In this document: in pieces, positions 1 through 64,000 of the stretch
Position numbering within the stretch: position 1 is the first letter of the stretch
How the letters are laid out: each line of letters begins with the position of its first letter
From: Candidatus Babeliales bacterium
GTDB taxonomy: Bacteria; Babelota; Babeliae; Babelales; JABDEC01
DNA: 64,000 bases
NCBI GenBank assembly: GCA_031292305.1
Contig: JARLHJ010000045.1
Span: forward strand, 6,791 to 70,790
Direction: 5' to 3'
The notes under the pieces: generated by a model
Databases searched by the model: none
The model's input: only the letters and a program-made list of their open reading frames with translations
Told to the model about the DNA's origin: nothing
Position numbers and translations under genes: made by a program

Positions 1-2
1 CA

Positions 3-623
3 GCAGAATCTTTTTTAAAAAATAAAAATATATACTATTCAGGTTATCTAATAGCGATTTTAGCACTGATGGAAGCGCCTGCAATTTTATCAGGGATATA
101 TTTATCAAAATATAAGAAAAATAATATAGATGAGTCTACCTTCAATTTCTTAGAAATATTAAGATCAAATGGTTGCTTAGTATTATTAATAGCTTCTTTT
201 ATTATAGGTTTGATTAGTGGTCAAACAGGATATGATAAATTAAAAGGTTTTTTTGACTCCCCATTTCAAGGTATTTTAGCGGTCTTTTTATTGGATATGG
301 GTTTATTGGTAGCCGAGCAATTTAAATACGTTAAGCAATTTACATTAAATTTATTTTTATTTGGCTTGTATATGCCCATTGTCGGTTCATTGATAGGATT
401 GTTAGTAAGTTATATTTTTGGACTTGATATTGGCAGTGCAACATTGTTTATGGTTTTATGTGCTAGTGCTTCATATATTGCTGTACCTGCTGCTATGCGT
501 ATTGCTTTACCAGAAGCGCAAGTTGCAATATATCTACCAATGTCTTTGGTTGTTACTTTCCCTTTTAATGTTATAGTTGGTATTTCATTATACTACAGCA
601 TAGCAAAGTTTTTTTTGGGATAA
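3..623 (+). CDS. Sodium-dependent bicarbonate transporter family permease (SbtA-like), 5'-truncated by window edge
   Basis: Frame is open from base 3 (AESFLKNKNIYYSGYLIAILALMEAPAI). Motifs FLLDMGL, ASASYIAVPAAMRIALPEA and TFPFN plus multiple TM helices. Confidence 0.85.
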   Translation, partial: AESFLKNKNIYYSGYLIAILALMEAPAILSGIYLSKYKKNNIDESTFNFLEILRSNGCLVLLIASFIIGLISGQTGYDKLKGFFDSPFQGILAVFLLDMGLLVAEQFKYVKQFTLNLFLFGLYMPIVGSLIGLLVSYIFGLDIGSATLFMVLCASASYIAVPAAMRIALPEAQVAIYLPMSLVVTFPFNVIVGISLYYSIAKFFLG

Positions 624-705
624 ATTTATGGCAATTTACCAAGGTTTAACTGTTTGTTTATCTACTATTCATTAAAAAGATAAATTCATAATAAAGGGAA
701 TTTTA

Positions 706-1356
706 ATGGCAGCGCCTATTGCACATATTTTTTTAGCAGTTCAAATGTTATCAGGTCCATTTAAAGGTTTATATAATGAACGCGAGTTTATAATCGGTAC
801 TAGCTTTCCTGACATTCGCTATTTAAAGGTTGTAGAACGTACTGAAACTCATTTTGTTAATGTTAAGTTAGAAGATATTATTCAAGAAAAAAACTCTTTT
901 AAAGCAGGCATGATTTTCCATTCTTTTGTTGATGAACAGCGTGAAGCGTATGTTGTAGCTAATAATTTATATGATAAAATTCCTAAATTTAGATTTACAT
1001 CACAAGCTTTAAAATTTGCAGAAGATGAGATTTTAAAACCTCACTTTGATATTGCAAAATATGTTTCTTATTTTGATAATATTTTAGATATAGAAATGAA
1101 TTATAATATTTCTGAAAAGCATATCAGAGACTGGCATAATTTCTTGCAAGGGTATTTTAATGCACGCTATACTGGCAAAGATCTAATTTTAAAATATTTT
1201 GACTTAAATGAACCTAATGCTTGGTATATTAAGCGTTTAATATTTTCTTGGTTTTTTGCCCGTAAAATGCAGCATGTGATGAATGATATTATTAATGATG
1301 TACAAATGAAAAATTTGATATTAGATTTTTATTTAAATTTTTCAGCAAAAAACTAG
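706..1356 (+). CDS. Hypothetical protein, possibly zinc-dependent phospholipase C-like metalloenzyme
   Basis: N-terminal His (PIAH), FPDI, THF and HSFVD spacing resembles metal-binding Zn-PLC/S1-P1-like proteins. RBS AAGGGA. Confidence 0.4.
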   Translation: MAAPIAHIFLAVQMLSGPFKGLYNEREFIIGTSFPDIRYLKVVERTETHFVNVKLEDIIQEKNSFKAGMIFHSFVDEQREAYVVANNLYDKIPKFRFTSQALKFAEDEILKPHFDIAKYVSYFDNILDIEMNYNISEKHIRDWHNFLQGYFNARYTGKDLILKYFDLNEPNAWYIKRLIFSWFFARKMQHVMNDIINDVQMKNLILDFYLNFSAKN

Positions 1357-1368
1357 AAATTTTATTTA

Positions 1369-2193
1369 TCATTCCATTGTTTCTTGCACTGGACCTAAAC
1401 ATATACATAATTTACGTAACACCTTAGTTGCAAGAATACAACATAAGCAGCAAGTGGTAAAACAACAAGTACAACATTTTCTGATTTTGCTTGTATCATC
1501 TAAAATATATTTTGATTTTGCCTTACATTTACTATCATGATTCATTTTATGATTAGGTTGTAAGCAATTCCAACAAAAGTTATGATCACATCTAATGCAT
1601 TTCATATGATCACAACCAGACTCTTTTTCAATATATTCGTGGCATTTAGGACATTGCTTAGTATTTTGGTGCATTAATTTTAATAAGCTACGATTAAATT
1701 CTAAATCGCGTGCTTGTTGGCACGTAGTAAATTTATTGTGTAAAATTAAACAATTTTGACAGTAAGAATGAGAACAATTTGGACATTTTTTTGTTTTACC
1801 ATCGATAATAAATGCATAATTACAATTTGGTGTTGGACAATGTCGATAATTTTTTTGAGATTGCAATGATTCCATATATTTAATTTTATTAAACTTATTA
1901 AATAATTCATCATTGTTGTCAGTGATTGAGTTTATGTCAGTTTCATCTAGTTTTATTTTACATTTTTGATTTGGACAGCATAGCATGCGAGTCTGTTTTT
2001 CTTTTAAACTCAATTTAACCATTTGTTGAAGACAAACTTTGCAATATTTATGTTCGCAAGTTAATTTAATCATAAATGCTTTTTGAGTTTGAGACCAGCA
2101 AATATCACAATTTTCATATGAGGGAATTGAATTATCTAAACATAAAATTTGAGTATAAAAAATTAAAGTTAATAAAAAATATTTTAAATTCAT
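1369..2193 (-). CDS. Secreted RBR (RING1-IBR-RING2) E3 ubiquitin ligase-like protein
   Basis: Signal peptide; RING1 CDIC..CEHKYCKVC..CPNQKC; IBR CPTPNC..CPNCSHSYCQNC..H..C; RING2 CPKC..GCDHMKC.RC.H.FCWNC; Cys-rich tail. Confidence 0.9.
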   Translation of the reverse strand: MNLKYFLLTLIFYTQILCLDNSIPSYENCDICWSQTQKAFMIKLTCEHKYCKVCLQQMVKLSLKEKQTRMLCCPNQKCKIKLDETDINSITDNNDELFNKFNKIKYMESLQSQKNYRHCPTPNCNYAFIIDGKTKKCPNCSHSYCQNCLILHNKFTTCQQARDLEFNRSLLKLMHQNTKQCPKCHEYIEKESGCDHMKCIRCDHNFCWNCLQPNHKMNHDSKCKAKSKYILDDTSKIRKCCTCCFTTCCLCCILATKVLRKLCICLGPVQETME

Positions 2194-2417
2194 TATTTTC
2201 AGGTTTTTAAGACGTTATTTGATGAACAATATAATAATATATTTAAATATTATTGATAAGTTAAATATTAAATTATTTGGTTAATACGCAAGTTTTTGTG
2301 CTTGTATAAGATCTTGGTAAATTGTTTGATTATTCACCATAATAAATTACCATTTAATTTATTAAATTAAAACTTATAATACTTAAGTGGTCAGAAAATA
2401 AGTAATTAAGGATAATA

Positions 2418-2870
2418 ATGAATTTTTTAGAAATTTTACATGAGATTTTATTGGCACTATTCATTGCAATTTTATTACCTATAACAATATATTGGGGTGT
2501 TAGTAGTATTTATGTAAATCCAGTTTACAGTGATTTTAAAGTTCAAACTAACATAGAAATTAAAGATGAAAAAATAATAGAAGCTAATCAAAAGCTACAA
2601 AATGAAAATTGGCAAAAAGCAAAGAAGCCATTTGATAATGCAATGTTTTTTAGTTCAATAATTCTTGGCTTCTTATCCATTATATTAGGTTCTTTTCTTT
2701 CTATAAACGGTCTTGCAATGGGTTTAGTTGCCGGTGGTTTAATTACAATTTTCATGGGGTTAACGTTTGGTCAAGGGGTGGCAATAATAAATTTTGGCAT
2801 ATTGCTATTACTTTTGATATTTATAATTTCTCTAACTATTATCAAAAAAAATCATAAAAACATATCATAA
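2418..2870 (+). CDS. Hypothetical membrane protein (about 4 TM)
   Basis: Hydrophobic helices; RBS AAGGA. Confidence 0.7.
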   Translation: MNFLEILHEILLALFIAILLPITIYWGVSSIYVNPVYSDFKVQTNIEIKDEKIIEANQKLQNENWQKAKKPFDNAMFFSSIILGFLSIILGSFLSINGLAMGLVAGGLITIFMGLTFGQGVAIINFGILLLLLIFIISLTIIKKNHKNIS

Positions 2871-2892
2871 GCATATTTTTCTTAAAAATAAG

Positions 2893-2930
2893 TTGCACTT
2901 TATTATAAAGGGTATATATTTTGTATATAC
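2893..2930 (+). promoter_or_regulatory. Putative sigma70 promoter with overlapping palindromic operator
   Basis: TTGCAC (2893) N16 TATATT (2915); inverted repeat GTATATA-N5-TATATAC at 2912-2930. Confidence 0.45.
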
Positions 2931-2966
2931 GAATTGCAAACAAGTGTAAACACTAGGGGGTGTTGA

Positions 2967-3488
2967 ATGTTAAAAAAACTAGCTAAGTACGGTAATAGCA
3001 CTACATTGGTGATAGATAAAGCCATTCTAGAGATACTCAATATGAATGAAAGTAGTATTGTTAAGCTAACAACAGATGGCAAATCTCTGATAATTACGCC
3101 TGTTGAACAAAATGATCAAGGTAAAGTTAATTATGATAATTTAGAAGCTATGCAAATGGCAAAAGAAGCGCTTATTAAGAAAATGCCTAAAGCTCCAAAT
3201 ACAATAGATTCAGAGATAGCTTCAAAAATGCAGAAAGAGTTTTCTCAAGTTTTTCAAAAGCATAATGCTGTTTTTATAAAGTTTAGTCATGAAATTTCGC
3301 AAACTAAAGAATTTCAAGAAGAGTTAGCACTAATTACAGAAAAATTTGATCCTGTAAAACAATGTGATGAATATCTAAAAGAATGTCGTTTGCTTAAGTT
3401 AAGATTTTGTCCTGAATTGGCAGACATGCAAAATGAAATAGATGAAATACACAAGAAGTATGGGTCAAGTTTTCCAACAGTAATATAA
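2967..3488 (+). CDS. AbrB/MazE/SpoVT-family DNA-binding protein with long C-terminal extension
   Basis: N-terminus KKLAKYGNSTTLVIDKAILEILNM..VKLTTDGKSLIITPV is a swapped-hairpin signature. Confidence 0.85.
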   Translation: MLKKLAKYGNSTTLVIDKAILEILNMNESSIVKLTTDGKSLIITPVEQNDQGKVNYDNLEAMQMAKEALIKKMPKAPNTIDSEIASKMQKEFSQVFQKHNAVFIKFSHEISQTKEFQEELALITEKFDPVKQCDEYLKECRLLKLRFCPELADMQNEIDEIHKKYGSSFPTVI

Positions 3489-3498
3489 GGGGTTCGTT

Positions 3499-4656
3499 AT
3501 GATTACATTCATTATTATTATGGCAGTAAGTTTAGTTCTAATTGGGGGAACAATGAAATCTAAAGATAAAAAAATGGATTGCAAAGATGGCGTATGTTCA
3601 ATAGAACAAGTTAATAGTGCGCCTGTAAAAGTTGAAGAAGCAAGTGTTCAAGAGAATTCAGTTATAGAAGTAAACAGTAATAATTTTGAACAAGTTGTTA
3701 TAAATTCTACAAAGCCAGTAATTGTTGATTTTTATGCAACTTGGTGCCCACCATGTAAGGCAATTAAGCCGGTGTATGCGCAACTTGCTCAAGAACAAAC
3801 AGATTGGGTTTTTACTGCATTAGATGTTGACCAAGCTCCGGACATTATGTCCAATTGTGGTGTTAAAGCAATGCCTACTTTTGTAATTTTTAAAAATGGA
3901 ATTCAATTAGGTTCAATAGAAGGTGGCCGACCAAAAGACCAATTGTTCGACGAAATTAAAAAAATTATTGATTTAGGTATACCACAGGTTCCATCAAAAG
4001 AAGCTCTTACTCAAAGCTTGATTATGCAAATCTGTACTAAAAGTATAGAAGGTGTAAAAAAAGCTATAAATGACGGGGCTGATTTAAATGGCACCTGGCA
4101 AACACCATATGGAGATTTCTTTCCTTTAAAATCTGCTATAACTTCTGGTACAGATGAAATTGTAGATTTATTACTTAAGTCTGGTGCAATAATAAATTCT
4201 GACTTAGAGCAAAATATAAATTTAGATATTGAAAAATACAATAAAAGCATAGAAGTATTGAAACAAACTTTACAATATGCAAAAGATAAAATTAAATCTT
4301 TGCCTAATGAAATTAAGCAAGATGTGAAATTAGATGGTCAAGAACTTCGTCAAGAGTTTTTTATTGGAATGTCTGATATTACCAAACTTAAAAGTCTAAT
4401 TGATTCTGGTGCTAACGCTAATCTTCTTTTTGTAGTAGATAAAATAGAAGTTACGCCTTTGTATTTTGCAATAATGTTAAACAATATTCCGGCAATAGAT
4501 TTACTTATAAATGCTGGCGCTTCTTTGCAAGTAGAAGGCAAAAATGCTGCAGGCAATCGCAAATCTATAGAATTATTAGCTGAAGAGTACATGCAACAGT
4601 CTAATAGTGAAATGTTAAATGCTAAAAAACGTTTAGATCGAATTTTAAATAAATAA
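3499..4656 (+). CDS. Membrane-anchored thioredoxin fused to ankyrin-like repeats
   Basis: N-terminal TM; VDFYATWCPPCK; later PLKSAI..IVDLLLKSGA and TPLYFAI..IDLLINAGA ankyrin-like motifs. Confidence 0.8.
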   Translation: MITFIIIMAVSLVLIGGTMKSKDKKMDCKDGVCSIEQVNSAPVKVEEASVQENSVIEVNSNNFEQVVINSTKPVIVDFYATWCPPCKAIKPVYAQLAQEQTDWVFTALDVDQAPDIMSNCGVKAMPTFVIFKNGIQLGSIEGGRPKDQLFDEIKKIIDLGIPQVPSKEALTQSLIMQICTKSIEGVKKAINDGADLNGTWQTPYGDFFPLKSAITSGTDEIVDLLLKSGAIINSDLEQNINLDIEKYNKSIEVLKQTLQYAKDKIKSLPNEIKQDVKLDGQELRQEFFIGMSDITKLKSLIDSGANANLLFVVDKIEVTPLYFAIMLNNIPAIDLLINAGASLQVEGKNAAGNRKSIELLAEEYMQQSNSEMLNAKKRLDRILNK

Positions 4657-4680
4657 ATTTAAAATATTTTAATCGTAAAT

Positions 4681-4710
4681 AAAGTAGCCCTGGTAAAACA
4701 GGGCTACTTT
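4681..4710. terminator. Bidirectional intrinsic terminator
   Basis: AAAGTAGCCCTG-GTAAAA-CAGGGCTACTTT perfect 12-bp inverted repeat between convergent genes. Confidence 0.85.
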
Positions 4711-4715
4711 GCTTT

Positions 4716-6314
4716 TTAAATTAAATTTAATCTTTTTGCAGCTCCAATAAATTCAACAAATATAGGATGTGCAGCAAAAGGTTTACTTTTAAATTCCGGA
4801 TGGAATTGGCAAGCAATAAAAAATGGATGATCAGTGATTTCTATAATTTCTGTTAGATCGTCTACATTGTTTTTGCCAGAAATATGTAAGCCATGTTGCT
4901 CAAGTGCTGGTATGTACTTTGGGTTTAATTCATATCTATGTCTGTGACGTTCGTCAATCATATCAGTTTTATAGGCAGCAAAAACTTTAGAATTTGTATC
5001 AACTTTGCAATCATATTTGCCCAAGCGCATTGTAGCGCCTTTAAATGTAATGTTTTTTTGTTCTTCAATTATTGTAATAACAGGGTCAATCGAATTAACA
5101 TCGAACTCTGTGGAATTTGCTTGCGGTAAATTTAAAACATTGCGGGCAAATTCAATTGCAGCAACTTGCATACCCAAACAGATTCCAAAATAAGGTATTT
5201 TATTTCTGCGAGCATAACCTGCTGCTAATATTTTACCTTCAACTGCGCGGTTGCCAAAACCACCTGGGACTAAAATCCCATCAAAACTTTTTAATACAGA
5301 ATCAACATTTTCTGCTGTCAAATCTTCACCATCTATGCAACTTATATTAACTTTAATATTATTTGGTATTTGTGCATGGATCAGTGCTTCATAAATACTT
5401 TTATATGCATCTTTACATTCATTATATTTACCAACCATTGCAATGTTAACGTGGTTTTCTAATGTTGCTAAAGTATTAGTGATTTGAGTCCAGTTAGTTA
5501 AATCACTTTTTCTAGAATCTAAATTCAAGAAATTAATCAAAGATTTATCTAAATTTTGTTTTGCAAAAACTAAAGGTTGCGAATAGATATTATTTAAATC
5601 GGGTGCAGAAATTACAAATTGTTCTTCTACGTTGGTAAATAAAGAAATTTTCTTTTTTATATCTTCAGACAATTCTTTTTCTGCTCTGCAAATTAAAATA
5701 TCTGGTTGTATACCCATTGATAATAATGTTTTAACTGAATGCTGTGTTGGCTTAGTTTTTAATTCATCAGCCATTTTTAAATAAGGCAAATATGTTAAAT
5801 GCACATAAACTGAATTGTTTTTTTTCTTTTCTAAACCGATTTGTCTAATTGCTTCTATAAAAGGTAAGCCTTCAATGTCGCCTATTGTGCCACCTACTTC
5901 AACAATTGTAACATCACTTTCATGGCAAACATTATAAACTGCTTCTTTAATTGCATTGGTAAAATGTGGAACTATTTGAATAGTTTTACCTAATAAATCA
6001 CCTTTGCGCTCTTTTTCTAATAATCTTGAGTAAAGCTTACCTGCTGTTACATTACTATCTTTGTTAAGTACGGCATTTGTAAATCTTTCATAATGCCCTA
6101 GGTCTAAATCAGTTTCTAGGCCATCATTGGTTACAAAAACCTCGCCATGTTCATAGGGGCTCATTGTTCCAGGGTCGACATTTAAATAAGGGTCTAATTT
6201 AATAAAACTTACTTTATAGCCTGACGCTTCAAATAACGCACCAATTGAACCTGCTGTTAAGCCTTTGCCTAAAGAAGAAAGTACACCGCCTGTAATAAAA
6301 ATAAAGTTTTTCAT
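4716..6314 (-). CDS. pyrG: CTP synthase
   Basis: ITGGVLSSLGKG, DPYLNVDPGTMSP, KTKPTQHSV, GICLGMQ, ERHRHRYE, QFHPEF. Confidence 0.99.
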   Translation of the reverse strand: MKNFIFITGGVLSSLGKGLTAGSIGALFEASGYKVSFIKLDPYLNVDPGTMSPYEHGEVFVTNDGLETDLDLGHYERFTNAVLNKDSNVTAGKLYSRLLEKERKGDLLGKTIQIVPHFTNAIKEAVYNVCHESDVTIVEVGGTIGDIEGLPFIEAIRQIGLEKKKNNSVYVHLTYLPYLKMADELKTKPTQHSVKTLLSMGIQPDILICRAEKELSEDIKKKISLFTNVEEQFVISAPDLNNIYSQPLVFAKQNLDKSLINFLNLDSRKSDLTNWTQITNTLATLENHVNIAMVGKYNECKDAYKSIYEALIHAQIPNNIKVNISCIDGEDLTAENVDSVLKSFDGILVPGGFGNRAVEGKILAAGYARRNKIPYFGICLGMQVAAIEFARNVLNLPQANSTEFDVNSIDPVITIIEEQKNITFKGATMRLGKYDCKVDTNSKVFAAYKTDMIDERHRHRYELNPKYIPALEQHGLHISGKNNVDDLTEIIEITDHPFFIACQFHPEFKSKPFAAHPIFVEFIGAAKRLNLI

Positions 6315-6468
6315 GGTTTAATTTGTTTCGTTAAAAGTTTTTTTTAAGTTTAACAAATTTGCATGTTAAAGAAAGTTGTTAAAAATTGTTTCAATTAAGA
6401 AGTATTGGCTCTTAATTTTCACTAAAGTTCGCCAAATAGAATTTAAATAGAGGTGAAATGAGCCCCTG

Positions 6469-6497
6469 TTGCATGTTTTTTTAATATGTTTTATATT
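6469..6497 (+). promoter_or_regulatory. Putative sigma70 promoter (duplicated upstream of paralog)
   Basis: TTGCAT N17 TATATT; CCTGTTGCATGTTTTTT is identical upstream of the 7432 gene. Confidence 0.6.
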
Positions 6498-6531
6498 TAA
6501 AAATATTAACACATAACATACGGGGAGCTCT

Positions 6532-7239
6532 ATGAAAAATTTACTTTTTATATTTAGTTTATTGGTTTCTACAAATTTATTACCGTTTGGCATGGCAGTT
6601 GTTAAACTAGGTAATAATACAAAAACTGTTTTAAAAACTACAGCATTATTAACAGCAGCTTATTATAGTTGTGTTTACGGCACAAAAGCTTATAACTATA
6701 TTTTAACTAAAATAGATGAAAAAAGTGAAAAAGAAATAGTTAGATTGATAGAACTGCAATTTAAATTGAACCCGCAATGCAATGATCAAGAATTAAGAGA
6801 TAAAGCATGGTCAATAAACCTGAGAAAGTGTATTTTAGACAAATTAGACCAAATAGATAGTTCGGATCCTCGTTGGTCACAAAATTTTCAAGATGCTTTA
6901 AGTAAGCTGCAAAAAAGTTTTAAAACCTTTGATACAGTAAGAAGTGTTATTAACACAGTAACAGTACATGTTTTAGAAAATAATCGTGAAAAAGAATATG
7001 ATAAACCATATGAAGAATTATCTTATTTTGATCAATATTTAGTTCATATAATTGTTAATAATACATTATTAAAATATAAACCTAATAATGAGTGTAGTGC
7101 TTCTGAAAAAGCTAAAAAAATTGAAATGGAAGCAAGCTCGGAAAGAATTAATAAAATTCTTAAAAATGACTTGCTAAGCTTTGCTGCAAAAGCAGCAGTA
7201 AGTACAGCAGCTGGTGCATTTATGACATTTATACTTTAA
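6532..7239 (+). CDS. Secreted/membrane hypothetical protein, paralog A
   Basis: Signal peptide; shares ELRDKAW.IN.RKC, SD.RWS and LLKYKP with 7432..8157. Confidence 0.8.
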   Translation: MKNLLFIFSLLVSTNLLPFGMAVVKLGNNTKTVLKTTALLTAAYYSCVYGTKAYNYILTKIDEKSEKEIVRLIELQFKLNPQCNDQELRDKAWSINLRKCILDKLDQIDSSDPRWSQNFQDALSKLQKSFKTFDTVRSVINTVTVHVLENNREKEYDKPYEELSYFDQYLVHIIVNNTLLKYKPNNECSASEKAKKIEMEASSERINKILKNDLLSFAAKAAVSTAAGAFMTFIL

Positions 7240-7264
7240 ATTATAATTTAACAATTTAAAATTT

Positions 7265-7301
7265 ATGCCCATAAGGTAATTAATAATTACTTTATGGGCA
7301 T
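7265..7301 (+). terminator. Hairpin/terminator after paralog A
   Basis: ATGCCCATAA...TTATGGGCAT stem followed by T-rich tract. Confidence 0.7.
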
Positions 7302-7358
7302 TTTGTTTGGATACATAATAGTATAAAACCAGTGATAAAATGTAAAAAGGGGTACCTG

Positions 7359-7386
7359 TTGCATGTTTTTTCATATTATTTATAGT
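7359..7386 (+). promoter_or_regulatory. Putative sigma70 promoter (copy 2)
   Basis: TTGCAT N16 TATAGT within the duplicated upstream motif. Confidence 0.55.
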
Positions 7387-7431
7387 TAAAATTAGACATT
7401 AACATAACATAATGAACATAGCGGAGGTTTC

Positions 7432-8157
7432 ATGAAAAAGTTAATTTTAGTACTAAGTATGGTATTTGTCCCAAATCTATTATCTTTAAATTTAGATATA
7501 GCTTCTTTAAAGACAAGTATTGAAACTAGTTTGCAAGCAATTAAAGACAAAGGTATTACTTTAACTGATAATCAAAAATCAGGTTTGCAGATAGTTGGGG
7601 TTCTTTGCGGTGCTTATTTAGGATATAATTTAATTAAAAAATCTTATTCATCTTTAAAAAGTAATATAGAACAAGAATTTGAAAATAAGTTTGTGCATTT
7701 AATTAAGTTGCAGTTTCAATCAAATAAAAATTGTTCAGATTCAGAATTACGTGACAAAGCTTGGGCAATAAATATTAGAAAGTGCCTTAAGCAAAAATTG
7801 AGCGAAATATCTTCTAGTGATTCAAGATGGTCAACTCATTTTGATAAAGCATTAAAGAAATTTATCGCGACTTTTATAATTGTGGACACAACAAGAAGTA
7901 TGTTAAAAAGCTTAGGTAATAAATATGAGCAAGAATATACTAAAACTTATGAACAATTAAGTTATATAGACAAAAAGTTAGTTGATACCTTGGTTAATAA
8001 TATTTTATTAAAATATAAACCTGAAAATTTATGCACTGAACAAGAAAAGTTAAAGAAACAAGAAATAAAAGAAAGAGCGCATAGAATTCAAGAGAAGCTT
8101 AAAATTGAATTAGTTAAAGGTCAATTAGCTAAATCTTTCTTAGATATAGTAATTTAA
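7432..8157 (+). CDS. Secreted/membrane hypothetical protein, paralog B
   Basis: Signal peptide; RBS GGAGG; paralogous to 6532..7239. Confidence 0.8.
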   Translation: MKKLILVLSMVFVPNLLSLNLDIASLKTSIETSLQAIKDKGITLTDNQKSGLQIVGVLCGAYLGYNLIKKSYSSLKSNIEQEFENKFVHLIKLQFQSNKNCSDSELRDKAWAINIRKCLKQKLSEISSSDSRWSTHFDKALKKFIATFIIVDTTRSMLKSLGNKYEQEYTKTYEQLSYIDKKLVDTLVNNILLKYKPENLCTEQEKLKKQEIKERAHRIQEKLKIELVKGQLAKSFLDIVI

Positions 8158-8168
8158 ACTTTAAAGTT

Positions 8169-8205
8169 ATACCCACAAAATAACTAATAATTACTTTGTG
8201 GGTAT
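8169..8205. terminator. Hairpin/terminator after paralog B
   Basis: ATACCCACAA...TTGTGGGTAT stem followed by TTTTT; homologous to 7265-7301. Confidence 0.7.
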
Positions 8206-8223
8206 TTTTATTTCACTGAAATT

Positions 8224-10203
8224 TTATCCTGCTTTGATCAACTCGCGGGCATCGTTTAATATTGTATTATCAAAATCTTTAGACTGCAAAATTTCTATAG
8301 ATAAATTTTGATCAGATGAACCTTTAGATAATAAATAATCATAAGTTATTTTATTGTCAGCATCTATTTGTGCCACGACTTTATAGTTAGCAAAATTTTT
8401 GCTTTCAGCTTCTAGTTCACTAAGCTTAGGAAAATGTGTGGATAATAAACAAAGATTGTTGTCATATTTGGCAAAGTTTTTTGCAATACTATAAGAAAGC
8501 GCTTGTGCGAATGACTCTTTTGTACCATTAAGAGGTTCATCAAGTAGCATAAACCAAAACTGGTTATGCTTTAATGGCTTAATCTCATTCATTAAAAATG
8601 TAATGCGATTTGCTTGAGCTTCATATAATGAATGGCCTTCTGATATATCATCAGTGATATTCATGTATGTTCCCAGTTTATTAAATATTGTTAAATTTAT
8701 TGAGCTTGCAGGTGCAATACCAAAAGTTTGAGCTAGAATAATATTTAAAGCAATTGATCTAGTAATAGTAGATTTGCCACCTCTATTGGTACCTGTAATA
8801 ACAATATTACGAGCATCATCATTAAGGCCAAAAGATATAGAGTTTGTTACAACTTTAGATTCGTCAATTATTGGGTTCCAGAAATTTTCTAAAGCTATAA
8901 ATGGCGTTTTTGCTTCACTGAATTTTGCAAAAGAATATTTAACATTTTTAGTTTCGTATTCTTTATAAAGCTTTGCAACAGAAGTGAATGCTTCAATTTG
9001 ACCCAACACAGATAACATTACGGTAAATTCGCTTTTTAAATCATTAAACATTTTAAATGTTTTTAATATTTTGCCCCAATTAGAAAAAATTGATGGTGAC
9101 CCTGTGAAGGTATTAGTTTTTAATAGTTCTAATAGCGTTTGCACTTCTTTCGTGTTTGTAACTATTTTAGCCACATCTAATGTGTTATAAATAACAGGAT
9201 ATTCAACTAATTTTTTACTAATTTCAGATGCTATAGTTAAAAAGCTATTGGCATGTATAAGTTTTTCTTGTAAATATTTTAACACTGCAAAATTATCAAC
9301 AATACTTTCAAAATCGCTTTTTGCACTTGTAGCTGCATGCATACCTGCAAATAAAGCCGCCGCCCCTTGGATTTGATTATTATCAATTATTGAAGTTAAT
9401 CCCAGCAATGCATCACCTGAACTTATTAATCTTTCACTTAATAATGTAAAATTATTATTCCGATTTTGATCTAAAATTTTAGAGATACCATATATAGGCA
9501 ATGCTACAGTGGCTATTGCTTTTGCTAAAAATAGAACAATACGTTTTTGGTGATCTAATGTATTTTTTATGCCTAAGCTAATTTCAGATTTATTTAGATC
9601 TTTATTAAAATTTATATATTGATTTTCAATAACTTCTTGTAATGGATCATTTGAATAAAATGAAAGAAATAGATTTTCATACTTTTGTAGTTCAGTAAAT
9701 TTGGCATCTAGAAATGTATATAATGTTGGATTATTAATAATAGTTTTTAATATTTCTTGGCGTTTTAACAAAATATCTAAATCATTGGTAGATTGAGCCA
9801 GCATTATATTAAAACTAATTTTGCCTAGTGTTGTATAAGTTCTATCAATTCTTTGTGCAAAATTTAATGCCTTTTTATTCTTTAAATTTCGAAATAAGCT
9901 TAAATCATCCCAAACAATTGTATCTATTATTAGATTACTTTCTGGTGGCAAGTTATACTTTTTTGATTCATCTAAAAGATCAAAAACAGTTGTTGTTTTT
10001 GTTATTGGTTTAAGATTGCGTTGTAGATTTGTAGCATTTGTTAAAAATTCATTAAATGACCAATCTTTATCTACATGTAAAGAATCACATTCCCATGTAA
10101 AATTGGATAGAAAATGTTCTTCTGTTTTGCTTACCATTGAATTTTTATCAGCTAAAACTGAGTAAAAGTTGAACAGTAGTGCTAGTATTATAAATGGGTT
10201 CAT
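8224..10203 (-). CDS. MutS-related ATPase (domain III remnant plus domain V) with N-terminal signal peptide
   Basis: ITGTNRGGKST, ILAQTFG, DDISEGHS, LLDEPLNGT, STHF; no mismatch-binding GxFYE motif. Confidence 0.88.
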   Translation of the reverse strand: MNPFIILALLFNFYSVLADKNSMVSKTEEHFLSNFTWECDSLHVDKDWSFNEFLTNATNLQRNLKPITKTTTVFDLLDESKKYNLPPESNLIIDTIVWDDLSLFRNLKNKKALNFAQRIDRTYTTLGKISFNIMLAQSTNDLDILLKRQEILKTIINNPTLYTFLDAKFTELQKYENLFLSFYSNDPLQEVIENQYINFNKDLNKSEISLGIKNTLDHQKRIVLFLAKAIATVALPIYGISKILDQNRNNNFTLLSERLISSGDALLGLTSIIDNNQIQGAAALFAGMHAATSAKSDFESIVDNFAVLKYLQEKLIHANSFLTIASEISKKLVEYPVIYNTLDVAKIVTNTKEVQTLLELLKTNTFTGSPSIFSNWGKILKTFKMFNDLKSEFTVMLSVLGQIEAFTSVAKLYKEYETKNVKYSFAKFSEAKTPFIALENFWNPIIDESKVVTNSISFGLNDDARNIVITGTNRGGKSTITRSIALNIILAQTFGIAPASSINLTIFNKLGTYMNITDDISEGHSLYEAQANRITFLMNEIKPLKHNQFWFMLLDEPLNGTKESFAQALSYSIAKNFAKYDNNLCLLSTHFPKLSELEAESKNFANYKVVAQIDADNKITYDYLLSKGSSDQNLSIEILQSKDFDNTILNDARELIKAG

Positions 10204-10224
10204 TTAATTTTGGCTTCTAAGTAA

Positions 10225-10578
10225 TTAATTGGATTGTTTTTTGGTTTTTGGTTTGCAACATGAACCTGAACAACCTGGTTTATGGCTATTTTTTTTCTTA
10301 TGGAAAATTGTAGAGGTAATGGCAGTAATTACCAATGACACTGCAATTTTTTGGCTAGAAATTTTAAAACCTGTTTCGTTTTTATAAGAAAGAGCTAATA
10401 CTGCTAAACTAGGTAAAGCTACAGCAAGAATTGGTTGTTTTAATACATCAATTAGTAATCCAGTACCAAATCCAATTAAAATGCCATCTCTTAAAATATT
10501 AGAAGATTCGCAATAAGTTACATTGGTCGCAGAAAATATTGAAAAAGCACATAGCAGTTTTAATATAAATTTATTCAT
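10225..10578 (-). CDS. Small secreted/membrane protein with Cys/Lys tail
   Basis: Signal peptide, 2-3 hydrophobic segments, tail GCSGSCCKPKTKK. Confidence 0.65.
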   Translation of the reverse strand: MNKFILKLLCAFSIFSATNVTYCESSNILRDGILIGFGTGLLIDVLKQPILAVALPSLAVLALSYKNETGFKISSQKIAVSLVITAITSTIFHKKKNSHKPGCSGSCCKPKTKKQSN

Positions 10579-10754
10579 ATGATTTCCATTTTAGTTAATA
10601 TTTACCATTTATAACTAAATATAGCATTAAAAAAAACTAATGTTAGTAGGAAAAATCGTTTAAACAAGGCATCTTTTGACTTTAAATTGGATTTATGAGG
10701 TAATAATACAGGGATCTAAGTTTTGGGAATTTCTATAGTTATACGAGGGTTTGA

Positions 10755-11384
10755 ATGAGTAAATTATTAATTATTTTAGCATGGGCATTTTCAATTAATA
10801 TCTATTGTGCGCAAAAAAACGAAATTATTCCAAATGCATCTTATTTTATTTATGGGGGTGCAACAGGTGTAAGAGGTGATGAATTTATATCTGATGAGTA
10901 TAATTGTGTTAATTTTTATACCTTTGATGGAATATTAATATGCCAAAAAGAAATGAATCGTTCTTATTCTACTGATTCACAAGCATGCATGCCGCAGCCG
11001 GTTAGATATAAAATAGTATATTGGCCAGAAATTCACCCTGATGCTAACCCCAAAGATAGTGTTTCAGGTGAATTTGTGGTGTTTTATGATAAGATTAATA
11101 ATATAATCAAGAGTTATCGTTATGAAGGTCCAAAACCTGTAACTATAAAATCAGTTGCTGCACAGAAAACATTAAAAATAAGGAATAAGCGACAATTATG
11201 TATTGGTGAATTTTTAGACTTAAGAGTTATTGCTCACAAAGAGAATAAAATACATATGGCAGAATTAGAGGAACAAAAAAGAAAAAGAACTATTTATGAG
11301 CAAGAAAACCTAAGAGTTAAAGAAGAAAATACAAAACAATTAAAAGAAATTGAAAAAGATATACGGCTTTCTTTTTTTAAATAA
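10755..11384 (+). CDS. Secreted hypothetical protein, paralog of 11492 gene
   Basis: Signal peptide; IPNASYFIY, NFYTFDG, FYDK, CIGEFLDL; coiled-coil tail. Confidence 0.8.
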   Translation: MSKLLIILAWAFSINIYCAQKNEIIPNASYFIYGGATGVRGDEFISDEYNCVNFYTFDGILICQKEMNRSYSTDSQACMPQPVRYKIVYWPEIHPDANPKDSVSGEFVVFYDKINNIIKSYRYEGPKPVTIKSVAAQKTLKIRNKRQLCIGEFLDLRVIAHKENKIHMAELEEQKRKRTIYEQENLRVKEENTKQLKEIEKDIRLSFFK

Positions 11385-11491
11385 TTTAATAATTAAATAA
11401 CTTTTAAACAGCTCTCTTTGATAAACACTGTTAATATTTATATAAATCATGTTAATATCTGCTTATGTGCAATAAAATAATAGGGTTTTAT

Positions 11492-12097
11492 ATGAATAAA
11501 TTATATCTTTTTATCTTAATTTTCTTCTTTATAAATTTACATAGCTCAGAAAATCCCCAGGTAATTCCCAAGGCATCATATTTTGTTTATGATGGTGTTA
11601 ATTTAGATTATGAAAATTCAGATTTATCTAAGGGGCATGTAAATTTATTAAGAAATATAAACTTTTATACTTTTGACGGGAATTTAATTACTAAAATTGA
11701 ACATAATTTTAGAATTGTTTCCATGCAAATGAAGCTAGATCCAGATGCCAAAATTCCAAGACCACTTTTTTTCAGAGTAAAAGAAAATCCTACTATTTGC
11801 ATACCGTTTGGTTTAAAGAAAACTTTGCAAGGCATATATGTATTATTTTATGATAAACATCGTAATTTGATTAATTATTTTGAATACACTGGTTCTAAGA
11901 ATGTTACCCGTGAAACATTACTTTTTCAGAAGACTAGCTACCGTAAAGATAATCAGCAATATTATTGCATAGGTGAAATACTAGATTTATTAAGGGTAGA
12001 AGAATATATAGATGAAGAATCTAATATTACGCAAGATGAGTGCCCCAACCCAGATGAAAATGAAGATGAAGAAGGCTGCGGTTGTATAATTCAGTAA
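11492..12097 (+). CDS. Secreted hypothetical protein ending in CaaX box (CIIQ)
   Basis: Start moved to MNKLY (RBS AGGG); IPKASYFVY, NFYTFDG, CIGEILDL; acidic tail then GCGCIIQ-stop. Confidence 0.8.
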   Translation: MNKLYLFILIFFFINLHSSENPQVIPKASYFVYDGVNLDYENSDLSKGHVNLLRNINFYTFDGNLITKIEHNFRIVSMQMKLDPDAKIPRPLFFRVKENPTICIPFGLKKTLQGIYVLFYDKHRNLINYFEYTGSKNVTRETLLFQKTSYRKDNQQYYCIGEILDLLRVEEYIDEESNITQDECPNPDENEDEEGCGCIIQ

Positions 12098-12102
12098 ATA
12101 AT

Positions 12103-12531
12103 TTAATAATCAAATTTCTTGCTACGCATTTTTTTAATAGAACTTCTTAATTTTTTTGTCTGTAATCGAGATTCTTTAACTGATCTAGAAATTTTTGTAG
12201 GCTTTCTTTTTTTAGGTATAAATAGTGCTTGTTGTACTTTTTCAGCAAGGTGTTGTAAAGCCATTTCTCTATTTTGATACTGACTACGTGAGACTTCACT
12301 ATTAATTATTAAATCACCATCAATTGTTAATTGTGACTGTAAATTAGAAATTACACGTGACTTTTGTTCATCATTTAATGCAGATGTATTTTTAACATTC
12401 CAACGCACGGTTACTTTTGTGCTAGATTTATTAACTTTTTGGCCACCAGGTCCACTTGATCTGCTAGCTGTAATTATAAGTTCATGTCCCGGAATATTAA
12501 TACCATTTTGAATGTGTACATCGTTTCTCAT
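12103..12531 (-). CDS. arfB: Alternative ribosome rescue factor B (peptidyl-tRNA hydrolase)
   Basis: SRSSGPGGQKVNK, RSQYQNR, basic tail PKKRKPTK..RL..KK.RS..K..R. Confidence 0.95.
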   Translation of the reverse strand: MRNDVHIQNGINIPGHELIITASRSSGPGGQKVNKSSTKVTVRWNVKNTSALNDEQKSRVISNLQSQLTIDGDLIINSEVSRSQYQNREMALQHLAEKVQQALFIPKKRKPTKISRSVKESRLQTKKLRSSIKKMRSKKFDY

Positions 12532-12637
12532 GATTTCCTTGTAATAACTAATTTAAAATCTATTTATTTTTTCTACCTTAATATTCTATATTATATCAAC
12601 AATTTTTTTCATTATATAAATTTCAAGGAATCAGATT

Positions 12638-13465
12638 ATGAAAAGATTTATAATATATAATTTTAGTATTTTATTTTTTATAAATATAACTGCACAATCT
12701 TTAGAGTCTGTAAAAAGTGATGAAGAGGAATACGCAGTTTCACTTTTAAACAAAGATGAAAATTTTACATACAATATTGAGCGTAATTCTAAAGAAGAAA
12801 CATTGGTAGTAAGTATTGGTGGTGCTTGCTTAGCTGCAATTCAAATTTATAATCTAGGATTGCGTAAAGCAGCATATCCATTTGATGTTATTTATTCAGA
12901 CTTAGATGGAATTATTAATGCAATAAAAACTGACTTTGCTTATTTTATAGATATAAAATATTTAACCAGAAAACGGTTTAATAATAAATATCATTTGTAT
13001 AACCCAAGTTACAATTTTATTTTTCCGCATGATTTACATTCAGATAATGGCAAGAAATTGAATTTAAAATATGAACGTGAAAAGATTATAGATTTTCAAG
13101 AAAAATATAAGCGTCGAATTGCGCGATTTAAAGATCTAGAAAATTTTAAAGGAAAAGTATATTTTTTAAGAACATATTCTAAAAATGTCCAACCAGATAC
13201 AATCGGTAATCTTATAAAATTAAGAGATCTTATTTCTAAAAAATTTCCAAAATTAAATTTTGAAATTATTGTTGTAACACTAGTTTCTAAAGAAGTTAAA
13301 CAAGAGATACCAGAGTTAATTAAATATTTCTATGCTAATGATTTGGGATTATTTTCAAAAAAAGCTGAGCAAAATTTTTATAATATATTTAATTTATTAG
13401 AAATAAAAATGTCGCCACTAAAACCTACAAGTTTCTTTTATGTAGCAAATAAACGTACTTTTTAA
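12638..13465 (+). CDS. DUF1796-family putative papain-like cysteine peptidase, secreted
   Basis: Signal peptide; SIGGAC, GLRKAAYPFD, FPHD, KYKRRIARF motifs. Confidence 0.7.
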   Translation: MKRFIIYNFSILFFINITAQSLESVKSDEEEYAVSLLNKDENFTYNIERNSKEETLVVSIGGACLAAIQIYNLGLRKAAYPFDVIYSDLDGIINAIKTDFAYFIDIKYLTRKRFNNKYHLYNPSYNFIFPHDLHSDNGKKLNLKYEREKIIDFQEKYKRRIARFKDLENFKGKVYFLRTYSKNVQPDTIGNLIKLRDLISKKFPKLNFEIIVVTLVSKEVKQEIPELIKYFYANDLGLFSKKAEQNFYNIFNLLEIKMSPLKPTSFFYVANKRTF

Positions 13466-13471
13466 GTAATA

Positions 13472-14962
13472 TCAATTTTCGCTAAAATCTTGAGCCTCAA
13501 ATACTTGAAAAGTAGTTTTGGCAGACTTGTAACCATCTTTAGAAAGACCTGCTTTTAGGCTAAGCTGTTCTAATGTTTGCGTTAAATTAAAACCAAATTC
13601 TTGTGGCACTTTAGGCAAAAAGAGTGAAATATTTTTTCCATGTTGTAGAATTATGCCATGTTTATTTAAAATAATTTTTTTGTAAGATTTAATAGGTTTA
13701 GGTTTTTGCAAAACTGAAATTTCAATAATAATATTTTTTAAATCTTCTTGTTTTAGTCGCGTAAATCTGCTGTCGCGAAATGCAGCATCTAAACTTTTTT
13801 CTGCTATCGTTAAATATAATGATTTTGTTGGGTTTACTTGACCAATACAGCCCCGTAATTTTTTTTTACCATTTTCATCTTTTGACCACAGTGTTACAAA
13901 TGCTCCTTGGCTTCTTTCTAATAATGGCGTCATTATTGGTTCAGATAAATCTTTATTAACTTCTTTGGTAAATGCTTGTTCTAACGTTTGCCTTGCATAA
14001 GCTAATAATGATTTTTGTTCTTGCATGTTTAATATATTATTATCAACGTCATTCGTAACAACAAGGCTTGCATAACTTACTACATTATTTTCATCATTAG
14101 TTTTATCAAATGATGTACCATATGAAACTAATCTTGTAGAGCTATTGGCAAAAGTATCTAACTTAATGCATTCTAATAATATTCGTAATGGATTGTACCC
14201 ACAGACTGTATCTTTTGTTTTATTTATCATACTTTGAAACAGCTTTAAATTTTGACGTTGAATAGTATTTAAAACAGCTGAATCTAATTGGGTAATATTT
14301 AATAAAATATTATCTTTAAATGGTATGTAGTTAAAAGATTTTCCGTAATGTGTAAAATCTGTACTTATTATCAGTAATGTTTTTTTAGTTACAATCTTTT
14401 TCAAAAGTAGGGCAATTTCATTAACATTTTCATCTGTTATGTTGCCTATAATAATTGGTACTATCTTTGCTTTTGGTAAAGTGAATTGGATGAATGGTAA
14501 TTGCATTTCTATTGAATGTTCTGGCTTAAAAAATGCATCATTGCAGGTAACTAATGGCTTATCTTTTAGTTTTTTTACAGACGGTAAGTCAACATTCATT
14601 ATACCTAATGGGGTTTGGTATTTTTCAAATTTTGGTATGGCAATTCCATTAAATCTAACGTAATGTGACGGTCCTAAAATTATTACTTTATCTATTTTAT
14701 TCTTATCTAAGAGTTGGTATGAAGCAGCAGAAACTTTTCCAGAATATTCATAACCTGCATGTGGACAAATTAAGGCACGAATTTGTGGGCTATTAGTTTG
14801 CATGCCAAATTCATTTTTAGCTTGCATAGTTAATTTCTGCAAAAGATCTGTAAGTTCTTTTTTATCTTTTGGATACCAGTTACCCGCACGGTGTGCTTGA
14901 AAGGTCTCGCAGTTAAGGTTTATTATTAATGTAAATATAAAATATATAAAAAAATTTATCAT
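13472..14962 (-). CDS. AmmeMemoRadiSam protein B (Memo) / protein A (AMMECR1) fusion
   Basis: AGNWYP, PHAGYEYSG, GPSH, EHSIEMQLPF, STDFTHYG; C-terminal GAFVT..LRGCIG..AAFRDSRF; hydrophobic N-terminus. Confidence 0.92.
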   Translation of the reverse strand: MINFFIYFIFTLIINLNCETFQAHRAGNWYPKDKKELTDLLQKLTMQAKNEFGMQTNSPQIRALICPHAGYEYSGKVSAASYQLLDKNKIDKVIILGPSHYVRFNGIAIPKFEKYQTPLGIMNVDLPSVKKLKDKPLVTCNDAFFKPEHSIEMQLPFIQFTLPKAKIVPIIIGNITDENVNEIALLLKKIVTKKTLLIISTDFTHYGKSFNYIPFKDNILLNITQLDSAVLNTIQRQNLKLFQSMINKTKDTVCGYNPLRILLECIKLDTFANSSTRLVSYGTSFDKTNDENNVVSYASLVVTNDVDNNILNMQEQKSLLAYARQTLEQAFTKEVNKDLSEPIMTPLLERSQGAFVTLWSKDENGKKKLRGCIGQVNPTKSLYLTIAEKSLDAAFRDSRFTRLKQEDLKNIIIEISVLQKPKPIKSYKKIILNKHGIILQHGKNISLFLPKVPQEFGFNLTQTLEQLSLKAGLSKDGYKSAKTTFQVFEAQDFSEN

Positions 14963-15018
14963 ATCTATCCCATTGGTTTATAATTTTATAATCTTATATT
15001 TTATTATAATGAAAAGAT

Positions 15019-15693
15019 TTGATTATGAAATATTTATTATCAGGGTTATTGATATTTTTATTACCAGTTCAAGGGTTAACAATGCAATCAGAGCAACTTC
15101 AAGAGCTAACATTATTAAAACTTAAAGGCCCGCAAGCAAAAAAATACGTAACAGATATAGCAGATATGCGTATTACTCTTTTTAAAGAATTTCCTTATTT
15201 ATATGAAGGTGCTTATTCTTATGAAGAAGAATATTTGCAAACATATTTTAATTCTGATGAAGCGAATATATTATTAGTTTTAGACAAAGATAAAGTAGTT
15301 GGTTTTTCTAGCTCAATACCATTGGCAGAAGAATCGCAAGATCTTAAAGCACCATTTAATGAAAAAGAACTTTATATTAAAGATTATTTTTATATTGGGG
15401 AAGTAATGTTACAGCCCGCATATAGAGGTAGGGGGATATTAAGAAAATTTTTAGAATTTCATGAAAATCAGGCGCTAAAAAATGGTTATAAATACACTGT
15501 TTTTATGACAGTAGATAGAGAAAATAATCACCCGTCAAAACCAAAAGATTATAAATCACTTGATAATATATGGAAACATTTTGGTTATGTAATACTGCCC
15601 GAATTAAAGATTTCTTTAGATTGGCCACAGGTAGGTACCAATATTTATACTAATAATAAGTTGAGCATATGGTTGAAAGATATAAACAAATAA
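15019..15693 (+). CDS. GNAT-family N-acetyltransferase with signal peptide
   Basis: RITLFKEFPYLYEG, GEVMLQPAYRGRGI acetyl-CoA motif. Confidence 0.85.
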   Translation: MIMKYLLSGLLIFLLPVQGLTMQSEQLQELTLLKLKGPQAKKYVTDIADMRITLFKEFPYLYEGAYSYEEEYLQTYFNSDEANILLVLDKDKVVGFSSSIPLAEESQDLKAPFNEKELYIKDYFYIGEVMLQPAYRGRGILRKFLEFHENQALKNGYKYTVFMTVDRENNHPSKPKDYKSLDNIWKHFGYVILPELKISLDWPQVGTNIYTNNKLSIWLKDINK

Positions 15694-15733
15694 ATTATTC
15701 TATATTTAATATACACCATAAAAAAAGGAACTA

Positions 15734-16222
15734 ATGAAAAAATTATTTATATCTTCTTTAGTTGCAGGATCAACATTATTGTTATCAAGCTGCAACAGAT
15801 CAGAAAAAACAGAAGAAACTAGAAGTATCACAGTTAGCAACCATGTTAAACAAGAGGAAAAAAAGATGGCACGCGTAAAGACACCTTCAGGCTTAGAATA
15901 TGAAATTTTAAAAGAAGGTACAGGATCAGAGCCTAAACCAGGACAAAATGTAACTGTGCACTATACAGGCTGGTTAGACAAAAATGTTGATACTGATAAC
16001 AGCTTTGATAGCAGCGTAAAACGTGGAACTCCATTTAATTTTAATATTGGTGTGGGCCGTGTCATAGCTGGTTGGGACGAAGGCGTAATATCAATGAAAG
16101 TTGGAGAAAAACGTCGCTTATTTATTCCATCTAAATTAGGTTATGGCGAATATGGCGCTGGCCGTTCTATACCTGGTAATTCAAATTTAGTTTTTGACGT
16201 TGAATTACTTAAAATTGGCTAA
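15734..16222 (+). CDS. FKBP-type peptidyl-prolyl isomerase lipoprotein (Mip-like)
   Basis: Lipobox LSSC; TPSGLEY, VHYTG, FDSS, VIAGWDEG, LGYG, LVFDVELL. Confidence 0.95.
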   Translation: MKKLFISSLVAGSTLLLSSCNRSEKTEETRSITVSNHVKQEEKKMARVKTPSGLEYEILKEGTGSEPKPGQNVTVHYTGWLDKNVDTDNSFDSSVKRGTPFNFNIGVGRVIAGWDEGVISMKVGEKRRLFIPSKLGYGEYGAGRSIPGNSNLVFDVELLKIG

Positions 16223-16242
16223 TTTTATTTTTATATTGTAAA

Positions 16243-16280
16243 ACAAAAAAGCTCACTAAGAAATTAGTGAGCTTTTTTGT
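16243..16280 (+). terminator. Intrinsic terminator
   Basis: ACAAAAAAGCTCACTAA-GAAA-TTAGTGAGCTTTTTTGT perfect 17-bp inverted repeat. Confidence 0.9.
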
Positions 16281-16336
16281 TATTTTTGGTTTTTTATTTT
16301 AAACTCGCTAAATACAAATTTTTTACGAGAATAAAA

Positions 16337-17278
16337 ATGAAAATTAACAAATTACTTTTCTTAATCATTGCATTATCTGCTGCACAAATTAATGCAGTTT
16401 CAGTTGTTTACAACATGAAAATTAGAAGACTGTTCACGTTAGGTGCACAAGTGTTAAACCCTGGGAAATCTAAATTAATAGGTTCAGTAGTGCCGATCTT
16501 TTATAAACGCGATAGGCATATAGTTCAAGTAGATGCGGGTGTTGATGCTTATGAAAAATCATTAACTGGTGGTGCAATTTTAAACCTACGTTTTGTAGCA
16601 AAAAAGAAATGGTGGCTAGAAGGGACAACAGGTATAGAAAAAGAATCTTTAAAATCTTGTGGCACTTTAAATTTTAAAACATCACGCACAGGCATAGATG
16701 ATATAATTTTATCAGGTGGTTATAACTTTCTTTTAAATGATAAATCTCAATTTGTTTTATATGGCTTAGCAGGTTTTCCAACACGCACAGATGTCACTGC
16801 ATTAGAAAGATTTAATACTTTAGTGGGTACACGCTTTTTTGGACTAGGCGTTGGCACTGAATTATCTTATGCACCTATTAATACATTAGAGCGGTCTTTA
16901 GTCGGAATTACGCAATTTAGATTTGTGCATTTTTTTGATAGAAAGTGGTTTCCTATTTTGCCAAGAAACGCAAAGATTCAACCGGGCAATATAACTGATA
17001 TATTATTAACATTGCAGTGTAGAGAAAAATTAAACGTTTTTGAAATGGGTTATAACCCAACCTTCTTTACCAATCAAGCTGTAGTTTTAGCTACAGAAAA
17101 AATTAATGCAGATACTTTTATACGTCAAAGTGGTTATTTTACTTATATGCGTTTATTTAAACAACTACCGGGCATTGCATTACCCGGTCTTATCGGCTGT
17201 GGTTTATCTATTTCTAAAACAGAACAGTTTGACACTAGGGCTGTATCAATATTCTTAAACTTTAGTGCACTGTTTTAA
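16337..17278 (+). CDS. Putative outer-membrane beta-barrel protein
   Basis: Start moved to MKINKLL (upstream TTG lies in the terminator); signal peptide, alternating beta-strand pattern, C-terminal Phe (IFLNFSALF). Confidence 0.6.
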   Translation: MKINKLLFLIIALSAAQINAVSVVYNMKIRRLFTLGAQVLNPGKSKLIGSVVPIFYKRDRHIVQVDAGVDAYEKSLTGGAILNLRFVAKKKWWLEGTTGIEKESLKSCGTLNFKTSRTGIDDIILSGGYNFLLNDKSQFVLYGLAGFPTRTDVTALERFNTLVGTRFFGLGVGTELSYAPINTLERSLVGITQFRFVHFFDRKWFPILPRNAKIQPGNITDILLTLQCREKLNVFEMGYNPTFFTNQAVVLATEKINADTFIRQSGYFTYMRLFKQLPGIALPGLIGCGLSISKTEQFDTRAVSIFLNFSALF

Positions 17279-18214
17279 TTATTTATAATTTCTTCTTAAT
17301 TTCTTAAGTTCAGCAAAAGAACTTTCTATATCTTCTTGCAAAATCTCTTTTCTTTTATTACGGCCAGCACGGGTTGCAGCTTTGTTTACTAAGTCATTAA
17401 TATCTGCACAATTAAAGCCTTCACTATTTTGTGCGTAATATTTAACATTTATTTTGGGATCAACTTTGCGATTATTTTTAAAAAGGTAATGTTGCAACAT
17501 TGCTTCTCTTTTTTGCATATCAGGCAATGGGATAGTTATTATATTATCAAATCTGCCTGCACGTAATAATGCTTCGTCTAATGAATCAACTCTATTTGTT
17601 GCAGCTATTATTGTAATGTTGTCGTTCTTTTCAAAGCCATCCATTTGAACGAGTAGCTCTGTTATTGTATTATTTCTTTCTGCATGTTCAAAAGCTCCTG
17701 AGGTTCTTTTGCCAAGTGCATCAAGTTCATCAATAAATATAATTGCCTTTTTGCCTTTTAATGTAGCATTTTCTGCCTGCTTAAATATTTCTCTAATTTT
17801 TAATGGTCCGCTGCCAACATATAATTCCATAAATTTACTAGCTGATGTATCAATTAATACTGCATCTAGTTCGCCGGCAATGGACTTTGCAATTAAAGTT
17901 TTACCACAACCTGGAGGGCCTACTAATAAAATACCTTTTGGTTTTTTAGCACCTGCATCTTTAAAAGCTTCATCATCTTGTAAGAATGCTTTTAAATCTG
18001 TAATTTCTTCAGGTACACCACCTATAATATCTTTGAATTTAATTGTGGTAGATTCAAAATCAGTATCTTTTGGCTTAGATGCATTTTTTACATTGCCTGT
18101 AAAAAGATTATATACAGCTTCTCTATTTTGTTTGTTAAATTCTGTCCAGGAATCAAAAATATTAGAGTAACAATTAACTGAGTAGCAAAGTAAAATTAAT
18201 AGTATTTTATTCAT
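17279..18214 (-). CDS. FtsH/CDC48-like AAA+ ATPase without protease domain, with signal peptide
   Basis: GPPGCGKT, IIFIDELD, MDGF, ATNR..LD.ALLRAGRFD; no HExxH domain. Confidence 0.9.
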   Translation of the reverse strand: MNKILLILLCYSVNCYSNIFDSWTEFNKQNREAVYNLFTGNVKNASKPKDTDFESTTIKFKDIIGGVPEEITDLKAFLQDDEAFKDAGAKKPKGILLVGPPGCGKTLIAKSIAGELDAVLIDTSASKFMELYVGSGPLKIREIFKQAENATLKGKKAIIFIDELDALGKRTSGAFEHAERNNTITELLVQMDGFEKNDNITIIAATNRVDSLDEALLRAGRFDNIITIPLPDMQKREAMLQHYLFKNNRKVDPKINVKYYAQNSEGFNCADINDLVNKAATRAGRNKRKEILQEDIESSFAELKKLRRNYK

Positions 18215-18308
18215 GATACATCCAATTTATAATTGACACATTTCTTTATGTTATTAATATAATTACTAGGTAATAAAAAATCAAATATCTTACACTTAGA
18301 AATTAAAC

Positions 18309-27174: not shown

Positions 27175-29784
27175 ATGCTACAACGAATTACAAAATATAT
27201 ATTATTAACATTAATTGGTATTAATTTATTAAACGCTGCAGATGCAAATCAGGTGCAAAAAGATGAAAAAATTGAAGCAAAGACTTTTAAAATAGGTGAG
27301 CCACTAGATTTTACAATAGGGACACATGCTGTTTATATAGATAAACATGACCCTAAGATTTTTGGATTTTTTATAGGTGCAAGTGAAGCAAAAGAAGGAA
27401 ATGAATACGCCATTGCAGCAGGTTATCGTAATGGAGACACAATTTTATCAACAGCACCTGCAAAAATAACTCTAAATTCAAAAGCAGATCAAATTAATCC
27501 CTTAAATGGTGCTAAGATTTCGCTGCTTGCATTAATTTCTAAATACCCAGTAACAGTAAAATCAGGCGAAGATAATATAATTTATTTATATAATGAAAAA
27601 AATTCATTATTATCTACTCCAAAATTAAATGATGCAAATGATCAAGTAAGTTACAAAATTATTCAATTGGCTACTGCTGACAATGGTTCATTGCCAGGAA
27701 GTGCAATTTTTGCCGCGGTTAAAAATAATAAAGGCCAGGAATTTGGAGCACAAGGCAGTGGAATAGCATTTGCTGCGGTTGAAGATAAAACCACAGAAAT
27801 TAAAACTATTAATAAAGATAAAAAAGAAGAAGTAAAAAGTGAGACAACTCGTAATCTTGTAGTTGCTAATGCAGATCCTAAAGATAAAAAAACTAAAGAA
27901 AATAAAGCGGCCCCATTTTCTGGATCGATAAATTCGATTAAAATTAATAATCCTGCAAAAATTATTTCAGATATTGTAGACATGCATTGGGACGAAACTT
28001 TAGCTAGGTTGTACATCGCTTTACAAGTTAGATCTAATCCAAAAGCAAATAGTGGCGCAAGGGCTGTTGTGGCTTGTCGTGTTGTAGTAACTACAAAAGA
28101 AGAAACTAATTCGGCTGGCGTAAAAGAAAAAAATAAAATATATAAGCTATATTTTGATCCTATTGTTACTAATTTAGCAATATCAGGAAATGATCAAATT
28201 ATTGCAACCGGACAAGCAAATACAGATGTTTCTATATTAAAAGTTAAAACAATGCATACAAGTACATGGTTAAGTTATTTAATAGTTTTAGATGAAAATA
28301 AACAATTATATGCTTTGCCTTTGGTAGATAAAAGACGGGAAAAAGTAAGCCTAGCTTTAGATAAATATCAGGGAACTTTAGCAAAGTTTGATCAAGAGCC
28401 ACACATATATTATGATGATAATTTTTTTATTTCACGCGCTTTTACAAAACCAGCATTAAATCCTAATGATTTATTAACAGTAAATAATGTAACTGCAAAA
28501 ATTGGTAATGGACCAGTACCAATTCAAAGTGGTAAACAAATAACAGATATGTTTGTAATTGGTGATGCTGTATATGTAACATCGGAAAGTGGTGTACTTT
28601 ATTCACAACCAATTTTTGACGAGTTAGGTAGAATTGCTGCTTGGACAAATTGGCAAAGTTTTGCAATAGATAAAAAAGTGTATGGCGGAACTTATGATGT
28701 ATATACCGGTCAGTTTTGGTATTTAACTAGCTCCTCTGATAAAATTAATATTTTAAACCGTACTGACTGGCAAACAGATGATAAAAATACAATACAAAAA
28801 AGAATTAATTCATTATTTGTAACAAGCGGTGGCATTCAAGGTTTCTTTGAGTTTCCGCAAGAAGAGATTTTTGTAGCTACTGGTTTTCAGAAAATTGCTT
28901 TAATTAATTCAACAGACATGCAAGATATAAAAGTTTTTGAAGATAAAGCTATAAAAGAAGTTGGTAATATAATTGCTGCAACTATGGTTAAAAACAATAA
29001 CAATAATTGGTTAGTAGTTGGCGGAACAAATGGTCTTGCAATTAAGTTTAACAATGCATTCAAGGCAATTGGTAACTATCAGCTTGTAAAGAAAATTTCT
29101 TCTAAAGACAACTATTTATATGTGCTTACAGATAAGACATTTGATAGAATTGAGTTAACTTCTGAAACTATAAATAACAATAAATTAAATACTGTCACAC
29201 TAACCAACATAGACAATCAGATATTTAACCCACACGTAACGTTTAGTGATTTTATTGTATCAAATAAATTAGTATTACTTGGTACTTCAATAGGTTTATT
29301 CAGAATTTCAGGTGCACAAAAATTAACAGAAATTAATGTGCCTGGTAGCGTTGGTCCAATTTTAAAACTTCTGTTAATGCCTGTTAATAATGTTGGACAG
29401 CTTTATGTTTTAAGTGGGTATATAGGTTTTTATCAAGCAAAAATAAATAGATTATTTGTTGATTTATCTAATAATAAAATAAAACCTGTAAATGATATGT
29501 TTGTAAAAAATCAGCTTGATAGTTTATATGATTTTGAAAGTTTTAGAAATGACATTTTGCCTATTGGTGCAACATTGTTAAATAGTAATTCAAGAGATCT
29601 AAATATCAGCTTAGCATTAAAATCTACACCTGGTTTGGTGACTGGAAGCAGAGCAATAACAAAAGATTCTTTTAATTATAATTTAGATGTAAATAAATTT
29701 AATCAATTTTATGGTATGTTACTAAACAGTACAACTGGTAATTTGATAGTTAATGGCGATTTTGGACTAATTATTAATAGTTAA
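27175..29784 (+). CDS. Large secreted beta-rich (beta-propeller-like) protein
   Basis: Signal peptide; 869 aa dominated by short beta-strands with repeated GT..GL turns. Confidence 0.65.
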   Translation: MLQRITKYILLTLIGINLLNAADANQVQKDEKIEAKTFKIGEPLDFTIGTHAVYIDKHDPKIFGFFIGASEAKEGNEYAIAAGYRNGDTILSTAPAKITLNSKADQINPLNGAKISLLALISKYPVTVKSGEDNIIYLYNEKNSLLSTPKLNDANDQVSYKIIQLATADNGSLPGSAIFAAVKNNKGQEFGAQGSGIAFAAVEDKTTEIKTINKDKKEEVKSETTRNLVVANADPKDKKTKENKAAPFSGSINSIKINNPAKIISDIVDMHWDETLARLYIALQVRSNPKANSGARAVVACRVVVTTKEETNSAGVKEKNKIYKLYFDPIVTNLAISGNDQIIATGQANTDVSILKVKTMHTSTWLSYLIVLDENKQLYALPLVDKRREKVSLALDKYQGTLAKFDQEPHIYYDDNFFISRAFTKPALNPNDLLTVNNVTAKIGNGPVPIQSGKQITDMFVIGDAVYVTSESGVLYSQPIFDELGRIAAWTNWQSFAIDKKVYGGTYDVYTGQFWYLTSSSDKINILNRTDWQTDDKNTIQKRINSLFVTSGGIQGFFEFPQEEIFVATGFQKIALINSTDMQDIKVFEDKAIKEVGNIIAATMVKNNNNNWLVVGGTNGLAIKFNNAFKAIGNYQLVKKISSKDNYLYVLTDKTFDRIELTSETINNNKLNTVTLTNIDNQIFNPHVTFSDFIVSNKLVLLGTSIGLFRISGAQKLTEINVPGSVGPILKLLLMPVNNVGQLYVLSGYIGFYQAKINRLFVDLSNNKIKPVNDMFVKNQLDSLYDFESFRNDILPIGATLLNSNSRDLNISLALKSTPGLVTGSRAITKDSFNYNLDVNKFNQFYGMLLNSTTGNLIVNGDFGLIINS

Positions 29785-29797
29785 AGGCTTGCAGCAA

Positions 29798-31033
29798 ATG
29801 TTGAACACAAAATTAAAAATATTCTCTTTAATTTGTATTAATTTATTTTTTAGCGCAAATGCTAATTTCGATTTAAATCTTTACAAAAGATATGATGTGA
29901 ACTTTAAACCATATAGATATGATGACAAACCATTCTTATATGCCTTTTTATTTGAGCATGCATTAGACATCTATGCAAGGAATAACGATGGTGATAGAAA
30001 AAATGTACTGCAATTATGGAATGATGATATTGATGGCTTAGCCATGTTACGTGGTTTTAAAAAAGATAGTAAAATAGGGGAATTAGCGACAGCACTAAAT
30101 TTAGTAAATGATGTTGGAACTCGTGGCCGTGTTGTGCCATGCGGAGATCTTAAAGCTTGGGGAGCTTCATCTTATTTAAGATATAATTTGCCGCACGATG
30201 TGTTTATAAGTTTATTTATTCCTGTTTATTCAATGTCTTTAAATAGAATAAGTTTTAAAGATGAAACGCAAAATTTATCCTTTTTAGATGATCTAACAAA
30301 AGATGATTTAACTAATGAATTTAGAAAAAATGTTCAAGACTTAAGTGGCATTTATTTAGGTCCATGGAAAAGAACCGGATTTGGTGATTTAATGGGTACA
30401 ATTGAATGGGATAGAAATTTCATTCAAGAAAAACCTATTTTAAAAGAGGTACATTTAAACGGTAGACTTGGTGTTAATTTTCCAACGGGTTTAAAGCTTG
30501 ATGAAGATAAGCTATTTGAAATTCCTTTTGGTTACCAATTTTGGGGATTGTATTTTGGTGGTGGCATAGATTTATTATGGTGGAATTGTATAAAGGGTGG
30601 CATTGACGTTGAGTTTTTACAATTGTTTAGTGCAGCAAGATGCGTACGTGTTAAAACTGACAGAACCCAAACAGATCTTCTTTTATTGGCAAAGACACGT
30701 GCAATTGTAGAACCTGGTTTTGTTTCTCGATACAATCTTTATTTAGAAGCACATAAATTTAATGACATTTTTAATTTACGAGTAGCGTATCAATATTATA
30801 GAAAGACTAAAGATAGACTTTGGTTATTTGATAATCAATACTCTAATGAAATAGCTAATACTTCTGATGCTCGTAGAGATAGCACATTGCATCAATTTCT
30901 GTTCATCTTTGGAGCTGAATTTGACCAAGAATGTTATAATACTAATTTCTCTTTGTTTTATAAGTTGCCATTTGAAGGAAAGCGATCATTGCAGACATCT
31001 ACTATCGGCTTGAATTTTTATATAAACTTTTAA
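29798..31033 (+). CDS. Putative outer-membrane beta-barrel protein
   Basis: Signal peptide (ANA/NF); amphipathic strands; ends IGLNFYINF (terminal Phe beta-signal); 13 bp after previous gene. Confidence 0.7.
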   Translation: MLNTKLKIFSLICINLFFSANANFDLNLYKRYDVNFKPYRYDDKPFLYAFLFEHALDIYARNNDGDRKNVLQLWNDDIDGLAMLRGFKKDSKIGELATALNLVNDVGTRGRVVPCGDLKAWGASSYLRYNLPHDVFISLFIPVYSMSLNRISFKDETQNLSFLDDLTKDDLTNEFRKNVQDLSGIYLGPWKRTGFGDLMGTIEWDRNFIQEKPILKEVHLNGRLGVNFPTGLKLDEDKLFEIPFGYQFWGLYFGGGIDLLWWNCIKGGIDVEFLQLFSAARCVRVKTDRTQTDLLLLAKTRAIVEPGFVSRYNLYLEAHKFNDIFNLRVAYQYYRKTKDRLWLFDNQYSNEIANTSDARRDSTLHQFLFIFGAEFDQECYNTNFSLFYKLPFEGKRSLQTSTIGLNFYINF

Positions 31034-31392
31034 TTAGCTTCAACAATTTCTATACCATTATCTTGCGTAGAAATAATGTTATAAATTTTATCGTTTTCTA
31101 TATTCATAAGTTTAGAGGTAATATGATGCATAGCATCATCTTTCTTTATAATTAATTCTGCATAGAACATTATAAATTTTCCAAATTCATTGTTTGACCT
31201 TGCAAGAATAAAGTTTTGCTCTTCAGGTTTTAAAGTTTTGCCGGGAACAGCGACCAAATATCTAGACTTTCCGGGTATGTAATAAATGTTAATAGTATAA
31301 TTAGTCATATTATTAACCGCTGGACTTTGTATGTCTTCTGATGCTTTAACTATAAAAGCATAGAATATGACTATAAGTAATGATTTTTTCAT
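31030..31392 (-). CDS. Small secreted hypothetical protein
   Basis: Signal peptide (VKA/SE); beta-rich. Confidence 0.65.
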   Translation of the reverse strand: MKKSLLIVIFYAFIVKASEDIQSPAVNNMTNYTINIYYIPGKSRYLVAVPGKTLKPEEQNFILARSNNEFGKFIMFYAELIIKKDDAMHHITSKLMNIENDKIYNIISTQDNGIEIVEAN

Positions 31393-31454
31393 TTGTTATT
31401 TCTTTAGTTCTTCGGGTTTTATTATTATCATACAATAATATGACTAATTTTAAA

Positions 31455-31955
31455 TTATTTAGATCTTAAAAATTTTTCTAATTTAACAAATCCAATTTTT
31501 TCATTCTTTTCATTTTTTGTATATTTAATAGAAGTTTTATAAATAATATCATCTTCAATTTCTATAAACGGTGAAGATTGAATATTTTCATATCCAATTA
31601 AACCACCATGCTCAGATTTGCCTAATGATGCAGATACTTCAAACATTGTAGCTTCTTCAAAATTGTATATAGATTTATTGTTGATTGTTTTAATAGAATA
31701 TGTGCCTAGATTTATTACTGCCATCTCATGTGGTTTTATTAAAAGAAAGTCATTTTTATATACATAACTTGAAATGGTTATTTTATTATAATTTATTTGA
31801 TCTGTTAGATATACAGGATTTAAACTTATAGTTAAATAATGTGTGTCGTCAGTATTTATTACTATAAATTGTCTTGTTTTGTATTCAAAGTCCTCTAATC
31901 TATTTGGTTGCGCATTTATTAACAAGTGAAATAATAAAACAAGAAAAATTTTCAT
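31455..31955 (-). CDS. Secreted hypothetical protein
   Basis: Signal peptide (INA/QP); RBS GAGGA. Confidence 0.65.
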   Translation of the reverse strand: MKIFLVLLFHLLINAQPNRLEDFEYKTRQFIVINTDDTHYLTISLNPVYLTDQINYNKITISSYVYKNDFLLIKPHEMAVINLGTYSIKTINNKSIYNFEEATMFEVSASLGKSEHGGLIGYENIQSSPFIEIEDDIIYKTSIKYTKNEKNEKIGFVKLEKFLRSK

Positions 31956-31967
31956 AGGGTCCTCAAA

Positions 31968-34499
31968 TTAAAATGTTTTGAAAAAATATTTTTTACTAAA
32001 TTCTACAGTCATACAATAAAAACCAAGTAAGACGAGCATTGGTAAAATTATATTAAAAGGTATAGGGGTTAATTGGAAAAGTTTAGAGACAACTGTGATA
32101 TAAGGTAAAATTATTGTAAAAGCCAACATTATCATCGATGTAATAATTAAACTTTTACCTGGTTTACTTTTATAAAAGGGATGTGTTGTACGTATTATAA
32201 AAGTGATCAATAATTCTGCAATTAATGAAAACATAAATAATATTGATCTAAAATTTATGACATCAACATGGTAAACATTCATTAATAAAAGTAATAAAAT
32301 AACATCAAAAATTGAACTAATTGCTCCAAAAATAATCATAAAACGAATAATTAATTTAAAATCCCATTTTCTGGGTTTAACTAATAATTCTTTATCAACA
32401 TTATCAGTGGCCATGCCAGTAAGCGCAACATCACTTATTAAATTAGCTAATAATATTTGTGATGGTAATTGCGGTATAAATGGCAAGAAAAAAGAAAAAA
32501 TTTCTATTGTTATCATGTTACCTAGATTGGAACTTATTGAATTTAAAATATATTTTGTACAATTTCCAAAAGCTTTTCTACCTTCAATAATGCCGTCGGT
32601 TAATACATTTAAGCTTTTTTCTAACAAAACTACCTGTGCAGCGTCTTTGGCTATTTCTACAGCAGAACTCACGGATATCCCAACATCAGAAATTTTAAGA
32701 GCAGGCGTGTCATTTACACCATCTCCTAGATAACCTACAATATGTTCATTAGAATTTAGCACTTTAACAATTCTATATTTTTGCTCAGGATTAATTCTTG
32801 CAAACACATTATACTTAGAGAAAATTTCAAAAGCTTTTTCATCAGAAATTTCATCAACTTCATTACCTGTTATTATTCTATCTTCTATAATTTTAATATT
32901 TAAATCAGTACAAACTTTTTTTGTGATTAAAGGGCTATCGCCAGTAATAATTTTTATATTAACTTTTAATTTATTTAATTTTTCTAAAGATTCTTTTACA
33001 CCCTCTTTTGGAGGATCAATAAAGATTAAATAGCCTAAGAAATTTAAATCGCGTTCTAAATCATCTGTTATTGTAGTTGCATCTGTTTTTTTACCTGCAA
33101 GAACAATAACTCTGTATCCATCTTTTTCATAATTATCAATCTGTTCTTTAACTTTAGTAGTTTCTTCTTGTGTTAACTTACAAAGTGGTAAAATATTATC
33201 CGGTGAGCCTTTAGTTAGAAAAGTCTTTTCACTATTTTTTTCAATAATACAATTGATACGTCGTTTTTTAAAATTAAATTCAGATAAATCGATCACTTGA
33301 TATTTATCTAGTTCCGTAATTAAATTTTTTTCTTTAGCTTTTTCCCATAAACACTTATCCATCGGGTTATTAAAAAAAGTTTTTTCTGTTTTAAAAATGC
33401 TTTGGCTGCAAAGTAATGATTGCACTAATAAATCTGTGTTTTCATTGTCGTTAATATCAATAAATTTATCTAAAGAGAAAACACCTTCAGTAAGAGTACC
33501 TGTTTTGTCACTGCAGAGTGTATCCATGTTTCCCAAATTTTCTATGCTCGAAAGTTGTTTTACAATTACTTTTTTTGCAGCCATTTTTCTGGCGCCGCGT
33601 GCTAAAGTGATTGTCAAAATTATTGGTAATAATTCAGGTGTAATTCCAACTGCTAATGCTAAAGCAAATAGGACAGATTCTAAAAAATTCTTGTGTTGTA
33701 TTGTGTTAACGAGAAAAACAAAGAATGTCATTATTAATATTATCTTAATCATTAATTTGCTAAATTTAGTAACATTTTTCTCGAAGTCAGTTATAGTTTC
33801 TTTTTTTTGTAAAATTTGTGCGATTTTGCCAAAATATGTTTGATCTCCTGTGATTGTCACAACCCCATAACATTCACCTGAAAGTATTGATGTTCCCATT
33901 AATAGCATATGTGATGCCTCATTAGGTTCAGATATGTTATTATTTTCAAGAATAATTTTTTTTTCGACAGGCATTGATTCGCCAGTTAAAGATGATTCAT
34001 CAACTGTAAGATCTTTAAGTTGAATTATTCTTATATCTGCAGGCACCATATCACCTAGGGTTAAGTAGACTATATCTCCTGGAATTATTTGTTCTGAATC
34101 TATTTCTATTGTTTTATTGTCTCTTATTACTTTGTTTTTAGATTTCGTATATTGTTTTAAAAGCTCAAAAGTTTTTGCTGTTTTATATTCCTGAAAAAAT
34201 CCTAATAATGAATATAATACGATCATTGATAGAATTAAGATTGCCTCTAGGTGGTCACCAGTGAAATATGAAAGAATAGTACAAAAAATTAATATCCATA
34301 ATAATGGGTTTTTAAATTGGCGAATAAATATACTTATTGCGCTTTCTCTTTTTTCTTTTGTTATTTCATTGTATCCAAATTTTTTTAATCGAGAATCTGC
34401 TTCAATTGAACTTAAACCATTTTTTGAAGAGGCAAGCTCTTTATATAATTCATCTAGTGACAGGTTCCAAAATCTGGTATCTTGATTGTTGTTTTCCAT
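31968..34499 (-). CDS. mgtA: Magnesium-translocating P-type ATPase
   Basis: DESSLTGES, AVGITPELLP, CSDKTGTLT, TGD, GDGVND; C-terminus KW..I.RFM..FG..SS.FD typical of MgtA/B. Confidence 0.88.
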   Translation of the reverse strand: MENNNQDTRFWNLSLDELYKELASSKNGLSSIEADSRLKKFGYNEITKEKRESAISIFIRQFKNPLLWILIFCTILSYFTGDHLEAILILSMIVLYSLLGFFQEYKTAKTFELLKQYTKSKNKVIRDNKTIEIDSEQIIPGDIVYLTLGDMVPADIRIIQLKDLTVDESSLTGESMPVEKKIILENNNISEPNEASHMLLMGTSILSGECYGVVTITGDQTYFGKIAQILQKKETITDFEKNVTKFSKLMIKIILIMTFFVFLVNTIQHKNFLESVLFALALAVGITPELLPIILTITLARGARKMAAKKVIVKQLSSIENLGNMDTLCSDKTGTLTEGVFSLDKFIDINDNENTDLLVQSLLCSQSIFKTEKTFFNNPMDKCLWEKAKEKNLITELDKYQVIDLSEFNFKKRRINCIIEKNSEKTFLTKGSPDNILPLCKLTQEETTKVKEQIDNYEKDGYRVIVLAGKKTDATTITDDLERDLNFLGYLIFIDPPKEGVKESLEKLNKLKVNIKIITGDSPLITKKVCTDLNIKIIEDRIITGNEVDEISDEKAFEIFSKYNVFARINPEQKYRIVKVLNSNEHIVGYLGDGVNDTPALKISDVGISVSSAVEIAKDAAQVVLLEKSLNVLTDGIIEGRKAFGNCTKYILNSISSNLGNMITIEIFSFFLPFIPQLPSQILLANLISDVALTGMATDNVDKELLVKPRKWDFKLIIRFMIIFGAISSIFDVILLLLLMNVYHVDVINFRSILFMFSLIAELLITFIIRTTHPFYKSKPGKSLIITSMIMLAFTIILPYITVVSKLFQLTPIPFNIILPMLVLLGFYCMTVEFSKKYFFKTF

Positions 34500-34569
34500 G
34501 TTTCATCCTATAATCTAAGTTTATTACTATGATTATGAGAAAAATTGCTTATAAAGCACAAGATTAATA

Positions 34570-34941
34570 ATGAATATAAAGATCAAAATAGGCTGTGATA
34601 TTATCCATAAAGATAGATTTATAGAATTAACCCAGCAGGAATCTGTATTAAATAAGATTTTTACTAAGCACGAACTAGCATATTCTAGCTCATTAGAAAA
34701 GCTAATAGGTGTTTTTGCAGCTAAAGAAGCCGTTTTAAAGGCTCTAGAACTGAAACCAGGATCTTGGGAGCTAATTGAGGTAATAAAACAAGAAAATGGC
34801 AAACCTGCTGTTAAATTGCTTAATTATAGTGGCTATAATAACATAATTAGCCAAGATATTAGTATAAGCCATGATGGGGAATACGTTTTTGCAGTGGCCA
34901 GTTTCCTAATTACTGCAGAAAATATAGCTAGCAAGTCTTAA
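34570..34941 (+). CDS. acpS: Holo-[acyl-carrier-protein] synthase, copy 2
   Basis: IGCDII, FT..E, GVFAAKEAVLKAL, GKP, ISISHDGEY. Confidence 0.88.
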   Translation: MNIKIKIGCDIIHKDRFIELTQQESVLNKIFTKHELAYSSSLEKLIGVFAAKEAVLKALELKPGSWELIEVIKQENGKPAVKLLNYSGYNNIISQDISISHDGEYVFAVASFLITAENIASKS

Positions 34942-35063
34942 TTTAATTCTATTTAAGTTAATAAATACAGGAAAAAGAAGAAAAGATAGTCCCCCAATAG
35001 AAAATACTTGCTGAATTTTTAAAAAATAATATATTTAAATAAGATATTAGTATTAGTTACAAA

Positions 35064-35155
35064 ATTGAAATGTTTTTGTTATGGGTTGTTTTATATTTAT
35101 AAGTCATATAAAAAAATCTGCAGTTCTTGTTACTATTATTGATAAACATTTCAAT
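35064..35155 (+). promoter_or_regulatory. Structured 5' leader of RRM gene
   Basis: ATTGAAATGTTT (35064-75) pairs perfectly with AAACATTTCAAT (35144-55), enclosing TTTTATAT/ATATAAAA. Confidence 0.45.
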
Positions 35156-35198
35156 GGTGAAATGTTAAGTGAAACAGTTAAAGCTAAAGGAAAATTGC

Positions 35199-35537
35199 AT
35201 GAGCAATAAGCTATATGTTGGAAATTTATCATTTTCAACAACAGAAGATAAACTAAGAGACTTATTTTCTCAATACGGTACAGTAGAATCTGTAAAAATT
35301 ATCAAAGATGAAATTGGACGCTCAAAAGGCTTCGCTTTTGTTGAAATGTCAGGCGAATCAGAAGCTTCTGATGCAGCTAAAAATTTAAATGGTAATGAAT
35401 TAGATGGTAGAACTATCAGAGTTGATTTAGCTCGCCCTCAAGAAGCTCGTCCAAGAACTTCTTCAGGACCAAGAGGCGGCGGCAATAGCAATGGTGGAGA
35501 ACGCCGTGGCGGTTTCCGTTCATCTGGCAATTGGTAA
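35199..35537 (+). CDS. RRM (RNP-1) RNA-binding protein with Gly/Arg tail
   Basis: RNP2 LYVGNL, RNP1 KGFAFVEM, RGG tail; ATG at 35199 follows AAGGA. Confidence 0.95.
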   Translation: MSNKLYVGNLSFSTTEDKLRDLFSQYGTVESVKIIKDEIGRSKGFAFVEMSGESEASDAAKNLNGNELDGRTIRVDLARPQEARPRTSSGPRGGGNSNGGERRGGFRSSGNW

Positions 35538-35634
35538 TCTGACCTCAACTAATTAATTACTTGACTCTTTAGATTAGTCTAAGTCTATATTAAGATATTA
35601 TAACTTAATAACTTTTATAAACTTAAATTAATCA

Positions 35635-45439: not shown

Positions 45440-47188
45440 CTATTTTATTGGATTTAATGTTAATACCTGAGTTTTTTTAACAGGTGTTGATACTATTGGC
45501 TTTTTTACAGGTACTAATGTTAAAACTTGTAGGTTAACGGCAGCCAATTTAGCTTTTGATGCAATAACGTTCGCCTTTATTTTACTTGTAGTATCATTTA
45601 TTTGTTTTATTGCCGCAGGTGTTTTTGCATTACTTAAAGTAATTTTTGCCTCTGCTAATTTAGGAGCAGCAGCTTTAATAACTTGTGCAGTAGTCGATAT
45701 TGCTTGTTTTAATGGAGCAGCCTGTTCTGTGGGTAAATTTGCCAAAGTTTTTGTAGCAGCTGCAATTACATTTTGAGTATTAGTGGTAACGGTTTTAGCG
45801 GCTTCAATATTTGATGCAACTACCGGTGGTGTTGGGGCTAGGCAATTACCCATAGAATCTAAAGTATCACCTGATGCACAACATTGATTAGCACCTTTAA
45901 GTGCAATTTGACCATTAGTACATTGCAGACAAGCATTATCATTTAAAATGAATCCTGTATTACATGCAGAACATGTAGTTCCGTTCTGTGAAGAACAATT
46001 TGCTATTGGCGTAGCATTACAAGCGTTGCCACTTAAAGTATATCCTGTATTACATGTAGAACATGTAGTTCCGTTCTGTGAAGAACAATTTGCTATTGGT
46101 GTAGCAGTACAAGCATTGCCATTTAGTGTATATGCTGTATTGCATGCAGAACATGTAGTTCCATTCTGTGAAGAACAATTTGCAAGTGGTGTAGCAGTAC
46201 AAACATTGCCATTTAAACTATAGCCTGTATTACATGCAGAACATGTAGTTCCATTCTGTGAAAAACAATTTGTTATTGGTTTTGCAGTACAAACATTGCC
46301 AACTAATTGCTGACCTGTTGGACATGTAATCGCCTCGCAATATAAACCATCGTTAGTTGTCTGACCCTTAGGACATGGCTGACATGCAGTCATAGATGTC
46401 GTTGTATCAAAAAATACCGTTTGACCAATAGCTAAACAACTTGTTGGTCTTGCTCGACAACCAAAACCGGCAATTAGCATTTGTCCCGGGGGGCATGTAC
46501 AAGACCCATCATTATTAGCTGGTAGTCCAGTATCTACACATTTACAAGTCATATCAAATGCGGCATCTCCAGTAGACGACTTACTTGCTGTAATTACAGT
46601 GGAACTAGGACATGGAGCTTCGTTACCACATCCGAACCATGGGCTTTGATTGATTTGCTGCCCGTTTATTATCCCTGGAACTGGAACCGATAACGTTAAA
46701 TCATAAGGAGTTCTTGGCACATTTGGAAATCCACCACAAGCACCAGATGAATATGCAGCCAATGATGCTGTTCCTATAAAGCTCCCGTTACTATCATAAA
46801 CTTGGTTTATAATTGGTGCTGGAGTTTGAGTGATTGTACATACATTATTATACGCCTCCAGTGAACAATTTGATATAGTAAAAGTCGTATCTATATTTGG
46901 TACGAGATATCTTTTAATCTTAGTCTCCGTGCCCATTTGCATTTCAATCTGTGTGCCATAATCCAATTGCATTACAGTTGACATATTAGCATTAAGATTT
47001 AGCTTAGTAGGAGGTCCTGTTTGGTTGTATTTAGATATAGTTATATATGGCCCATTAAAAATTGGTCCATTAACAACCTTTAAACTGCCATCTACAATGA
47101 ACGTAACATTAACACTAAAAATCTTGCTACTATTCGATACGAATAAACAAAGCAATAAAAAAACTATATTTCTATTTAAATTTTTCAT
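45440..47188 (-). CDS. Cys-rich repeat surface protein 1 (4 x 30-aa repeats, basic Ala/Lys C-terminal module)
   Basis: Start moved to MKNLNRN (RBS GAAGGA); signal peptide; repeats TPIANCSSQNGTTCSACNTGYTLNGNAC. Confidence 0.85.
   Translation of the reverse strand: MKNLNRNIVFLLLCLFVSNSSKIFSVNVTFIVDGSLKVVNGPIFNGPYITISKYNQTGPPTKLNLNANMSTVMQLDYGTQIEMQMGTETKIKRYLVPNIDTTFTISNCSLEAYNNVCTITQTPAPIINQVYDSNGSFIGTASLAAYSSGACGGFPNVPRTPYDLTLSVPVPGIINGQQINQSPWFGCGNEAPCPSSTVITASKSSTGDAAFDMTCKCVDTGLPANNDGSCTCPPGQMLIAGFGCRARPTSCLAIGQTVFFDTTTSMTACQPCPKGQTTNDGLYCEAITCPTGQQLVGNVCTAKPITNCFSQNGTTCSACNTGYSLNGNVCTATPLANCSSQNGTTCSACNTAYTLNGNACTATPIANCSSQNGTTCSTCNTGYTLSGNACNATPIANCSSQNGTTCSACNTGFILNDNACLQCTNGQIALKGANQCCASGDTLDSMGNCLAPTPPVVASNIEAAKTVTTNTQNVIAAATKTLANLPTEQAAPLKQAISTTAQVIKAAAPKLAEAKITLSNAKTPAAIKQINDTTSKIKANVIASKAKLAAVNLQVLTLVPVKKPIVSTPVKKTQVLTLNPIK
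45926..46285 (-). repeat. Intragenic 90-bp tandem repeat, 4 copies
   Basis: TGTATTACATGCAGAACATGTAGTTCC..GAAGAACAATTTG recurs at 90-bp period. Confidence 0.92.
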
Positions 47189-47263
47189 TAATAATCCTTC
47201 TAATAATTTTTTCATATTCACAAACATCTTTTATTTCGAACCTATCCAATAAATAAGATTAAA

Positions 47264-49018
47264 CTATTTCTTCGGTTTTATTGCTTTAGTTATGGCTACA
47301 GGTTTTAAAACCTTCATAACAGGCTTTACTATTGGCTTTTTTACAGGTATTAATGTTAAAACTTTTAAGTGAACAGCAGCCAATTTAGCTTTTGATGCAA
47401 TAACATTAGCCTTTATTTTACTAGCAGTGTTATTCACTTTCTTTACTGCTGCTGGTGTTTTGGCTTTACTTAAAGCAATTTTTGCCTCTGCTAATTTAGG
47501 TGCAGCAGCTTTAATAACTTGTGTAGTTGTTGATATTGCTTGTTTTAATGGTGCAGCCTGTTCTGCGGGTAAATTTGCTAAAGTTTTTGTAGCAGCTGTA
47601 ATTACTTTTTGAGTATTAGTGGTAACTGTTTTAGCGGATTCAATATTTGATGCAACTACAGGTGGTGTTGGGGCTACGCATTCACCCAGAGAATCTATAG
47701 TATCGCCTGCTGCACAACATTGATTAGCACCTTTAAGTGCAATTTGACCATTAGTACATTCCTCACAACTATTATCATTTAAAATGTATCCCGCGTCACA
47801 TGCTGAACATGTAGTCTTGTTTTGTGTAAAACAATTTAATATTGGTGTAGGGCTACAAACATTGCCACTTAAAGTATATCCTGTGTTACATTCAGAACAA
47901 GTAGTTTCATTCTGTGAAGAACAATTTGGTATTGGTGTAGCAGTACAAACATTTCCACTTAAACTATATCCTGTATTACATGCAGAACATGTAGCACCAA
48001 TCTGTGAAGAACAATTTGATATTGGTATAGCAGTACACGCATTCCCATTTAAACTATATCCTGAATTACATGCAGAACATGTCGTGCCATTCTGATTAGA
48101 ACAATTTGATATTGGTGTAGCAGTACAAACATTGCCACTTAAACTGTATCCTGTATTACATGCAGCACATGTAGTACCATTCTGATTAGAACAATTTAAT
48201 ATTGGTGTAGCAGTACAAACATTGCCACTTAAACTATATCCTGTATTACACGCAGAACATGTAGTACCATTCTGCGAAGAACAATTTTGTATTGGTGTTG
48301 CAGTACACGCATTACCATTTAAACTGTATCCTGTGTTACATGCAGCACACGTAGTACCATTCTGATTAGAACAATTTAATATTGGTGTAGCATTACACGC
48401 ATTGCCATTTAAAGTATATCCTGTATTACATGCAGAACACGTAGTTTCACTCTGTGAAGAACAGTTTGATATTGGTGTAGCAGTACACGCATTGCCACTT
48501 AAACTATATCCTGTGTTACATGCAGAACATGTAGCTCCATTCTGAGAAGAACAATTTGGTATTGGTGTTTGACATGTAGAGCCACTTAATATTTTACCTT
48601 GAGCTGCACAACTTGCGTCTGTTTCTTGGCATTTTAAACCGTCACTAGTTGCTTGCGCGCCTGGGCATGCCTGACACGTTGTACCAACTAATATTTTCCC
48701 ATCGGCTAAGCAACTTGAAGCTGTTGGCGGATAACAACTAATCTTAAGTTGGTTACTATTCCAAACTGGGTATGAAATTTGAATAGCAGTTGGACAAGTT
48801 GCTGATGTTGGCGAACATGGGCCACCGTTATTACTTCCGTTAAAAAACCCATTGGTAGTCTGAATGCTATAAGATTTTCCAGAAGGACAAAATTGAGTAC
48901 TCCCAACTGTTGCTGTTCCGATATTATTTCCATTGATATCATAAACAGGAATTGCGTTTATGTTCGTTAAAACAAAAAAAATACTAAATATTAAAATTAT
49001 TCGATTTTTTATTTTCAC
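47264..49018 (-). CDS. Cys-rich repeat surface protein 2 (9 x 30-aa repeats, same C-terminal module)
   Basis: GTG start with AAGGAG RBS; signal peptide (INA/IP); C-terminus nearly identical to protein 1. Confidence 0.88.
   Translation of the reverse strand: MKIKNRIILIFSIFFVLTNINAIPVYDINGNNIGTATVGSTQFCPSGKSYSIQTTNGFFNGSNNGGPCSPTSATCPTAIQISYPVWNSNQLKISCYPPTASSCLADGKILVGTTCQACPGAQATSDGLKCQETDASCAAQGKILSGSTCQTPIPNCSSQNGATCSACNTGYSLSGNACTATPISNCSSQSETTCSACNTGYTLNGNACNATPILNCSNQNGTTCAACNTGYSLNGNACTATPIQNCSSQNGTTCSACNTGYSLSGNVCTATPILNCSNQNGTTCAACNTGYSLSGNVCTATPISNCSNQNGTTCSACNSGYSLNGNACTAIPISNCSSQIGATCSACNTGYSLSGNVCTATPIPNCSSQNETTCSECNTGYTLSGNVCSPTPILNCFTQNKTTCSACDAGYILNDNSCEECTNGQIALKGANQCCAAGDTIDSLGECVAPTPPVVASNIESAKTVTTNTQKVITAATKTLANLPAEQAAPLKQAISTTTQVIKAAAPKLAEAKIALSKAKTPAAVKKVNNTASKIKANVIASKAKLAAVHLKVLTLIPVKKPIVKPVMKVLKPVAITKAIKPKK
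47762..48571 (-). repeat. Intragenic 90-bp tandem repeat, 9 copies
   Basis: Same unit as 45926-46285 (ATTGGTGTAGCAGTAC..TATCCTGTATTACATGCAG..). Confidence 0.92.
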
Positions 49019-49338
49019 TTTTTCTCCTTAAAATCATAAATATTACATATAAGCATAAAAACCCATTAAGTTAATTTTATTAATATTGACCCTTTTTGGG
49101 ATATATTATTTCTAATTGTAATATATGACATTGTTAAATTGCTAGAATTTAGTGATTTTTCTAATTTTTATTCTGTAAAGTCAGCAATGTAACCTAGCAA
49201 TAATTGGGAAAAATTTTGAAAATATGGATAAAATTGCCCATTTTTAAGCATATAAATCTAATTATAGTTTTTAAAGAGTTGAATTTGTTACAATAATTAA
49301 AATAGATAGTTGTTCAATTTTTCATAAAAGAGGTTCTA

Positions 49339-49647
49339 ATGCAGTTTTCTAAATATATATTATTAATATTACTGCAGATATCATATATAGGTTTTGAATT
49401 AGCAGATGATGCTCCTAAAAAGGGTGGCACACTAGGCCTTAGTATTAAAGGTGGCGTAATAACAATTGCGGGCAGTAGTTCGCCTGTATCGCCAACTGAC
49501 AATGTACAAGCATTAGCTACCATACCTGAACCACCGTCAACAGCACCGGCAGCAGACCAATCAGCTGCACCTGCAGCAGATCAACCTGCGACTGAATCTT
49601 CACCTGATCAAAGTTTATCCACAGATCAACCCGTACCTGCTGAATAA
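49339..49647 (+). CDS. Small secreted Pro/Ala/Ser-rich protein
   Basis: Hydrophobic N-terminus; APAADQ repeated; RBS GAGG. Confidence 0.65.
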   Translation: MQFSKYILLILLQISYIGFELADDAPKKGGTLGLSIKGGVITIAGSSSPVSPTDNVQALATIPEPPSTAPAADQSAAPAADQPATESSPDQSLSTDQPVPAE

Positions 49648-49649
49648 TT

Positions 49650-50921
49650 ATGAATAAAAAAAATATAAAAGTCGCAATAATAGGTGGAGGAGCTTCTGGG
49701 CTCAGCACTGCGTGGTTATTAGAAAAAGATTATGACGTTACACTATTTGAAGAACGTGATGTTCTAGGCGGTCATGCAAGAACTCAGCAAATACAAATCG
49801 GGGATAAATTAATACCCATAGATACAGGGTTTGAATTTTTCTCACCGAGAATGTTTGTACATTTTGATGCATTATTAAAATATTTAAAAGTGCCACTGGC
49901 TGAGCATCCACTTACTTATACATTTCACCGCTTAGATAAAGAAGATGTTTTAAGCTTACCGCCATTTCATAATGGTATGGTATATTGGAAATCTCTAACA
50001 CCCAAAAATATTAGCAGGATGTTACAGTTTTTATATTTCATAAATAGAGGCAAACAAGTTATAGAAAGTGAAAACTTAGATATTACCCTAGAGCAATTTG
50101 CAGATAGCTTATATTTAACAAAAAGCTTTAAAAACGAATTTTTATACCCACTTTTAGTAGCAGGCTGGGGACAGAATATTAATGATTTTAAAAAATCTTC
50201 AGCTTATGATATTTTGTATTGGTCTGTTAAAAATAATTTTAGCGCGTTTAAATCTTTGCAATGGACAGAGGTTGTGGGTGGTGTAAAAGTTTATATTGAT
50301 GCACTCGCTGCACAACTGACAGAGACTAAAATTAATTTATCTAGCAAAGTAATTAGCTTAAAGCCCATAGAAAACCAATACGAGTTAATATTGCAAAATG
50401 GTGAAAAACAAATATTTGATTATATTATATTTTCTACATCAGCAGGCATAACAGCAGATATTTTGCAAGATGTTGCAAGCTCGCAATATATCAGATCAAA
50501 GTTAAGTGAAATAGAATATTTTAAAACCACAATTGCAGTGCATTCTGATACTTCTTTAATGCCTAAAGATAAAGCTTACTGGTCTATGGCAAATGTAAGA
50601 TATGATGGCGTACATAGTCAACTTACAATTTACAAAGAGTGGAAAAGCCCAGAAGTGCCAATATTTAGAAGTTGGGTTACTTATGACAAAAATTTACCTA
50701 AGAATTTGTATGCAATTGAAGAATATTTGCATGGCAAAATAAGCCCAAAAACTTTTACATTAAAAGCAGATATAGAAAAAGTCCAAGGCAATAATAATAT
50801 TTGGTATGCTGGCGTTCACACTTGCGGTGTTGATTCGCATGACACTGCAATACTTTCTGCTATTAAAATTGCCCAAAAATTAGCACCAGATTCTGAAAGA
50901 CTTAAAGTTTTTAATCTTTAA
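49650..50921 (+). CDS. FAD-dependent oxidoreductase (amine-oxidase-like, predicted NAD/FAD-binding family)
   Basis: VAIIGGGASGL, LGGHART, IDTGF, QG.NNIWYAG..H. Confidence 0.88.
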   Translation: MNKKNIKVAIIGGGASGLSTAWLLEKDYDVTLFEERDVLGGHARTQQIQIGDKLIPIDTGFEFFSPRMFVHFDALLKYLKVPLAEHPLTYTFHRLDKEDVLSLPPFHNGMVYWKSLTPKNISRMLQFLYFINRGKQVIESENLDITLEQFADSLYLTKSFKNEFLYPLLVAGWGQNINDFKKSSAYDILYWSVKNNFSAFKSLQWTEVVGGVKVYIDALAAQLTETKINLSSKVISLKPIENQYELILQNGEKQIFDYIIFSTSAGITADILQDVASSQYIRSKLSEIEYFKTTIAVHSDTSLMPKDKAYWSMANVRYDGVHSQLTIYKEWKSPEVPIFRSWVTYDKNLPKNLYAIEEYLHGKISPKTFTLKADIEKVQGNNNIWYAGVHTCGVDSHDTAILSAIKIAQKLAPDSERLKVFNL

Positions 50922-51717
50922 TTTCTTTTTTTTCTACTTTTCTAGCAGGAACAGGAGCTTTTTTAGATTCTTTTTTAAACATTTTTAGTTCTTCAACTTC
51001 AGCGTCAGTTAAATGTCTCCAAGATCCAGTTTCTAATTTCTTTTTGGTAATGCCAGCAAATTCAATTCTATCTAAAGCAACAACTTTATAACCTAAATGC
51101 TTAAACATACGTTTAATGATTCTGTTCTTGCCACCATGGATATCTACAATAACCATTTTTCCGGCTTTATCACCAGTTAATGTGACTTTATCAAACCAAG
51201 ATTTTCCATCTTCTAAATAAACACCTTTTTTTAATTTATTAGTGTCATCAATATGTAAAGGCTTATCAAGGACCACATAATATTTTTTGGTAATATTATT
51301 TTTAGGATGAGCTAATCTTTGTGATAGGTAGCCATCATTTGTAATTAATAATACGCCTGTAGTATCTCTGTCTAATCTGCCGACGGGGTATAAGCGTTCT
51401 TTTCCAAGGCCTTTACCTTTAATTAAATCTAAAACTGTTTTGCGTTCCATTTCATCAGCTGTAGTGGTAACATAACCTTTAGGTTTATTTAGTAAAAGAT
51501 AAACATGCTTTTCAGGTCTATATATTTTATCTTGGTATTTAACCTTGTCATGTTGTTGAACCCTATAACCAGGTTCTGTGACTATTTCACCATTCACATA
51601 AATTTTGCCGTTTTTGATTAGTTCAACAGCTGCTCTACGTGAGCAAAGTCCGGCACGTGCCAGAAAGGCATTTAATGGCGTGCCAGGTTCATCGTGATAT
51701 ATTTGTTCTTTTTCCAT
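50911..51717 (-). CDS. rRNA pseudouridine synthase (RluB/RsuA family)
   Basis: S4 domain LA.AG.CSRR, LNKPKG, PVGRLDRDTTG, HP. Confidence 0.93.
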   Translation of the reverse strand: MEKEQIYHDEPGTPLNAFLARAGLCSRRAAVELIKNGKIYVNGEIVTEPGYRVQQHDKVKYQDKIYRPEKHVYLLLNKPKGYVTTTADEMERKTVLDLIKGKGLGKERLYPVGRLDRDTTGVLLITNDGYLSQRLAHPKNNITKKYYVVLDKPLHIDDTNKLKKGVYLEDGKSWFDKVTLTGDKAGKMVIVDIHGGKNRIIKRMFKHLGYKVVALDRIEFAGITKKKLETGSWRHLTDAEVEELKMFKKESKKAPVPARKVEKKEIKD

Positions 51718-51802
51718 TTTATTGCCCCTATGAATTTTTCAAAATATTTCTAAAATTAGTATACCCCATTCTTTAATTTTAACTTATTTATAGGGAATTA
51801 AA

Positions 51803-52327
51803 ATGATTATTTCAGGAAAAGAGATAAAAAGGAACTTAGGAAGCAATTTAATAATTGAGCCATTTAACGAAAAGCAGCTAGGGCCCAACAGTTACAACCT
51901 CCGATTGCATAATGAACTTTTAATTTATGATAACTATACTTTGGACATGAAACACCCAAATACTGCCCATAAAGTCATAATTCCGCAAGAAGGGCTACTT
52001 TTAAGGCCAAATACTCTTTATTTGGGAAGAACGGTAGAATATACTGAAACTGACTCTTATGTACCTATGCTAGAAGGTAGATCTTCAATTGGCAGACTAG
52101 GGCTTTTTGTACATATCACAGCTGGCTTTGGTGATGTTGGCTTTAAAGGATTTTGGACTTTAGAGATATTTTGTGTGCAGCCTGTTAAAATTTATCCTGG
52201 AATAGAAATATGCCAGATATTTTATCACACAATAGAAGGTGAATATACTAGATATACAAGTAATAAATACCAAAATAATATAGGGATTCAGCCTAGTTTG
52301 CTTTATAAAGATTTTGAAACTTTATAG
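51803..52327 (+). CDS. dcd: dCTP deaminase
   Basis: PNSYNLRL, GRSSIGRLG, TAGFGDVGF.G.WTLE, ICQI. Confidence 0.93.
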   Translation: MIISGKEIKRNLGSNLIIEPFNEKQLGPNSYNLRLHNELLIYDNYTLDMKHPNTAHKVIIPQEGLLLRPNTLYLGRTVEYTETDSYVPMLEGRSSIGRLGLFVHITAGFGDVGFKGFWTLEIFCVQPVKIYPGIEICQIFYHTIEGEYTRYTSNKYQNNIGIQPSLLYKDFETL

Positions 52328-52355
52328 AAATACATTAATACATAAAGGTAATACA

Positions 52356-53273
52356 ATGAATAAAAGAACAATGTTAAAGTTTCTATTTGTTTTTGTAATT
52401 TTAAATAATTATCAAATTAGTTATTCCAGTGAATGTCCAAATGTAATAGCTGTTAAGAAAAATAAATATTTATATGATTTTATCTTAAATCAAGATGGGA
52501 CTCCGACACAAGCTTTATTAGATATTCTAGAAGCTACTAAAGTAGAGCACAATGGAACACTTTCAAATATTGTGAAATTAACACAAGAAAAATGGATCCG
52601 TAAACCGTCTACAGAAAGATGGCAAATGGAAGAAATTGATGGCTTAGATAAAAATGCAATGTTAGAGAAATTGAACAAAATAAATTCGGTCAAAGAAGTG
52701 GCTCCTCAAGAAGAGCACTATGACTACGTATTACTCCTTGGCGCAGCTGCACCAAGAGTAAAATCTAGATTAGACTATCTGTTAGAATTATGGAACGAAG
52801 GCATAAGTTTTGATAAAGTTGTGCTTTTGGGTAGTGATCGAGTATTAGATTCCAAAATAGAAAGCGAAGAAATTATTTTAGAATTATGCCCAAATACTAA
52901 TAATAGAAAGTTGCCTAAAAATGAAATTGAATTATTAAACTACATGTATAGTAACTTACCTGAAGATTTTAAGAAATCTGTTCAGTTAGAGCTAGTAGAG
53001 TCTAAAGGAACAAAAAATGCTGATGGAACAGTTAAACGAGCAACTACAGGGGATACGATTATTGATTGGTTAAAAAATTCCCCAGTAGAAGGTTCTTGTT
53101 TAGCTATTTCCAACGCACCATTTACTGGTTATCAAGATTCAGTTTTAAGAACATTCTTACCAAAAGAATTTTCTTTAGAAACAGCTGGGCATAAAGCTGG
53201 AGAAATTACAGTTGCAGTCTATTTAGATAATCTGGCAAGATGGTTATACCAAGAACAGATCAGAAGAAAATAA
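52356..53273 (+). CDS. Secreted conserved hypothetical protein (possibly YdcF/DUF218-like)
   Basis: Start moved to MNKRT (RBS AAAGG); signal peptide; YDYVLLLGA, RATT.DT, ISN.PF..YQ, LDNLAR.LY. Confidence 0.6.
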   Translation: MNKRTMLKFLFVFVILNNYQISYSSECPNVIAVKKNKYLYDFILNQDGTPTQALLDILEATKVEHNGTLSNIVKLTQEKWIRKPSTERWQMEEIDGLDKNAMLEKLNKINSVKEVAPQEEHYDYVLLLGAAAPRVKSRLDYLLELWNEGISFDKVVLLGSDRVLDSKIESEEIILELCPNTNNRKLPKNEIELLNYMYSNLPEDFKKSVQLELVESKGTKNADGTVKRATTGDTIIDWLKNSPVEGSCLAISNAPFTGYQDSVLRTFLPKEFSLETAGHKAGEITVAVYLDNLARWLYQEQIRRK

Positions 53274-53288
53274 AACTAAAATAAAAGT

Positions 53289-53320
53289 AAAAAACCTCAT
53301 AGTAAAATATGGGGTTTTTT
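53289..53320 (+). terminator. Intrinsic terminator
   Basis: AAAAAACCTCATA-GTAAAA-TATGGGGTTTTTT hairpin with T tract. Confidence 0.75.
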
Positions 53321-53390
53321 TATTTATTAAAAGACTAAATTTATTATGCTATACTATAAACAATAACATATAAAATTACTTAGGAACAAC

Positions 53391-54119
53391 ATGGAAAAAC
53401 AACAAGGCATGGAATTAGTATTTGGAATTCATCCAATTATTGAATTGCTAAATGCAAAACGCAGAAAAATTTATACAATCTACACAACTAAACCTGAGCC
53501 AAAAGCTTGGCCTAAGATTCTAAAGCTTTTGCCAAAGTACACAAAAATTGAATTTATATCAAAAGAAAAGCTTAGTAAATTAGCAGATTCTACAGACCAC
53601 CAAGGTGTTGTCGCATTAGCGAGCCCATTTATAATAAGAAAAAAATTCTTTAATCCAGAAAAAGAAAAATTTTTATTAATGTTAGATAGTATACAAGACC
53701 CTCGTAATTTAGGTGCAATTTTACGTTCAGCGCACTGCACTGGCGTAAATGGTGTTATTGTGACAGAACGTAATTCTACATTTTTAACACCTACAGCAAT
53801 AAAATCTTCTGCTGGTTTAGTTGAGCATTTAGAAATTTATTTTGCGCCAAATGCCAAGTCAGCTGTAGATGAACTTAAAAAAGCTGGATATACAATTTAT
53901 GTTTCTAATTTAGAAAATAGCAAGAGTGCATTAGATGTAGATTTTACTTTGCCTTGTTGTGTTATTATAGGCAATGAAGGTGAAGGCGTATCACCTAGTA
54001 TCTTAAAATCTGGCCAAAGTATTAAACTACCACAAGTAACAGCTGACATTTCTTATAATGCTTCAGTTGCTGCTGGAATTTTATTATTCTTGATTTCGAC
54101 AAAAAACAAAATTATTTAG
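53391..54119 (+). CDS. rlmB: TrmH/SpoU-family RNA methyltransferase (RlmB-like)
   Basis: FGIHP, HQGV, DPRNLGAILRSA, IGNEGEG, SYNASVA. Confidence 0.85.
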   Translation: MEKQQGMELVFGIHPIIELLNAKRRKIYTIYTTKPEPKAWPKILKLLPKYTKIEFISKEKLSKLADSTDHQGVVALASPFIIRKKFFNPEKEKFLLMLDSIQDPRNLGAILRSAHCTGVNGVIVTERNSTFLTPTAIKSSAGLVEHLEIYFAPNAKSAVDELKKAGYTIYVSNLENSKSALDVDFTLPCCVIIGNEGEGVSPSILKSGQSIKLPQVTADISYNASVAAGILLFLISTKNKII

Positions 54120-54127
54120 GTAAATTT

Positions 54128-54673
54128 ATGAATATTTATAAATTGATATTTTGTACAATTATATTTTTTGGTCAAATATCTGCAATGGAAAAGTTTGAAT
54201 TAGACATTCAATATAGTTCTATGATTGAAGTGGAAAAATTAGAAATTCAATATCGTACTATGAATGATTTTCTTGAAACATATTATGATCATGGTAGATC
54301 CAGAGATGAAATAAATTATGGTTGTAAGTATTCTAAGGATGGTAAATTAGCAATAAGCTCATTAAATGAATTATCTCAGCTAAAAGAAGAAGTGCGTACT
54401 GATCTTCAAAAAATCAAAGATAAATGGTCTCGAGCAAGACCACGTAATCATGCTGATTCAGTTTATGGAACTATGGCCACCTGGGTTTGCCAACGACCTT
54501 TAGAATTATACCTTCTTTATCTTGACAAGAAAATTGAAGTAACTCAACTTCAATATGTACTACACAAAACTAGACAAGAATTAAAGAAGGCTAAAGAAAG
54601 AATTTCTGAATTAGAACAAAATAACCAAGATGAAAGCAGGGTAAATTGTAATTTTCATGATGAACATGAATAA
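54128..54673 (+). CDS. Secreted hypothetical protein, paralog of 56492 gene
   Basis: MNIYKLIFC signal peptide; shared blocks I.Y.T...FL, GK...S..EL..L, LE.Y..YL. Confidence 0.7.
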   Translation: MNIYKLIFCTIIFFGQISAMEKFELDIQYSSMIEVEKLEIQYRTMNDFLETYYDHGRSRDEINYGCKYSKDGKLAISSLNELSQLKEEVRTDLQKIKDKWSRARPRNHADSVYGTMATWVCQRPLELYLLYLDKKIEVTQLQYVLHKTRQELKKAKERISELEQNNQDESRVNCNFHDEHE

Positions 54674-54814
54674 TATAAATTAAAAACTTAATTTATATTT
54701 CAGCAATTCTAAATTAACAAAGTTGCTTCTATTATAATTAATTGACGATTTTATTTCTGAATGTAATAATATATATAATAATTAGAATTATATACTTTCG
54801 GGGTTAAAATTGTT

Positions 54815-64000: not shown

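Follow-up and report, generated by a model that had tools for sequence, protein, structure and literature searches.

A predicted Sec-exported RBR ubiquitin ligase, probably host-acting, encoded by a Dependentiae genome

A short gene in the window (the whole stretch of 64,000 nucleotides analysed here) raises the question of whether a bacterium can carry a complete RBR ubiquitin ligase of its own and, if so, where such an enzyme would work. In RBR ligases, RING1 binds E2~ubiquitin, and the ubiquitin forms a thioester with a RING2 cysteine before it passes to the substrate. A sequence-only reading of the locus had proposed a complete ligase of this class with a Sec signal peptide and a cysteine-cluster tail, acquired from a host. 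We suggest that the gene encodes a minimal RBR E3 ligase of the Dependentiae, which are obligate intracellular and protist-associated bacteria, and that the protein is exported by Sec and acts in the host with host E1, E2 and ubiquitin, its tail serving for attachment to a host membrane; we give this reading a probability of about 0.6.

The reading frame begins with an ATG and ends with a stop codon at 1369-1371, as seen in the ORF list and the translation, and an in-frame TAA lies eight codons 5' of the start (Table 1). No second ATG, GTG or TTG occurs ahead of the first RING1 cysteine; with this ATG as the only canonical start 5' of RING1, an intact RING1 requires translation of the hydrophobic N-terminus. 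A promoter scan at the gene gave 17 matches against 12.8 +/- 3.3 in shuffled sequences, that is, no better than the shuffles; neither a terminator nor a clear Shine-Dalgarno sequence was seen at the gene, and no RNA run is found among the sequencing runs listed as containing it.

Table 1. Features of the RBR gene, in coordinates of the window, with the basis on which each was assigned
Feature	Residues	Coordinates	Strand	Basis
Whole gene: signal peptide, RING1-IBR-RING2, Cys-rich tail	274 aa	1369..2193	(-)	ORF translation, Pfam, PDB, AF2, Foldseek
Signal-peptide-like N-terminus	1-19	2137..2193	(-)	Heuristic rule; helix 4-17 in AF2 model; inferred cleavage site
RING1	27-80	1954..2115	(-)	Aligned to ARIH2 RING1; pLDDT 93-98
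Helical RING1-IBR linker	84-111	1861..1944	(-)	Helices 84-90 and 95-111 in AF2 model
IBR	116-160	1714..1848	(-)	Pfam IBR, own-genome family match, invariant columns
IBR-RING2 helix	161-178	1660..1713	(-)	Helix 158-177 in AF2 model
RING2/Rcat	179-225	1519..1659	(-)	Pfam IBR_1 and IBR_2 at 177-215, IBR at 167-216 (its best stretch); ARIH2 RING2 alignment
Predicted catalytic Cys and general-base His (codons C194-D195-H196)	194-196	1606..1614	(-)	Alignment with ARIH2
Cys-rich hydrophobic tail, 10 Cys, KCCTCCFTTCCLCCILATKVLRKLCIC	237-265	1399..1485	(-)	Cys count across the genome's ORFs, clade comparison

The RBR module was recognised by profile, alignment and fold. Pfam IBR (PF01485) matched the protein in two stretches at E 1.1e-14 (54.7 bits, the cut-off being 24.3), with IBR_1 at 2.1e-10 and IBR_2 at 2e-6, while the RING1 region matched zf-C3HC4 weakly (E 0.014) and every Pfam RING model stayed below its cut-off. 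A sequence search of the PDB returned 44 distinct sequences at E <= 0.01, the best being ARIH2 (5.6e-20, 75 bits) in a single unbroken alignment over residues 27-213, followed by ARIH1, HOIL-1, CUL9, HOIP and parkin; the RING1 structure of RNF144A (1wim) matched at E 0.0014. The AF2 model has a pLDDT of 82.8, with values of 88-98 across residues 21-220, and its top Foldseek matches in the PDB are RBR ligases at probability 1.00, namely ARIH2 (1.5e-12), then ARIH1, HOIL-1, HOIP, RNF216 and parkin. All 24 zinc ligands, assigned from the sequence and family alignments, are intact: C29, C32, C46, H48, C51, C54, C73 and C78 in RING1, a C3HC4 set; C119, C124, C137, C140, C145, C148, H152 and C158 in the IBR, a C6HC set that is invariant in the family and lies in a region where the own-genome family match scores 37.2 bits; and C181, C184, C199 and C202, then C207, C210, H215 (or H219) and C223, in RING2, which are invariant in the family as well. 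In a 15-sequence alignment no RING1 cysteine varies, and H48, I31 and P74 are almost invariant (at least 90%), the last two being positions that we take to be the usual E2 contacts.

Whether the protein leaves the cell is suggested first by its N-terminus, MNLKYFLLTLIFYTQILC-LD, which divides into an n-region MNLK with the charge at K4, a hydrophobic stretch Y5-L17 with the h-region YFLLTLIFYTQIL, and a small residue, C18, ahead of L19-D20, with I16 and C18 at the small-residue positions. The proposed Sec signal peptide is supported to the extent that this N-terminus passes a strict heuristic rule (a custom rule, not a trained predictor) and that such export-type N-termini are common among relatives, passing in 92 of the 150 best relatives and in 23 of the 30 Dependentiae RBR ORFs that are complete; none of 14 named eukaryotic RBRs passes, and an internal control gave 11 of 952. 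The same rule also passes the cytoplasmic enzyme pyrG and 46% of the ORFs of this genome, and the signal alone is therefore weak evidence. P0002, the closest homologue, can be aligned to the protein from residue 2, signal region included. An earlier and cruder rule, which passed 764 of the genome's own 1392 ORFs, was dropped as too permissive. We also rejected a lipoprotein reading of C18, since the preceding Q-I-L does not fit a lipobox and P0023 and P0044 do not share the cysteine.

The genome encodes machinery of the kind that export would use: SecA lies in the window, and five secretins and three strong matches to T2SS/T4P ATPases were found in the genome. Neither DsbA nor DsbB was found there, so that a protein with 34 cysteines need not be oxidised in transit. 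Comparable arrangements are described in the parts of the literature on the phylum covered here. In Chromulinavorax, whose cells lie in the host cytoplasm, 44% of CDS have signal peptides and Sec was put forward as the route for effectors (PMC6561590); in Babela, 79 of 126 ankyrin proteins have signal peptides and are termed secreted (PMC4378268); and a type II system with gspD was present in all the TM6 genomes studied (PMC4776705). Within the same portions of the literature, we found no demonstrated outer-membrane route for the Sec substrates of Dependentiae.

In the tail, ten of the protein's 34 cysteines fall within residues 240-265, with basic residues flanking the patch, and the gene is the sole ORF of the 1392 in the genome with at least six cysteines in 14 residues (the segment KCCTCCFTTCCLCC, residues 239-252). 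A Cys-rich hydrophobic window is found in four of the best 150 matches, and these four make up the clade of the window protein; the cysteine-cluster tail of the sequence-only reading is a real and clade-specific feature. In the AF2 model the tail has a pLDDT below 50 and a short helix at 249-255. Its 19-residue windows have Kyte-Doolittle values of 1.6-1.9 (best 1.89), in the range of membrane helices, and the summed apparent free energy of +1.1 for the best window, on an approximate Hessa scale, is marginal for insertion. Palmitoylation of the tail is putative, and the case for it is strengthened by the conservation of the patch in the clade and by this marginal membrane-spanning propensity.

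It would be tempting to read the same features as those of an envelope-anchored protein, in which the RBR domain is exported by the signal but stays tethered through the hydrophobic Cys-rich tail, as a stop-transfer segment or by disulfide links, and so ends up in the periplasm or on the bacterial surface; from the surface it could modify only those host proteins that touch the bacterium. A cleaved signal combined with a hydrophobic C-terminal patch could also keep the protein anchored in the bacterial inner membrane. The windows at 1.8-1.9 with their flanking basic residues fit this idea, as do several relatives with clearer C-terminal hydrophobic segments. However, the free energy is marginal, P0023 and P0044 carry the patch far from their C-termini, conservation extends to the catalytic residues, and a periplasmic RBR would be left without E2 or ubiquitin. 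The search of the genome for an E2 found none, and its one ubiquitin-like ORF is weak and of the non-GG type; the ligase would therefore need host components. We consider envelope anchoring improbable, even if it is the strongest of the alternatives, and think it most likely, judging from sequence, that the protein is secreted to tamper with the host ubiquitin system.

A second alternative concerns catalysis, in that the protein might be a decoy that obstructs host pathways by binding host E2~ubiquitin or ubiquitin, with no ubiquitin transferred. The histidine two residues past the catalytic cysteine is kept here as H196 but is variable across the family, the third position of the triad, Asn205 in this protein and not Glu or Gln, varies as well, and Pfam recognised no substrate-binding domain, all of which would suit a decoy. 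The segment SGCDHM (C194, H196) aligns opposite GGCNHM of ARIH2. Against a decoy, G193 and C194 are invariant both in the 15-sequence alignment and in 40 of 40 aligned family members, and the window protein retains His196 together with its full set of zinc ligands. A decoy is accordingly quite unlikely in our view, more so than envelope anchoring. Our results confirm, at the level of sequence and structural model, that the gene encodes a complete RING1-IBR-RING2 module with a predicted catalytic Cys194 and His196, as had been proposed. The accompanying claim that the autoinhibitory domains of Parkin and ARIH are lacking also holds: Ariadne, RING0, Ubl and UBA-type domains were found neither by Pfam nor in the AF2 model, nor in any of the 33 Dependentiae homologues scanned, and the Ariadne domain (PF19422), for which there was no Pfam match, would have to fit into just 49 low-confidence residues after RING2.

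The gene is not contamination. It sits 8 kb inside a contig of roughly 76 kb that also carries pyrG, secA, ftsA and ftsZ; its GC3 is 0.182 against 0.168-0.219 in neighbouring genes, and its GC is native too; and per-run contigs from three runs bridge both of its ends with 0 differences. Furthermore, it belongs to a family that is spread over the phylum, with IBR matches in 46 of 261 genomes (45 above cut-off), closed single-contig genomes included, in 32 of the 189 high-quality ones, and in none of 14 control genomes. The phylum is identified as Dependentiae by one protein that bears this name at NCBI and matches, without a difference, a family ORF in one of these genomes (G209). The concern that the gene might be a chimeric eukaryotic contaminant fails on these grounds.

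In a search of 1.84 billion proteins, the nearest relatives are bacterial and mostly signal-bearing, at 105-214 bits and 35-50% identity, where ARIH2 scores 75 bits, and a profile search scored family members at 252-320 bits against 104-161 for named plant ARI ligases. RBR ligases are overwhelmingly eukaryotic, the draft genome, in 47 contigs, has an estimated contamination of 4.56%, and the four runs containing the stretch come from one study and may be the source samples. These points would fit a gene newly taken up from the current host, or eukaryotic DNA binned or joined by error into the bacterial contig, but this alternative is largely refuted by the housekeeping genes on the contig, the native composition of the gene, the bridged junctions, the relatives in closed genomes and the bacterial identity of the nearest ones, and we regard it as very improbable indeed. 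From its relatives and composition, the window gene is not a lone recent acquisition, and the host-acquired effector of the sequence-only reading was overstated in this respect; a eukaryotic transfer may still stand behind the family, and given the bacterial relatives, the native GC3 and the phylum-wide spread any such transfer is old.

In the tree, the window protein groups with P0002 (support 99) and then with P0023 and P0044 (98), metagenome matches are intermixed with Dependentiae genes, and plant Ariadne ligases stand apart (support 93). The eukaryotes included are plant Ariadne proteins plus a small number of other named sequences, RNF144A/B, RNF217 and RNF19 not being among them, and two long-branch eukaryotic rows fall inside a bacterial polytomy; the tree therefore names neither a donor nor a single origin. 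Other searches bear on the extent of the family. A word-index protein search with the window protein alone matched only itself, a scan of genome contigs with a 5-sequence alignment found no related locus, and a scan of viral contigs with the patterns used found no close relative; of the 597 candidates from a scan of metagenome contigs, 274 were confirmed, the top one at 34% identity. A homologue of the same family in another genome (G003) shares no synteny with the window gene; it adjoins an ORF that by eye is SufB/D-like, and a WD40-like gene.

On the host-acting reading, the signal peptide would take the unfolded chain through SecA/SecYEG, and, judging from the literature, a secretin-based outer-membrane route or outer-membrane vesicles might then release it. 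Since cultured Dependentiae sit in the host cytoplasm, release would be directly into the host cytosol, where the protein would fold round its zinc ions. By analogy with known RBRs, RING1 would bind host E2~ubiquitin and ubiquitin would pass to a Cys194 thioester and on to a substrate, His196 helping. As there is no Ariadne-, RING0- or UBA-type autoinhibitory domain, the enzyme is probably constitutively active. The cysteine-string patch would hold it on a host membrane, most likely through S-acylation by host DHHC enzymes, and because this placement would set the site of action, it would also set the substrates.

Several known systems share parts of this design. The Ariadne ligases, that is ARIH2, ARIH1/HHARI (PDB 7od1, 5udh, 4kbl) and plant ARI, are the best matches in both sequence and structure, with RING1, IBR and RING2 colinear, and ARIH2 has the same zinc-ligand pattern and the same G-C-x-H-M active-site segment. 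Unlike them, the window protein has neither a C-terminal Ariadne domain nor an N-terminal acidic or UBA-like region, is a bacterial product of 274 aa against about 500, carries a Cys-string tail as well as a predicted signal peptide, and branches apart from plant ARI. Bacterial ligases of other catalytic classes, Legionella GobX (U-box) and Salmonella SspH2 (NEL), are localised on host membranes by host S-palmitoylation, according to the part of the source used here (PMC5780409), but they are injected by type IV and type III systems and not by Sec, and the acylation of the tail is putative in the present case. Closer in phylum, delivery logic and ubiquitin theme are the signal-bearing ankyrin, F-box, RING and C19 deubiquitinase proteins of Babela and Chromulinavorax (PMC4378268, PMC6561590). 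The term IBR has 0 occurrences in the main texts of these two papers, and among the matches listed for ring in the Babela paper are one RING-finger protein and mentions of the Z-ring (PMC4378268).

According to the portions of the reviews covered, the bacterial ubiquitin-ligase effectors described so far are RING/U-box, F-box or HECT mimics, or inventions such as the NEL fold, and in full-text literature searches no paper on an RBR ligase from bacteria came up. We tentatively propose, at somewhat less than even odds, that the Dependentiae hold a large and diversified phylum-wide family of Sec-exported RBRs, whose members would be the first RBR-class E3 effectors from bacteria, with bare and constitutively active cores that may be retargeted by ankyrin repeats in some members and by a DHHC-acylated cysteine string in the four-member clade. 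Such a family would show that plain Sec signals, and not injection systems, can deliver Cys-rich zinc-finger enzymes to a host, and it would give insight into the rewiring of host ubiquitin signalling by a poorly known phylum of protist parasites. Moreover, a natural set of small RBR cores without autoinhibitory domains could serve as a simple model for work on RBR catalysis and on how the E2 is chosen.

RNF144A/B, RNF217 and RNF19 are minimal, membrane-anchored RBRs with a C-terminal hydrophobic anchor. RNF144A/B and RNF217 are close to the window protein in size and likewise have a hydrophobic C-terminus after the RBR, but the tail here is a cysteine string of marginal membrane-helix propensity. 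RNF217 (0.92) and RNF144A (0.90) are also the nearest named clusters by language-model features. RBR ligases occur in another class of protist parasites as well, the giant viruses, and a Nucleocytoviricota cluster is second-nearest at 0.92, a comparison made by features and not by tree.

The RBR (RING1-IBR-RING2 E3 ubiquitin ligase) gene of the window is an ORF of 274 codons starting with ATG, 8 codons downstream of an in-frame TAA. From that TAA to the first RING1 cysteine there is no other in-frame ATG, GTG or TTG, and therefore the hydrophobic N-terminus belongs to any product that keeps RING1. Every element described by the sequence-only reading (a signal-peptide-like N-terminus, RING1, IBR, RING2 and a cysteine-rich tail) was found in the ORF, and its claim of a complete RBR is borne out. 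The Pfam IBR model matches two stretches (E 1.1e-14, 54.7 bits, cut-off 24.3), RING2 is covered by IBR_1 and IBR_2, and classical Pfam RING models match RING1 only below cut-off. With a limit of E ≤ 0.01, a PDB sequence search returned 44 distinct sequences; the matches listed are RBR ligases or fragments of them, led by ARIH2 (5.6e-20, residues 27–213 aligned without a break) and followed by ARIH1, HOIL-1, CUL9, HOIP and parkin. All eight ligands are present in each of the three zinc modules, and GGCNHM of ARIH2 aligns with SGCDHM of the window protein, which holds Cys194 and His196. An AlphaFold2 model built from a 40-sequence alignment (mean pLDDT 82.8; 88–98 for residues 21–220) contains two linker helices, as expected of RBR ligases. 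Foldseek against the PDB placed ARIH2 (1.5e-12), ARIH1, HOIL-1, HOIP, RNF216 and parkin in the top ranks at probability 1.00, with low TM-scores (0.2–0.4) that are expected because the three domains sit on flexible linkers. Judged by its sequence, the protein in all likelihood works like an RBR ligase, everything that sequence can test for this class being present. It lies outside the Ariadne family, since the Ariadne domain is missing. RNF144 and RNF217 resemble it in layout and are its nearest named clusters by language-model features, a likeness of layout and features.

The window protein belongs to a diversified family. A HMMER search of 1.84 billion representative proteins gave 10,472 matches at E ≤ 1e-3 and 57 at E ≤ 1e-30. 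The top match, P0002 (292 aa, 50% identity, E 2.7e-58), aligns from residue 2, so the N-terminal signal is common to both proteins, and it ends in a cysteine-rich hydrophobic tail of its own. A profile of 40 family members gave family proteins 252–320 bits; an unnamed JGI protein came next at 174 bits, and the named plant proteins, Ariadne-type and related RBRs, reached 104–161 bits. Across Dependentiae, the phylum of the window organism (261 genomes of one order and 21 families), IBR matches occurred in 46 genomes, 45 of them above the curated cut-off, which corresponds to 32 of 189 high-quality genomes and 31 of 145 genera; none occurred in 14 control genomes. The positive set includes several single-contig genomes, and some genomes have up to 13 matches; the RBR gene is the only match in its own genome, G000. 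In public databases family sequences are labelled 'hypothetical protein' or 'IBR domain'; one such entry (TET05926.1, 'hypothetical protein [Candidatus Dependentiae bacterium]'), which falls in the cluster of a family member, is identical to an ORF of G209, a genome of the same order, and this identity assigns the phylum as Dependentiae (TM6). Dependentiae loci yielded 37 distinct RBR ORFs, and among the 33 run through Pfam (three partial and one weak ORF were left out) 32 have IBR, five have ankyrin repeats and none has an Ariadne domain. Layouts vary: the homologue in G003 (same family as G000) has a signal peptide, a Pro/Ala-rich linker and the RBR, and that in G025 a signal peptide, ankyrin repeats and the RBR. 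By eye, the G003 homologue also has two UIM-like stretches, and its gene is directly followed by one for a WD40-like repeat protein that carries a signal peptide.

The quick tree built with IQ-TREE covered 109 RBR cores: the window protein, 57 of the top 60 metagenome matches, 29 ORFs from Dependentiae genomes, 12 named eukaryotes and 10 lower-ranked matches; 11 rows whose RBR match spanned fewer than 120 profile positions were excluded. The window protein groups with P0002 (SH-aLRT 99) and then with P0023 and P0044 (98). Because Dependentiae genes and metagenome matches interleave (with seven identical or near-identical pairs) and 10 of the 12 named eukaryotes lie beyond a branch with support 93, the other two being long-branch rows inside an unresolved polytomy, the tree shows a diversified bacterial RBR family, without naming a donor or proving a single origin.

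Proceeding from homology, intact residues, fold, genomic context and family patterns, all shown by the analysis, we infer with a probability of roughly 60% that the window protein is a Sec-exported, constitutively active RBR ligase of the host cytosol with an acylated, membrane-attaching tail. It would leave the cytoplasm via Sec, reach the host cytosol by a secretin route or vesicles and fold around zinc; Cys194 would then receive ubiquitin from a host E2. Activity would be constitutive, since autoinhibitory domains are missing, and the acylated tail would attach the protein to a host membrane.

The N-terminal signal was evaluated with a home-made rule that required an n-region with K or R, a stretch of 11 or more uncharged residues in which some 10-residue window reaches a Kyte-Doolittle value of 2.0 or higher, and small residues at -3 and -1. 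The window protein passes, as do 92 of its 150 nearest relatives (97 with an alternative start) and 23 of 30 complete Dependentiae RBR ORFs, against 0 of 14 named eukaryotic RBRs and 11 of 952 internal control segments. The signal thus appears to be a real sequence feature kept in the family, yet very common in G000, because 635 of 1392 ORFs (46%), including the cytoplasmic enzyme pyrG, pass as well. This high rate agrees with the Dependentiae literature: Chromulinavorax, located in the host cytoplasm, has signal peptides on 44% of its CDS, and effector export via Sec was proposed (PMC6561590); in Babela, signal peptides are found on 79 of 126 ankyrin proteins, which are termed secreted (PMC4378268). 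All TM6 genomes compared are described as having type II secretion, with gspD in two copies (PMC4776705). SecA is encoded inside the window, and G000 has three strong T2SS/T4P ATPase matches and five secretins, of which four lie together on a single contig; five such genes are unusually many for a 1.5-Mb genome. Retention in the bacterial envelope would equally begin with this signal, and we regard it as unlikely. DsbA and DsbB were not found in G000 (8/14 and 6/14 control genomes were positive); neither were E2 or UCH deubiquitinase, an absence only weakly shown, with 0 matches in control genomes too.

The tail holds 10 (residues 240–265) of the 34 cysteines of the protein, which is the only one of 1392 G000 ORFs with at least 6 Cys within 14 residues. 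Among the 150 nearest relatives, a hydrophobic window rich in cysteine (4 or more in 14 residues) is confined to the window protein, P0002, P0023 and P0044, a clade with support 98. Its distances to RING2 and to the C-terminus differ among the four, and therefore the patch behaves as an independent conserved element. Hydropathy reaches 1.9 (Kyte-Doolittle), and the best 19-mer sums to +1.1 on a Hessa-type scale, because cysteine is near-neutral there. These values would suit a membrane patch carrying lipid modifications more than a clean transmembrane helix, although not decisively. According to a passage in PMC5780409, two bacterial E3 effectors, GobX and SspH2, are brought to host membranes by host S-palmitoylation. 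We consider a non-catalytic decoy improbable.

Recent acquisition from the host or contamination is highly improbable: the sequence-only reading had allowed for a chimeric eukaryotic contaminant, and the check failed to show one. The window is part of a ~76-kb contig that also carries pyrG, secA, ftsA, ftsZ and other bacterial genes, in a draft genome of 1.53 Mb (47 contigs, 92% complete, 4.6% estimated contamination). The RBR gene has a GC of 0.269 (genome 0.30) and a GC3 of 0.182 (neighbours 0.168–0.219). Four DNA runs, all from one bioreactor-metagenome study, contain the stretch, and per-run contigs span the 3' (1123–1486) and 5' (1395–2446) junctions of the RBR gene with 0 differences; these runs may be the source samples of the genome, and the bridged junctions are therefore consistency, not independent confirmation. 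The gene is not an artefact.

In bacteria associated with amoebae, eukaryote-like domains of the ubiquitin system are to be expected. The literature searched, with most subscription journals and supplements outside it, held nothing relevant on a bacterial RBR ligase or on RBR/IBR in Dependentiae; the sole match for 'bacterial Rbr' was rubrerythrin. In the sampled portions of reviews and papers on bacterial ubiquitin ligases RBRs appear only as host enzymes, and the 'ring' matches shown from the Babela paper name one RING-finger protein (PMC4378268). An RBR family that carries Sec signals, extends across the phylum and has a cysteine string in one clade appears undescribed.

Features of the window and of other loci
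Location	Strand	Feature	E-value
1369-2193	-	RBR gene	
3499-4656	+	Protein of 385 aa, two genes away from the RBR gene: hydrophobic N-terminus, thioredoxin domain, C-terminal ankyrin repeats, in that order	1.5e-30 (thioredoxin)
6532-7239	+	235-aa ORF, signal-peptide-like start	
7432-8157	+	241-aa ORF, adjacent, signal-peptide-like start	
8224-10203	-	Normally cytoplasmic type, signal-peptide-like N-terminus	
12638-13465	+	DUF1796 papain-like peptidase, eukaryote-flavoured	9e-21
13472-14962	-	Normally cytoplasmic type, signal-peptide-like N-terminus	
17279-18214	-	Normally cytoplasmic type, signal-peptide-like N-terminus	
43332-44918	+	RPE65-type carotenoid oxygenase, eukaryote-flavoured	5.8e-107
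47264-49018	-	Protein with short BRINP-like match, eukaryote-flavoured	6.3e-7
54815-56482	+	Normally cytoplasmic type, signal-peptide-like N-terminus	
G000:C33:6791-70790		Window	
G000:C18:7754-8296	+	ORF with ubiquitin-like matches (outside window)	
G000:C21:17524-26800	+	Secretins	
G000:C34:55931-56452	-	Secretin	
L004:2216-3394	+	WD40-like repeat protein (G003)	

The four proteins of normally cytoplasmic types (two with MutS domain V only, one AAA ATPase and one Memo plus AMMECR1 fusion) have hydrophobic N-termini. A small-Met-acidic motif, [ASGC]-M-[ED], ends the hydrophobic N-terminal region in 34 of the top 150 RBR matches (among P0002–P0150) and in 6 of 37 Dependentiae RBR ORFs (loci L005, L023, L025, L027 and L028), compared with 23 of 2330 control windows and 23 of 764 signal-like G000 ORFs. 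One possibility is a cleavage or sorting motif particular to the lineage; another, for some of the proteins, is that translation really begins at the Met. The C18 ORF has a signal-peptide-like start (MKRLIFIILIFLSS...), two weak ubiquitin-like matches that narrowly miss the 25.4 cut-off (23.8 and 23.6 bits) and a C-terminus without Gly-Gly, and may encode a secreted tandem ubiquitin-like protein. The adjacent 235- and 241-aa ORFs have no Pfam family above cut-off; both weakly match the same part of the Methyltransf_29 profile below threshold, which suggests that they are paralogues.

Follow-up and report, generated by a model that had tools for sequence, protein, structure and literature searches.

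Tandem Babeliales genes for two putatively exported proteins with protist-type cysteine repeats and a shared cationic tail

The analyzed stretch of 64,000 nucleotides from a Candidatus Babeliales bacterium (GCA_031292305.1, JARLHJ010000045.1:6791-70790; the window in the following) contains two adjacent genes, A and B, which are located on the minus strand as open reading frames exactly at 45440..49018, where the first-pass annotation had placed them. Both genes encode the same series of modules:

45440-47188, minus strand: gene A, start M14, 582 aa (signal peptide, long head, stalk of 4 units, cap, tail)
45440-47227, minus strand: full open reading frame of gene A, 595 aa
46271-47113, minus strand: A head, aa 39-319 (595-aa numbering), orphan
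45911-46270, minus strand: A stalk, 4 units of 30 aa, aa 320-439
45836-45910, minus strand: A Cys cap, aa 440-464, where synonymous divergence from B is lowest
45443-45835, minus strand: A tail, aa 465-595, predicted three-helix bundle with basic end, net charge +13
47264-49018, minus strand: gene B, 584 aa, GTG start (signal peptide, short head, stalk of 9 units, cap, tail)
48953-49018, minus strand: B signal peptide, aa 1-22, MKIKNRIILIFSIFFVLTNINA, judged by eye
48557-48952, minus strand: B head, aa 23-154, VYDxNGxxIGTA motif and irregular Cys modules
47747-48556, minus strand: B stalk, 9 units of 30 aa, aa 155-424, consensus NCSSQNGTTCSACNTGYSLSGNxCTATPIx
47672-47746, minus strand: B Cys cap, aa 425-449, ...CTNGQIALKGANQCCAAGDTIDSLGEC
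47267-47671, minus strand: B tail, aa 450-584, PTPPVV linker, three long helices (predicted), Lys/Pro/Val-rich end, net charge +22

An AAGGA motif at 47195-47199 is located 6 nt upstream of M14 (47188) and the public record of gene A's own product (P0003) has 582 aa, therefore M14 is the likelier start of A. Gene B is preceded by the Shine-Dalgarno sequence AAGGAG at 49024-49029, 5 nt before the GTG. The signal peptides of both proteins were called by inspection of the translations, and the one of B has, judged in this way, a basic n-region, a hydrophobic core and the residues INA ahead of the likely cleavage site. GC3 is 0.17 in A and 0.15 in B compared to 0.165 +/- 0.028 in the genome, the codon score deviates by at most 1.1 sd, and codon usage shows no sign of recent gene transfer. 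Comparing A with B revealed a dN/dS of 0.41 for the repeats and of 0.24 for the tail at a dS of about 0.3, and both parts are under purifying selection. The host contig (75.8 kb) also encodes SecA, FtsA and FtsZ, and the flanks of the pair are bacterial genes. Because of the Shine-Dalgarno sites, the genome-typical codons, this contig and the purifying selection, A and B appear to be real, expressed-looking bacterial genes. Promoter-like sites were fewer than in shuffled sequences, and a terminator scan remained at chance level.

The genome assembly comprises 1.5 Mb with 30% GC and is 92% complete at an estimated contamination of 4.6%. Its FtsZ has its nearest named records in TM6/Babeliales/Dependentiae; SecA is about 50% identical to proteins of many phyla among the species-representative genomes and is thus uninformative for taxonomy. 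Two of 20 relatives have the flanking RPE65-like gene and one of 20 the amine oxidase gene, with 38-44% identity, a synteny too sparse to demonstrate an insertion at this locus.

The N-terminal regions of the two proteins had been described as divergent. They are indeed largely different, yet related: an alignment of the B head with aa 141-320 of A gave 48 identical residues at 129 positions (37%). The A head additionally has about 105-120 N-terminal residues without counterpart in B and several insertions. It belongs to no Pfam family, its AlphaFold2 model within the whole protein (aa 1-286) is unusable with a pLDDT below 35, and an Atlas search with the head gave no usable feature match and structural rows with TM of at most 0.37.

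The stalks consist of 30-aa units with the pattern C-x7-C-x2-C-x10-C, which occurs four times in A and nine times in B. Tandem Repeats Finder detected the corresponding 90-bp period with 4.2 copies at 45925-46301 and 8.6 copies at 47798-48568, which confirms the copy numbers given by the first-pass annotation. Each of the 13 units contains one CxxC motif, and the total number of cysteines is 37 in A and 50 in B. A genome-wide count, as suggested earlier for this family, was done with a repeat HMM and yielded two genes, A and B, above noise among 5890 open reading frames (next best match E 0.0015). AlphaFold2 predicts two beta-hairpins per unit for the B stalk (pLDDT 72) and reaches a pLDDT of about 80-85 for the A stalk. 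An Atlas search with the repeats gave scores of up to 0.82, to be taken as leads only, and a sequence search of solved structures (B alone; profile) retrieved nothing relevant. Two or more N-x-S/T sequons are present in 9 of the 13 units, in agreement with the earlier remark on most repeats. The sequon totals match composition, with 16 in A against 11.0 +/- 3.0 in shuffles (16 reached by 148 of 2000) and 17 in B against 13.2 +/- 3.1 (17 reached by 275 of 2000), and no STT3/PglB-type transferase (PF02516) was found in the 92% complete genome. Thus, neither the sequon enrichment nor the oligosaccharyltransferase that characterize N-glycoproteins was detected for A and B, and the sequons are a weak hint at N-glycosylation.

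The C-terminal region following the cap had been called nearly identical at the DNA level, which is an overstatement: the tails of about 135 aa are 79% identical in protein, and successive 90-nt windows of DNA are 91, 94, 93, 82 and 70% identical. According to the prediction, the tail is a three-helix bundle rich in Lys/Ala that ends in a basic stretch and lacks a hydrophobic span (helices at 457-483, 487-520 and 524-558 in P0003 numbering, pLDDT about 80). Outside the tail the charge is -2 in A and -5 in B. Within the genome, this tail occurs in three open reading frames: besides A and B, contig C36 encodes a 364-aa protein in which it is joined to an unrelated head. Among 1.84 billion representatives, a tail search found two matches only, P0003 and P0017; the latter has other Cys repeats joined to the same cap, linker and tail, with conservation of the part CCxxGDT[LI]DxxGxC-APTPPVV. 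No real match was obtained in 60 related genomes. A complex prediction for the A and B tails returned "no answer" with a score of 0.00, which is evidence neither way. Furthermore, neither protein passed the cut-off of any Pfam family (hmmscan) or matched NCBIfam, and no beta-barrel, transmembrane segment or lipobox was found in translations, Pfam results and AlphaFold2 models.

The first-pass annotation had also allowed for the duplication being an assembly artefact. For this point we compared the locus with contigs of four public runs from one study, probably the source samples, at a depth of about 3-8x. Every compared piece matches at >= 99%, and the A/B junction is bridged by two per-run contigs (X4, 47023-47556; X1, 47047-47355), which argues against such an artefact. 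In all four runs, one bin within array B has roughly double the depth of the neighboring bins. The low-depth contigs, none of which spans a whole array, contain no joints or indels indicative of repeat-number variants. Two of the four runs have one contig each that departs from the reference exactly at codon 412 of B (47785) and, once more, at a point 335 nt upstream of this gene (49353), with about 255 other bases in between; 30-mers from the loose ends are absent from the assembly. A swap of a head-plus-stalk cassette is a possible explanation for these contigs. Internal units are 78-92% identical within and between genes, and the terminal units of A and B (A4 and B9) share 81% identity with each other and only 60-74% with other units. 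Recombination between repeats would fit these identities and the possible variant contigs, and we assume that unequal recombination among 90-bp units with 78-92% identity probably alters the length of the stalk.

The repeat itself is narrowly distributed. It was found in none of the 60 related genomes and had no match on contigs of species-representative genomes; viral contigs scanned with the repeat alignment and with P0004 gave none either. Alignment A3 was too diverse for locus scans, for which repeat alignment A4 served as query. In the protein database 14 matches were obtained at E <= 1e-3, one of them gene A's own product. The closest of the 13 others is P0004, an unplaced metagenome protein with 57% identity, followed among the scored relatives by L094 on a ciliate-code contig, P0005 (PF03302 match below threshold) and P0006 from Tetrahymena, which passes PF03302 with 106 bits (gathering score 31.4 bits). 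Of 207 pattern matches in a metagenome scan, 28 were confirmed; they fall into 26 loci with 25-39% identity, six of which have a longest frame that becomes at least twice as long when read in the ciliate code. L094 becomes an unbroken Cys-repeat protein once seven TAA/TAG codons are read as Q, and L095 is eukaryote-like with large Cys-repeat open reading frames ending in a hydrophobic, transmembrane-like segment. Three of ten open reading frames tested from the metagenome loci pass the Pfam VSP cut-off, two of L105 (57.9 and 60.8 bits) and one of L097 (56.8 bits).

In local comparisons P0004 scored 378 bits and three eukaryote-type targets 122, 82 and 76 bits. In 60 shuffles with fixed cysteines the three eukaryote-type targets dropped to 0 bits throughout, and P0004 to a mean of 9.4 with a maximum of 42.7. 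As the scores collapse in these shuffles, the likeness exceeds mere cysteine spacing. Bacterial CPxGYxLxGxxC hairpin-repeat proteins are weak but real matches (P0007, P0013 and P0010, 44-49 bits); PF06986 is carried by the distant matches P0007-P0009 and P0012, and thus by P0007 only among the three. Because of these scores, a bacterial source of the hairpin is possible. Taken together, L094, P0005 and P0006 and the lack of the repeat in the 60 related genomes and the representative contigs bear out its assignment to the protist surface-antigen type.

With respect to lifestyle, every known member of the Dependentiae/Babeliales is described as infecting phagotrophic protists, including one ciliate host (PMC12172432). 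The genome encodes five secretins and further exported Cys-rich repeat proteins at C36:32225-32785, C15:1466-2914, C19:9318-12422 and 60469-61260 of the window. Searches of the genome (92% complete) for DsbA, DsbB and VKOR were negative; it does encode DsbD-like proteins and exported thioredoxins with CPPC. LpxC was not found in the genome either, and binding of the tail to LPS can therefore not be assumed.

Our preferred reading, to which we assign a probability of about one half, is that A and B are tandem paralogues, exported by the Sec pathway, disulfide-rich and rod-like, which present protist-type repeats on a portable cationic tail and act in host contact. Behind the cleavable signal peptide, a fast-diverging orphan head would be carried by the stalk of four-Cys units, each folded into two predicted beta-hairpins of the ciliate/Giardia VSP-like type, followed by the Cys cap with its PTPPVV linker and the cationic tail. 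The tail may serve as a tethering module that holds different heads on an anionic surface, either the cell's own envelope or, alternatively, the host membrane. The stalk would set the reach of the head, with the N-terminus assumed to be the tip. At the contact site with the protist host, the proteins might function in attachment and uptake, or imitate host surface proteins.

A different arrangement, which we consider unlikely, is a structural coat: A, B and other secreted Cys-rich proteins would form a disulfide-cross-linked outer layer that hardens the extracellular infectious stage, in the manner of the chlamydial cysteine-rich outer membrane complex, with the tail as the exposed host-binding end, comparable to the basic motif of OmcB, and hence an orientation opposite to that of the first-pass annotation. 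The several additional exported Cys-rich repeat proteins and the strongly cationic tail are in line with this, as the apparent lack of a classical Dsb oxidation system would be with late oxidation outside the host, and a conserved, phylum-wide parasitism is described for two phyla, Ca. Babelota and Chlamydiota (PMC12172432). But A and B match neither chlamydial Cys-rich proteins nor any Pfam family above cut-off, a regular hairpin-ladder stalk of 4 versus 9 units resembles a spacer more than a lattice, and related genomes should encode such a coat protein as well, yet repeat and tail were found in 0 of 60.

It also seems improbable that A and B are soluble effectors, released, for example, by a type II system or in vesicles, which imitate VSP-like proteins of the host and serve as decoys or ligand mimics, either in the host vacuole or on receptors of the host surface, with the tail binding host membranes or polyanions. 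The eukaryote-type repeat, the five secretins and the lack of a detected membrane anchor would fit, and in Chromulinavorax signal peptides are described for 44% of the coding sequences, with secreted ORFans as proposed effectors (PMC6561590). One conserved tail on three heads and in P0017, however, is easier to reconcile with a shared docking site than with three separate host targets. That misbinned or misjoined DNA of the eukaryotic host, or a collapsed or duplicated assembly of one gene, explains the pair is very improbable despite the eukaryotic relatives, a GC content of up to 35-36% over both genes, the doubled depth in one bin of array B and the estimated contamination, as A and B lie between bacterial genes on the contig of SecA, FtsA and FtsZ, carry Shine-Dalgarno sites and genome-like GC3 and codons, differ in their heads and at a dS of about 0.3, share their tail with contig C36 and are joined in per-run contigs.

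Returning to the reading as host-contact proteins, a more far-reaching version is conceivable, which we regard as quite doubtful. A Babeliales parasite could have captured a VSP-type stalk from a protist, perhaps a ciliate, and welded it to a private tail, which presents one or more unrelated heads as well. In this case, the two adjacent genes would act as a small variation system for tuning host range or evading recognition, with stalk length shifting via unequal recombination of the 90-bp units and head-plus-stalk cassettes being swapped or lost. In Giardia, VSP switching serves the evasion of host recognition.

Obligate parasites of protists make up the widespread phylum Dependentiae/Babelota, whose host-interaction molecules are almost undescribed, and in the limited literature collection searched we found no earlier description of such Cys-repeat proteins from this group. 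If A and B mediate host contact, they would be a concrete candidate for a factor of attachment or mimicry and would exemplify a repeat of eukaryotic surface antigens that works in a bacterium without a eukaryotic membrane anchor, and the cap, PTPPVV linker and cationic three-helix tail would constitute a new, very narrowly distributed display module. The apparent lack of DsbA and DsbB next to many exported Cys-rich proteins furthermore raises the question by which route secreted proteins are oxidized.

Among known systems, the best relatives with a family assignment belong to the Giardia/ciliate VSP-like group of furin-like Cys-rich proteins (PF03302; related PF15913 and PF14843). They share with A and B a signal peptide, rod-like extracellular stalks with tandem repeats (about 30 aa each, hairpin C-x2-C-x2-G-[YF]-x-L-x4-C) and an organization in paralogue families with variable ends. 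Giardia VSPs contain frequent CXXC motifs in an extracellular Cys-rich region, followed by a C-terminal transmembrane helix and a short conserved cytoplasmic tail. CxxC motifs are likewise frequent in A and B, whereas the transmembrane helix is absent. In contrast to the VSP-like proteins, A and B are encoded by a bacterium, their units have four cysteines with the first CxxC cut to one Cys, and a cationic helical tail replaces the C-terminal transmembrane segment or GPI signal seen in L095 and L098. In hmmscan neither PF03302 nor the furin-like/growth-factor-receptor repeats (PF00757, PF15913, PF14843) gave a row for A or B even at E <= 1, and the cut-off of cEGF (PF12662, 26.6 bits) was not reached (B 17.5 bits, E 0.0038; A no row).

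The bacterial CPxGYxLxGxxC proteins, some of them TraN-like, have the second hairpin motif GY-x-L-x-G-x-x-C in common with A and B; in contrast, their units measure about 20 aa, with two cysteines each and without CxxC, and at 44-49 bits they score well below the ciliate-type relatives (76-122 bits). TraN-like PF06986 itself gave no row for A or B. Autotransporter or type V adhesins differ as well, since no Pfam barrel domain was detected and the C-terminus is modelled as three helices; a three-helix bundle is found in Fap1-NR-alpha of Streptococcus parasanguinis (3rgu_A), which is among the closest known systems. The chlamydial OmcB, part of the Cys-rich outer membrane complex of an obligate intracellular bacterium, has a basic host-binding motif that could parallel the cationic tail, and both OmcB and OmcA are Cys-rich and exported like A and B. 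The parallel is a functional analogy only, as A and B are regular repeat arrays without sequence or family match to these proteins.

For Babela, a family of seven secreted proteins with a Cys-rich N-terminal domain and a beta-barrel is described (PMC4378268). This family and the eukaryote-like repeat proteins of protist-associated bacteria are, like A and B, exported, lineage-specific and expanded, with a proposed role in host adaptation. The Babela proteins differ in repeat type and architecture from A and B, which have no beta-barrel. A and B belong among the eukaryote-like repeat proteins of protist symbionts, an already known kind.

The Cys-repeat genes are two adjacent minus-strand open reading frames that fill positions 45440 to 49018 exactly, as the first-pass annotation had placed them:

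47264-49018, minus strand: gene B, open reading frame of 584 aa with a GTG start
45440-47227, minus strand: gene A, open reading frame adjoining B

The GTG codon of B is preceded by AAGGAG at a distance of 5 nt, and the most likely start of A, judged from the sequence, is M14 (47188) with AAGGA 6 nt upstream; read from there, A encodes a 582-aa protein identical to the public record P0003. The sequence TAGTTTAAT follows the stop codons of both genes, so the duplication took in the 3' flank. By eye, the N-terminus of each protein resembles a Sec signal peptide (basic start, hydrophobic core, small-residue end). Both genes lie on contig C33 (75.8 kb) of a bacterial assembly totalling 1.53 Mb in 47 contigs (GC ~30%, 92% complete, estimated contamination 4.6%). 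C33 also carries the genes for SecA, FtsA and FtsZ and other bacterial genes. The named nearest relatives of this FtsZ are candidate division TM6, Candidatus Babeliales and Candidatus Dependentiae (61-66% identity), with one row among them carrying an archaeal label; closer matches reach 88%. Codon choice and GC3 of A and B are typical of the genome, so the amino-acid composition of their products accounts for the local rise in GC, and nothing points to recent import.

By Tandem Repeats Finder, the period is 90 bp and the copy number 4.2 for A and 8.6 for B; the pattern C-x7-C-x2-C-x10-C matches four times in A and nine times in B in perfect 30-residue register, which confirms the earlier count of 4 versus 9 copies of a four-Cys unit. 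The unit has the consensus NCSSQNGTTCSACNTGYSLSGNxCTATPIx, and an HMM built from 13 units matched A and B alone among 5890 ORFs of the genome (next best E 0.0015). The DNA identity of internal units is 78-92%; comparisons across the two genes (80-89%) reach the same level as those inside one gene. The last units, A4 and B9, match each other at 81% but all other units at only 60-74%. Such interchangeable internal and positionally fixed edge units would be the product of unequal crossing-over in the array. Sequons are not enriched over what the composition would give, and an STT3-type transferase was not found in the 92% complete assembly. The 37 cysteines of A and 50 of B are presumably disulfide-bonded, given the apparent export and the eukaryotic relatives of the proteins. 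AlphaFold2 (7-row alignment) arranged the four A units and the following cap as a ladder of beta-hairpins (pLDDT about 80-85), and for B residues 306-452 a single-sequence prediction gave two hairpins per unit (pLDDT 72).

Pfam returned no meaningful match above cut-off for A or B; PF03302 (VSP) was absent even at E <= 1, and NCBIfam gave no match. The BRINP score of B (28.7 bits) is built from five short Cys stretches, and all rows for IBR, cEGF and zinc-ribbon families lie below cut-off. A search of 5.8 billion clustered proteins with B yielded 14 matches at E <= 1e-3, one of them the product of A. The closest repeat relative, the metagenomic P0004, is 57% identical with nine units in register with the nine of B, its other half being unrelated. 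Two further matches, P0005 and P0006 from Tetrahymena utriculariae, carry PF03302; of the remainder, four are annotated as TraN-like, two as cEGF and four have no annotation. Of 207 pattern matches in a metagenome scan, 28 were confirmed; they fall into 26 loci (25-39% identity), and in six of these the ciliate code at least doubles the longest frame. The best locus (L094) encodes an unbroken 439-aa Cys-repeat protein with seven TAA/TAG codons read as Q, and three of ten ORFs tested from four loci passed the Pfam VSP cut-off, with one just under it. In 60 control sequences, in which the cysteines of the B array were fixed and all other residues shuffled, the scores of L094 (122 bits), P0005 (82 bits) and P0006 (76 bits) fell to 0 in 60/60 and that of P0004 from 378 bits to a mean of 9. 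Because the scores collapse in these shuffles, the likeness goes beyond Cys spacing and composition; bacterial hairpin-repeat proteins scored lower (44-49 bits). Searches of 60 related genomes, 53-99% complete (7 from the same family and 53 from the same order), of contigs of species-representative genomes and of viral contigs did not recover the repeat. Thus, the proposal that the repeat is protist-antigen-like and rare in bacteria is supported. On the simplest reading of this distribution, which falls short of a demonstration, the repeat would have been acquired from a eukaryote.

The array is followed by a Cys cap (CTNGQIALKGANQCCxxGDTxDSxGxC), a PTPPVV linker and a tail of about 135 aa. 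The N-terminal regions had been described as largely different; the heads are weakly related (48/129 aligned positions identical) and that of A has about 105-120 additional N-terminal residues, but a VYDxNGxxIGTA motif and some irregular Cys modules are common to both. The AlphaFold2 model of the A head was unusable (pLDDT <35). The C-terminal regions are indeed shared, but "near-identical" is too strong, as the tails have 79% protein identity and DNA identity in five successive 90-nt windows of the 3' region is 91, 94, 93, 82 and 70%. With a dS of 0.34 and dN/dS of 0.41 for the repeat alignment and a dS of 0.27 and dN/dS of 0.24 for the tails, both parts are under purifying selection. Around codons 445-495 pS falls to 0.05-0.10. 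With so few synonymous sites per window, this hints only weakly at a conversion patch of more recent date.

The tail of A was modelled by AlphaFold2 as three long helices (457-483, 487-520 and 524-558; pLDDT about 80). A tail HMM recovered three ORFs in the genome, namely A, B and an exported protein with an entirely different head, no Cys stalk and an (A/K)-rich run at the C-terminus:

Contig C36, 31123-32217 (820-1914 of stretch L003): third tail-bearing gene, 364 aa, signal peptide, non-Cys head, (A/K)-rich end

Upstream of it lies a paralogous head gene and downstream a gene for an exported CACPxGQxLVNGVC-repeat protein, cut by the contig end. Among 1.84 billion representative proteins, the three-tail profile matched P0003 and P0017 (E 2e-9) and none other; P0017 has a signal peptide, another head and different Cys repeats, followed by the same CCxxGDTLDxxGxC-APTPPVV cap, linker and tail. 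In the 60 related genomes nothing real was found, the single match (E 0.007) covering 36 positions with four stops. The tails of A, B and the C36 protein have net charges of +13, +22 and +12, the remainder of each protein -2, -5 and -1. The tail is narrowly distributed, conserved and cationic, and follows heads of at least three kinds; the best explanation is that it would serve as a shared docking or tethering device.

According to the account in PMC12172432, the hosts of all known members of the phylum are phagotrophic protists (among them amoebae, a chrysophyte and the ciliate Loxodes), and signal peptides are given for 44% of the coding sequences of Chromulinavorax (PMC6561590). The genome contains five secretin genes, four within about 9 kb (C21, 17524-26800) and the fifth on C34, which is unusually many for 1.5 Mb. 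DsbA, DsbB, VKOR and LpxC were not found in the 92% complete assembly; it does encode exported CPPC thioredoxins and DsbD-like proteins. One thioredoxin is an unusual fusion:

3499-4656, plus strand: 385 aa, N-terminal hydrophobic anchor, CPPC thioredoxin domain, C-terminal part ankyrin-like by eye

Despite no detected DsbA, DsbB or VKOR, the genome encodes a sizeable set of secreted Cys-rich proteins, including these further exported proteins, which have other motifs and are either small and Cys-rich or built of Cys-rich repeats:

Contig C15, 1466-2914
Contig C19, 9318-12422
Contig C21, 33842-34809
Contig C28, 17159-17569
Contig C35, 20492-21064

Other features of the window are:

43332-44918, plus strand: RPE65-type carotenoid oxygenase, flanking A/B, found in 2 of 20 related genomes
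49339-49647, plus strand: small ORF of 102 aa, divergent from B, signal-peptide-like start, acidic Pro/Ala/Ser/Asp-rich remainder
49650-50921, plus strand: flavin amine oxidase, flanking A/B, found in 1 of 20 related genomes
60469-61260, minus strand: exported Cys-rich protein of 263 aa

As the flanking genes are patchy among relatives, A and B lie in a variable, accessory stretch. The small ORF has no Pfam match and stops 3 nt before the amine-oxidase gene. The 263-aa protein contains QVLTLVP in its mature N-terminus, a heptapeptide that recurs close to the C-terminal end of A; back-translated, the pattern has these two sites in the window, none elsewhere there and none in 100 shuffles. It also shows weak similarity (E 0.001) to the Cys modules preceding the repeats of A.

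Four public runs from one bioreactor study contain 70-80% of sampled words, but the assembly probably derives from them, so their support is not independent. Every matched piece of the low-depth run contigs has at least 99% identity, with no joints or indels reported; two run contigs bridge the A/B junction and none spans an array. In two of the four runs (X2 and X4), one contig stops following the reference at two points, 47785 (codon 412 of B, first base) and 49353 (335 nt upstream of B), with 255 unmatched letters at each end, whose 30-nt ends are absent from the assembly. It may be an allele that has other sequence in place of the B head and most of the B stalk, or an assembly chimera. Inside array B, all four runs show roughly double the summed contig depth of the adjacent bins at 48080-48243, possibly owing to extra or collapsed units or to overlapping contigs. 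Both signals could stem from a variant allele or from additional units, but equally from the assembly graph.

The adhesin or mimicry function, the assignment of tip and base, and shuffling by recombination remain proposals. No prior description of these proteins was found within the limited literature coverage searched. Eukaryote-like repeat proteins of protist-associated bacteria are a known kind; new here are a VSP-type stalk in a Dependentiae bacterium and a private tail, cationic and three-helical, that recurs on different heads. The eukaryote-like metagenome locus L095 encodes large Cys-repeat proteins with a C-terminal hydrophobic, transmembrane-like segment, and the protein of locus L098 has a signal peptide, 30-aa four-Cys units spaced as in A and B and a hydrophobic C-terminus resembling a GPI signal, whereas A and B end in the cationic tail.
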